DNA of 64,000 nucleotides from Oikopleura dioica (Eukaryota > Animalia > Chordata), in the NCBI GenBank assembly GCA_907165135.1, contig OU015567.1, positions 14,508,001 to 14,572,000 on the forward strand, in the 5' to 3' direction. Position 1 is the first letter of the stretch. Each line of letters begins with the position of its first letter. The notes under the pieces were generated by a model. The model saw only the letters and a list, made by a program, of their open reading frames with translations. It was not told the origin of the DNA and searched no databases. Shown here one piece after another: positions 1 through 64,000 of the stretch. The position numbers and the translations under genes are program-made.

Positions 1-1043
1 GATCCGCTTGAAGGTCTTTATTCGTGATTGGAAAGTCAAGTTTGGCCTCTGAATCAAATACTGAGATGATCTTCTTGGCAGAAAGCATTCCAATATCTCG
101 ATTGTCGGACGCCGACTGAGCAAAGTGGTTTTTGAAGCCCAAAGAAACAGTGTTGATAATCTCCAATCGCATTTCATCCGGACATTTAGGAAGATAGTCG
201 ACTGAGAAGGCAATGATTTTCGAAACTTGGATTCTTTGATCGACAGAAACCTTGATAACAATGTTTTCGTCCGCCCAGTAGTCAACTAAATGTTTCCATG
301 TCTCCAGACCTGCGATAGCAACAATCCGTCCCATGTGAAACTGGCCATTTTGATTGAGTAATCGACCGGTGCATATTCGAAGCAAGTTGAAGTTTTTAGC
401 GAGAAATATGTCGACAAGAGGAAATACCAATGTTTGAAATGAAAAAGGCGGACAGTAGTTTATGAATGATTCAAGGAAGTTTCTTCTCGCGCGAAAACGG
501 AGATTTTTGGCAACGTCTTTCGCTAATTCAGCTTCGTCTATCACTATCTGAGCAAACTCGTGCAGAAATAGGGCTGATTCTTTCGATTGTGACACATTCG
601 CGAACGTGAGATCAAGTAACGCACAAGTCTTCTTGACATCTCTCTGGCGTAAAAGGCAACAAGCGAGATTCTCCAAATTTTGCATAAAATTTTGATGCTT
701 CAAATTCGTCGGTAAAGCTCCTTTATTTACATTTGCAAAGCGAGTTGGTAGATTCCAGATAAAATTGAGGAAATCAACGAAGACTTTCTGCTGCACGCTA
801 CTTAGAGCTATTCTTTCAAGGACTTCGTATGATGAGCAGAAGCCAACGAAGTCTGATAAAACTGGAGAGATCAATGCCGAGTCGGCAAGAATATTCTTCA
901 GAGAGCAAATGACTTGGATCATTTTCGCAGGAGAGGATGAAATAAGATCAGAGCTCAATTTTGCCAACGCGTCAGAATCCGAGCTTTTCCCATTCTTTTA
1001 ATTCCAGAAAATGTTCCGGAAGTTTTGTCAAAGCATCCAACAT
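1..1043 (-). CDS. TELO2: Second copy of TELO2, 5' part (runs off the left edge)
   Basis: Duplicate of 12071-13113. TAG-A-ATG at 1043 starts MLDALTKLPEHFLELKEWEKL. Confidence 0.7.
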
Positions 1044-1131
1044 TCTAGTTTAAGGTATTCAAGTTTTATCAAATTAAGAAATGAATTATTAAAAGTAAAG
1101 ATTGTTAAGAAAATAAGAAAGTTTTGTTTTT

Positions 1132-3091
1132 ATCAAGAACTGTGGCGTAGTGCAATGAATGATTTGAAATCGGCTTTTGAAAAGCTCAATTTAGACATAT
1201 TTTTCCATAGAGGTTCCTCGAGCTCTGGAATTTCGAGAGGTAGAGAAGCGCTGAGTGGATTAGATGAAGAGTGTGAGCCTTCCTCACTCGTGTCGAAGAC
1301 AAGATCGTAGGATTCCGTACTAAAATGACTATTTCGTATTGTTCCTTGTCAAGGGAACTTACCAGTCTACTGTAAGATCACAGTACGCATCCAAGACGGC
1401 TGAGTCTAGCGAACACGAGCTTCTACCAAGTTGCTCCAATAAGAGCACTACTTCTTGGTTCTTCGGCGTGTTAGCCTTTCTCAGATAATACACGACTCGT
1501 TCGAGAATAACCCTTTCCGGCTTGAGCATGTAATATTTTGATGCCTCTAAGAAAGGTTGAAGCATCTCGAATTCAGACAAAACAAACCTAGTAAGAAGAT
1601 CCGAGTATTTCTGGAAAGAGTCCAAACATTATCTGACATTTCTGCTAAAATACCAATCACATTCAGTTCTGTCGAATGGGTGCGATGGAGAATTTGAAAC
1701 ACTGGAATAATTATGTTCTCGTCTATGTCTTCGAAGACGACGCGCAAGGATTTCTCCGCTACTCTCTGGGTAATGAGTTTCAAGAATGTTTCTGGGTTCC
1801 ATGATTTGAATTCGTCCAAGAAAAATGATTGAATAGTCGATTTAGAAGTGGTTTGACAGTTGATAGTTTCTTCGTCAACGAGAATATCAATATCTTCTTC
1901 TGATTTATTGAATAATTCATCAGAAGTAATTGGCAGATAGGCTTCTTCCTCTGGTAACCGGGTTTTCTTAAAATCAGGAGACAAAGCAGCTATTTCTTCG
2001 GTAGGGCCGAATTGAAGCATTAGTTTAATATACAAACGATAAATTTTGGAACGCAAGTTTTCAGTTTGATTGGTGATTTTTAGCCGTTGAAGAAGATGAA
2101 GATGCTGTGCGCCCAGATGAATTGCTAGTTGAAGGTCTTTTTGAAGATTTGAAGAGCGATTTCTGCTGGAGATACTTTGTAGAAGATACTGGAAGATGTA
2201 ACTGAAGGAGTCGCAAAAAGAGCTCAAATATATTTCCAAATGCGCGAGACATGAATCTTTCGTCAAAGTAGCCCGAAGAGATGCCAGCTTTCTCCAGTAG
2301 AGACGTATCATCGGTGTTGCAGCGTCCCGCTCCATCGGCCTCTTCGGAAATTCTATGTCCAGACTTTCCTGGCAGTTGAAAATCATCAGAATTGAAGATA
2401 AACAAGATTTTTGCAAATAAGCGTCAACAAGAGATAATGAAGATTTGAGCTGATCATGTACGTCTCGAATCCAGGAGGGGAGGATCTTCGAGAGCTCTTC
2501 AAGCTTCTTGATCACTAGTCTCAGACTATTCGACAGAATGACCATATTTTTGGTCGTTGTCAAAGGAAGAACTTCTTTTATCATCCACGAAATACGCTTG
2601 CTCACTTCGATAAATTTAATCAAACTAAAAAAGACAGAATTTCTACCTGATAAAGCAGTCCTTTCAAGAGCTATATTTGCCCTCGAAAAAGCAATAGGTG
2701 ATATTTCATTCAAAAAGAACTCAAATCGCTTGAAAACAATTGGCGGAAAATCATCTGAAGAATTCTTGAACGTCTTGCAGTCATCCTGCAAGATCCAGAA
2801 CTCGATTTCTTCTTCTGAAGAGCTTTCCAAGGGTACCAATTTACTTATCGGGGTATAGTTCGGCGACTCTTCAGAAAATATTGAGATGACAGCGGCGAGT
2901 TGATACAGTTTTGCCCATGGGATGAGGCCGTTACCATCGACAGAAGCTGACAGTAGCTCTCCGATGGATTTAGTTTTAAACAGCTTGCTTTGCGATGAGA
3001 GCAATTTACTGGAAGCGGACTCGCTGAACTGAATGACATGCTTCATATAACTGTTCGATATCAGGTTCGTTATCGTAAAATCACTTGAGAA
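1132..3091 (-). pseudogene. 5'-truncated duplicate of the 13199-15525 gene; reading frame still open
   Basis: ORF 1547-3046 is nearly identical to 13656-15344 but lacks its N-terminal part. The last exon ends ...FIALRHSS* at 1132. Confidence 0.7.
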
Positions 3092-3605
3092 AGATTTCTC
3101 AAATATTTTTAAAAGTCGGCGATCGTGAGAGCGTCGGCTATACCCTTAATAAAGTCCTGACGAAGTAAAAAATATCATTGGGCATACCCTTATTTTGCCA
3201 GATTTGCTCAAAAGAAGCTCAGAAGTAGAAATAAAGTTCGATGTCGAGAGTTGATATAAATGCTCCTTTTATTAATGCCAGATGAATATGTAGTGTTAAA
3301 AGAAATGAAAATGGGCTGATCTCAGCGTTGTATTAATTTTAATTCAACCAAGCCAAACCACATGTTTCGGGGTGGTTTAGAAAACATGCAGCTACTGTTC
3401 TTTCAAAGGGTAAGTGAATGATGTGAAAATATGATGATATGAGTCATGACGTACGTGGCGAGCTGAATTACCGACCGACCGAGAGCTTCAGAAATTGCGC
3501 TTTTCTTGGCTGAATTTCGCGACTCCACATCGTCTCGCCCTTGCGATGATTTCATGAATCCCCTGAATTTCGAGGAAATTTCGATTCTCGACTTTTGAAA
3601 CTTAC

Positions 3606-4348
3606 GCGCTGGAGATATTTCCAATATTGCCGGAGATATTGTAGAGGATCGCTCTTGAACGACGTCGCCATTCTTTTAGATCGCGCTAGAATCAACCTTT
3701 TACAAGAAGCGTTTCATTTTTGAACTGTTTTACCCCCTCGCGCTCGCGGGCGAAATTGATCTTCGAATTTGACTTGGAAATGTCCTTGACGGATATGAGA
3801 AAGAAAACGACAGTGCCAGTCTCGTTTTTAATTGGCACTATAAAATCAGTTAGCTACTGTCAGTCCTTTCTTGGCAGCTACCAATATCAAGCTGGCAGCT
3901 TTGGCTTGTTTGATCACGGCTTTCGCGATCGCTGTAAAAGTGAAACTTTACTTCGACGCGGTATTCTTCCTTGTTTCGCAGGGCGCGCTCGATCCTCTCC
4001 TTGATGTCCTGCCGAGTGTCCTCGCCGTAGACGAACCTTATCGCGCAAGATCGACGCATAACTGTTCGTGGGTTAATTCGCTAGTTGTGGAGTACCCTAA
4101 GGCTTGCTCCAGGAGCTAATTAACCGAGCCTTTGCAGCGCGGAAGGCCGCTGAGCTCGCAGAAGCCATCTGAGCAATAGACGATCGGGTACTGATCTGGA
4201 ATCTGCGCATTTCCAAGCACGAAGTTTGAGTCTAAGAGACGATCATCCCTCTTTTCTAATTTTCGAAAAAAAACTTACGCGATCCGTCAAATCTCTCTGC
4301 GATCGTGTCAAGAAACGTGTTTTGCGGTGCCAGCAGGCCTTTTCTCAT
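3606..4348 (-). CDS. KCNH: EAG-family (ELK-like, KCNH3/4/8 type) K+ channel, N-terminal PAS-cap/PAS exons only
   Basis: Manual splicing gives [23 protein letters not shown]|[34 protein letters not shown]|[16 protein letters not shown]...QLDI|[21 protein letters not shown]...[14 protein letters not shown], the typical ELK N-terminus. Introns at 4278-4232 (GT-AG) and a 44-nt GT-AG before VPIKN. No S1-S6 exons found. Confidence 0.85.
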
Positions 4349-6741
4349 TTCTCTGCCTAGAAAAAATTTTAACCAATTTTCAAATTCTGCCGAATTTCCG
4401 GCACAACTCTCAATAAGGCCTGAATACAGCCAAAATGCCCTAGAAAAGGATATTTACTGTGTTAACCTTCGGCACACTTGGGAAATTGGAAGCACAGCCG
4501 TGAGGCCATTCTATTTTGATTTTTCTTTTTTCAGTCGGCGGTGGGTACTCTCTTCAAAATTAATCAAAACTCTTCGCGTGGAACACGTGCAGCTGATTTA
4601 TTCAAAAGCTGACAGAATAATAAATTCCGTAAACTACCCCAAAAATAAAACACTTGATACTAAGTTCTTCAAGTGCTCGGATTCACAACCCTGTCTACTT
4701 TTTACAGTAGACTGCTAAATTTGATAAAAATCGAACTCATTTGCTCTTTTAAGTCCAGACAGCTGTTTTGAGAGGTAATTTATTTTCTCTTGAAAAAAAA
4801 GAAGAAAAAAATTAGCTTTTGAAAAAGGGCTGGCGAAAAGGATGGACTGGCAGGCAGCAATCAAAGTGAATGGATAAAGAGATTCTTAATTGTGAAAAGA
4901 AATCGGCCAGCATTTTAATAGACTATTCACGAGTTCCACTTTGCACATTTAAAGAGATCCTCGCGCGACGGGGAGCTTCCGCTCCTTTCAGAAGCGATTC
5001 TCTGGGGATGAACACTCAAATTCAATGCCTCGCGAAGCGAACTTCGCGGTACTTTTTTAAAGGAATATTTTAAAAATTTTAAATGTACCGCTCTAATTAT
5101 CTTATTTTTTGAAAAATCTTTCCTTGGAAAACAAAAATTTAATTCAATGCAACTTTTCAACTTTCCGACCAACTGATAGATCATTTTCTTAAATCTCTCT
5201 TTGAAAATTATTCTCAAAAAAGTCGAAAAATATTTGAAGCATATTTTCAGATCAGACCTGGCTTGCTTAAAATATCCCGGTAGCCGAATCGGCGGATCAT
5301 TCCCAAGTTCGTTAAACGCATCATTAAACCGCATTAACTGTACTTCCAATTTTGCCCGTGGATGACTTACTCTTTTATAAATTCGCTTCCATGGGTTCTT
5401 TCAATTTTCAATTTGCAAGTTCTCGTTTTCAAGTTCACATTTGGCGCTGCGTTTTGTCTTCCTTTGCTGGCTATTAAAATTCAGCAGCGAAAAAACGCGA
5501 GCCAGAGGAAGATCCAAAGGATGGCGCTAGATGCGCCCAAATAATGGCTCTTTGGCAATTACGATCCTCCTCCCCATATCCGATAAAAATCGCGCCTCTG
5601 GGAATCGAACTGCTCGAATGATGATTTATTCTGCTTTTGCAGCCACTGCTGGAGAAAGTTACTGCAGCAATGAAAACATAATTTTTAATTGTAACTAATT
5701 TCAAGTCTAAGTTGAAAGCAGACATGCGGGAATAATATTTTGAAGGGTAGATTGAGGTCGGGAAAAGAAAGACGACAGAAAGTCGTCGCTCTTTATGGCA
5801 GGAAAATTACTGTATTTTGCGAGAATTCATTGTCAGTCGATAGACATTTTCGACGATTTAGTCGGCAAGAATACTCGATCTTTTTTACTTGATATTGGAC
5901 GAACGAATCTGGGGAATTCAGTAACTACAGTATTTTTCACTGAAATGGGATGAACAAGCATGAGAATCCGGACAATCCGCTATTTCTTTTTGCCAAATTC
6001 CGGATGATCCCGCCACGTTCATGTCCTCCTTCTCCTTTTCATTTTTTCGAAAATCCAGAATACAGAAACAAGATCCCGATTTTCATAATCATCGATAATC
6101 CCCTTTCAACGAGTTCAGATTTGAACGACGAAAGCCCACTATTGGACAGCCGACCGCATTTTTGGAAGCCTTTCGAATCATTTTGGAAAAAATTAGTGCC
6201 TTTGACAAGGTAAAATCTGAACTTTCCATAGGATTCGTCTGACTTCCACCCAAAAGAAGAAGAATTCGCCATGACTCTTACAATCAACAAAATCAACACT
6301 TGCAATCAAGGAGAAATCAAGGCGATGGAAGATTCCCTGTGAAAGGTAATCGGAATTAAATTAATCCCATTTGGCTAGAGGTGGCTTCTGAAATTGAGGC
6401 TGCGGCAGGTATCTAATTGCGGCGGCGGCTGTTTATTTATAATCGAATATTCATCCCAGCAAAGTCTTCCTCGAGTTAACACAAATAAACCTGCCACTGT
6501 TTATATTCACGGACAGACTGCAAGCGAACATTCTTCCTCGCTATCTGACATGAAAACAAGCGCTATTTTGAATCTGCATCGATGATGTTCTCAGGTGAAC
6601 TCAGAATTCATCTGTTCTCGAAGGTTCGCAAATGAAGCTTTTTATTGAGAGCGAAAAGATTTATTGAACAGAAAAGTTGAATCAGGAATCAAATCTATTG
6701 AAGAACTGCGTAATAAAGAAGCAAAGGAGTTGAATAACGAT

Positions 6742-7799
6742 CACTCAAGCTCGGATAGAGGGAAGTATGATTTCTGAGTTCCCTTGAAAAATAATAAGAA
6801 TCGATCTTGGTGAAGTTATTTTATACCTTTCTTGTTGTAGAGCGGGAAGCAACCATAGACGCAAATTTGGCATGTTCGATCGTCGTTTTCTGCGTCTTGG
6901 TAAGCGAGTAAGAAAAGGCGCCAACGAAGGAGTCTCCAGCGCCGGTCGTGTCGACCACGTCTACTTTTTCAACAACTGGGTGCAATGTCAGCTCTCCTTC
7001 GCCTAAAAATTCATTATTTTTAAAGCAACAATCAAAATCTAGACACTGACTTTTGACGGCAAATCCGTCTCCACCGAGAGTGACGATTACACTTTTGATT
7101 TTGTATTTCTCCTGGAGAGTTGTTGCCGCTTCCTGAATAGTTTCTTTTCCACTGAGTTCCAGAGCTTCTGTCTGATTCGCGATGAGATAGTCGATCTCTT
7201 CAGAGAATGTCTCAAAGTCTTCCCTGCTCGGGCAAGGCGCTGGCGAGTAGATTGTCTTTGCTCCAGCTGCTCTTCCAAGTTGTAGAGCTCTTTTGGTCGT
7301 ACTCACTGGAATCTCGTTTTGACAAATGACAATTTTCGTGCCCTTGAAAGCTTCCTCATCTAAATCTTCTCCAGTGAAACGCATGTTTGCTCCGGGGACA
7401 ACAACGATCGAGTTTTCGCCGTTTTCCATCGAAACTGTTATCGGAGCAACGCCAGTCGAGCAATCAGCTTTTGTTATTATTTTCGAGCAGTCCGTTCCGG
7501 TTTTAGCGAGCTCTTCAACATACCACGATCCATTTTGATCATCTCCTACTGCACCTAATAGTCCGACTTTTCCTTCGCCAGATAGAAGAGCTCCGCTGGA
7601 ATCATAAAAAATATTCACCCTTATTTTATGTGAGTTATTCTGACTCAATTCCTGCCTGGACCGCTTGGTTCGCTCCTTTACCGCCCAGACCAGTCTCGTA
7701 TCGTTCGCCTAGAAGGGTTTCTCCTGGTCCTGGCAGCCGAGAACAGTAAGCGATTTGATCAACATTCAAACTGCCGGCAACGAGGATGTCCCAGACCAT
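6742..7799 (-). CDS. RBKS: Ribokinase (PfkB family)
   Basis: Motifs [37 protein letters not shown] and [11 protein letters not shown]. The last exon is [13 protein letters not shown]. Confidence 0.92.
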
Positions 7800-7831
7800 T
7801 CTGAATTGAAAACATAGAAGACTCATGTCAA

Positions 7832-8748
7832 TTACTTAGAGACTTTAAAACGAGTCCAAGAAAGAAGCTCCGCATTTTGCTCGGCGAGTACATTGAAAAC
7901 AATAGATTGGCCGCCATTGAGTGGCTGATAGAGAAGACGGTTCTCGTCGGCAGCAAGATTGTCAATGGACAAAGGGCCTTCAGGAATATCTCCAGTGACG
8001 TCTGGAAGCTCTAACACGCAGTGCGCGGCTAAATCAGCGCTCAACTCCGCGCTACCACCAGAAAGGCTTAAATAAATGATAAATATATGAGATCTTAAAA
8101 GTGTTACCTGACAAGCGAGCCATAAGTTCCATTATTTGGATATTCTTTGTTGAAATTTCTAACGTAATATCCTAAATTTGGAGCCGCAACAACCTAATAA
8201 ATACACTTTCTCCACAGCCTCTGATACTGCCGCTTTACCTTTCCCGATTTAATTTGAATATTTTCTTTCAAAAGTCCGATTGCTTGCGCAAGTGAATCCT
8301 TGACGCCATCTAACTCGACGATTGCCTCGCCGGTGAATTCTCCAGCTTCCTTGGCGAGGAGAGTGCTAGTGACAGTGTTCACAAGTTTGTTGAATTCGGG
8401 CGTCTTCGACACAGGCTCCGATTCACAATTGATGATCACCATTGCACCCTTATTTCCTTCTGTAGCCACTCCAACACATCCTTCTGGAGTCTTTCGCGAA
8501 GCTAAGAATATTCGAGTTTGGCTTCCGTTTCAATATTTACCAAGAGATTCCATCTTCTTCATTCCCAAAGCCTTGGCTTCCTTTTCAAGATGAATGACCG
8601 CCTCTTCAAAATTCCAGTTTGTCGCCTGCAGAGCTGATCGACAAGTTCCAAGAGGAAGCTGCGACTCTTGACGGAGGCGCATGATCAGTTTCTTTGTATC
8701 GACAGCAGCCGTGCGTCGGACAAAAAGAGAGCCACAATAACGAAGCAT
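7832..8748 (-). CDS. TSFM: Mitochondrial elongation factor Ts
   Basis: N-terminal UBA-like [19 protein letters not shown]...A, then [28 protein letters not shown]. Four exons pieced together from ORFs 8530-8748, 8194-8469 and 7832-8044. Confidence 0.8.
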
Positions 8749-8786
8749 TCTGAAATGGTCATTTTTAACATTTTATCGAACCAATT

Positions 8787-9530
8787 TTATTGTTCTTCTT
8801 CTAAATGCTTGGCATTATTAATTGCAATTGCTTTCCCTTCCCAAGCGCTCATTCTCCCGTATCTCTTCGATTCGATCCAACCAGAGGTCTTCTTGATAAC
8901 AATATGATGGAATGCCGTATTCTTCATTGTCTCCTTAGCTTCTGCCTTGTACTCGCCAAAGTCGAAATTCTTGAGTCCAAGGAAATGTCTGAAGAGCATT
9001 TTCAACAAGAAACCATGCGCGAAAATCAGTATTGTCTTGTCAACTTTGGCCTCTTCGATGAGCGACCGGAGAAAATTCACAGCCCTGTATTTGACGTCGG
9101 CATCTGCTTCCATTTCCGGGCTGTTCCAGTCGACTTCGCTTCTCAACTTGCCCTCGAGTTTGCCCATTCCCTTTTCTTTGAGCAAGTCGTCGCAGATTAT
9201 GCGTTCTTCCCCGATGTCATTCGTAGCGATTTTAGCTGTTTCCAGAGCGCGAGAAAGGGGAGAGGAGTAAACAAGATCAGCCTTGGGAAGAACTTTCGCC
9301 TCGGCCAAGCGCTTTGCTCATTTGCAGATCAGAAATAAACTGAAAATAAACTTGGCGTTCATGAGTGGAAGCATTTTCTTGATCTCTGCCGATTTCGCTC
9401 AAAGGAATATCGAGCTAAAAATCTTTACTTGCAGAAATGACTATTGCGTCTTTACCTGCCCTTGCAAAATGCCAGCTTTATTATACGATGTCTCTCCATG
9501 TCTGATCAAGTATAAATTCAGAACAACCAT
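8787..9530 (-). CDS. TIGAR: Histidine phosphatase, TIGAR/phosphoglycerate-mutase-like
   Basis: MVVLNLYLIRHGETSYNKAGILQGQ|LDIPLSEIG, YSSPLSRALETA, EKGMGKLEG, ILIFAHG. The symbol is a best guess within the family. Confidence 0.7.
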
Positions 9531-9596
9531 TCTAGAGCACTTGATATTTGTGAGTTTTGTATTTGAATGACAACTTGAACTGTATTTAAAATTAAC

Positions 9597-10877
9597 TCAG
9601 TTTGCGCAAGCTCGAATAGCTTTCTCATCGTCGTCAAGCCACTGTAAGACTTGTGGAGTAAAATAAGAAAGAATCATTTCTGCGCCAGCTCTTCTACACG
9701 CCGTTAGACTTTCGAGCACTCCCTTCTTCAAATCAATCGCTCCAGCTTTGGCGCCGTGGACGAGTAGCGCGTACTCGCCAGACACCTGATAAGCAGCCAC
9801 TGGAAAATTCGGAAACTCTTGCTTCGTTCGGTAGATAATATCTTTTATCGGTTTTCATGATTTTCAAATTGGATATTTAATTTATAGCGAAAACAGTCCC
9901 TAGATAGGCACCGGCCGGTTTTACCATTAAAATATCTGCACCTTCGTTCGCATCTCTATCGTTGCATCTCATCGCCAAACTTGATGCTCCTGGTGGAAGC
10001 TGAAAAATAAAGTAGAAAATTGGCTGATGTGAATGCTAACCTGATAATTTCTTCTATCGCCAAATTTAGGAGCAGAACCAGCTGCTTCTCTGAAAGGCCC
10101 ATAAAATGCTTCACCCGAGTTATTATCAATTCCGTTCTATTTTCAAAGCTTACTCTTTAGTAATTCGATATTTAACCCGTAACAGAACAAAATTTAGCCG
10201 AGTAGGACATCACGGCAACTCGTGAGCCAAGCTTGAGTTCCCGAAGTCTGTTTTTGATCGCTCCTATCCTTCCATCCATCATATCCGAAGGAGCCACACA
10301 GTCAGCACCCGCGAGTCCATAATTGCCTGCGATCTCGGCCAGTCTATCGATGGACTTTTGGTTGTTCATGTGATCATCTTCGAAAATCCCACAGTGCCCG
10401 GTTTCGGAGAAGGGACAAATACAAACGTCAGCCGCGACCCACAGCTATCATTACTGTAATTTACAATTATAATGCATAGATAATGGGCGTTTATATGAAT
10501 AATAACTGAAAACTGACCTGTGGATATTTTGACTTGATCAATTTAATAGCTTCAATGGTAGGGCCCGTCTCGCAATCTGCGCTAGATCCGACAGCATCTT
10601 TAGTCGATTTGACATCTACGCCAAAAATGATAACTGAGCGAAGACCTTTGGCGACTTGTTGGGAAAGGAAGGGAATGAGGTTGTTGATTCCATAGCGACT
10701 CACTCCGGGCAGCGCATTTATCGGCTCCAGGGCATCGGGGGAGCTATTTGTTACGAAAAGCGGCAGCATAAGATTTACAGGCGATATTTTAGAGTCGAAT
10801 GCAGCGAGTTCTCGCAGAACCCCATGGCCATATGAAGAATGCAGAATGTGTCCGACTGGTGGCTCGTAACCGCTCAT
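9597..10877 (-). CDS. ALAD: Delta-aminolevulinate dehydratase (porphobilinogen synthase), Zn-type
   Basis: [21 protein letters not shown] (Zn ligands), [43 protein letters not shown]. Confidence 0.95.
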
Positions 10878-10916
10878 TCTGAAAAATAATCCGTCAAGGA
10901 CAAGTAGACTCATGAA

Positions 10917-13113
10917 TTAGAATAGATTCAAGAGGTCAGTGGCAGCAAGTGAAAGACGTGGGCAATCAAGCGATTGGCATTCTTCTAGCCACATTTTCCA
11001 AGTGATGTCCATCCAGATTTCTTGTTTAGTTGAAGCGATGCTCAGCAGACAAACTTGGTAAGATTTGATTATTACAAGTTTCAAATTCGTGTCATCTAAA
11101 GATAGAGTTTTATAAGAAAAGCGCTGACAAATTACCAATTCTTCTAAAAGTCGCGAGAAAATCTATGGAAGGAAGGACGTATTTCTCGATTTCGGGAATA
11201 TTATCCAAGAGAGAAATGATCTGGCCGACGAATGCAATCATTCTTGACAAGACGTCTTTATCGCACGTCTCCAACATCAACGTTCGTTTATTCGAATCCC
11301 AGCTGCGCAAGAAAGGAAAAAGAAAATATCCAGCGGCAGGATAAAACCGAGACTTGAGCATCTTCTCGCTTTTTGGGCGGCTTCCCCAGCGCCGTGATTG
11401 TGATTCAACTTTTGCGGAAAGCGCTAATTTTTCAAAGGCGATCTCTTCTTCAAGTTCTTCGAAGGGAAGGTCCGCCAATTGCTTTACGGCCTTCGATAGA
11501 GAGGCAAGAATGATCTGCCGTTTTTCTAGAGGCATTGACTCGGCATAAAATTCACCTAAAAATTAGAAAATGTTCGTACCAAAAAACTATTATTACCAAC
11601 AATCGCAGGAGCATAAAATTCCGGAGCCACAACTGCCAACGATTCTAGAGCATCACCCACGAGAGCAGCATCATTATCGTTAACAATTTCAAAATAAACG
11701 ATCCCTTTCAAAATCTCTTCCACAAGCTCCTTCGAAGAAACCTGATTGACCTTTGCTAAATACGGAATTGTTTCCAGCGCGGCGAGTTTGCGTTTAGTCT
11801 TCTCCGTTTTTGACATTGATTGGGGTAGATTTCTCTCGACCAAAATTCCACTGGCTTCCATAAGAAAGCGGGGACTGTATTTTGAAAGGTTCGGCGTTTC
11901 GAATTCGAATTGTTCGAATTCCAAGTCGTCGGAATCAAGACTTTCTCGATCATCATCATCATCATCATCGTCACAGTTTCCAGCATTGATTCTTTCATCT
12001 TCGACTTTTTGTTGGTTACCGTTCAAGAATTCGATTGTTCGCTCTCTGCTATCTTCGTGAACTTTATTTTGATCCGCTTGAAGGTCTTTATTCGTGATTG
12101 GAAAGTCAAGTTTGGCCTCTGAATCAAATACTGAGATGATCTTCTTGGCAGAAAGCATTCCAATATCTCGATTGTCGGACGCCGACTGAGCAAAGTGGTT
12201 TTTGAAGCCCAAAGAAACAGTGTTGATAATCTCCAATCGCATTTCATCCGGACATTTAGGAAGATAGTCGACTGAGAAGGCAATGATTTTCGAAACTTGG
12301 ATTCTTTGATCGACAGAAACCTTGATAACAATGTTTTCGTCCGCCCAGTAGTCAACTAAATGTTTCCATGTCTCCAGACCTGCGATAGCAACAATCCGTC
12401 CCATGTGAAACTGGCCATTTTGATTGAGTAATCGACCGGTGCATATTCGAAGCAAGTTGAAGTTTTTAGCGAGAAATATGTCGACAAGAGGAAATACCAA
12501 TGTTTGAAATGAAAAAGGCGGACAGTAGTTTATGAATGATTCAAGGAAGTTTCTTCTCGCGCGAAAACGGAGATTTTTGGCAACGTCTTTCGCTAATTCA
12601 GCTTCGTCTATCACTATCTGAGCAAACTCGTGCAGAAATAGGGCTGATTCTTTCGATTGTGACACATTCGCGAACGTGAGATCAAGTAACGCACAAGTCT
12701 TCTTGACATCTCTCTGGCGTAAAAGGCAACAAGCGAGATTCTCCAAATTTTGCATAAAATTTTGATGCTTCAAATTCGTCGGTAAAGCTCCTTTATTTAC
12801 ATTTGCAAAGCGAGTTGGTAGATTCCAGATAAAATTGAGGAAATCAACGAAGACTTTCTGCTGCACGCTACTTAGAGCTATTCTTTCAAGGACTTCGTAT
12901 GATGAGCAGAAGCCAACGAAGTCGGATAAAACTGGAAAGATCAATGTCGAGTCGGCAAGAATATTCTTCAGAGAGCAAATGACTTGGATCATTTTCGCAG
13001 GAGAGGATGAAATAAGATCAGCGCAAAGTTTTTCCAGCGCGTCAGAGTCTGAGCTTTTCCCATTCTTTTAATTCCAAAAAATGTTCCGGAAGTTTTGTCA
13101 AAACATCCAACAT
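10917..13113 (-). CDS. TELO2: TEL2/TELO2 (TTT complex subunit)
   Basis: Helical protein with RDIGMLSAKKI, acidic SLDSDDLEFEQF (CK2/PIH1-type DSDD motif) and FYPAAGYFLFP. The start is 13113 (needs a non-GT donor) or 12992. Confidence 0.75.
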
Positions 13114-13198
13114 TCTTATATTGGGCATTATAAATTTAAGAAATAAATTATTAAAAGTAAAGATTGTTAAGAAAATAAGAAAGAAAGTTTTGTTTTTA

Positions 13199-15525
13199 TC
13201 AAGAACTGTGGCGGAGTGCAATGAATGATTTGAAATCAGCTTTTGAAAAGCTCAATTTAGACATATTTTTCCATAGAGGTTCCTCGAGCTCTGGAATTTC
13301 GAGAGGTAGAGAAGCGTTGAGGAGATTCGATGGAGATGGCGAGTCTTCTTCATTTGTGTCGAAGACAAGATCGTACGATTCCGTACTAAAATGACTATTT
13401 TGTATTGTTCGTTGTCAAGGGAAACTTGCCATTCTACTGTAAGATCACAATACGCATCCAAGACGGCTGAGTCTAGCGAACACGAGCTTCTACCAAGTTG
13501 CTCCAATAAGAGCACTACTTCTTGATTCTTCGGCGTGTTAGCCTTTCTCAGATAATACACGACTCGTTCGAGAATAACCCTTTCCGGCTTGAGCATGTAA
13601 TATTTTGACGCCTCTAAGAATGATTAAAGCAGCTCATATTTTCGATAAGACATACCTAGTAAAAGATCCGAGTATTTCTGGAAAGAGTCCAAACATTATC
13701 TGACATTTCTGCTAAAATACCAATCACATTCAGCTCTGCCGAATGAGTGCGATGGAGAATTTGAAACACCGGAATAATTATGTGCTCGTCTATGTCTTCA
13801 AGGAAAACTCGCATGGATTTCTCCAACACTCTTTGGGTTATCAGTTTCATGAATGTTTCAGGGTCCCATGTTTTGAATTGGTCCAGGAAAAATGATTGAA
13901 TAGTTGATTTACAAGTTGTTTGACAGTTGATAGTTTCTTCGTCAACGAGAATATCACTGTCTTCTCCTGATTTGTTGAATAATTCATCAAAAGTAATTGG
14001 CAGATAGGCCTCTTCCTCTGGTAACCGGATTTTCTTAAAATCAGGAGAGAAAGCAGCTATTTCTTCGGTAGGGCCGAATTGAAGCATTAGTTTTATATAC
14101 AAACGATAAATTTTTGAACGCAAGTTTTCAGTTTGATTGGTGATTTTTAGCCGTTGAAGAAGATGAAGATGCTGTGCGCCAAGATGAATAGCTAGTTGAA
14201 GGTCTTTTTGAAGATTTGAAGAGCGATTTCTGCTGGAGATACTTTGTAGAAGATACTGGAAGATGTAACTGAAGGAGTCGCAAAAAGTGCTCAAATATAT
14301 TTCCAAATGCGCGAGACATGAATCTTTCGTCAAAGTAGCCCGAAGAGATGCCAGCTTTCTCCAGTAGAGACGTATCATCGGTGTTGCAGAGTCCCTCTCC
14401 ATCGGCCTCTTCGGGAATTCTATGTCAAGACTTTCCTGGCAGTTGAAAATCATCAGAATTGAAGATAAACAAGACTTTTGCAAATAAGCGTCAACAAGAG
14501 ATAATGAAGATTTGAGCTGATCATGGACGTCTCGAATCCAGGAGGGGAGGATCTTCGAGAGCTCTTCAAGTTTCTTGATCACTAGTCTCAGACTATTCGA
14601 CAGAATGACCATATTTTTGGTCGTTGTCAAAGGAAGAACTTCTTTTATCATCCACGAAATACGCTTGCTCACTTCGATAAATTTAATCAAACTAAAAAAG
14701 ACAGAATTTCTACCTGATAAAGCAGTCCTTTCAAGAGCTATATTTGCCCTCGAAAAAGCAATAGGTGATAATTCATTCAAAAAGAATCCAAACTGCTCGA
14801 AAACTATTGGCGGAAAATCATCTGAAGCATTCTTGAACGTCTTACAGTCATCCTGCAAGATCCAGAACTGGATTTCTTCTTCTGAAGAACTTTCCATGGG
14901 TACCAATTTACTTATCGGGGTATAGTTTGGCGATTCTTCAGAAAATATTGAGATCAGAGCGGCGAGTTGATACAGCTTTGCCCATGGGATGAGGCCGTTA
15001 CCATCGACAGAAGCTGACAGTAGCTCTCCGATGGATTTAGTTTTGAACAACTTCGTTTGCGATGAAAGCAATTTACTAGAAGCGGACTCGCTGAATTGAA
15101 TGACGTGCTTCATGTAACTGTTAGATATCAGATTCGTTATCGTAAAATTACTGGAAAAATGCTTCAGCACGAATTCATCCGTAACAAGCCAGAAGCCGAC
15201 AAGAAGGAGAAAATATTCTGGAGCAGGGCGATCGCGAATAGCATCAGCAATAACTCGCTCTCTACATCGCTGATAGACTTTGCAAACTTCGCCGTGAGGA
15301 GAAAATTGTTTCAGACCTTCAAGGATGACAAGGATCTCGAACACACGCTAAAAGCATAAATTTATTTATCCAAAATTTTTATAAACGTACGTGTTTTTCT
15401 AAAGCTCTTAAAATGCAGCCTAAGCTCGATTTCGACAAGTCCTGCGGGATAAAAACTAAATGCTTCAAAAGTTCACTCTCAAACTCATGGATTTCAGACA
15501 GTTCAACAGATTCACTCATTTTCAT
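13199..15525 (-). CDS. Uncharacterised helical protein, possibly KIAA0825/DUF4495-like
   Basis: Exon 1 MKMSESVEL...LEKH, GT-AG intron, long ORF 13656-15344, then 3' exons to ...IALRHSS*. The family guess rests on remembered weak similarity around ERDSATPMIRLYW and SRNRSSNLQKDL. Confidence 0.6.
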
Positions 15526-15584
15526 CTCATTCTAAATAATATCAAAACCAGATGAGCTTATTTCAAATGGAAAGCAATTCGAGT

Positions 15585-18500
15585 TTATTTCGACACTTCT
15601 TTCTGCAGATTTGAATAAATTTTCTTTTTGATATCTTTGTTCTGTCGCTGGCGCTTGAGCTGTTGCTTCTTTATAAGCGCCTTGTACTTTTCTGTTCGAG
15701 CCTTCGAATCTGCCTTTCGTTTTTCTTTTCTCTCGTTTTGCGCTGCTCCCAGAATATTGAACAGAGCGGCAACCTAGAATAATGGTTTTGTAAACGGAAA
15801 TCATCGATGAGAATTTCACCTTCTTGTCTTTCTCTTCTCTGATGACAGGCACTCTCGAGGCCTTGTTTACGCCTGCAATCTGTTTCTGCTGATTTTTCAT
15901 CTTCGTTTTGAAAGGAAGATCCTTCTTTAGTTCCTTTGGCAACACCAATTTGTTAAACACGCGTTTCTTTCGTTGGACAGGTTTGTAAAGCGAGTCTGAT
16001 CGCTGCTTGAGCTTGATGTCTCGCTCCTTTCGGATTTCTCCGGCGGTTTTCAGTCCTTGCCAATCGGATTTCTTTGACTCTTCCTATTACCAACAGAATC
16101 AGAGAAGCATAAAAAAGGATAAATTACCTGTAACAAGTTTGTGACCGGCAGATACATCGACGGAATCGCCAAGTTTACCCAAGTCTTGCAGAAGATAATA
16201 TCAGAGTATTGCACTCGATCTTCGAAGGTTATTCTGACAACGCCCTCCGGCTTCCGTAGTGACTTTTTGATGATGCCTCGGATTCCAGAAACAGTTCGAA
16301 CTTGCGCTCCTTCAAACTTGGCGGCCTCAATTTGACTTGTGAACATATCCTTAACGAATGCCGTATTTTTGTAGACCTTCATTGGGTAACCGATCAGCTT
16401 GAGTTTCTTGACGACCTTGGCAGAGTGATCCTGGTGAAGCACTTAATAACAATTTTTTTAAAAATAGTCGTTTACAGTTCTTACCTGTTCCAGTTGCACA
16501 AATTCTAAAGCCAGGTTGTCCATTCGCCATTTTCTGAACAGCTAAGAAACCAGTTCCTTGTGGCGCGACTGGAGCCAAAGTGGTCGCCCAGCAGTGCATA
16601 TGTTCTGGCGTATACTTCAGGAATCTCTGCCTCATGTTGTGATCCTGCATGTAGTAGAGCGGCATGGTCTGGAATCTTCTCCATCCGAGAGAGACAATTA
16701 ATGGATCTCGCGATTTGAGTACTGGGCGAGGGAACCATCGATGTCTTTTAATTCTCATCTGCACAGTACTCCTCTGTTGTTCGGAAGGGAGAAGACCTCC
16801 GACGATTAGAGGGTATTTAATTTCCATGTTTTCAAGGAATTCTGCGGGAAAGTTCTCGAATTCCATGCGAAGATAGAGTCCAGCGCGGTAGCCTTCGTAG
16901 TTGATTCTCAAATCATCGGCTAGATCGGCAAATTCACTAAACTGTGATGAGAAATTAGTTGATGAAGTCTCATTACTTTTTATTTCTAGCTGCAATGGCT
17001 TCAGTTTCCTTCTTCCACTCTTCGAAAAAACCAGCTGTTGGATCACCCTTATCATCGTATTCTTGGTTGAAGGCCTCTTTCAATTTTTGTTTCTTTTCCC
17101 AGATTTTCTGTTTCTTCGTCTTCTCGTCTTCTTTGCTTTCTTCAACCTCCATAGCTTCAGTTTCCTCTTCTTCAAAGCCATCATCATTTTCTTCTGAGCC
17201 TAAAAAACGTTACTATCTGATATTGTAATGATTCAATACCGCTCTCGTCGTCCAAAGATTTCTCTAAATCTTCAAAATCGCCATAAAGGGCATCATCTTC
17301 TTCCAGTAATTTTTCGGCATCTTCCTCACCCCAGTCCCCCGTAACAAAGCTGTCCTTGATCATAGCGGCTAATTGCTCAACTCTCGATAGAATGTCATCC
17401 TCATCATCAATAGCATTTGTGGCGATAAAGGGCTTTTTCGTCTCGTCCTTGTCATTGATTTCACTCGATTTTTCCATGATCTTTACAAAGAAATCGCCGA
17501 CTTCTGATTTTTCTGTATTTTCTTGCAACTTTGTTGGGTCTGTATCGTAGACTAGTGCTTTTAGATTAACTGAAGATGATTGCCGAGCGTAAAAGCTATT
17601 GGAAGCACGTGTATGCATGTCATTCTTGAATGCGAGATCATCTTCTGACTCTGGTTCGCTTCCTTCAAGTTCTTGTTGCATTTCAAGAAGCTTGCCGTCC
17701 ATTTCATTCGCGTCAAAGTCTTCACCTTCTCCATCCGAATCCGAGGCCACTTCTCTTTTTTCGAGCCCTTCAATTTCGTCCTCGGACTCTTCTTCTTCTC
17801 CCGAGTTTTCGTCCTCTTCGTTGTCATCATCATCGTCGTCGTCTTCTTCGCCTTCAAAGTTTGCAGGTCGCCTCTCGACTTCATTACCACCGGCAAGAAG
17901 TGTCAGCAATTCGCCTCCGCTCTCTTTCATTTTTGACTGGAGATTAGCATCAGCCATTTTGTTCAGAAACTCTTCTCCTTCTCTTGGCCCGTCATGCTCT
18001 GCCTTGTCAACGTCGAGGTAGACTGCGTCTTTGTCGTACATGAATCCTCCTTGTCCGGTCAAAGGAGCGTAGAGGATTCTCTCCTTCTGATTCAAAGATC
18101 GTTTTTTCTGTTCTTTCGGAAGGGGTGCTGGGTCAGGAAGATGCGTCACAGAAGACGGCACGAAGTCACCAACACCGGCGATATGAACATGATAAGAAGG
18201 ATTCATATGAGCTCCTCTTGAGAAGCCATAAAGAGCAACGGTTCTATCCGTTTTCTTATTCTTTGAGAGCTCCTCGGGATCTGTGAGATCCTCAACTCTG
18301 TCGACGAGAACATATGGATGATTTTGGCGCCACATGATCGGACGAAATTTGATAACGGAAATGAAACGGGCAAGATTGGAAATTTCCTGATTCATGTACT
18401 GGCCTTCTTGGGCAAGACGAGAGAGGTAGAAGAGTTTTGCGCCTTGGTACAGTTCTGTCCAAAAACGATGCTTGAGCTTCGTTTTGATTTTCTTTTGCTT

Positions 18501-19155
18501 ATCGCCAACTGGGACGAGATCAAGATGAGTGAGGACTCCCATTACTCTTGGCATACCATGGACTTGCGCGACGTTTAAAAACTCAAACACCTCCATTTCA
18601 AAGCCGAAACTAGCGTCAACCATCAAAAGAACCAAATCAGCAACTTTTGCGATGTCAATCATCGAGTTCAAGTCATTCGGACACTCGATGAAGGTGATTC
18701 TTCTGTATTTGCCCGAAACGACTGTTATCGGACCGTCCACACGATTCATCTTTTGTTTTGTGTAATGTTTCACGAGGGAGCGGACAAGGGTTGATTTTCC
18801 AACTTTTGCCGGGCCGACAATTGCGACGATTATTGGAGGCGGCTCGTCAGTTTCCCTCTTGACGACTGGGATAAAAGTCTTGTTGCTTTTCCTGTCTTGA
18901 GCAAGACGGAAGCCTTTGTTCATATTCACAGCGGATTGAACTCCAAAAGCCTAAAAATAATGAGATCTTTTCCAAAAGATTCTCCTCGAGTACCTTAGGA
19001 TTCCGCTTTTGTGAACCCGCACGTTCTTTTTCCTGGCGTTTTTCATCGATTTCGGAGTGAAACGAGTGCTCGGATTTGTTTGCCTTTTTATCGTGGCCTC
19101 GACCAGCTCGGGAGGCACGATGCTGTTTAGACTTTCGCTCCTCGTCACCGTCCAT
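15585..19155 (-). CDS. BMS1: Ribosome biogenesis GTPase BMS1
   Basis: PPPIIVAIVGPAKVGKSTL, RRITFIECPNDLNSMID, HGMPRVMGVLTHLD, GYRAGLYLR, RIKRHRW, WRRFQTMP, KLKLIGYP, FEGAQVRTVSGIRG. Confidence 0.96.
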
Positions 19156-19461
19156 TCTAGGGTTTGGAATAAGCTTGGGCCTAAAGATTGAATTTTTTTA
19201 AGTTTTGAAAGTAATTGCACATGATAAATGAATAGGTTTTGAAAATTGCGGAACAGTATTCATAGATAAAAATAGGTACTACAACTGGAACATATGAATC
19301 ATCGAACTGGCATTGAAATGTCTACATACACATGTCTAATCTCTACGATATTTTTCTATCATTACATATTCTTAGAAGCAGTAGAAATCGTCAGAACTTT
19401 TGGAAAAAGTACATGAAGAAACACACCAACTGATGAGAATCTATAATTCTCATCGAATAAA

Positions 19462-22400
19462 TTAGGCATTGAAATGGAAAACTTTGATCTTCATTGGCTC
19501 TAAATCGACCTCCTTCACATTTTCCTTCCTTGTATCGAGGAGCGTCAAGCTCGTTTCTGATGCTTTTGCATTTGAAAAAACTGAAAAGTTTCGTGATTGA
19601 AAGCTCGGCGAGTAAAATTTACCGTCGAGGGAAATGGGCCAAGAGGAGTCTTCAAGAGGAAGTATTTGCGAAAGGGAGCAGTCCGATCCATAGCGACGTA
19701 GAATAAGGGCCACTGAAATATTTGGGGAACCATTCACCCTAAAATTAGGAAGTTAGCTACACAAGTTTAGTTTTGCGCTTACTTGGTGGGTCTCAAGTTG
19801 ACAAGTTTGGCATCGTGAGGCAGTGGTGCTGAGGCTTTCAACCCAGTAAAAGATGAATCCTTCGTAACTGAACCAGTCAGAATCGAGGCAAGGAAGGGAG
19901 AATGCGTGTATTCTGATAGTCTGTTCGCATACGGCGACTAAACAGTTAGGACTTGTTTCAAACGATATTCATTTACCAGATAAATCGAATCAGCAGATGT
20001 AGAAGGTGATGTTGATTCAAGAAGAAGTTTGAAAGAACCTTTTGTAATTGAGTTGTCTTTGACTGGCTGGCCCATTCCTCTGGAATCATCTTGAGCGAGA
20101 GTCCTGTCGAGCCATATCTAAGAAAAAAGGTTGAAAGTGAGCCAATTTAAGTGATTTTTAATACCTCTATTTCACCATCCCTCTGGGAGGTAACACCAGA
20201 AGATTGTTGAGTAAGGATGGTCAATCGTTTTTGATTATCTAAAAGAATTTTATATTAGATTTAACAAAAAACTTTACCTTGAATGTAAGCAGAAGAGACA
20301 ATAGGATAAACATTTCCCTGAATCGTCAGTTTATCGTAATAAACCTTCTTTGTTATCGTCAGACCATTCAAATCAGTAAACAGCGTTCTGTGATTTTGAA
20401 CATCCGAACGGACCTGCATAACCATTTCGTAATTGGTCTCGCCTCTCACATCAACGAAGGTATCAATCAAAACAGCGCCAGAACTAACGCCACATTTGAC
20501 AACAGAAAGTCGATGCATAATTCGCTCAGCGCCGACTTGTACTTCGTCGATTACAGGACCGGAAATGATTCGGTATCCGCCTTTTTTAGTTTCAAAAGAC
20601 TTACAAGAATCTAAGAGTTAGACTCTAACATAATGCTGTCTTTCAAAACTATTCCTTGATCTTGCTGACCAAAAACAGGGACAGAAAGCTTGTCCGGTGC
20701 AAATAAATACGATCCAGAATTATCCTGCGAGTTTCCTCTTCCTCTGCAGCCATATTTGGCAAATTGCAATTGTGTCGAGTGCAATCTTCCATCGATACTG
20801 ATCTCCTTGAGAAGTCCATTTTTACCGTTGAGAATTACTTTAACATTTGGCGAGACCAGTTGAGGATCTCCGCTAACTCTGCTCGTTGAAAACTTAGATT
20901 CGATGTTGCTTCCGTCTGCGGATCCTCCAAGACTTATTTTCGCAAGAGGAACCTCTTGACTTGAGCTTGGACAAAGCTTTACTCGTCTCGTCGACAAGCC
21001 ATCGACATTGACCATGAGAAGGAGCTCGAAAGAGTTGCTGTCAGAAATTCTACCTTCAAAGTGGTCGTTCTTCACAACGTCCCACCATGGATTCAGTTGA
21101 GCAAGTGGCTTGCTTCCGTCCATGTACCTTGCCGAAATTTGATTGGAGTTAACTTTCACTCTAACAAGATCTTCTGTTTTGTGCAATAAAGAGTTGAATA
21201 CATCCAAGTAAGCACACCCTTCGCCGATTTCAACCGTCTTAGCGACTGGAAGCTTCCCTCTCTCGCTCAAGTCTTCTTCCAAATAATAAGCCACGACGTT
21301 TTCTTCTGAAATAGCCGAAAGAGTTTTCGAGTATGCTTCCTTTAAGTTTTTGTATCCCGAAAGAAGGTGATCAGCATAATCCCGATGGACAAAGTCCTTC
21401 TCTGTTCCAGTGATAGCATCGTGATGCTGGAACAAATCGACCTCACGTCTTCCCGCCCGAATTTTCTTGTAAATTTCATCAGCTACATTTGAAGCAATCT
21501 TGCCGCTGATAAGACCAATAGAGAGCATTGTATCCGATGCTTGCATCAAATGCTCTAGTCGTCGATCAAACCATTTTAAAAACGGCCTCGAGTTGAAGAA
21601 TCCTGTCCAATAATTAGTAGTTCGATCTGCGTATGAGAAAAAGTCTCCCGAGATAGATGGATTTTCCGCAATCGGGCGAGCTTTATCGACCAGAGCAAAG
21701 TAATCTTTTAATGTTCCGAACTTGGCCTCAGCATTCAATGTCGGAGTATTGCTGATAAACTCAAAGAGCTTCTCGTAATTTGTAAATTGCGCTTCTGCTT
21801 CAGCATCAGAATCATATCGGAAATCGTCGCCGAGAAGAGTGAGCACAACGCGGGTGTTTTCCTTGGTTCCTTTCGCATAGAGTTTGGATTTCTTACGATA
21901 TTGATCAAGAAGAACTCTTGCTCGCTCAGCAACGTTTGTTTTTGTAATTTCCACGGGTTCTTTTCGCCATGGACAAGTGACTGGCGGCGATACTTTGCGA
22001 AGTCTTCTGAAGTCGAACTGGCAGCAAACACTTGGATCTGGTCCGCAGGTGTGCGGCACATCGTAGGAGTAGAAAGGCATCATATGCGTGAAAGTTTCGT
22101 CCGAACCAGTATTATCGAATGATTGTCGCCAGTTGAATTCGAGAATGTTTTGCTCCGCAAAATGCTTCTTTACGACGTAATGAGTGCGCTGAATGAGCAT
22201 GTGGTCGATCCCAGCGAGATGGTTCAGATAAGCTGTTGTTGGAGAAGCTCCGAAGGTATCACAATTGTAGCCGTTTTTGGGATGATAGTCGAAATGCTTC
22301 TTGAGCCACTGATGTCCCTCGATCAGTTGATCCGACATTGCGAAGTAGTGGCTAGGCGCTTCTTCCGTCATCACCCAGCCGCCCGTTACGATTTCAATTT

Positions 22401-23127
22401 GACCGCTTTTGAGAAGTGTGGTAAAACGCGACTTGTAATCTTGACTAACACTCGGGTCATCAAACCACATATTCAAGAAGACCGTTTCCGCCCAAATAAA
22501 CTTTCTGAGCGGGTTTTTGGACAAGGCGTCGACAATCACCTTCAAAATCGTTCTGGTCTGTCCCGTGTAGTAGGTATCCAATGTCTTTACCCAGCCAGGA
22601 TCGTTGTGCGAGTGTGGCATCAGAATAATCTGCAGCTTGGTGTCCATCCATTCTGCATCGGTCGATTTTATCTCCCAGCCTTGTTTCCAAACGCCCCCAT
22701 CGCGGTCAACAAAGTCCCATTCTTCATAGAACTTGTCCACGTGATAGGTTGAGCCGGAGCCTCTGTAAGGAACAGTAGCTGCGCATTGACCATTGTCGCT
22801 TTTTGGAGCGAGGATTTTCTCGAACGGGCTTTTCAGCTGCGATTGAATTTCGGACAAAACGGCATCGTCGCCATTGTTGGTCTTTTCGACGTTTATCAAG
22901 ACGTCGAGCTTCTCTTTGATAGACGAGAGGATCTTGACATTGCCTCTTGCTTCGTCCTCTAACTGCTTGATCTTTGAGTTTAGGAGGGAGATTTCGTCTT
23001 CAATTGGTGGAATCTCCCGTAGTCCCTTTTCCGTCTCTTCTTTTGCCCTCGAAAAGGCCCAGAAAGAGTAGCAGATAAAGCAAAGAACGAGGAAAAACGC
23101 GAGGACAGAAGACTTGCGAATTCTCAT
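19462..23127 (-). CDS. MAN2A: Golgi alpha-mannosidase II (GH38), type II membrane protein
   Basis: N-terminal TM helix, PHSHNDPGW, EIVTGGWVMTEEA, QRTHY, HMMPFYSYDVPHTCGPDP, LGDDFRY, YWTGFF, LFQHHDAITGT. Further 3' exons continue to ...IKVFHFNA*. Confidence 0.95.
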
Positions 23128-23330
23128 TTTGAATTATGCGTGATAGTGACTGCGATTGCGATGAAAACCCAGAGAGCGGCAAGAAGAGTGACTGGCACCA
23201 AATAACGAATCTCAGGAAACAAAACTTCTAACAAGAGATTGCCCTCGATGAAAGGGCGAACGAGAATCCACGCGGTGAAGTAAGCAAAAGTCCCGAGAGT
23301 CGTTGCATGTAAGAAATGGGCGCTACTCAT
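23124..23330 (-). CDS. DPM2: Dolichol-phosphate mannosyltransferase subunit 2
   Basis: 68 aa with two TM segments. FAYFTAWILVRPFIE...LFP..RY matches the DPM2 pattern F(T)YYTAWV..LPF...F.P..Y. Confidence 0.8.
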   Translation of the reverse strand: MSSAHFLHATTLGTFAYFTAWILVRPFIEGNLLLEVLFPEIRYLVPVTLLAALWVFIAIAVTITHNSK

Positions 23331-23623
23331 GCAAATCTGCCATTCTAGTTGTTTTTGTAAAGTATCGACTAGTACAGTACATTTCGAAGATGCAACGGAT
23401 TTTTGAGTTTAGGTAAAGTGGATTGACAGTGAAATTAAACGGGAACGAAAAAGAAATAAAATGATATTTTGAACTGAAGATGTATTTTGCATTGAAGAGT
23501 CGTTAATAAGTGGATAGGTAGATTCAAAAAATGAAGAAAGAATGAATGATTTGTTGTTTTCGAACTGGGATTTTGCGAAACAGTGAAAATGAAGAAATTT
23601 GTTTTGGAAATGAAGAAAAGAGT

Positions 23624-26600
23624 TTAGGACGTCCAACTGAATACACGTCCTCTGGAGTCGCCGGTGTAGAAGCGCGAGTGGTCGTGCGAGATGCCGAACG
23701 AAGTCACGCCGATTGAGGACTCGGAGTCGTTGCTCGGAAGAGCAAGTTTACTTCGCAAAACTAGACGCTCTTCCCAACAAGTTCCAGACATGCCCCAAGA
23801 AGATGCTCTGGAGCTCTCTTCTTGCGACGAGTTTGAGCTCAGACTGAATAACTGTCACTCGTCAATTCGAAAAGCGTTTTCTCACCTCGAGTTCCGACAG
23901 GGAACTAGTTCACGCGCCCAAACACGTATCGATCCGTCTGTGTGCCCGGATAGAACCATTCTCGGTCGTTCCCACTCTCGGCCAGCCGGTGCTCCAATAC
24001 ATGCGACTTTCTCCGTCTGCACAGAGCCTAAAAACGACAAATAAGTTTCCACAAAAGGAAGCTTTCAAACCTAATGGGTCGCCATTGATCGAGTAGACGG
24101 AAATCTGACGCGAGGAAGCAACGAAAATATCGCCAGTAATCCAGCATGCTTTTATGTCCATTATTTCGCTACTGTGGGTTCCCAACAATCGAATGATTTT
24201 GAAAGTCGATACATCCCAGATGTTCACTCTGCCATCTTTACAGCCAGATATCAACACGCCGTATTCTGGGAGACATCTCAGCGAGGTGATTAGATTTCTT
24301 AAAATAAGTTAGAAAGAAGCTATTTAGGATGATATTTACCCGTGGCCACGCATAACTCTCGCTAGCGATACTGATTTCTGTTTGAGATCAGTATGCCAAG
24401 CTGTTATAGAAGTATCTCTGTGACCGAGAAAAAGCAGCTCTTCTCCAAGAGTAGCAGCTACTGTAATCGGCGATCGGTACAGGTCTTCGAATATCGCGAT
24501 CGGCTTGAATTGGATTTATCGGATTTTTAATTTCAGTCATTTTACCTTTTCTGAATCAGAAGCAAGATATCTGATGGAGAAGTCTGGATTCTGCCAAAGA
24601 ACATCTTTGGTCGCCCCAGCTCTGATACGCCCGAACGGTAGAGCTTTCAGATCGCCTCGATCATTGATAAGAATCGAGCCAACTTTACCTGTTCGTTCTA
24701 TCAATGGTTTTTCGGAAGAACGAACTAAACAAGAAATAGACAATAAAGTCTTTATTTTTAATCAGACCTTGGTTGAGCTTGTGATAGAATGCATTCTTGA
24801 GTCCAGCAATCAAAGTAGCTTCGGCAATAGAAACTCTATTCCAAGGCCCTTTTCGTTGGGGATGAGGCTTGTTGAAGAGCTTCGTTGGAATTTGACCAAA
24901 ATTGTTGATGAATCCGATCGCGGCGTTTCTTTGAAGAGGATCTTGAATGCTGAAAACGTCGACTTGTCCTTCATAAAAGAGCGGATGGAAGAGATTGTGC
25001 ACGTCCAACGCAGCTTCGCCAGCTTGTTTGAAGCCGAATATCAGGTCTATCCACTGAGAGATATTTGACGAGACGTATGGACTTTCAAGAGCAGCTCGGT
25101 GAATCCTCACAAATTCCCTGGTGCTTCCTCGAGCCCATGTCGGAAGAACAACGTCGCCAAGTTCCGTCCCACTCTGCTTTTTGCCCAAGTCGAATTTATT
25201 TCTGTTTTCGAGGAATTCCGGGAGATAGAAAAACTCTGGAATGAGTTCTCTTACATCCGCGTTATTTCTCGTCGAAGCAGAGAGCCAGGCTTCCTTCACA
25301 GAATGAAACATGCGATCTGGCAAGTCGAAGTGGCCGCCTTGGAGGCGTAAGAAGAAGTCCGTGAAGGGCTCTGATCGGACAAGGAATGATGACACTAGAT
25401 GAGAGATTATCACATGAGAATACATTTTCCCTTACCAATCATTGCCGAGGAATAGTGCGTTCCGTAATAATAAGGCGATGTCTCGCTCCCAAGTTCACAC
25501 AGTTCCTTGTACCTCTTCCTAAACTGTGCAAGTCTGTCAGCTGCTTGTGCTCCCATTGGCAAAGAAAAGTCGCGGAATGTTTCTGATTTTGCAAAATCCA
25601 GCGCACTTGAATCATAATCGGCGATTACCCAAGGGAAAATCGGATACTGCATGAGATCGTTGTATGTTCGCCCAGCCCATGTGTTCAAAATGACGAGATA
25701 CTCAAAATTAGAGATTTCTCCGTTTTCCCACTTTTTCGTCAAACCGTCCATCATTTGAGAAGCATCGGCTGTTCTTGCTTGCGGAGCGTATTGGAGAAGA
25801 CGTTGGAGAGCTCTTTGACGCTCGTTCTTCTCGAAAGCCAGGAGGTAAGTTCTTCCGTTGGCAAGGAAGAGTTCGAGGCCAATCGGTTGAAGCAGGTACC
25901 GTCGCTTTTCAATATTTCTGATTTGATTGAGCGAAAATTTATTCACTTGAATCGGATTATCAGCTGGCGCTTCGTTTGTTCTTGTGGGAATCACAAACTG
26001 AGACTCTTCTTCCTTCATCCTCACAATTTCCTTTATCTTGTTATCTTTCGTTATTCCTAGACCATCGATGAGGTAAATTTTCTGCTTTCCGATGACAAGA
26101 AGACCCTCATGGGCGTCGAGTCCTGCCACTCGTCCGATTCTGTAGCTGTAGCGGACCTTATCTCCAGGCTCGAGGATTTTTCCAGAAATTTGAGGATTCG
26201 TTTCGGCGCCAAAGACATCTTGAGATGTTCCAGTTGGGGATAGAGGAGGTTCTTCGATCGGGGATAACGGTGGGCCAGAATCATCAGTGCTACTTGTGGA
26301 CACTTTTGGAGCATTTCCAAGTTTTGCCGCGATACTCTCGATTTCTATGGATTCTTGCTTCAATACCTCAACTTCTGAGGGGCTTCCAGTGCTTGATTGA
26401 CTACTGATTCTTCTGTGTTCTATATTTGGATTCTTCGCTCTATAGAACTCTTCGGAAAGGGATGAAGATGGCTTCTTATGTTTTCCAGGCAATCCACAAG
26501 AGCTTATTGGAGGGTAGTTTTCATAGAACTTTGTGTTTGGGACCATCAGCCGTCTTGTTCGCGCTGGACCCTCTGATGTATCGAGCATCCAGCGAACAAA

Positions 26601-29600
26601 TTTGTCTGGTTTTGAAGGTCCAAAAAGACCACCAGGCATAGTAAGCCCGAGGGAGATTTCTTCCCAGTCGGCTTTTGCCGCTGACATCTTGCGACCGTAC
26701 TGAAACGCCTTGTCGGACATTTCATTAGCAATTTGATCGCGGAGAACTTCGCACTCGAGTCGAAGCCAGCTCATTGCGTCAGAAACAGATGCTGTGCGTT
26801 TGACAGTTAGTGCTCGCCTCGACGCGGATGTAAACTTTCCCATCGATCCAGAAAGCTTTCTGAGCATTCCGCCTGGAGGTTGAACCTTTGGCTTTGACTT
26901 TTCCTTGAAAGACGTCCATTGCCGGGATGCCATATCCCGGAGCATTATCTTACCGACATCGATAGACGATCCAGGTGGAATGCTTACTTTGCAGTGAGCT
27001 TCAAACTCGAGACAGCGCGATGCCAACAGTATGTTCCAAGCAGCAGTGATAGAGTTATTCAATGTTTCATGAATAACTGTTGGCGCGTGGATTCGATCTT
27101 CAGAAGAAACTTGCTCGATGAATCTTCTTCCGCCCGAGTCACTGGATAGCTGGAATAGACAATGCGCAAGAAGAAGGGCATATTCGATAGCGTCTTTGTT
27201 GCCTTCCTGTGTAAATGGAAAGATAACGGCTTTGAATTCAATGATGAGATCGACCGCTGCCGCAGCAACGAGTTGCTCGGCTTCTGTCATCGTCGATTTG
27301 CATAAATTCAAGTACATGCATTTCCAAAGGGTGTGCTCAAGACTCTCCAAAACGGCTCTAGGTGCGCGATTTGACCGGGATCGAATTAACAAGTTTGCCA
27401 TTGTATGACAAAGGTCGTACAGCGCACTCTTGTAGCAATCAAACTCCCAAATTCGATCAACAACACGGGCAAGGAAGTGGGATAGGTTTTCTATTGTCGT
27501 CAAACGCTGCGAGAACTCGAGATGGACTGGCCAATTCCATGGAAGATTTGTCAGTCTGATAAACGATTGAAGGGCATCAACAAGAGTCGTGAAGACAGCT
27601 TTCTGCTGAATGGGGAGGGCACCTTGCGGCGGACTGACGCCAAGGATGGCATCGCACACATTCTTGAAGACGATAGACCCGCAACCCAATGAGACTGAGT
27701 TCGTAAATAGCGCAATTAACTGATCGATAACAAGTTTCTCCGCCGATTGCATCTCATCCGACAGCTTCGTCGCCGGCGATTCGTACGGATAGAGCACATA
27801 AACTAATTGCTGAACAAGTTGCTCTTGGAAAAATGCCTTGCCAAATTTCGGCAAGTGATTTCTATACAGCTCCATGAGCATCGGAAAGACAGCTTGAGTA
27901 GCGGAATCATCATTATTCGTCAATTGACGACGCAATATTGAGTAAATAAGAGTGAAGCAGGATGAAGTAAGAGCATTTGGACTTGATGCTTGATTCTCGA
28001 TGAAGCCTTCGCCGAGTTGTCGAGTTCCTGCGATGTCCGGATCAACGGCTTGTCCGATCAAAAGGCCGAGAATTATTAAACAGTTTTGAACATTGTCTAC
28101 ACTTCGCTCAAGCAACTTTGATAAGATTTTAAAACAATTTGCTGTCCTCGGAGCTTCGTCGTTGGCTACTTGATCTTCCTGAGCTTCGTAGGTCAAGTCA
28201 AATCCCTTTTCTTTCTTTGATTTGGTCGTCTTCTGAAGTAAACTTCCATTCAAAAACCTCTCAGATGATGCTGGGCAGCTAAGAAATAATGCCGATAATA
28301 ATGATAAGATAACTGGCTGATCCGATGGCGGGCATTGATCCAGCAGGGTTAATAATAATTCCCATCCAAAAAGCTTTTCAAATCGATCCGCGAACTCTGT
28401 GGATTTCTTATCGCTTGTCATCAGACGAAAGAACATCTTCGCAATCGCAAGGAAAACTTCTCGCTTAATTTGAACCGCGTAAATGAGACTATTGCCGATC
28501 ATGAGGAGATCATCATCAGATGAAGTCAAAGCTTCTAGCAGGTCATATGCCGAGCCAATGCATGAATCTGGAATGTCATGTTCGAATAAAAGCTGAAGTA
28601 GATTAGGGCATATCTCAGAGCGCAAAATCTCTTCCTTCAGCGTTGATGGATGGCTCTTTGAGCCACGCATGAGCTCAAGAACATGCTCAAGAATGTATCG
28701 TAAACATTCGGATGACTTCCACAGAAACAAATCCAGAATCAGCAGATTCAGAGCTTCGCTGTTGATGGAGGCCGGAGCTTTTGCCCCTCCGAATGAAGCC
28801 GTCCGAGTAATTTGAATGACGACATAGAAGATCAATCTACTTTGGAAAAGAGGTGTTTTCTCCGAAAGAAGATAGGCCAAAATGGGAAGTGTTCGTTCAA
28901 GCTCGAACTCAGCGCTGACGGCAGGCGATAACTGAATTACACGGCTGAATGAATCTAGTGCGTCGACTAACGAGTCCAGATCTTCAGCCTGCTCAACAAG
29001 TGACAGGAACAGAAATGGGCCACCTACTCCCAGTAGCGATCCATAAGGAACAGTTGCAGGCACAATTTCAACTGGATCGCCATCGTTTCCCGGCACATCC
29101 GACAAAAATCCGCCTACAGCGCGTTCTTGTCCAGTCAAACAACTGACTCCATTTTTTAGAATAAGCTCTTCGCTTTGATTCAGTCCATTCTCAGGAAACA
29201 ATGCCAAAAGAATTCCATCTTCATTGACCATCTGTAACTGCTGGAAGCAACCTCGATAGAGAGGCCCTTTATTGAAAATATTGGCAGCCAAGTTGGCTGG
29301 TAAAGCTTCATTGAAGCAATAAAGCGACGAAATTGACCAGTCAGCTTTTGGCAGTTGACTCAAACTATCTGTAGTTCCAAGGGTCATATTAACGCAATGG
29401 CTTGATGCTCCCGAGAGATGATAGCTACTCGTTGATCCAGATGGATATCGCAATTTTCCACTGTTGCTTAGTTCAACCAGGGTTGCCCAATCGGACAAAA
29501 AATCTTGGTCTTGGCGATCCGATTCCGATCCGATCCGATTCGAACCTCGCCCGATCCGACCGATTACCGATTCCGATCGGATTTTTCGGATTCCGATTAA

Positions 29601-32600
29601 AGTTCATGTCCGATCGGAAAAATTTTCTAAAATTTTCAAGTTAAAATTTCAATTTAGAGTACTGAATATGAAGAAAAACTCGAAAATATCAAGTTCTTTC
29701 GATACAAACGCCCTTCTAACCATTTTACCTGTAATTTCCGTGAAAATTAATGGATAATTTTGGGTTTTCGGGGGCTTGGATCCGCAACATGTGTACAAAA
29801 CCTATAAGGGTCCTGAAAGAGCTTTCATAAAAGCCGCCTAGGCGCTAGAATTTCCTAGAAACGAAGCAACAAATGGCTTTCGCAAAAAGAACCATCTCAA
29901 TGGTTGACATTCTCGATGTAACACTTAATCATCGTGACCAAGGTTTTGTTTATAACTAATATTCAGAGATAATATCAAGTTTTTGCTGGCTTGGACCAGT
30001 AACCAGAGATGTCTCAATGATTGAGATTCTCAGTCAACGTGATGATCACTTCGTGATCGACGTTTTGATCGTAGGTTGCCAGGCCCTGTGTGGGGGGGTT
30101 AAAGGACGTAATTAAGCTCTTTTTGAGAAAAAATGCCTAAAAATTGGTGAATTTACAGAAATATTACTTTCTATAAGTATATTTTAAGTCTAAGTCACGG
30201 ATTTTAGTGGTTTTTGAATGAATGAATCCGACTTTTTTACCCATTTTCCGATCGGATTATCGGATCCGATTTTACCGATCGCAACCGATTTTACCGATCG
30301 GACATGACCAAATTTTCGTTGCCTCGTCCGACCAATTACCGATCCGATTCCGATCGGACCGAATTTCCGATCGGATTCCGATCCGATTGGGCAACCCTGG
30401 TTCAACGCAGCCACTGTCGACCCACAAATAGCACAAAGATTGTTTAATCAGTCCTCGAGTAAATTGCAGATGAAAATGGTGCACCTCGCCATCAAAGAAT
30501 GGCTCGGGTAGTTTTCCGACAACAGAGTCAACATTTTCGAAGTTTGGCGATTGAGCCGAAGGCTCTGTGAAATCAATTTCAAGTTCTTCGAGCTGATTAT
30601 GGGCATTATAAGGCAGCTCACGAGTGGAAACGACGACATGTTTTGATTTCGTGATAAGAACGGAGAGAACAACATACGAAGATTTCCTACTAATCCCTTG
30701 CCGCCAGATTGTTACCATTGGCAAAGCGACTGGGCCTTCATCAGGAACATTTTTGATGCTAATCCAGGTAGATATACAAAACCCATTAACGGGAGGCCAG
30801 GAGTGCTGAATTGATCCGGTAAGCCCAGATGATATTGATGAGGCCATTGTAGGAAAATCTGACAAGGTTCCTTCTGCAGCAACGGGCAATAAACCTGGTA
30901 TTTCGATTCCTGCGGAGCGACCGCTCGAAGAATTCAATCGAAGAATCGCTGGGACTTCTGGAAGTTTGTTTTCACATCGTCGTTTTAGAATCTCCAAAAT
31001 GCTCCTGAAAACTCTTGGTCGAAGACTTTGCGAGTCAGCCGCCATGCCAGATGTATTTAGTGGCTCTAATAGTCGCAAATACAAGTACAAATACTTAGGG
31101 CTTGCTGAGGTTGATAAGAGTCCTTCCAAAAGTTGAAATGTTAACCGAGAGAGTTTTGTTTCGTTTGTCGATGATACATAATCAGAGATAAAGTTCACGT
31201 AAGGCTCTGAGCAGAGAATCTCGAGAAGATCATCGGATAATTCCGGTGATACATGTCGGGCATTTTCTGGATGCGAGAGGAGCCTTTGAATCGTTTCCAA
31301 AATGCAACACTGAAGAAATGAACGCTGGGGTGGATCAGGAACAAGAATCGCGGGAACAAGTTTTAGAATTACAACAAGAAAATGCGCAAGTTTGATCTTC
31401 TTCTCAACGACGGAAACTTTCAGTATCGCCACGATAACAAGAAGCACTCTTCGCATAGAAATCGACAAATTGTGATGACCGTTCAGAATATCGTTGAAGT
31501 TGGTGATTGAAAGTATGTCTAGCTCGATTTGCAGCGTACTCTCGGTGTTATTCTCCATCGTTTTATATTCGTAAAAGATCCCGAAGCTTCGAACGAGTTG
31601 AGTGAGTTTTTCTATCGGAAGAACTCTTCTAAATGTAGCGAATCCTTTCCCACATCCAGAGATAGATGAGAAGATCAGGTTCATGACGGTTTCTAGTTCT
31701 TCTGTCGTCTCAACTCTCGGTAAACCAGTTCTTCCGAATGATTTTTCTGGTGAAAATGCACCTTTGAACTCATTCAAAAACACTTCAATCAGCTCAAATC
31801 CCCGTCCATTCGCAAATGCAATCTGCGCTTCTGGAGAGCTTTGGAGAATTTGCGACAAGCAGCGGGTAACATCCATGCACAAAGTTCGGTCTTTTCTGCT
31901 CGATTCTTCGTGAAGAAAGTTCAGAATAGAGTTGATACCGAGCTCTGGGTCTGCTATCATCAAACTTCGAGCTAATTCGAGAGCCGCGGATCTCGTCGGA
32001 ATATTCGACATAAGTTTGATGACCGCTTCGAAGCCGCCCGAGACAAAAAAGCTTCTGCTAGCGCGACCTTCATCTTGTGCGTCTTGCACCATGAAGGTTG
32101 TCGTAAGGCAAACTTTAACAAAAACATGATGAAAAAGATAAGCAACATTAGTATCTTACCTTGGCGACAGAGGGCGGTGATATTCGTCAGGTCAAAGTTC
32201 GTGCTCTGCGGTGTGTTCTCTTGCTCCAACCGGTTCTGCTGAGCGATCAGTGTTTGCGCCGCGACAGCTAAATTAAGCCGTAATTAAAAAAAAATGTGGA
32301 ACGCTTTTTTCATACCTACGAACCCAACATCCACTGCAATGCCCTGAATAAAATATAGTGAAAATAAATCAATACATTATATACAGGGATTCTCCCGGGA
32401 GCTCTGTGCGCGATCTGTGAACTCTTTTCTTTATGTATACATGTATATAGATGCCATACGCGGATACCTTGTAGGTTCGTTTCTGTTTAATCAGCCGCTC
32501 TATCATGCTAAAGCTTCCCATGGTGAATTCAATCGAGACATTTTGCCGAAGAATCGCCAGAATTGGCTCAAGTTCTTCAGAAAGAACGTATCCGAGATTG

Positions 32601-34027
32601 AGTCCGACCCACTCGATGATGTTGAAAAAACGTCTCATGTTGTCGATTGGCTTTTCCATCACCCGGTCAGCGAGGATCGAAATTGTCTTTTGCGGAAGAA
32701 GGATGAAGTAGTTCGCAGGATCTTGTTGGTAAAGAGACAGGATAACATCCAAAATCGTAGTTGTGAGAATGAGAGATTTGGAACGAGTCCACACAGTTTG
32801 TAAGACTTGAAATGCGGGTATGTTCCTGACGCTGACTCCTCGCCCCATTGGTCGTGGAAGGCGGAAGCCGGACTGCCCGCCAGAAGATGGAGCGGATGGA
32901 CGAAGCTCGATGAAACCACAGGTCGCGAGGCTGGCGACAAGAAGCACGAGATTCCGAAGCGCCTCTTCGCACTCCATTGATTCCTGCTTCTTTGAATCAG
33001 CTTTCTGATTGTGGAGAGTGTCTTCGAGCGAAAGGAGCAGCTCCGCGAGGAAGATATATCCATCCGCTCGCTTGAATGAGTCGAGCAATTGTTGCGTACA
33101 CGAACTCGAGTCTTGCAAGAAGCAAATCACACAAACAAGACGTTCGATTGACTCCAAAGGCGTCGCTTTGTTCTTTTTCAGGTTATGCAGCCATTCTTCA
33201 ATCAACCCTCGTGACTGGATGTATTGGGCGACGTTGAGGCTCATCGTATGACGGGCGATTGACAACAAGGCGTCGGAGCTGATGCGACGCCAGTGCTGAC
33301 CTTTGGCAGTTGCCGCGCTTTGGAACAAAAGTTTAAGGTCGTCGTTAGCTACTAGCTCTTCCGTCGTCGAAGCTGATCTGAGAAGCCGCGAAAGGAGCTG
33401 CCCAAAAGAGGAGATAAACAGGTATTGCTTTTCTTGGTCGACGTCTAGTTGTATGTCCAGCAAAAGATAAAGCGATCTGAGAAGCGGGCTCGAGAAGAAT
33501 CAACTTGCATCTCGATTTAAAGTTTTAAGAATTGATAAGAATATTTAATATTAACTGCGAAAAAGTACTCCTGCGCTCTCAATAATTGATAAACAGAAAG
33601 CCTCAAAGCCGTTCCTTGATAAACAGCTTGCAACGCCGTGCGAAACCAATTTCTCAACTGCCCCGCCGCCGGAAAATGCCAAGATTCTCACGCATTGAAA
33701 AAGATTCCAGCAGGATCCATTCGGCAGGAGAATTCTGGCGACTTCTTGTCCAGCGACGTCTGGGTCAGGATTATTTGCTCTGGACTTGACTTCTCTGATG
33801 AAGACGATCGAGCAGAGCTTCGTAAAGTCGCCGGAATACTCTCCAAATTTCTCGCGAATCTCTCCCGCCGAAGCATTCGAGAAGGAAGCCAAAAAGAGCG
33901 GGATAAAGCAATTGAGCCGCTCTGCCTGTTCATTCGGATCTCGAAGATTCGCAGCTAGCCGAATCTCGTTGAAGTGACGGCGAAACTCCAAGAGCGAAAG
34001 CATCCTGTTTTCGTCTGATTCCGACAT
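23624..34027 (-). CDS. WDFY3: BEACH/WD40 protein WDFY3/Alfy (WDFY3/4 family)
   Basis: ConA-like PPVNGFCISTWI, WMLDTSEGPARTRR, PH domain, BEACH (KWENGEISNFEYL, YPIFPWVIADY, YGTHYSS, LQGGHFDLPDRMFHS, FINNFGQIP), and WD40 repeats ending GDSRGRVFSWTS*. Confidence 0.93.
29478..30399. mobile_element. 922-bp non-autonomous TIR element (CAGGGTTGCCC TIRs, CCGATCGG subterminal repeats), 7-bp TSD, inserted in WDFY3
   Basis: TIRs cagggttgcccaatcgga / tccgattgggcaaccctg. Flanking direct repeats GTTCAAC at 29471-29477 and 30400-30406. Confidence 0.92.
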
Positions 34028-34868
34028 TTTCGCTACTGTGGGTTCATTTTCTTATCATCCGAACAGCTAAAATCAAATATCCAAAAACCACTAAATACTA
34101 TCTACTTTGAATATTCCGCTTTTCTTAAAATTAATCTCTCTTGCAAAAAAAAGAGGCAAACTGCCAGTAATAAGGTCTCAATTTGGCAGTATCGACCGAC
34201 AGTTTCGCGGTTACTGCAACTCTATTTGACTGTATTTGAATAAGAATGAGCCCGAAGTTAAAACAAGTCGATTATTCCAAAAGTCATCATAGGAAAATAA
34301 AAATCCCTTCTCCATTAAAAAAAAGAAGTCTTCACTCCAAAAAGTCTCTACTGGTCAACTTACTGTTTTTCACTACAGTCCAGCCATCTTCAAAAAAAGC
34401 AAAAGGTCAAAGCATACTTTCCCCACTGTGCGACAATCTAAAAGACAAAACATTGAATTAGTGGAGGTAAATATCCTACAAGCTGGGTGGCCCTTAAAGG
34501 TAATTAAATTACAGATTGTTAGTTTCTCAATTCTCATTTTTCTTAATAAAAAAATAAATATATTTTTCGTTGCAGAAGTACCTTCTTAGTAGTCTGATCT
34601 CTAGGAGAAATAATTTTCAACTAAAAAAACGCGGTGAACATGCAATGAATCGATCGATTGGAGTAGCTCTCACGACCGGGAAGGGCAACTTCTCGAAAAA
34701 GATCGAGCATCGATTTTTTCTCCCTTCGCAGCTAATCAGCTGTACTCCTGCTCTCGTACCATCCTCATTATCTATCATTATCTTCTCACCCTGCACATGC
34801 AAGAAGGCAATCTGATTATACACTTATCATATTAGCAGAAATTTTGCATAGATCAAGAAAGGGTTGTA

Positions 34869-35004
34869 GGGCGCCCAGTTTCACAATTGTGAACCCGGTT
34901 CACAATTTTGTGACCCGGTTCACAAAATTTTTAAAAGTACGAAATCAGGGGTTTGTATGCGCTCCGCAAAATTGTGAACCAACCGATTGTGAACCTGGGC
35001 GCCC
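34869..35004. mobile_element. Small palindromic MITE-like element
   Basis: gggcgcccagtttcacaat ... attgtgaacctgggcgccc, with internal (tt)gtgaacc repeats. No TSD seen. Confidence 0.6.
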
Positions 35005-35171
35005 GCCACCCCGAGAAAGTTTATTATTCAGTTATCATATACCATGAATGAGGGAACTTTTTGAATTCTTCGAAATTTCGACATTCTGAATAAATATTTT
35101 TTTAATTAGATAATATTTTATCAACGTGACATCATAAAATGTCCGATAACATGAAATTCTTGTGATTCTCT

Positions 35172-35766
35172 TGATAAGTGAAAATCACTTTTGCGGAGCA
35201 AAATTCTACACCCCATATTACTTGTGCTCATTAGAAAGAAAAACTTCTGAGGAGTCGAATGGTATAGTTTTTAGAGTCTGAGTCATCACCTATGACGTCA
35301 TAAGGGCCCCCCTTTGAAAAATGGTCATGAAGCCCTGTATCTCGAAAAATTTTCGGAAATAAATTGAGATTTTGGTATCGTTGAAAAGCCAAGATCAAAC
35401 TGGCTATGAGCACCTGGTGCGCAAAATAAAATTTCCAGCAAAAAAAAATTTCTGAGAGAAAAACTTTTCACGCAAAAAATTTTTTTTGAAATTTTCTATT
35501 GCGCACCTAGTGCTCATAATCAGTTTGAGCTGGGCTTTCGAACGATACTAAAACCTCTACACATTTCTGAAAATTTTCAGAGATACAGGGCTTCAGTACC
35601 TGTCATTTTCGGGAACTTTAGGCACTAGAATTGGAGATTTTCCGTGGCTATAACACATAAAAATGGTACCATTCGACTCCTCAGAACCTGCGCTACAAGA
35701 TGAGCACAAAAAATATTGAGGTCCCGATTTTGCTCCGCAGAAGTCATTTTCATCTATCTCTTATCA
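35172..35766. mobile_element. Degenerate foldback MITE
   Basis: Nested inverted pairs: tttgcggagcaaaat/attttgctccgcag, tctgaggagtcgaatggta/taccattcgactcctcaga, agccctgtatctc/gagatacagggct, tatgagcacc.ggtgcgca/tgcgcacc.agtgctcata. Confidence 0.75.
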
Positions 35767-35947
35767 GTCAATCTTACCTTATCAAAATCGACGACAGCGA
35801 AGAACGAAGTCTTACAGTACTGTGCAGGTAGCTCTTGTTGCATTTGACTTTCATTTAATATTCGTCATTTCCATTTCCTCTGGCCGAAATTATCGGTAGA
35901 ACACTGCCTCGTCAAAAGAATGGAGTTATTAGATTGGGCAAAGACGC

Positions 35948-36508
35948 GGAGCACACTCAAACGCGCGGCGCACTCATTTGCGCGAGCGCTCAAACGCGCG
36001 GACGCTCATTTGCACGGACACGAGCGAAAGAGTGTCCCCCGCGAATGAGCGTTTGATTTAATTGGTCGACGATGAAAAATATACTTCAGTATCCTCAAGA
36101 ATTTTAAAGCAGAACAAAAACCATGACTCAGTGGTGTCAGTTCTTAGATTTTTATTAAAAAAAAATCGGAACAATTTCCGAAAAGACTAATCACCGGGAA
36201 AGAATGAAGATTATTTCTTTTTCAATTAGTTATCGAGTGTTATGTAATAATTGTCCAGAAATTTTAAGATGATCATACAATGTGTCATTTTAACTTATAT
36301 TTGGAAAATACAGCAATTAGAGTGAGAAATACGCTGATGAACAGTTTTAATTTTGTATTTTCGGAGAAATATTCTTGCGCATATTTTCGACCAATTAAAT
36401 CAAACGCTCATTCGCGGGGACACTCTTTCGCTCGTGTCCGTGCAAATGAGCGTCTCCCGCATTTGAGCGCTCGCGCAAATGAGTGCGCCGCGCATTTGAG
36501 TGTGCTCC
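35948..36508. mobile_element. Mutator-like MITE, long (~125 bp) TIRs, 9-bp TSD
   Basis: Long inverted repeats starting ggagcacactcaaa. TSD CAAAGACGC at 35939-35947 and 36509-36517. Confidence 0.88.
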
Positions 36509-36775
36509 CAAAGACGCGTATCCCGCGGCGGCGATTGGCTCATCCGAGGTGACAATGCACTTTTCGACACGCATCGATTCCCAAAATCGGACCTTTTTAG
36601 ACGAAATTTTTAGAAGAAGAGATTTCTAAGAAGATATGAAGAAAACCATAAAATGATGCTGATTAGATACTATCCTGTGTTATATTATTATCCCTAAAAT
36701 GAATTGAAACTAATCAATCATTATTATTAATTAACGATAAACAAATTAAGAGAATCGAGTCGAAGATATTATAAA

Positions 36776-38323
36776 ATGAGGTGGCTAACGTTTGCCATTC
36801 TTGGCTCAATTGCTGATGCTAAAATCACAGGTATAGTCATTTCTTACTGTAAATTTGATTCTTCAAAAAACAGTCATTAATTATTATTAAAACAAACTTT
36901 TATATTTATAACCGTCCAAATTCAGTAGATTTGATACAGTGGAGGTGCTGTTGCTTATCATTTCTTTACTGATAAGAAAGTTTCGTTGAAGGCATAAAAA
37001 CCACCGAGAATTGAATCATATTGAATATCGCATAATCTACCGGTTAGCCGCCGGGCCACCCATCTTTAAATTCTATTATCTAGCAGATTAAAATTTTATA
37101 ACTTCTAAGCTCTTTACTTTCCTAGCGCCCATGACAAATTTTCGCGTTCAAAAACACCTTTTCATTCCAAACATTTAAAAATATTTATTTTAGCAAAAGC
37201 CCGAAAAGCAAAACTGGAAGAAATCACGAACAGCGGAACGAAGATGGCTGAAATCAGCGCAACACAATTCAAAGATCTCATTTCCGATGGTTTGGAATCG
37301 AAGGCAGATTATTCAATTGTAGTTCACTACACGGCGCTTCCGGAAAGATTCGGATGCAAAATTTGTGAACAGTTCATGAAGGAGACTGGCTATGTTGCCA
37401 AGGCAGCGCAACAAGGTCTGCTATATTTTTGTTATTATCTCCAAATTTAATAACTCCCTTCAAGGCGAGAAGAAAGTGTATTTTCTCTCCGTCGATTTCG
37501 GCGGTATTCAAATGCAGAAGGCTTTCCAGACATTTGGAATTCAAAACGTCCCAGCCCTCGTGATTGTCAACGGAAAGGTCTGAAAGGAATCTTGATGAGG
37601 TTTCAATTTTGAAAAATTGTAGGGAGGAATGCCAAAGGAGTCGTTCAAGCTGCTGACGAACCAAATCAGAAAAGAGCGAGATTTCAGCTCACAAGTTGTC
37701 GATTTTGTGACGCTCAAGATTCCCGATGCCGTCTTTGGAAAAATCGTCAAAGTAAACTCCTCATTTTCTTCTTTCCTATCCTTTTGATTCTAGCCGGTTG
37801 ACTTTACGCCGATTCTGATCGCGGGTTTCTTCGGCCTTTCAATCACCGGAGCTCTTTATGCTCTCCGAAATGTGATTTTCAACAGATACGCTGTCGCGGC
37901 CTTGGTAATTGCTTTCTGCATGATCACGACATCTGGCTATACTTTCTGTCAAATCCGAGGAGCTCCTGCTAAGGGACGCGATGGTAAGACAAACCTAAAA
38001 TTGCAGTCGTTTTATCTCTTCATTTTCAGGGTCGATCTTTGCTCAAGGAGGGCGAATGATGTACCTATCAGAAGCGTACTTGAAAATGATGGCGGAAGCT
38101 GGCGTGGCCGTCGGACTCGTGGTGATGAATGGAAAGGGCCCCCTTAGGAATACAGTTGGCCTTGCTGTTGCCTTTGTTTCGTATGTTGTTCTCCTAGGCC
38201 CGGTTCAAAAAATGAGCGTTGAATTTCGACTAATTTCCCTACCGAGGATAATTTTGAACCGAAAAAGCTGCCTTCCAAGTTAAAACACCACACTATCCTT
38301 ACGGAATCGCCGATCTCTTCTAA
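36776..38323 (+). CDS. TUSC3: Oligosaccharyltransferase thioredoxin-like subunit (OST3/OST6; TUSC3/MAGT1)
   Basis: Signal-peptide exon MRWLTFAILGSIADAKIT, YSIVVHYTAL...CKIC (CxxC), VDFGG..FQTFGIQNVP, TSGYTFCQIRGAP, and C-terminal HYPY...F*. TUSC3 vs MAGT1 cannot be separated. Confidence 0.85.
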
Positions 38324-38554
38324 GCCCCGCCTCCGTAGTTCAGTTTTTATCTTTTTTCTTCAGCAATTATTTAAAATTAGTCAAGTTAAACTGTTTTCTT
38401 GCAATTAAAAAACCAAGTGCAATACGAAATTAGATCTTCCTACGCGGAGACAACCAAAACTGACTGTAACTGTAACACTAGTTCAAATTTAGCTGATTCT
38501 GATTCAAAATTTATGAAGTAGAAATTTAAAATTTTTAAGAAATTGAAATCGAAA

Positions 38555-41500
38555 ATGTCGAAAGCGGACGTTCAATCGGGAACGGTGGCCGGGATGAGTC
38601 GACTAGGCGTCAGCTCATTGCTTACCCTAGTCGTCCTCCTTGGTGTTTCGTTGCTCGGCTTCTTTTCGCGACTTTTCGCGGTTATCAGATTTGAGGTGAG
38701 CAATTTTAACACTAGAATCAAATTCGAAACATTAAATTCTCATTTCAGTCAATTATCCACGAATTCGATCCTTGGTTCAACTACCGCGCTACGTATCAAA
38801 TGGTGACTACAAACTTCTACGATTTCCTGAACTGGTTCGACGAGCTGGCCTGGTACCCGCTCGGCCGAATTGTCGGAGGAACTGTCTACCCTGGTCTCAT
38901 GATCACTGCTGGTACAGTCTCAATCGATTCATTTTCGTACAAATCTCCCCTTTTCTAGGCGGCATTCACTACGTTCTCAACGCCCTCGGCTTCACGACTC
39001 ACATTCAAGACGTTTGCGTTTTCACCGCTCCAATCTTTTCCGGCCTTACTGCCATTGCCACATATTTCCTGACCAAAGAGCTTTGGAACGCTGGAGCCGG
39101 CCTTTTCGCGGCGGCTTTTATTGCCATTGCACCTGGTTACATTTCCCGCTCCGTTGCCGGATCTTTCGATAATGAGGGAATCGCTATTTTTGCTCTTCAA
39201 TGCTCCTTCTTTCTCTGGATCAGAGCTATGAGAACAGGTATATAAGCTCGATTTTAGGTTATGAATAATCTTTCTCGCAGGATCGATGTTCTGGGGAATC
39301 ATGACGGCCTTCTGCTATTTCTACATGGTTTCAGCCTGGGGAGGGTAAAAGCGCAAGAGCGCTCTTTTTCGCTATCGAAATTATTTCAGATACGTTTACA
39401 TTATCAACCTCATTCCTCTTCACGTTTTCTGCCTCCTCCTTATGGGAAGATACGAGAGCAAGCTCTACGTTTCCTACACGACATTCTACTGCGTGGGACA
39501 GCTTATGGCAATGAACATTCCTTTCGTTGGTTTCCAGCCCATCAAAACTTCCGAGCACATGGCCTCGGCTGGTGTTTTTGCCCTCCTTCAGGCTTGGATT
39601 TATTTTTCTTTGTCAGCAGAATCTAAGTTTTTTCAAGGAACTTTTTTCAGCAAAAATCTTTTTCTTTCTTCGTTCGTTAGTTCTTCATACGGCCTTCTTA
39701 CAGTTCCATAGTCTAAAAATGACTATTACTTTTCCAATCATTTGAAATTCTTACTTTTATGCTTTTTGAAACTTCTCAATAAGCGTCTTTTGTAAGATAT
39801 TCTTGCGGATGGTTCAGCAGTTTTGTAGTCGATCACTTTTTTCGAGCATTGAATGTAGAGCATTATTAGACACAGTACCTGGGAGTTCGTCTTACATGGA
39901 GAATTATACAAATGACTTACGGACAATATACCAATTGCTCCTGCAAGTAATTGTGTGTGGAACTCATCGAGAAAGGGGCTATTTTCTTGAAGAAATTCTT
40001 TGAAATCGTCTACTTTGTGTAAGATCTGCCCGGTTAGCTTTTCTGATTTTTTCTCCATTTGTTATCATGTCATTATCGATATCAGAAGCGTATAAACAAG
40101 TATTCTTTCAACGGATCTAGAAAAAGTATTCTTTGAATCCAACAAAAGTGTTACGGATTCCTGGACTACTTGAGAAGCAAGTTGGGAGAAAAAGAGTTCA
40201 AGCGCGCCTTCTATCTCTTCGTCACAATTTGCGCTGGAGCCATCTTTGCTGCTGTCGTTGGTCTCACCATGCTCGGCGTTGTCGCCCCTTGGTCCGGTCG
40301 ATTCTACTCGCTCTTCGATACTGGGTAAGTTGAAGAATGCTAACATAAGTCAACCGCCAGCGCGGCTCCTCGGAAGTATTTTTGGCGCCAGTCTTAGCAA
40401 TAATAAGGAATCGTAAAAGATAATCTCTCTTCTTTGTGTATTCGCACTGTGTCTATCAATTTCTTAGCTATGCTCGAATTCATATTCCCATCATTTCCTC
40501 TGTGTCTGAGCATCAGCCAACTATGTGGACATCGTTCATCACAGATTTGCATTTCCTCCCGGCCGTTGCGCCCGCTGGTCTCTGGTACACCATCCGTCAT
40601 TACGACTCAGCAAAAATCTTCCTGGTCATTTACGCCGCGTTTTCCTGCTATTTCGCCGGAATTATGGTCCGACTTATGCTGACCTTGACGCCCGTCGTTT
40701 GCATGCTTGGCGGCATCGCCTTGAATGTCACATTCGATCATTTCTTTGGTGAAGACAACGAAGACTCTCAGAAAGAAAAGGCCAAGAAAGACGCCAAAAA
40801 GTCAGAGGATACTGAAGAGGAAGAAGCGACTCCTCTTGCGATCAAACTCACTGTCGTTATGGCACTTACAGGCAGGCTTAAAATATCCCTATTTTGGATT
40901 TTGGTCTTTCAAAAGACATTTTCTTCGCGACTTTTGTTTTCGAAGTTTTAAGCCGTTCTAAAAGGTCTTCTGTGTCAGTTCGCGGTCCATTGCACTTACA
41001 TAACATCGAACTACTACTCGTCTCCTTCCGTTGTTCTCGCTTCCAGCCGCCCAGATGGCTCGCGTAACATTATCGACGATTATCGAGAGGCCTACTACTG
41101 GCTCAGGACAAATACTGATGACGATGCTACAATTATGTCATGGTGGGACTATGGCTATCAAATCTCTGGTATGGCGAACAGGACCACGCTCGTTGATAAC
41201 AACACATGGAACAACTCACACATCGCCATGGTCGGACGGGCCATGGCCTCGAACGAAGATGATGCTTACGAGATCATGCAAGAACTTGGAGTTGATTATG
41301 TTTTAGGTAAAATATTTATCCTTGTCAAGCGCGTCAAATCATGTCTAGTTATATTTGGCGGTTTACTCGGGTACTCTGGTGATGACATCAACAAATTCCT
41401 ATGGATGGTACGAATCGCCGAAGGCGAACACCCGAACCACATCAAGGAAGCAAACTATTTTAGTGCTCAGGGACAGTACACTGTCGACAAGAGCATGTCA

Positions 41501-42086
41501 AAAACGATGAAAAACTGCCTCATGTACAAGTTATCTTACTACAAGTAAGTTTAAAATATTCTCTGTTTAAAATTGTGTATTGTGGTTTGGTCCACTGGGT
41601 CCAGTACAAAACGCGAGATTTAATAGCGAGTGCAAATTTCATGGCGGTCCCAGCTTAGGTTCGCCGCCGATAAAGCTGAGATAATTGCCCGTTTGCGGGA
41701 TCGAATTCTACTCTTATCTCCTTGAAAACTCTATTTTCCTAGGTTTGGCGACGTTCGCACACATGCGCAAATGTCCGGATTTGACCGCGTGAGAAACGTG
41801 GAAATCGGCCACAAAAATATCAAGGTACTTATTTTCAAAAGACGTCAGACATAAACTATTCCTGCAGCTGAAACACTTGGAGGAAGCGTACACGACGGAG
41901 CACTGGATCGTCAGAATCTACCGCGTGAAGAAGCCCTCCAACAAGTCGCGCAAGTTGAGCCACAAACTGACGCAGCGGAAGAAAAAGACAAAAGTAGCGC
42001 GCAAAGGTCGCAAGGGGGTCCTGAGCACGACCATTCCAGCCGCCAAGGGCGCCAATACGAGACAGAAAGCTTCATTTGAACTTTAA
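38555..42086 (+). CDS. STT3B: Oligosaccharyltransferase catalytic subunit STT3B
   Basis: EFDPWFNYR and [11 protein letters not shown] (B-type residues), [46 protein letters not shown]. Confidence 0.95.
39738..40058 (-). CDS. Small single-pass membrane protein nested antisense in an STT3B intron
   Basis: Removing a 42-nt GTAAGT...CCCAG intron (39920-39879) gives 92 aa with a continuous TM helix [19 protein letters not shown] and a basic tail. It lies wholly inside STT3B intron 39592-40148. Confidence 0.6.
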   Translation of the reverse strand: MEKKSEKLTGQILHKVDDFKEFLQENSPFLDEFHTQLLAGAIGILSVSHLYNSPCKTNSQVLCLIMLYIQCSKKVIDYKTAEPSARISYKRRLLRSFKKHKSKNFK

Positions 42087-42622
42087 CCTACCATCTCTTG
42101 ACGTTCAACTTCAACTTGGAAACAGTGCGGTTTGCTAAATTTGTTTTTCGCTCTTAGACATTTATTGCCGCAGTTTTTTCCTACTTCTGTGCGATTTAGA
42201 TCAAATTTAGTTCTTGAAATTATCTGACCCAGCTTTCTGACAAGTTATCATTTAGAAAAACGAGGTCAAAGTGCGAATAATTAACGACTGTAAAGTCCTC
42301 TAGTATCTTTTTTTATCGATTAGTCCTGAAATAGTTCTGTTTGTCCCCTTAATAATTCCTTCCCCATCCTCTTTTCACTGTTCAAAACCCTGCAGGTGCA
42401 ATACTATTCAATTCAAACCAAAACCCTTCAGTATGTTTATCATTTAACTGTAGCTGTGCAAGGCACCATTCATGTTCCTTCCAATAAAAAATGAGATTAC
42501 AAACAACGGCTCGTTTTTTCTTGTTGATATGTATTTAGGTTTCACGTAACATACGGTTTTTTGTTATTTGTTAATGTGCACAGAGTTTGTTTTGCTTCAT
42601 AGTTATATAATATAACTTAAAT

Positions 42623-45249
42623 TTATATCGACTGAAGTCCGAGAACTTCTGGTTTTGGCTGCGTTGTAATGTTGGAATGAGGTGTTTTTGAAATTGATTC
42701 GAACTCGTAGGGAGGCGTCAGTACTTTAGGCGGCTCAGGTGCCATTTGCGCTCCGTTCTTGTTGTTCCCATACAATAAATACTCTACATCGTACGTGGGA
42801 GGCCTGTTCGCGTTCATCTGTTGTTGATGTCCCGGTACGCGGGGATACTCGTAAGTCGGAGTAGCGAAGCCACCAGTTGTGTCCAGTGAGCGGTCTGATC
42901 CGAACTGATGAGTGTTTCGAATTCGCTTCTTCAAGTTAGAGATTTCGTCGTCTTTTTCGCTCAGCGCGCGTAGAAGGAAATTGAACGAATTTAGCGCGCT
43001 CTGCATCTCTCCCTAAAACAGAAAGATAGAAAATTGGATGCCAATTTACAAAATTATAGGTCGCCACGAGAATGAGAGCGTGAACATTAAGTGTGATCAA
43101 GGGATCTAACAAATAGAGCGTTGATTCCGACGGTTAGATCACTCTACCCGACAATTTTCGCTCGTCATGACCTGTGCTGACCCTTGAGGGTTCCTCTTAA
43201 TTGAGGAATTTTAGTGTTATTGAGCACTTTGTTACCTTTGACGAATTTTGGCCAAGTCGGGCATGATCTTCGAGGTCTGTTTGCGAGGCTGAAATACAAA
43301 TTTAGCGACAATTTCTTAAAAAAAAAGCGGTACTTACATCTGAGTCCAGTCACTGGTGAGGCCCGAAGATCATTTTCCGACACTCCTGGAGATTTGTGAG
43401 CAGAGCTACTTTGATGCTTTCCACTTTGTTGCTTCGAAAGCTGCTGCTTCGAGTGTTGATAGTTCAAGGTCATCTGTTTGAGTGCTGCCTCCAAAGTTTC
43501 AATTCGTTTTTCGTCAATTTGTGATTTGCGCGCACAGAGTTCACTGAGTTTCACGAATTCGCCCTAAACATCACTTCTTTAGAAGGAGCAATAAAAATGG
43601 CGGGGGAATATAATTATGTCAGAAATTTCTGCACGAACTTGTTGGCGATAAGCTCTTTGACAAGGGCCCACTGACAAGCGCATCTGTTGATTTGTTATCT
43701 TTACCTGGACGTGGTCTAATGACTGCTGGAGGAATTCCACTTTTCGAGCATTTTCTTTGAGCGTGTTGACTGTCGCCCTCAGCTGGCGGTTTTCTTCTTC
43801 TAAGAACAGCGTCGTCGTATGCAAGTTGGCGGAGGGCGATGATCCAGGAGGAGGATGAAGCCCGTTGCTGGAGGAGTACTTTGGGGTGTAGGTAGACATG
43901 TGTGGCGAATAAATGCTACTGGGAGTGTTGGGCGTCATGTGAGACATCGTCGAGGAGGAGGAGGAGACATTGACTGGCGTAAAACGACGCCCTCCTGGGA
44001 GATCGCGCACGTCCGTCGCACCAGGAGCGATTTGACTAAATTTGACAAGTCAGCATGAGGTTTTGCTTAGACGTCATAAAAACGGCGTTACTTATCTATC
44101 CATCTACGGATTTGGTATTTGAACAAGCATGTGTATCGAACTCTCACGGAATGATTTATGTCGGGCACATTATCGAAAGAAAAGGGAGCTGCTACTAATT
44201 ACAAGCATGGTTCACATCCAGGAGATAATTATCATTTGCATGTCAAAGGGGCTAATCAAACGTGCTTGACCCGTGACTGAGGATGATACAATGCCATTCC
44301 GAGCAATAACGAAAACTCAAGGGCGCCGGTCAATTCATCACTTTCACAAAATAGCCCCTGGAATTTTCAGTTTTTAAAATAACTCTGCGCAATAATTTAT
44401 CGATGCAAGGAGAGACAGCGCGTCTCCAATCGTTGATGGGGTCTTGGCCCGTAAATATCACAGCAGCAAATGATTAGTTTTACAACGGCCTCGTAAATTT
44501 TCTAAATATTATCGACATTACACATTATTTCCGAGGCGTAAATTTTTCGCCACCCGCCATGTCGAACACATCAACTTTATTTTGCGCTGCAGGTGTGCAT
44601 ATTTGGTGAGTGCTTAATTTGACGCACAGCTGAAAAAGCTTCACTCGACCTTTTTTCGAGTCCAACTGATGTGGAGAATTTCACATCTCGTATAAAGTCG
44701 TCCCAGTTTCGGGCTTACAGGTTCACTCAAGCTTAGCCACAAATTCAAGCCACAGTTTAGGGGATAATGGCTGAAATCGCGTCACGCGGGGACAGGCCAG
44801 CGAAAAATTGCTCCAGTTCTACGCCAGATAATGGGTTTTAGGAATTTTGAAATTCCACCTTTTTAAAAAGCGTTTTTGTTTACCTTTTTTGAAATCGAAT
44901 TGGCAAATAATTGGGCCTCTTTGGATATAAAGTCTGGATTTGCTCGTTGTTCGCGTTTTCCTAAAAAACAGGATGATCCTTCGTCGCCCTCTGCAAAGCG
45001 TGGCGACACTAAATCCTATTCGAAATTGATATACCAATATCTACGATCCATAGGATCAATATGACATGAAATACAGCGATGCGGAGATTGTAGATTCACC
45101 TGAATAAGCTTGCTCGACGAGACAGGCTCCGACTTCACGTGGCGGCGTAGCTTCGTCGCCGTGGACTTCGAGTTCGTCACTGCCGAGTTCGAGCGAGCCA
45201 CCATCTTCGAAAAGTGATCTGTTCGAGGCTGCGAAGGTGAACTCGACAT
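42623..45249 (-). CDS. Multi-exon coiled-coil protein with a PPxY motif (weakly angiomotin-like)
   Basis: Exons LEEENRQLRATVNTLKENARKVEFLQQSLDHVQ|GEFVKL...LEAALKQM and ...LSEKDDEISNLKKR...RPPTYDVEY. The 5' exons (45249, 44586-44532) are inferred. Confidence 0.55.
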
Positions 45250-46405
45250 CGCCCTAGAACTCAACAGTTAGATACGTTCTACTTTACCCCAGGGGCACTG
45301 CCTTTCATTGCCGCCCACAATTAAACTCGTTGACCGCCGAAAACGCTGCTAGAAACCGCAAAATCAACTTTGACTCTCTTACTCGAGCGCTCAAGTGCTC
45401 ACTCGAGAACTGCTCATCGCAGCCTCAAAAAGTACCACGTGACGTCACCCTTTCACTTTCCACTCGAGAACTTTCAAGGAATGTCACTACTAACTAGGAA
45501 CAGTTCGCCAGCAATCGGGAAATCCCCCACAGCGAAAAAATAACTCTTGAACTAAGGTTAATCCCCACTTGTTACATATCTCGACAGCACAAACACGCAT
45601 ACAACTGTAAGCTGTCACTCCAAATGCCCTTATCAGTCGTGCAGCTTCATACACGCGCTCCGCGTATGTGTAGCAAACAAGAATATGCATACCGCCTCTC
45701 GCCTGTTCTTGATAGTTTTGATATACAGATGTCTCGATTTTGATTAATTTGATTACTGTCTACCCTCGGCCCTGGCTGCGGACATTTTTGAGTGGCAATA
45801 AATATTTCCAATCAACTTTCTTTTCAACAGATTATAGCTGTGTCCTAGGGGAGCAGGAGCATCCATCAACGCCCCGCGAATTCGATTTCTAGCGCGACGA
45901 AAAGGGGGTGAGGCGACTGGCTGCATCAGTCAGCCTTATGGAATGTCTGACTTCTCATCTGGATTATGGAGGTGTCCTGGGGGCGGCGCACTCCACCTTT
46001 TTTAGCTTAAAACCAGAAATTGCGTCATGCTAATGATTCCGCGTCATCACCCCTTCTCAAGTACTCATCTCGTGATTCAGAGGAAACTCAAACAAGCCAT
46101 GAAAAAATCAAAGATTCTCCAGATGGCCCAATTCAACATCCTCCTTCTCAAAGGTCACAACTTATTTTTAAGGTGACAGATTCGAAGCGGAAACCGCGCT
46201 CTTGTTTACTGTCATCTGATTTAATGTTTATTGAATATACAGTCACATGTGTTGACCAACGAAATCGATCAGTATTTGATTTGAAAAGAGCTGGAAAAAT
46301 CCACCGCTTCATTAACAATTCGAAACTTCTCTCTTTGCGGGCTGTTATCTTCCCCCAATTTTGGTTTTCTTATCAGCGATGCCTTGCAGATAGACTAACC
46401 CCCTT

Positions 46406-46569
46406 CTGGGCTCGACAACACTGTGTAGAAAACCTGAATCAGGATCAGAAAGACTTTTAATGAAAAGCCCCGTGGCGGCTTATTTAAAAAAACGAAGCAA
46501 CTTCGCGGCTTTTCATTAAAGATTTCTCAGACCCTGACTCAGATTTTCTACACAGGTTGGCCAGACCCG
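46406..46569. mobile_element. Palindromic MITE family copy 1 (CAACCTGTGTAGAAAACCTGAGTCAGGGTC-type arms)
   Basis: Its arms match the copies at 47954, 49156 and 49780. Confidence 0.8.
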
Positions 46570-47953
46570 CTTCTTATGCTCCGTAACATTCTGAAAAATT
46601 GAAAGGGGGAGGTCTCACTTGGCTGAGATGGAGGTCAATGGCCCCGAACTCAAAGGACACGCGCGGGCTTCTTTTTTTTCAAAGTCCCTTTGTTAGGAAG
46701 ATAAAAAGGGGCTCTCACTTTCAAACGGCCATACCGACTGAAATAAAAAATTGAAATCGAAACCCGCTTCGGCCCGCTCTGACACAGGGTTCTTTCAATT
46801 GTTGAAAAAACTAATGACGCTCTTTTCTTCAAAAAGAAAAGTCGCTATAAAAACGACTCTACGGCAATTGCCGTAAGAAAAGGACGATTTTCACCATAAA
46901 ATCTTCAAATCACAAGAAGGGGAAAAGAAAAAGAAATTGGCGGCGGTGGAAACAGAACGTTGAAACGGGCCTGACATTCTACAGTAATTAGCAAGAAGCG
47001 GTGACGTTATCGGAAATTAACGCTAAGGACGAGAATGCGCCCCCCCCAGTCCGGAATTGCAAAAAAGGCGCTCCTCCTGCGGCAACGGGTTAAATTAGGT
47101 TACTTGCGCCGACAAATACACCTGCTGACTTGGGAAATAACTCCAACTTGGTTGACTCATTCAACTTGAATGATTGCTTAGGCAAATACCATTCAGCTCA
47201 AGCTATTTTTAAACCAAATATTTGGCTTTACGCCAGCATAACCTGGGGTTAACCCTCTCTCCTCAAGATTTCTTTTTTATTCAAAAATTCAAAATTAAAA
47301 TTTTCTTAAATTGGTCATTTTATGGCTTTTTACAATTTATAATTCATTGAAAAATAAGGGGGTGATCTTAAAATCGACTTTTTCTGTAGAAAATTTTACT
47401 AAAAAGACGCTAGAATTTATAAAAACTTACGAGTTTTCATGATTCCAAGTGGCCATTTTTCATTCTTCTTTGGTTTGTTTCTATCTCTTTTCAAATTGTT
47501 CTGTATTTTCTCTGGAATTGATTCGGAGTGTTTCTATTCGAGAAATAGTATTTGCGAGAAAAAGATCGGAATTTCGAGTAAAAAGGTGGATTTTTCGAGT
47601 TTTGGGGCAAAGCGCGAGAAACGCTTCAGTCAACTCGCGCGCGCCCCTTTCGGAAGGAATTTCAAAAACACATCGCAGCAGGCCACAATCTCCAAAATAA
47701 TTCATAACTTTTTTGGGAATGCCTTTTTGCGCCAAAACAAATGTGCATGTATTGCGCTAGAATTAAAAGTTCGGAGTTCGAACTTTCGTCTCACTCGAAA
47801 AGCTTATGGAATTTTATATTTTTTAATTGACTAATTAGTAATTAATAATTTCTAATTATTGAAGCGTCACCTAATCAAGTGAGATGTGTTAAAGTTAGAA
47901 TGTTAATTTTTTTGAGCAAGACGAAAGTTCGAATTCAGTACATGCACTATTGT

Positions 47954-48122
47954 GGCAACCTGTGCAGAAAACCTGAGTCAGGGTCTGAAAGATCTCTAAT
48001 CAATTTTCAAACTCTAGCGACGCCGCTTTGTAGCTCAGTTTGTAAAATAGCCGCTACGCAGCTTTTGATTAGAGATCTTTCAGACCCTGACTCAGATTTT
48101 CTACACAGGTTGCCTAGCTCAG
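47954..48122. mobile_element. Palindromic MITE family copy 2
   Basis: ggcaacctgtgcagaaaacctgagtcagggtctgaaagatctctaatc ... gattagagatctttcagaccctgactcagattttctacacaggttgcc. Confidence 0.85.
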
Positions 48123-48547
48123 GAGACCAATACGCGTCTAATTGAGATTCTGAAGATATCAATGATAACTATTATTGTATCTTATCCTTCTTTTGCAAAT
48201 ACAATATTACCTAATACTGTATTAGTCTAATAGTTTTTTTAATTCACTCTGTTAAAAAGTTGTCGTTGTGAGTATATTAGGCCAAACCGTCGAGTATTGC
48301 TTTCATCCTAATTGAAAAGAAAAATTCATTATGAGTTCATTATTTATTTATGATGGGACTAGTTACAAATCATTGGAGATCAGTGAGACTCAGTTTCAAA
48401 GAAGTATTCGATTTTTATCAATAATTGAAAAGCGATTCTCTGAATTCAATATTAAATATTCCCTTTTTTCAATGAGGTTTTAAAAAGTGGACTGAAGGAG
48501 TAAACAAGCTAGAAAAAAAATAATTTATTAATTTATAAAAAAGAAAG

Positions 48548-51500
48548 TTATTGATCGTGATTTGGAAGGGAGCAGTTTCGAAAAGATTTCTTCAGTGCAA
48601 GCTCCATTGAATCTAATCGCCGGTGAATTTCTTTTTCAAAGAAAGTTTTTGTCAGGGGCCCGTCGATTTCTTGTCGCCGAAAGCTCTTCATCCCGTGGAT
48701 ATGGCTTCTCGTCTGCTTTGCTTCCAAGTCGTCCAGTGTGCCTGGCATTTTTGGATCGATGGAGGTCCACTCGTGATACCGGAATTTTGAGTTATTGTTG
48801 TTCACTTGAAAGCCGTTTTTACAATAAAGGAAGATGTTGTAAACATGACTACGAAGGGGCCCAAATGATCGTTAATTTAATTAATACGCAATAAAATTGT
48901 TAAAAGTCGGCAGGTAGTGATTCATAGACACTCATTATTATCAGAAACACGGAGCCCATTTCCTGAAAATGATAAAAGGAGGTGGCAGAATTGGCCTGAA
49001 ATAATTATTCTTGACTGTTTGATATCTTGAAAACTTCCAAATTCGTATCGAGTTTTCGTCGATAGCGGCATATGTTGAGGAGAATAAAGCGATTAGTAAG
49101 TTGAGAAGGAGAATATTCGCAATGATCATGTAGGTTCCATGAAAGATGTCAGAGAATGGACTCGGCAACCTGTGTAGAAAACCTGAGTCAGGGTCTGTGC
49201 GAGCTCAAATGAAAAGTCGTTTCAGTCCCTGACTCAGGTTTTATGCACAGGTTGCCGAGCCCAGGACAGAAATCACGGTCTTTGACGGACATCGAGGAAG
49301 GGTTGAGTTTCCAACGATGTCACCAGGAGGGATGCACTCTTCTGGTTGATCTTCGAAGTCATAGGTGGTTCGTTCTCCGAGAAATAGCTCGCCGTAGATT
49401 GCGTAGTAAGCTCCAAAAAGAATGTTCTTCAGCAATTTTTTTAACTTTCTTTATGAGGCCATTACCTTTATTGTATAATTATATCGATGCTCGTTTGGGT
49501 ACTGCAAGCTCTGCTGAACAATTCCATAAGTCAAGATGAAGATTGCCATTATCAGCAAAAACTGGAACATTTGAAAGAACATTTTCCAGATCATAATCAC
49601 TTTCGGTCCCAGATCTCTTGATACGTCGAACACTATCAAGGACCTGTAAGCCATGAACATGAAGGAAAAAGCGAAACAAGCTTGTGCTGCGTACATTTGA
49701 CCGGTTATTTCGGTGGGGCACTGCTGTTCGCCAGAAAACTAACATGGGTTCAAACAAAAGCTTTCTTCAATATCAATTGCAGAGTTCGGAAACCTGTGCT
49801 AAAAGCCTGAGTCAGCTTTGCTATCCAGCTTTTCATTTAAGCTCCTTAGAACCTGACTCAGGTTTTCCACACAGGTTTCCGAACCCAGATCAGCTGAAAT
49901 AGAATCGAACCCACAATCCTTTGTCTCCGGAGCAGTGAGTTTCAAAACTGCGCCTGCTATGAAACTCAGCTCAGAAGCAGCATCAAATTTGTTGTACAAC
50001 TCATCCCACCATTTTCCGAATCTTCCTCTTTGAAGACTATCATCAGCGACAAACATCTGTCGGATTTCTTCAACGAACAGGGTAAAGGTCCAGAAAATGA
50101 GGAGGCAGTCAAGCCAGGTTGGAATAATGCAGAAGAATCGAAGGAGAAAGGTTGCAAAGAAAATTATGTAGAGAAAATATGAAATCATATTCATCTAAAA
50201 CAGAAATAAGAATAAACGAATTTTAATTCGAATACCCAGAAGACGGTAAGTGGCGCTTTCATTGTATAAATCCATTTATCAACCCAACTGGTGCTCGTTT
50301 TTTCTTTAAAATTGAGAATCAAAGACGGCAGAAATGGAAGCCAAAAGAAAAATATACATAGCGCGATGCTAGCCATCTTCTCCTTCAGTGCAAATTTACC
50401 CCGCCAGATGTTGGAGAGGAACTCTTGGACGCCGACTTGAGCGATGAAATGAACGCATTTACCGGAGGAGGCAAGTTTAAGCATAGTCATATTTCCCATT
50501 CTTTCGTTAGCTGAGACGAGCATGAGTTGTGGAGACAGCTCTTGTTCTCCTATAAGAGAGCTTTTTGAAACCTCGGAGTAAGCGTCGATTGCGGCATTTT
50601 CGTAGTATTTTGCGAATTCTTGAAGTCTCTCCGATGCAGAAATATCTCTTTGCTTTAGACCAGCAGCGCCTCTCAGAAAGTTCGCCCCAACAAGTGCCAT
50701 ACTAATCCCATACTTGCTCCTAAGCCAAATCAAATTCGCCAGGTCCCAATATTCAAAGAGCATTGCCCAACAAAACAGCCTCTCTTCAGGATCATGTGAC
50801 TCGAAGCTTTCTTTCAATCCTTTTGATTTTGAGTGATACTTGCCCGCTGTTCGATTTTTGTAACGCCTGGCGAAGGGGTTCCAGTTGGTTGAAATCAAGG
50901 AAGATTCGAAATCTTCAATGAGTCTTGAAAGCCTTGCTGACTGATCTTTGTCGAAAGTTTTGCTCTTCCAGCTGTCTTTGAGTCCTGCACGATCTGTAAG
51001 AGATTCTTCTTTGACCATGTTGATTTGCGAAAGGTAAAGATTCTCCAACCTTCCTGGTGAGGCGAATTCTCTCTGGTCAAGATCTTCCGTTGAAAACTGT
51101 GAATAAATAAGCTCAACGATTTCAATCTCATTTCTGGACATTGCAACTTCCAAGGCGTTGAAAACCTGCTCCTCTGAAATGTAGAAAAATGGCGATGAAA
51201 AAATTTGCGAACACAAGTCTCCGATGTCGTAAGCATTCTCAAGCGGATGTATGAAGAATTGGGAAAGATTCTGGTAGAGTTGAATACTTCTACTCGTGCT
51301 TTGGTGAGCCTTGAGATCCATTATCATCGTTGGAAAGTCACCAGACTCATTTTGAAGCCTAGTTCTGTAAGAAAAACGTTCTTCCATGTTGATTTTTCTC
51401 TTCTGATTGAACAAAAACGGCACCAGATAATTTATGATTCCACCTGAGTCCTCCACGAGCACGAGTTTTCCAAATCCATTCAGAGCAATTTCGTGCAAAA

Positions 51501-52310
51501 ATGAGAGCGCGTCAATATCACCGTTGAAAACAGCAAATTCAAGAGCGAGACGCTCCCGGAGAATATTCACGAGATAGAATTGCGCGTCGTCTTGTCTCTT
51601 TCTTTCGAAATCTCTGTCAACAAGGATGATGACATTTGAAGTTGTCTTCAGCTCTTTTTCTTTTAAATTTCCGTCGTAATTCGTGAGTTGGGTCATTTGA
51701 CCTTGAACTTTTTCGGAAGAAGAATCTTTGTTGATTATTTGCATGGCGAAAGCACCCCAGGAACTGTTTCTTCGAATCGGCACAGATGATGTTATCCACT
51801 TGTTTTCCTTTGACGCATAATTTTGAAGATGATCCGTGAACTCATGAAAAGTGCTTTCAGAAATTTGAGTTGAAGAAGGTCCGATGATTGAAACGATCCC
51901 ATCCGTCCAAGAACGACCAAGCTGATCAAGAACTCGAAAGAACTCTCCTCCAATTTCTTCGTCTCTTTCCAAAAGAATCCCTACAGCATTTTGGCCCAGG
52001 TCGTCATCAATCTGGGGTCTTGGAAGGTGAGGAGTCCAAATATGCAGGTGGTCTCACCTCGTTGTCTCGGGACCATGCAGATGCGAGCAAGTGCGGCGGA
52101 TCAATAGCGTAAACTGCCCTGCATCGCAGATAAAATCAACATCCGGTACCCCCCTTAGAGAGATTATTTGACGTAAACTGGAATTTTGGATAATATATTT
52201 CGACGATGAAATACACAAATCTACGAGATTTTGAGAAATACACAATGAATATGAGTTTGTACAAATTAAAATCCGCCGTAAACTGACTCAAACTAAACGA
52301 TTGGCTCATC
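48548..52310 (-). CDS. TRPM: TRPM-family cation channel
   Basis: LFCWAMLFEYWDLANLIW, LKLASSGKCVHFIAQVGVQEFLSNIWRG, KAPLTVFW, WWDELYNKFD, LGPKVIMIWKM, ILLLNLLIALFS, TRP box WKFSRY...LPPPF. The 5' end is uncertain. Confidence 0.88.
49156..49264. mobile_element. Palindromic MITE family copy 3 (109 bp), inside TRPM coding sequence
   Basis: Imperfect 8-bp TSD gtcagaga / gacagaaa (6 of 8 match). Confidence 0.88.
49780..49888. mobile_element. Palindromic MITE family copy 4 (109 bp), in a TRPM intron
   Basis: Imperfect 8-bp TSD atcaattg / atcagctg (6 of 8 match). Confidence 0.85.
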
Positions 52311-52874
52311 TGGAATGCCTAATTGGTGGCAAATTTCTCGGATATTTCTAGGAGATAATAAAAATAAGAACTTTTAAATTAAATTGATTTGAGTTCTCGG
52401 ACAATTTTATTTTCTTTAGAACAAAGATTCAACATTCATCATGCTACGTAAAAACGCACTTTTGATATAGGTTTTTTATTGCTTTGGAATGTATGAATAA
52501 AAGCGTGAAAAGACATGAAATCTACACAACTTGCTTCGAATGATTTTTGGACTCTTCGATGCCCGCTTCCTTCCAAAAAGCGTCTTGCCAAAACTTCGTC
52601 AAATCTCCCAGTTTTCCGCCACATTCTAGCATTTGAATCTGATCCCTCGGATAACAATCGAAATCCCCCTTTTTTGCTCGATCGTTAATTTAGAAGCCCC
52701 AAAGGGGTCGCAAAATGCTTCCGCGAATAATTGATCAATTTATGGGAATTTATTTTTATCCGAGCCTTGGAGGTCGTTTGGATGTTCAATTGAGAGTAAC
52801 TTTCAATGGCTTCATAAAACAATCTCAAAGAAAAAGGTCACGTGACCCCGAGTGACCTCGAAGTTAGCTGCAAG

Positions 52875-53749
52875 CAGGGATGTGCATTCGCAGCGCAAAA
52901 TCCGCAAAACAGCGCAAAATGCGGGATTTTTCATTCTGCAGCGCAAAACAGCGCAAAATCAGCCCCAAAAATTTCCGCAATTTTTCCGCAGAATTGCGCG
53001 CAAAAGCGCATTTTGCGCGAAAATTGTATTGCAAATTGCATTTTGCGGGATTTTGCGTAGAATTTCTACATTTTTTCCTTTCCCGATTTTGAAATAATTC
53101 CCAACATAGAACAGTCCGATATCGTAGTAAACAGACCGGTCATTTTGCCGGCAAAAATAAACCGGTCGGTTCAATGAAATTTTGCTGGGTGATTATTCAG
53201 TTTTTCATACTCAGCCCCATTCCTTGATTTCTAAATTTAAGGGGCTTGACAAAGGCTTGGAACTCTGAGTTGATCAATCTCAGTTTGTCCCCAACCCCAC
53301 CCACACCCATCATTTAAAAAATCTATATTATCATTGTTTTTATGGTTCTTTTTGAAAATCTTGAAAATAACTTTTTATAGCCCTGGAATAATGTCCCCAA
53401 AATTTTATCTCTCCATTTCAAGTAGAAATAAATGGGGCGAAAAATACCACAAAATTCGCATATTTTCGCAAAATGTGCGAAAATCCCGCAAAATGCGCGA
53501 AAATCCCGCTAAATTCGCAAAATTACGCAAATTGCGTGTCATCTGCGCAATCCGCGATTCCGCAAAAAGCGCAAAATCCGCAAAATTTTCGCAAAATCAT
53601 CAAATTTTGATTTTCCGCAAAACAGCGCAGAATTCCGCAAATTGCGCGATATTTGGATTTTGCAGCGCAAAACAGCGCAAAATGGACCCCAAAATTTCTG
53701 CAATCGCAGCGCAGCGCAAAGCAAAAATTTTTGCGAATACACATCCCTG
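52875..53749. mobile_element. hAT-like MITE (875 bp) with CGCAAAA subterminal repeats, 8-bp TSD
   Basis: TIRs cagggatgtg / cacatccctg. TSD GCTGCAAG at 52867-52874 and 53750-53757. Confidence 0.92.
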
Positions 53750-53789
53750 GCTGCAAGAATCACTAGAATAATGAACGAGCGCTTTCCAA

Positions 53790-53862
53790 GGGGGTGTAGC
53801 TCAAATGGTAGAGCGCTCGCTTAGCATGCGAGAGGTACCGGGATCGATACCCGGCATCTCCA
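53790..53862 (+). tRNA. trnA-AGC: tRNA-Ala (AGC)
   Basis: Cloverleaf: acceptor GGGGGTG/CATCTCC with G3:U70, anticodon arm CTCGC-TTAGCAT-GCGAG, T arm CCGGGATCGATACCCGG, followed by an oligo-T terminator. Confidence 0.97.
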
Positions 53863-54002
53863 CATCTTTTTTCGAAGCCGTTCCTGTGTGCGGCTTTTGC
53901 AGATTCGCGGCTTTTTTCGCCCCACTTGAAGCTCAACTGCATTCCAATAAGCGCAGCTATGAAAAAAATCGAGCCTAGGCAAAGGAAAAGGTCACTTACA
54001 AG

Positions 54003-54960
54003 TCAAAGTAGCGAGAATGACTGAAATCGCTTTGGCAGCATCTGATCCTGGTGTTGAATTTTCCTCCTTTTTCTTAAAAAGCGTCTTTTTTGAAGAGTTG
54101 AAATGGAACTTACAGTGATAGTGATGACGATAAGAGCCATTTGAAAGAGAATGAGGAGTCCTGAAGTCCCCATTTGCAGCAAATAGTACTTCTTCGAGTT
54201 CTGCTGGTTTTTATTCTTCTCTGTTCTAGCAATAACTTTCAATCTGTCTGTAACACCTCTACTTACAGGAATCGCAAGTTCATCTTTTCCAGCAAATGCT
54301 TCGGATCAAAGTCTTCGGGCAACACTGGCTTCGGCTTCGGCATCAAATTCGGCAAGTCGGTTTTTCTCGAGCTGGAACCAATTCCAGAGTCGAACTTTTC
54401 TGTTTCACTAAAATCGGTTTCCTCAATCATTATTTTCTTAAAATACGAATAGAACAATCTTTCGGAGAGAATTTTTTTTCTCAAAAAGTCAAGTGACATC
54501 TCGAGAGCCGCTTTGATGGAATTAGGATATCTGATATTTTGAGCATTGATTGATTTTCCTGTAAATAAGCGATTCAGAGTTATTTTTAGCGGAATTGAAG
54601 ACTCTTGTCTCTTGTCTATTTTTTCAAATTACCGGTAGTTTTTGCACTCGGACATTGTTTCGCATCCGCTGGATTCACCTTCGTCCTTTTTTTTTTATTT
54701 TAAAAATTCGAGCCTTCTTTAGGGCTATTTTCTCTAAATAAAATCATTCCTGTAAGTCTCTCTGCGTCATAATTGAACTGTCAGTCTTCAAGTTTGAGCT
54801 TGTCGTTCTCTCTGGGGCGTCTTATTGTGTCTGCGATAGTCTTATTGAGCTTTTGCTCCTCTCGCGCAGGAGGAACGATTTCAAATTTGGCGCCACCTTC
54901 AGGCAGGATAATCCGCCCTACGGCAGGGGTAAAATTTAGTGCAGGTGATATTGACTTTTT
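54003..54960 (-). CDS. Fragmentary multi-exon hypothetical gene with a TM segment
   Basis: Exon-like pieces bounded by GTAAGT/AG: LLILFQMALIVITIT|KKEENSTPGSDAAKAISVILATLT|. The frame cannot be closed across the A10 run near 54690. Ends unknown. Confidence 0.35.
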
Positions 54961-55541
54961 GCATCGATTTTACAAAAATGAAGCTAAAGGACAGTCAAAT
55001 TTTCTGCTTATCAGGATGCTCAATATAATATGCTAAATAATATAATTGTTTAATGATTTAATTAGTTTCCTTTTGAATTATTCGAGTATTTCTTTGTCAA
55101 ATATGCGTTTTGATTATTCTTAATTAATTTACAACTGGGTTATCCTTATGGAATCCAGTCAATGTGACCCAATTTATAACCCTGCGCCAGACAATCAAAT
55201 TATCCACTGCATCGAAATTAAAAACCGATAAAAATATTTTTTAGAATAATTTATTTGAATGTAAATTTATGTATATATGAATTGAACAGTGATAAATACT
55301 TGGTTTCGATATGTTAATCGACGTAATTATGAATACAATAAAATATATTTCCCAGAATAACCATCAAACCCTACAGATCCAATACGTGACCCCACTAGCC
55401 CGAGCGTGAGAACGAGTGTGGAAAGTTGGGGGAAAAAGAAGCAAAAGTTTCTAGAACGAGTGTTGTTGAGAGGGCGCCCGCGCAGTGGGGTGTCAGTTTC
55501 ACTTTTACGAAGATGACGAAAAGGTAAAAAATAGAAAAATT

Positions 55542-55792
55542 CCTCATTCCGGCCAGTTTAGTAGAAACTGAGCTGTAGAATTCGAGAAGTCAAGAAGGCG
55601 AATCGGTTTTTACCGTTCCGTAATCTTCTTTATGTTCCCTGGTCTGGCTCATTCCTATCTTATGTAGTAGAATTCGTAGCGTACCAGTGGTTTCACCCTA
55701 CTTTTGGCTCATTCCTCTTCAGAGTTGAATTTGTAGCGTAAAGAGGGGGCTCATTCCTCCTTTGGTTTTGTTGGGAGTAGAATTTGTAGCGA
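55542..55792 (+). repeat. Four irregular bipartite repeats (GGCTCATTCCT ... GTAGAATTYGTAGCG)
   Basis: First motif at 55542 (partial), 55646, 55706, 55748. Second motif at about 55575, 55667, 55724, 55777. Confidence 0.8.
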
Positions 55793-56309
55793 GTAATTTC
55801 AGTCGCCTTTACTGTAACCATCTACTATAAGCCTACTACGCTTATTGGTAAATTAAAAGGAAAAAGGGTGGTATTTACGCCCAATCCTTGACAGACTAGA
55901 TCGCCCAGGAGGTTTTTTACTGCACCTGCAAGTGGATTCAGGGTGACTAACCGCGAAAATTCAAAAAAGGCGGAAAGCCGATTGGCCAGAAGGGTGCACC
56001 TCACGAGGAAAAAGGTTTTAAACCGCCTCCTGATTGGCGGCCCGGCCTCCAGTCTGAGAAAAAAGAGAAAGTGGGAGAAGAATATCGGGGAAAAAACGTT
56101 TCCGGATTTGGGAAAACAAAAGGATTCTAGAGAAACTGTGCATCTGTTCTATATAAGAGTATTTGCCCATAAAAATCACCTTTTTTCACCACCTAGCCCT
56201 GCTCTTAAGATTGTGTTAGGAGAATTGGGACCGTTTTCACCCAACAATAACAAATAGTTTTGGTGGATTCTAGAGAAAAAGGGATTGAAATTAACAATTT
56301 CCTTTTAGA

Positions 56310-59300
56310 ATGGGACACCCTATATTACAACCGCGTCTAATGGACGCGGCAACGTTTATTGGAGATCGGGGAGAATGCTGGACAAGAGTCGGTCTCATTC
56401 CGTGGAACAGCACCAACACTCAGAACGTCTTCCTCATCTTCAACTTTCAAATCAAGACGGGCCTCGGCCCGGTGTTCGATTGGGCGGTAAGTAAATTGGT
56501 TCACCCAACGTTCAAAAGCTTTTTTACCCAAATACAGATAATGTATAAAATGGCTAATTTAGAAACGATTCACGGCAACGGAACAAATGGCGGAAGCTTT
56601 GGACGAATTCACAGTTGTGAAGGTCACCATCATCCCATTGGAGCAAGTTGTGGCAGCTTTGGTGAGACGAAAAGCCAGGTACATATTGTCAGAATAATAT
56701 GCATTTCAAAAGATGAAACTGGGCTATGTAACCCGGATAACCCAACTAACAACTATCTGTTCAGTTTCAAGAACACCGTGGAACGATTGGAAGCCTGGGT
56801 TGCGTTTCAATTCCCAGATTTTGCTTTTGGAAAGAAGTTGAAATGGCATCTCCCCCAGTGTGACCGATTTGCCTCGGCCACCCCACACATTGGAACAGAC
56901 AAGAATCCGTCTCTGGAGAAGGTAGTGAAATACTTCAGCACCGCCAACACCACTTTCCCGTCGATCAGAATGGAAGTTACTGGGGTGGACGAGCCGGAGA
57001 TCGAGTCAGACCTGATGCAGCGCATTCACAATGCCCGAATCGAAGAAGCCCTCACCCTTTTCACCCTCACAGACTCGGATGGCAAACTCCAGATGATTGG
57101 ACCAGAGGCGCCAATGGCGGAAGTTGGGAAAAGACCAGTGCCACCAGTTTACTTTCAAGAGGAGAGAGTGGATGAACTGGTTAGGACTTGGGACGAACAA
57201 TTCCTCAAGCCTCGAACGCCAGCGATGGGCTGCTCGACCCCTACTATCAACATTATCAACACCGCCACTATTGACGATTTGGTCAGAAAGGTGTTCCACA
57301 AACTCCCCAAGGCCGAAGCTACGCCGGATCGCCTGCGTGATATCGCAGCAGCAGCTCTTATGGACAAAATCCCACCACCCTTCACCAAATACACCTCCAT
57401 CAACAAATTGGCGGAAGTATTGGAACATTTGGCGAACATAGACGAAAATACAGAAAGGCTGGAGCTGTTGGAGAAAGCCGAGCTCATTCTGCGCCATGAA
57501 AAGATCAGCACTAAAACCGACGACCTATGGCTTGAATTGGCCATTTGGGGACGAAAGATATTGGAGAAGATGTGGGAATGGGTGAAAAAGTTAAGAACCA
57601 ACCCTTTCCGAATCCCAGCAGATATGGTGTTTTACGAAGTGGCCAAGAAGGTATCCAGCTTCAACAGCGACGAAGGGAGAATGCACCTATCGCTCTTGGG
57701 AAACACACTACCACCATCTCTAGTCGCCACCAGCAAACGTGGTGAATTCCTGGCAATAGTGGTGGATTATAAGACAGTGAAAGTCCTCCTTCTTCCCAAA
57801 TTTGTCCCCAAAGAGATGGGAATTTTCGAAAAGGAGTTTGTAAAGGTGGTGGAATCCCTCAAGGAGCTGGCGTCGGAACACATCTCGGTGGATCTTCCCC
57901 GACTCATCCACGGCATCAAGAACAACTGTGTATCCTGGAACGAATGGCGAAAAATGGTGGACGAAATAAAGGAATGGCCGGCGGTGAAAACATGTGGCTA
58001 TTGGGTGTACCGACTGCCGAACCTGAAATCACCATTAGCTATTGGCCTTTCGAAAACATTGGGGCCAATTCTGAAGGATTTGGATGACCGACGTTTTGGA
58101 ACGATCTGTAAAACTTGGGCAGCCCGGTTTGGCCAAGACCCAACTCACACTTATGAAAGACCTATGGTTCAAGTGGAGAAACCGTTCTTTCAACCGATGG
58201 AATGGGATTTTTTGGTGGATAATTGGGAAGAAGCTCCGGTGTTCAAGAAGAGAGTCGACAGTGCCCTCATGTGTGGCGCACACGGTTGCGTGGAAATGGA
58301 CGTGGATTTTATGTCCTGCGCAAAATGCTTCCAGCTCACTTCAGACCTTCTCGTGAAGGAAAATGACTCCCTTATGGTGCCAACTTTCAAGGACAACAAG
58401 GTGAAGACTTTCGCCATCGAAAGGACAACGTACAACCAACCGATGGATTTGTACAACTCCAAAATGAGAGCCCAGTTTCTAAGAGACGCACTTGCCCTTC
58501 ACAACCCAACAAGAAATTACGACATCCCCAACAAAGCAATCGTTGGAGCAGCAATGAGGAGATATGGAAATGCCACGGAGATTCGTTGGGGTTCGAGAGA
58601 ACTGCTCGGAAACGAGAAATTGGTGAACGCGGTGGAGCTGGTGCTAGCGGAACACGAACACGTAAACGACCCGGAATTCCTGGAGGCATGGAAGACAACA
58701 ATACCGCTGGAGCTTATGCCACGATTGAGCGCAGAGAGAATGTACATCCCCACCCCTCATTTTCGCCCGATAGTCTCACCTACGGATCAGGAAATTGAGG
58801 ACTCCTCGTCCGATAGCGCTTCCTCCACCATGTCCGAACAACGACCTTTGGAAATTCGGGAGATCCCTTCGGCTTACACAAACCCAGAAGTAAAACCACC
58901 ACCGCTAGGATATTACGCAATGGCCTACAAGCAGCGAAAAGGCTTGGTTCTGGTGGTACGTATGGACGAATCGATTGAAAATACCCGAATTCTAAATGGA
59001 CCGACGGTCATCAAAATAGCGAATGGTCGGGAGATGGTATGCATCGACAATTCAACCCCACAAGCAGAATTATTGGCCCATGAACGAGCGGCGGTGGAGG
59101 AGTTGGGTTTCAATGTTGGAGAGCTCACTCAAAAGATGCGAGAGCTAGCGAGTTACCCATATCAGGAGGGTAAAATTCATGGCTTCCCGGAGTTAACTGT
59201 TCTCAACGAGTACGCAGCGCGATACAAACACGTCTCGTTTGTGGTGCATGCGGACTCTTTCATCCTCCACCAGCACATGAAACTCTACTGGCAACAACTT

Positions 59301-61809
59301 CGTTTGCATCGGGCGACAACGGAAGAACAGAATTTCACCATCACAACCCTACGCACAGAAAGTGAAGCTCTCCCCCAATGTTACTTCGTCTCCAAAGCCC
59401 AGGCACATGTCAAAATCTGGCGACCAATAAGGAAATCCCTCACCCAAAAGATCATCTGGAACCCTAAACACCACGACCAAGTAAAAGATCTGGAATTTTA
59501 TGGACATATGGTGGCAGCTACGTATTTCGAACCAGGCCTCGCTGCGGAAAACTTGATCGGACTCCCGGTCCGAGATTTGTTCCCCAAAATCGACAACCAA
59601 AATGCGCGAATCCGAGAACGAATTGAAGATGGGGCGAACATGTTGGCACTCATGTTTGAGTTGAACGACAAAGATCAGCTGGACAGTTTGGTGGTGGGGA
59701 ATGGCTCACTGTCGGTGAAAAGCAGCCAATGGCAGGAGCGTTTCCATTTCTCTGCAAAACAGAGAGAAAGAATGAGAAACCACCAAGAAAAGAACATCCG
59801 TCGCCTGCAGCTAGAAGGTTTGGGGATGATGCGAAACCATTTTCCAGAGGTGTTCAACTCTGCGAAGATGACTGAATGGCTGGAGAAGAAGCTGAAGCCG
59901 GACATCCGATTTCACTCCCCTCAAATTATGGAAGGTATCCGAAAGGGCTTCCTGGAAAGCCTACACATCCTCCAAACTACCCAGAATGAAAAGAACCGTC
60001 GGGTAGAGACAGCTTTGGAGAAAGTGTTCACGGACAGAAAAGGAGAACCTGCGGAGACCAACAACCCAAATCGCCGACTCCCAATAGTCAACTGGATGGA
60101 CGCCAACACAACTGGAGGTTTGGGGGTCTTGCGGAAAATGGAGGAGAAGAAATATCGTATCTCAACCTTATTCCTTCAAGAAAATATCAAAGAAGGCCGA
60201 CCATATGAAGAGGCGGCGAAAAGGGCCAAAAGGAGACGAGAAGTTTTGGAGAAAGAAATGCGCCAGCTAAACGTGCACGATCTTCAGGATTCACTGGATA
60301 ATGAGGAGATCAAGGTTCCCAAGCCGCTCAAACCCGACAGCTCAGAGTATAAGAAGTTCAGCTTTACCATCCCGGTAGATAAGCGAACAGAAGAAGATTG
60401 GAGACGATTGGAAAGGGAACAAGAAAAGGAGACAGAAGAAGCGCTCAAGAAAGCTGCGGAAAGAGCGGAGGAATCAGACTCCTCCTGCACTGATACTGAA
60501 CCCACCACCTTCTTTTTTGTTCCAGATGAAAATGTGCAGGATTGGGGAGAACTTATGTGTGCTGATGAGAAGTCGGGAAGTTCGGCAACAGCTTCAGAAA
60601 ACACAACGATCACGGTGATCAATAAACAACCGGAAGTACAGCCAATACAGCCGGAGGAAGTGAAATCACCAGAGTCGGGAGAAACGGGGGATGAGACAAT
60701 CACCACACCTTCAAGACCGGCTTTAGCCTCAAACGAAGTGGAAGCCGAAGCGGAAGAGGAAGACTCGGGCATCCAAACAGCGCCTAAAATCGACCCAACA
60801 CAACCTCAGGGCAGAACGACTCCGATGTTTGACCAGATTGTGGAAAATGTGGTGGAAGCTGATGAGGACACGGACGTCCGTGTCCACTACAGTTCTGATC
60901 TTCAGGGAACCCTTGAATATTGGAACAAAAAGGCTGAACAACCGGAAACATCGGGCGACCACCCTCAAACATCACACCAAGGACAAGCAACAGAAACAGC
61001 AGACCCAACCGATCCTGAAGAAAAGAAGCGAGCGGAAGCAGCTGAAGAAGCTTTGGTGGCACAAGTGCAACAACTAGGGGTAAATCCAGACGAACTGAAC
61101 AGCCGTGAAAAGGCAGTGGCGGATTGGTTGCTAAATGGCCTTAAAATCGTCCCATCAAAACAAAACCAACAATTGAAATTCCAACGAGGAATGGAGAATA
61201 GGGTGAAAGTCAGCCTGGAGCTGGAAGTCGTGCCTGAAGAAGTCATGGGCGCAGAATCACTGGTAGCTTTACCACCCGTTAAAGAACCGGTCGCGCAAGC
61301 ACAGATTGCCCGAAGGCTGCTCCCAGAATTTGGAATTAATTCCCCCCAACAAACAGTAGCGCGAAGCCAAATTGTGGTGGATCTCACGGCTCAAGAAATT
61401 CGCAAGGTGCACCGAATGGCGTTATTCATCTCTGATGTCGCGGTCACCGGGAGAAATATGGAATTTGTGGAAGAAGAGGCGCAGGAATTGTGCGCGATCC
61501 TTCACCAAAGTAAGTCTCAAAGAGGGTCAAAGAATTATTCCGAAAAGCGTTTGAAAAAGGTCTAAACTAACAAATGTGTTTAGAACCTCTGGCAGTCACC
61601 CAAACAATTGCAAATTTTGCAAAAGAAGACTCCGCCTTGCGATGCGATATTATTCGTAGGGAACTGGCAAAAGCGGTGAAAAAACTGCGAATTCAGGTAA
61701 GACCTTATCAGCCCCAATTATGAATGAATCCTCACTCTTAAATAAGGGAGGCATCCGGCTTTGGGCGATGGATTTTCTACCACTGGAAGAAGAAGCAGAG
61801 ATGAAATAG
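56310..61809 (+). CDS. Giant orphan protein (~1,780 aa), spliced at its 3' end
   Basis: 5.2-kb open frame. Then GTAAGT intron 61510-61583, exon 61584-61696 (KPLAV...KLRIQ, open), GTAAG intron 61697-61746, last exon GGIRLWAMDFLPLEEEAEMK*. Probable in-frame intron 56487-56537. Cys/His clusters, no recognised domain. Confidence 0.8.
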
Positions 61810-62224
61810 CGGTCCACGCATAACTAGCACCACTTCACGAACACCCGAAAGGGATAGCCCGGAAAGAAGGGTTTTTTCTTGTGTTTATTTGGATATTTGG
61901 GTTTTGCATTCCTTCACCTCACAGATAATATATATATTCACCACACTTTCAAAAATTCTCGTGTTTTCTTGCTTGAAAAGTTCACGGTTATTTAGTTAGA
62001 AAAAGGACAGAAACTCTTTTCCCTCAATCATTGAACAGCGGTTGTGCTTTCGGGCCCTCTCAAAGGAACTCGGACTAAAGGTCAAATCTATTTGGCTGGG
62101 TCTGAAGTTGCGATGAGGGGCAACCCGAGGGGCGGAAGTTGTTTGCTGGTTGGGGAGAAAATTGGGTTGAGAAAATATGTCAAATAATAGCGGAAATGTT
62201 ATTTAGAAGGTTTCCCGGGACAAT

Positions 62225-63313
62225 ATGCCACCCAAGAAGAAACAAGCGGTGAAAGAAACCCCATATGTATCACCAAAAGCCCCAACACCAGAATATACCC
62301 AACCAAATGTTGGGGAAGATCAAAAAGAGGAAGAAGAAACGGAAGTGATGGAGAAGTCGGGAGACAACAAGACCCTTGAGCGAATGGAGAACGATATAGT
62401 AGAACTTCACCGAAGAATGGCCCAACTCAACCGCAAGTTGACCTTGACGAGTCAGTCTGCAGATCTAGTATGTCCGGGGGAAATCATCGAAGCGTTAGCG
62501 AAGGTAGAGGAGGAAACCGACAGATTCAAAGGGGAGAAAGAGGTATCGGTATACCAAGCGATTGCAGCCCAACAAGCATACACGGAATCCCTCACGTTGA
62601 CTTTTGGACCCCCAGCGGGAATGTTGTACAAATTGTTGCGATTTTCCATCCAATCCGAGTTCCGACACTTGTCAAGAGTGGAGCAATCGGCGAAAATGTT
62701 GTCACCAAACCATCATGTTTACAAGGAACTTCGAACAGTTTCAGCGTTGGTATGGGAGGTGATCAGCGACAGGAATCTGGCCTCGGATTGGGTGATAAGC
62801 ATTCGGGAAAGCGTCCGGATCACCATGGAAAAAGGCTACAAGTTGGTGTTTTCAGAGCTCCTGGAGATGGTGGTTGGGGATGAAATGGTTTCGAGAAAAA
62901 CAATGGAGATGAAAGTGCGGAGAGCAAGAAACTTGCTACAGCGTTTGTTTTCGGACGAAATGTTGGGAGTCAAACGTCTTCAAGAATGGATGGATGCAGA
63001 AAAGTCACCAAAGTTTACACGACGTCAGGCAATCGTGAAATTACGGGAGGTTTTCCCCTACCGAATGGAACTGCATGCTGGGAGCTACAAACTGTTGGGA
63101 TTGAGAGAAGCGGACAGAAGAATCGAAAATGGGGAGATCGAGAATTGGCCATCGGCATCGCCACCTGGATACTCCTCAGACGAGGAGCAATTGGAGACCG
63201 AGATGGAATTTGGGCGAAAGCGGCAGCGTTACGACGAAATGCCTGCCGGGAGAAGTTTGGATCAGATGTACGAAAGCCTCAAGATGAAAAGATCGGAAAA
63301 TTTGCGTTTCTAA
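62225..63313 (+). CDS. Gag-like ORF of a retroelement (inferred from position)
   Basis: Intronless 362 aa with a basic/Pro-rich N-terminus and coiled coil, directly upstream of the RT-like ORF. No diagnostic motif. Confidence 0.55.
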   Translation: MPPKKKQAVKETPYVSPKAPTPEYTQPNVGEDQKEEEETEVMEKSGDNKTLERMENDIVELHRRMAQLNRKLTLTSQSADLVCPGEIIEALAKVEEETDRFKGEKEVSVYQAIAAQQAYTESLTLTFGPPAGMLYKLLRFSIQSEFRHLSRVEQSAKMLSPNHHVYKELRTVSALVWEVISDRNLASDWVISIRESVRITMEKGYKLVFSELLEMVVGDEMVSRKTMEMKVRRARNLLQRLFSDEMLGVKRLQEWMDAEKSPKFTRRQAIVKLREVFPYRMELHAGSYKLLGLREADRRIENGEIENWPSASPPGYSSDEEQLETEMEFGRKRQRYDEMPAGRSLDQMYESLKMKRSENLRF

Positions 63314-63431
63314 AAGATTCTGTCCCCCAACAATTCCTGTTAAAGCCTGTACTTAATCGTCAGAGACATCACTGAACAAGGGGAAATGGATTTTAGGCGA
63401 CATATTAGGAGCTCACATTGCATATGTTTAG

Positions 63432-64000
63432 ATGGGAAAATCGGAGAAAGATGTGGAAGTGGAGATGCAGCGTCGCTTGCAACAAGGAGAATTCAACCCA
63501 ACAGAACACCCGACAGTGGGCGCGAACCAGTTTGACCCAACACATCCAGGTGATCTGAATTTCAAAAGCGAGCAATGGGAGTTAGAGAGATGGTTAGAGT
63601 ACGGAGCCGTAGCGCTAGAATTATTTGAAAAGCTTAAGAAGGGAGAGGTTGAACCTAGTTGGGAGATGGTGAAGTTCCGAACAGAGTCGGAGTTTGTGGC
63701 AGGATCCTTTTCGAACCACCCCCAGATCTGGTTAATTTTGATTAACCAAATGCCACCGGAAGCGCGAGCGGAGATTTATCACTCAGTCTGGGAAGGAGTG
63801 AATTTATTTGATAACCTCCAGGAAGTTAAACTGTCAAAACCGGCAAGTTACAAGAGGGTAGAGTTTGGTACGTATTTCGAGCGGAACCCGGATAATAAAA
63901 ATCGTAGTCACCTACACCCAAAATCCAAAACGGATCGAACCTCCAAATATTACCCTAAAAACGTGTTGGTTCCGGTGTTTGCAAAGGGACCGCAGAGGGG
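63432..64000 (+). CDS. N-terminus of a DIRS/Ngaro/PAT-like reverse transcriptase ORF (runs off the right edge)
   Basis: Manual translation MGKSEKDVEV...FVAGSFSNHPQIW...EIYHSVWEGVNLF resembles the pre-RT pattern (V)AG.L.....W....I..G(V/Y).L.F of tyrosine-recombinase retrotransposons. The RT core is outside the window. Confidence 0.55.
   Translation, partial: MGKSEKDVEVEMQRRLQQGEFNPTEHPTVGANQFDPTHPGDLNFKSEQWELERWLEYGAVALELFEKLKKGEVEPSWEMVKFRTESEFVAGSFSNHPQIWLILINQMPPEARAEIYHSVWEGVNLFDNLQEVKLSKPASYKRVEFGTYFERNPDNKNRSHLHPKSKTDRTSKYYPKNVLVPVFAKGPQR

Follow-up and report, generated by a model that had tools for sequence, protein, structure and literature searches.

Overlapping DPM2 and alpha-mannosidase II genes on a spliced-leader RNA of Oikopleura dioica: a candidate for uORF-guided bicistronic translation

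Introduction

In the KSHV ORF35-ORF36 mRNA, a short upstream open reading frame (uORF) in a better initiation context lies over the start of the first cistron, the first cistron contains few AUGs, and linear scanning that follows uORF termination leads to the second cistron, which overlaps the end of the first (PMC3561293). The DPM2-MAN2A locus of Oikopleura dioica, described here, shares this layout. It differs in being cellular, capped by a spliced leader (SL) and known from sequence, whereas the KSHV mRNA is viral and its mechanism was proven by mutagenesis; moreover, the ORF35 AUG is strong and the DPM2 AUG weak, and the KSHV uORF has 11 codons compared to 2–6 at this locus (PMC3561293).

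A second parallel comes from green algae, where leaky scanning serves conserved loci whose nuclear mRNAs are exclusively bicistronic and which, like DPM2-MAN2A, combine a weak Kozak context at ORF1 with few AUGs before ORF2 (PMC11892635). Unlike O. dioica, green algae have neither SL trans-splicing nor operons, and DPM2-MAN2A has a strong-context uORF, a 4-nt overlap between the ORFs and an AUG depletion that is non-significant at this single locus. A 4-nt stop/start overlap (AUGA or UAAUG) is also found in calicivirus VP1/VP2 and influenza B M1/BM2. Overlaps of these two kinds cause ribosomes to restart in caliciviruses, influenza B and some human mRNAs. In contrast to the viral pairs, DPM2-MAN2A shows no conserved TURBS motif (in an alignment inspected by eye) or structure, and its geometry shifts between lineages.

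In textbook tunicate and nematode operons, each downstream gene is freed by SL trans-splicing and translated from its own mRNA. The SL-resolved operons of Oikopleura, Ciona and nematodes resemble DPM2-MAN2A in co-transcription from the same strand, in an SL added to the first gene at AG|A and in the operon-like spacer present in an outgroup (PMC1488885, PMC7986045). In the known SL operons, however, the UTRs abut, the coding sequences are separate and an acceptor of its own serves the downstream gene, whereas DPM2-MAN2A has overlapping coding sequences and, in most C-type contigs, no AG available. We found no paper on the translation of unresolved Oikopleura mRNAs, whether described as bicistronic translation, leaky scanning or reinitiation.

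Results

The window analysed is a 64,000-nt stretch of the Okinawa lineage (assembly GCA_907165135.1, contig OU015567.1, positions 14,508,001 to 14,572,000). Reading frames are nested on its minus strand, with the uORF overlapping the start of DPM2 and the DPM2 stop overlapping the start of a mannosidase II gene, MAN2A (Table 1). The uORF reads ATG (23343-23341), GCA GAT TTG CAT GAG, TAG (23325-23323) and contains the DPM2 ATG (23330-23328) in a different frame. The distance between the DPM2 and MAN2A coding sequences is -4 nt on the same strand, which places the pair, being co-transcribed, within the spacing used to define Oikopleura operons (at most 60 bp). An earlier note on this DNA had located the uORF, DPM2, MAN2A and the ATGA overlap, and all of its coordinates hold on the minus strand. 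Its remark that no room is left for a poly(A) site or acceptor between the two genes is likewise correct, as the stop/start overlap itself shows, and no AATAAA was found near the DPM2 stop in the window sequence.

Table 1. Features of the DPM2-MAN2A locus, in positions of the window
Feature	Position	Strand	Basis or remark
SL trans-splice acceptor AG of the DPM2-MAN2A transcript	23345..23346	-	mRNA body from A 23344; in Okinawa inferred by homology with L003 and L004
uORF MADLHE*, 6 codons	23323..23343	-	sequence
DPM2 CDS, 68 codons + TGA	23124..23330	-	ORF list and Pfam PF07297
ATGA: MAN2A start codon (23127-23125) overlapping DPM2 TGA (23126-23124)	23124..23127	-	sequence
MAN2A-like (GH38) first coding exon, 838 open codons	20611..23127	-	ORF list and Pfam; 3' exon boundary approximate
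CGCAG, candidate internal acceptor	23150..23154	-	AG 23151-23150, 22 nt before the MAN2A ATG, followed by T
Conserved non-coding block TTCACTGTCAATCCACTTTACC	23412..23433	-	candidate promoter/TSS element, ~70-90 nt upstream of the acceptor

The DPM2 frame matched Pfam PF07297 with 33.4 bits (cutoff 27.3) over residues 8–61 and gave a single match in a search of the whole genome. Its orthologues are 69–96% identical, while an exact-sequence look-up of the window DPM2 returned no record. DPM2 is a small two-helix membrane protein. The MAN2A exon encodes the Glyco_hydro_38N (PF01074; 2.4e-62) and Alpha-mann_mid (PF09261; 1.6e-18) domains of Pfam, the gene is single-copy in the genome, and an orthologue is named alpha-mannosidase II at JGI. 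With its GH38 N-terminal and middle domains and an N-terminal signal anchor, the predicted product has the features of a Golgi alpha-mannosidase II. The MAN2A N-terminus, including the hydrophobic signal-anchor helix, is conserved from Met1 in all lineages, and the second Met falls past the membrane anchor, which rules out a later start. The earlier note had also joined the two genes by a shared role in N-glycan mannose metabolism; this link is loose, DPM2 being a subunit of the ER Dol-P-Man synthase and MAN2A a Golgi trimming enzyme.

RNA evidence came from two metatranscriptome contigs, L003 (lineage B) and L004 (lineage C), whose 5' ends consist of the last 23 and 22 nt of the SL, respectively. 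The SL replaces the genomic upstream sequence exactly at the homologous AG|AATGG, and both contigs are then collinear with the uORF and DPM2 and extend 1182 nt (L003) and 732 nt (L004) into MAN2A. The SL 23-mer has 53 copies in genome G000, compared to 0 for the control, and the one copy read, in contig L006, is followed by a GT donor. An SL-DPM2-MAN2A bicistronic RNA exists in lineages B and C, and the same RNA is expected in the Okinawa lineage. Both contigs are partial molecules without a poly(A) end and hold the 5' 0.7–1.2 kb of MAN2A. A further contig from the same RNA sample as L004, L017, is un-trans-spliced and also spans the DPM2-MAN2A junction; unprocessed RNA is therefore abundant enough for assembly, and L003 and L004 may themselves be intermediates of processing. 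Across the junction, RNA contigs and genome align collinearly, and a spliced alternative end of DPM2 was rejected on this ground.

We compared 16 environmental and genomic contigs from three O. dioica lineages: Okinawa (the window, L001 and L020), B and northern C-type (n=11). The last look-up for further contigs gave Tara metagenome (DNA) contigs only. The ATGA overlap (-4) was found in 13/16 contigs, spanning the Okinawa and northern lineages; lineage B has a +3-nt spacer and contig L005 a 113-nt overlap (-113). In every contig (16/16), the uORF ATG (uATG) directly follows the AG|A acceptor and lies 13 nt ahead of the DPM2 ATG, out of frame with it. Recurring in this way in independent contigs, the layout is more than chance. 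This offset is invariant, while the 8 intervening nucleotides vary, and the third-codon positions of DPM2 are only 50–56% identical between lineages. The suggestion that a 1-nt error hides a DPM2 start reading MADL is thereby refuted, as the identical offset in all 16 contigs is joined by an outgroup uORF that also overlaps DPM2 out of frame. An assembly error of 1 nt at 23325-23345 was rejected on the agreement of the 16 contigs.

The O. dioica lineages are ~25 My apart, and operons are seldom conserved in this genome (PMC11067885); DPM2 and MAN2A are fused in all lineages compared. The C-terminal length variants of DPM2 (66–69 aa) differ by whole codons, which would hold the TGA in frame, and ATGA was verified among them only for the 66-aa variant of contig L013. 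In an outgroup appendicularian (L014), a 9-codon out-of-frame uORF overlaps that species' own DPM2 ATG, and DPM2 and MAN2A are separated by an 80–100-nt spacer with AG|A sites. Given this spacer, DPM2 and MAN2A were probably a regular operon at first. Because the outgroup uORF coexists with the spacer, the uORF evolved for DPM2 and not for MAN2A. The Met-Arg (ATG AGA) at the MAN2A start is conserved and is present also in the outgroup, where no overlap exists; ATGA can thus arise trivially.

All three start codons have a uniform context across the 16 contigs. The uAUG is strong (A at -3, G at +4; 16/16), the DPM2 AUG weak (T at -3, A at +4; 16/16) and the MAN2A AUG good (A at -3; 16/16). Depending on the contig, the uORF is either one 6-codon ORF or split into MV* and MNE* (2–6 codons), and in 16/16 contigs its TAG ends 5–7 nt past the DPM2 AUG. 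DPM2 contains no internal ATG in lineages B and C and a single one in Okinawa, which is out of frame and in a weak context (23308-23306 in the window). This paucity was not significant against synonymous recoding (P 0.33–0.89), and AUG depletion was rejected as a sign of selection. The locus has the weak ORF1 context and few AUGs before ORF2 expected for leaky scanning and, in 16/16 contigs, the short stronger-context uORF over the ORF1 start, ending just past it, expected for uORF bypass. A strong uAUG, a weak DPM2 AUG and an AUG-poor DPM2 would fit either route at least as well as they fit a stop-restart chain.

Discussion

We tentatively favour, at a confidence close to evenly balanced, a reading in which DPM2 and MAN2A form one transcription unit giving an SL-capped mRNA with uORF, DPM2 and MAN2A, from which MAN2A would be translated through uORF bypass and reinitiation or through leaky scanning. 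Mannosidase II would then probably be made by ribosomes skipping or restarting past DPM2, and not from a separate mRNA. The two genes would be left together on one mRNA because neither a poly(A) site nor an acceptor would fit between them, most northern ATGA-type contigs also lacking any AG in the DPM2 ORF after codon 3. We infer each translation step from the arrangement of the reading frames. Scanning from the SL cap, ribosomes would first meet the strong-context uORF AUG, and those translating the uORF would pass over the weak DPM2 AUG lying within it. After terminating 5–7 nt past that AUG, they would scan on through ~200 nt, where at most one weak AUG occurs, before reinitiating at the AUG of MAN2A with its A at -3. 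Ribosomes leaking past the uAUG would start at DPM2 or, after a second leak, at MAN2A, and a small further contribution may come from ribosomes that restart at AUGA once DPM2 has been translated.

The content of AG dinucleotides between the genes bears on whether MAN2A could acquire a leader of its own. In 9/11 C-type contigs, there is no AG from DPM2 codon 3 to the MAN2A ATG (194 nt), where 2.7–5 would be expected (P ~0.04 to 0.002), although the depletion is only marginal, and the Okinawa lineage, with 5–6 AGs, shows no such depletion. Lacking AG after DPM2 codon 3, most northern ATGA-type contigs would therefore offer MAN2A no leader of its own. This weighs against an alternative that we consider unlikely, namely a conventional zero-spacer operon resolved by the SL, in which the MAN2A leader would be added at an AG inside the DPM2 coding sequence (CGCAG in Okinawa, TAG|A in lineage B) and the DPM2 poly(A) site would lie within the 5' end of MAN2A. 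Each pre-mRNA would then yield one mRNA or the other, and the SL-bicistronic contigs would be intermediates. O. dioica does resolve operons by adding the SL at AG sites that are unpaired (PMC6389100), and spacer-less operons are resolved in this way in Ciona and form a minor SL1 class in C. elegans (PMC1488885). Possible sites at this locus are an AG 22 nt before the MAN2A ATG in Okinawa and an acceptor-like AG|A 3 nt before it in lineage B; AATAAA occurs within the last DPM2 codons of several C-type contigs, and the outgroup spacer with its AG|A sites also suits such an operon. Against this, no candidate acceptor is conserved between lineages, and no AATAAA was found in lineage A, lineage B or contig L021.

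CGCAG, which the earlier note had proposed as a trans-splice acceptor, is present in the window, but such a role is weakened by its restriction to the Okinawa-lineage contigs (absent in B and C), by the T that follows it and by the AG-free interval of most C-type contigs; the usual base after an Oikopleura SL acceptor AG is A (PMC6389100). Among the matches listed from at least 599 stretches searched with degenerate N-terminus patterns, none had the SL joined near the MAN2A ATG, an observation of little or no weight since the same scan did not re-find L002–L004. Because de Bruijn assembly clips SL branches, an SL-MAN2A species, whether a minor or even the predominant one, could be missing from the assembled contigs.

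Less probable still is a true termination-reinitiation chain on the bicistronic mRNA, with ribosomes stepping from the uORF end back to the DPM2 AUG 5 nt upstream and from the DPM2 end to the overlapping AUGA. When the earlier note raised such a chain, it rightly anticipated a bicistronic mRNA, now seen in SL contigs of two sister lineages; the stop-restart part fares less well, as the geometry varies (-4, +3, -113) and no conserved TURBS-like motif is present. The AUGA overlap in 13/16 contigs and the DPM2 length variants differing by whole codons speak for the chain, the latter with ATGA confirmed in L013. After a 68-codon ORF, however, a tethering element is normally required, and inspection of the alignment by eye revealed no conserved motif of the UGGGA type. 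The only UGGG upstream of the junction is specific to the window (UGGGU, compared to UGGAU elsewhere), and a predicted junction stem pairing GGAUUUUCAU with AUGAGAAUCC scored no better than shuffled sequences (z-score 0 to +1) and showed no covariation. The 3-nt gap of lineage B, the long overlap of L005 and the trivial origin of ATGA from Met-Arg, shared with the non-overlapping outgroup, also count against it.

The weakest alternative, and a very improbable one, is that MAN2A is expressed chiefly from an internal promoter as a capped non-SL monocistronic mRNA starting inside or just upstream of DPM2: CAGE mapped 693 internal promoters in O. dioica operons (PMC6389100) and the DPM2 ORF minus its AUG would make an AUG-poor 5' UTR, but the ORF has no evident TCTAGA or TATA-like element and a metagenome scan with the MAN2A N-terminus gave, among the matches listed, a single genomic contig (L012), the only one to start inside DPM2 with a plausible 5' end.

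Returning to the reading of one SL-capped message for both proteins, the locus challenges the textbook account of operons: the start codon of a single-copy housekeeping enzyme gene lies inside its upstream neighbour's stop, at least one lineage lacks a usable acceptor, and in two lineages an SL-capped RNA carries both genes. By implication, some Oikopleura 'operons' may stay unresolved altogether and depend on scanning and reinitiation devices whose other known users are viruses and green algae. A bolder extension, which we regard as possible but doubtful, is that O. dioica operons include a class of obligately bicistronic cellular mRNAs, and that an ancient uORF was here co-opted as a ribosome splitter setting the DPM2:MAN2A ratio. 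If true, eIF2 or nutrient status could tune how much of an ER Dol-P-Man synthase subunit is made relative to Golgi mannosidase II from one SL-capped message, and a chordate would possess a cellular equivalent of the KSHV ORF35/36 arrangement. DPM2 and MAN2A have remained joined for ~25 My in a genome more scrambled than that of any other known animal, which offers a straightforward account of how a few gene pairs withstand scrambling. As a small natural system, the locus lends itself to testing uORF-controlled bicistronic translation in a chordate, and it cautions against annotating operons from distance alone.

The intergenic DNA upstream of the acceptor has mostly diverged, with two short blocks common to the Okinawa and C-type contigs. 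The block TTCACTGTCAATCCACTTTACC, which Okinawa and northern-lineage contigs share, lies just 3' of the start of the un-trans-spliced RNA contig L017 and may represent a promoter or TSS element. For lineage B, the best matches of the ORFs that precede DPM2 lie on another chromosome of genome G000, which suggests that DPM2 has a different upstream neighbour in that lineage.

Organization of the locus

The minus strand reads ...AACTAG|A ATG GCA GAT TTG C ATG AGT AGC..., placing the DPM2 start codon within a short upstream ORF (uORF) in a different frame, and the MAN2A start codon overlaps the DPM2 stop codon as ATGA. This layout and all the coordinates given for it in the earlier note, including that of a CGCAG inside DPM2, proved correct. 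In profile searches, the 68-aa product exceeded the Pfam DPM2 cutoff, and the 838-codon ORF contained the GH38 N-terminal and middle domains. Both genes are single-copy in the Okinawa assembly (G000; 64,281,565 bases in 19 contigs), and introns are ~45 nt in length. Because conservation of the MAN2A N-terminus extends from Met1 through the membrane anchor and the next methionine lies past the anchor, MAN2A must begin at the overlapping ATG. This first MAN2A ORF stops at TAG 20613-20611, just before a GTAAGT (window 20560-20660, minus strand); comparison with L012, a partial northern contig, suggests that the true donor lies upstream of that TAG, and it may be non-canonical.

Features of the DPM2-MAN2A locus in window coordinates
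Feature	Position	Strand	Source
BEACH/WD40 gene, upstream of DPM2	end ~23624	minus (same strand)	ORF and profile search
Non-coding block TACATCTTCAGTTCAAAA, conserved Okinawa/northern	23467-23484	minus	contig comparison
Non-coding block TTCACTGTCAATCCACTTTACC, conserved Okinawa/northern	23412-23433	minus	contig comparison
uORF (MADLHE)	ATG 23343-23341, TAG 23325-23323	minus	sequence
DPM2 ORF, 68 codons	ATG 23330-23328, TGA 23126-23124	minus	ORF list
Internal ATG, out of frame, weak context, Okinawa	23308-23306	minus	sequence
CGCAG, candidate internal acceptor	23154-23150	minus	sequence
MAN2A ORF, 838 codons	ATG 23127-23125, overlapping DPM2 TGA	minus	ORF list

Conservation of the overlap among O. 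dioica lineages

A DPM2 word search returned four clusters, whose members and contigs yielded 16 contigs with a complete DPM2: lineage A (the window, L001 and L020; Okinawa type), lineage B (L002 and L003, plus the partial L012) and lineage C (eleven contigs). Lineages B and C share 88% nucleotide identity and are each 73–75% identical to A, falling to just 50–56% at third codon positions, a pattern that fits the published tree, in which the Okinawa lineage split ~25 Mya and the northern lineages ~7 Mya (PMC11067885). The -4 ATGA overlap was present in 13 of the 16 contigs, comprising all of A and 10/11 of C. In lineage B, a 7-nt insertion creates TAG-AAA-ATG (+3) and brings the two ORFs into the same frame. 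The inserted GTAGAAA (L002:2390-2410; also in L003 and L012) is the source of both the TAG stop and an AG|A acceptor-like site; the frame runs DPM2-stop-Lys-MAN2A, and stop-codon readthrough would yield a DPM2-MAN2A fusion protein. In L005 (530-666), a single ENA contig, a deletion of 13 nt ahead of the ATGA, whether a true allele or an assembly artefact, extends the DPM2 frame at least 113 nt into MAN2A and gives a 100-aa product (P0004).

The MAN2A ORF of the northern contig L013 is broken after residue 255 by GAGCT-repeat-rich sequence (1019-1272) that looks like a lineage-specific intron and is absent from the window, L002 and L022. The JGI contig L015 (600-800) carries an isolated MAN2A N-terminal fragment (residues ~62-115) inside unrelated sequence, which may be a pseudogene piece or an exon from a lineage with rearrangement, or may reflect chimeric assembly of the contig.

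A trans-spliced RNA spanning both genes

The genome contains 53 copies of the 3'-terminal 23-mer from the spliced leader (SL), versus 0 for the reversed control, and in the one copy read (L006) a GT donor comes after the 40-nt leader. Two JGI contigs, L003 (lineage B) and L004 (lineage C), begin with the last 23 and 22 nt of the SL, respectively, joined exactly at AG|AATGG. Upstream of that point the genomic contigs L002, L013 and L005 carry sequence unrelated to the SL; L003 and L004 must be RNA-derived. Both stay collinear from the uORF across DPM2 and the junction, reaching 1182 and 732 nt, respectively, into MAN2A, and support the bicistronic mRNA postulated in the earlier note. By homology with the site joined to the SL in these contigs, the AG at 23346-23345 (minus strand) would be the SL acceptor of the unit in the window, and it agrees with the published description of acceptors in O. 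dioica as unpaired AGs, usually with A next (PMC6389100).

L017 shares its sample of origin with L004. It retains 115 nt of upstream sequence, un-trans-spliced, and likewise spans the junction. Since unprocessed RNA can assemble, L003 and L004 could be processing intermediates; the assembled contigs demonstrate the presence of bicistronic RNA in lineages B and C, not its exclusivity. In none of them was the SL joined near the MAN2A ATG, the metagenome scan being saturated and carrying no negative weight. Between the BEACH stop and the DPM2 acceptor, two short blocks (TACATCTTCAGTTCAAAA and TTCACTGTCAATCCACTTTACC) are common to Okinawa and northern contigs, the remaining spacer having diverged. 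Because L017 begins just 5' of the second block, the two may represent the promoter or transcription start site of the DPM2-MAN2A unit.

Candidate acceptor sites for MAN2A

MAN2A may receive its own leader by conventional SL resolution in the Okinawa lineage, whose DPM2 span contains 5-6 AGs, among them the CGCAG put forward earlier as a trans-splicing site. The AG of CGCAG, however, is followed by T and restricted to the Okinawa lineage, and nine of the eleven C-type contigs lack any AG from DPM2 codon 3 to the MAN2A ATG (194 nt; 181 nt in L005), making its use unlikely. In most C-type contigs (9/11), a canonical internal acceptor is, on sequence grounds, nonexistent; L013 and L023 have one AG each in that span. 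Synonymous recoding predicts 2.7-5 AGs (P ~0.04 with C-lineage codon usage, ~0.002 with Okinawa usage), the C-type contigs tested not being mutually independent. The lineage B insertion provides an AG|A site 3 nt upstream of the MAN2A ATG, and AATAAA falls within the final codons of DPM2 in several C contigs and is absent from A, B and L021. With AG and AATAAA so distributed, no processing signal is conserved between lineages.

Translation of MAN2A

Start-codon contexts are identical in all contigs: A at -3 with G at +4 for the uAUG, T at -3 with A at +4 for the DPM2 AUG, and A at -3 for the MAN2A AUG. The stretch separating the DPM2 AUG from that of MAN2A is free of ATG in lineages B and C and contains one in Okinawa. 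This scarcity would permit scanning; we do not claim selection for it, because a test against synonymous recoding did not reach significance (P 0.33-0.89). The layout is that of KSHV ORF35/36, where a short uORF in better context overlaps the ORF35 AUG; uORF-translating ribosomes skip ORF35 and reinitiate at ORF36 after further scanning, and homologues of ORF35 have at most two internal Met codons (PMC3561293). That system was dissected experimentally. Weak ORF1 context and few AUGs are also common to algal leaky-scanning bicistrons (PMC11892635). Given these likenesses, we favour a route, each translation step of which we infer, whereby uORF-translating ribosomes would bypass the DPM2 AUG, resume scanning and reinitiate at the MAN2A AUG, with leaky scanning acting beside this bypass. 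This locus combines a conserved uORF lying across the DPM2 start codon with, in one lineage, an AG-free first ORF. A literature search of incomplete coverage turned up no study of how unresolved Oikopleura mRNAs are translated.

Restart at the AUGA after DPM2 translation, one step in the stop-restart chain of the earlier note, would at most play a part. Among DPM2 proteins of 66-69 aa, lengths differ by whole codons, consistent with the TGA being kept in frame; of the 66-, 67- and 69-aa variants, the ATGA was confirmed only for the 66-aa L013. Against restart, the stop/start geometry varies (-4, +3, -113), and no conserved TURBS-like motif was seen by eye in the alignment. A predicted stem between GGAUUUUCAU in DPM2 and AUGAGAAUCC at the start of MAN2A does not exceed shuffled sequences in stability (z 0 to +1) and displays no covariation, and the ATGA itself belongs to a conserved Met-Arg (ATG AGA) present in the outgroup without any overlap there.

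A 1-nt error at the DPM2 start, which would have made it MADL, is excluded because AG|AATGG and the 13-nt offset from uATG to DPM2 ATG are unchanged in 16/16 contigs, while the intergenic DNA upstream of the acceptor has mostly diverged. The 8 nt between the two ATGs vary, and the uORF reads MADLHE*, MVFLNE* or a split MV* + MNE*.

Age of the gene pair

The outgroup appendicularian contig L014, whose MAN2A N-terminus shows 46% identity, preserves the BEACH-DPM2-MAN2A order and an out-of-frame uORF overlapping the DPM2 ATG, with a DPM2-MAN2A spacer of 80-100 nt. Gene order and spacer together indicate that the pair is old and that the spacer was lost within the O. dioica complex. The best matches of the ORFs preceding DPM2 in lineage B fall on another G000 chromosome (34-51% identity), which suggests a different upstream neighbour there, with DPM2-MAN2A still fused. 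This persistence is notable because operons are seldom conserved between these lineages (PMC11067885). In L014, the 100 nt round the MAN2A AUG (960-1060) are predicted to fold unusually stably (-30.9 kcal/mol, z -4.05), with one modelled hairpin in the spacer and another enclosing the AUG. A TYFMFFK* tail in another frame at the 3' end of its DPM2 points to a possible 1-nt frame problem.
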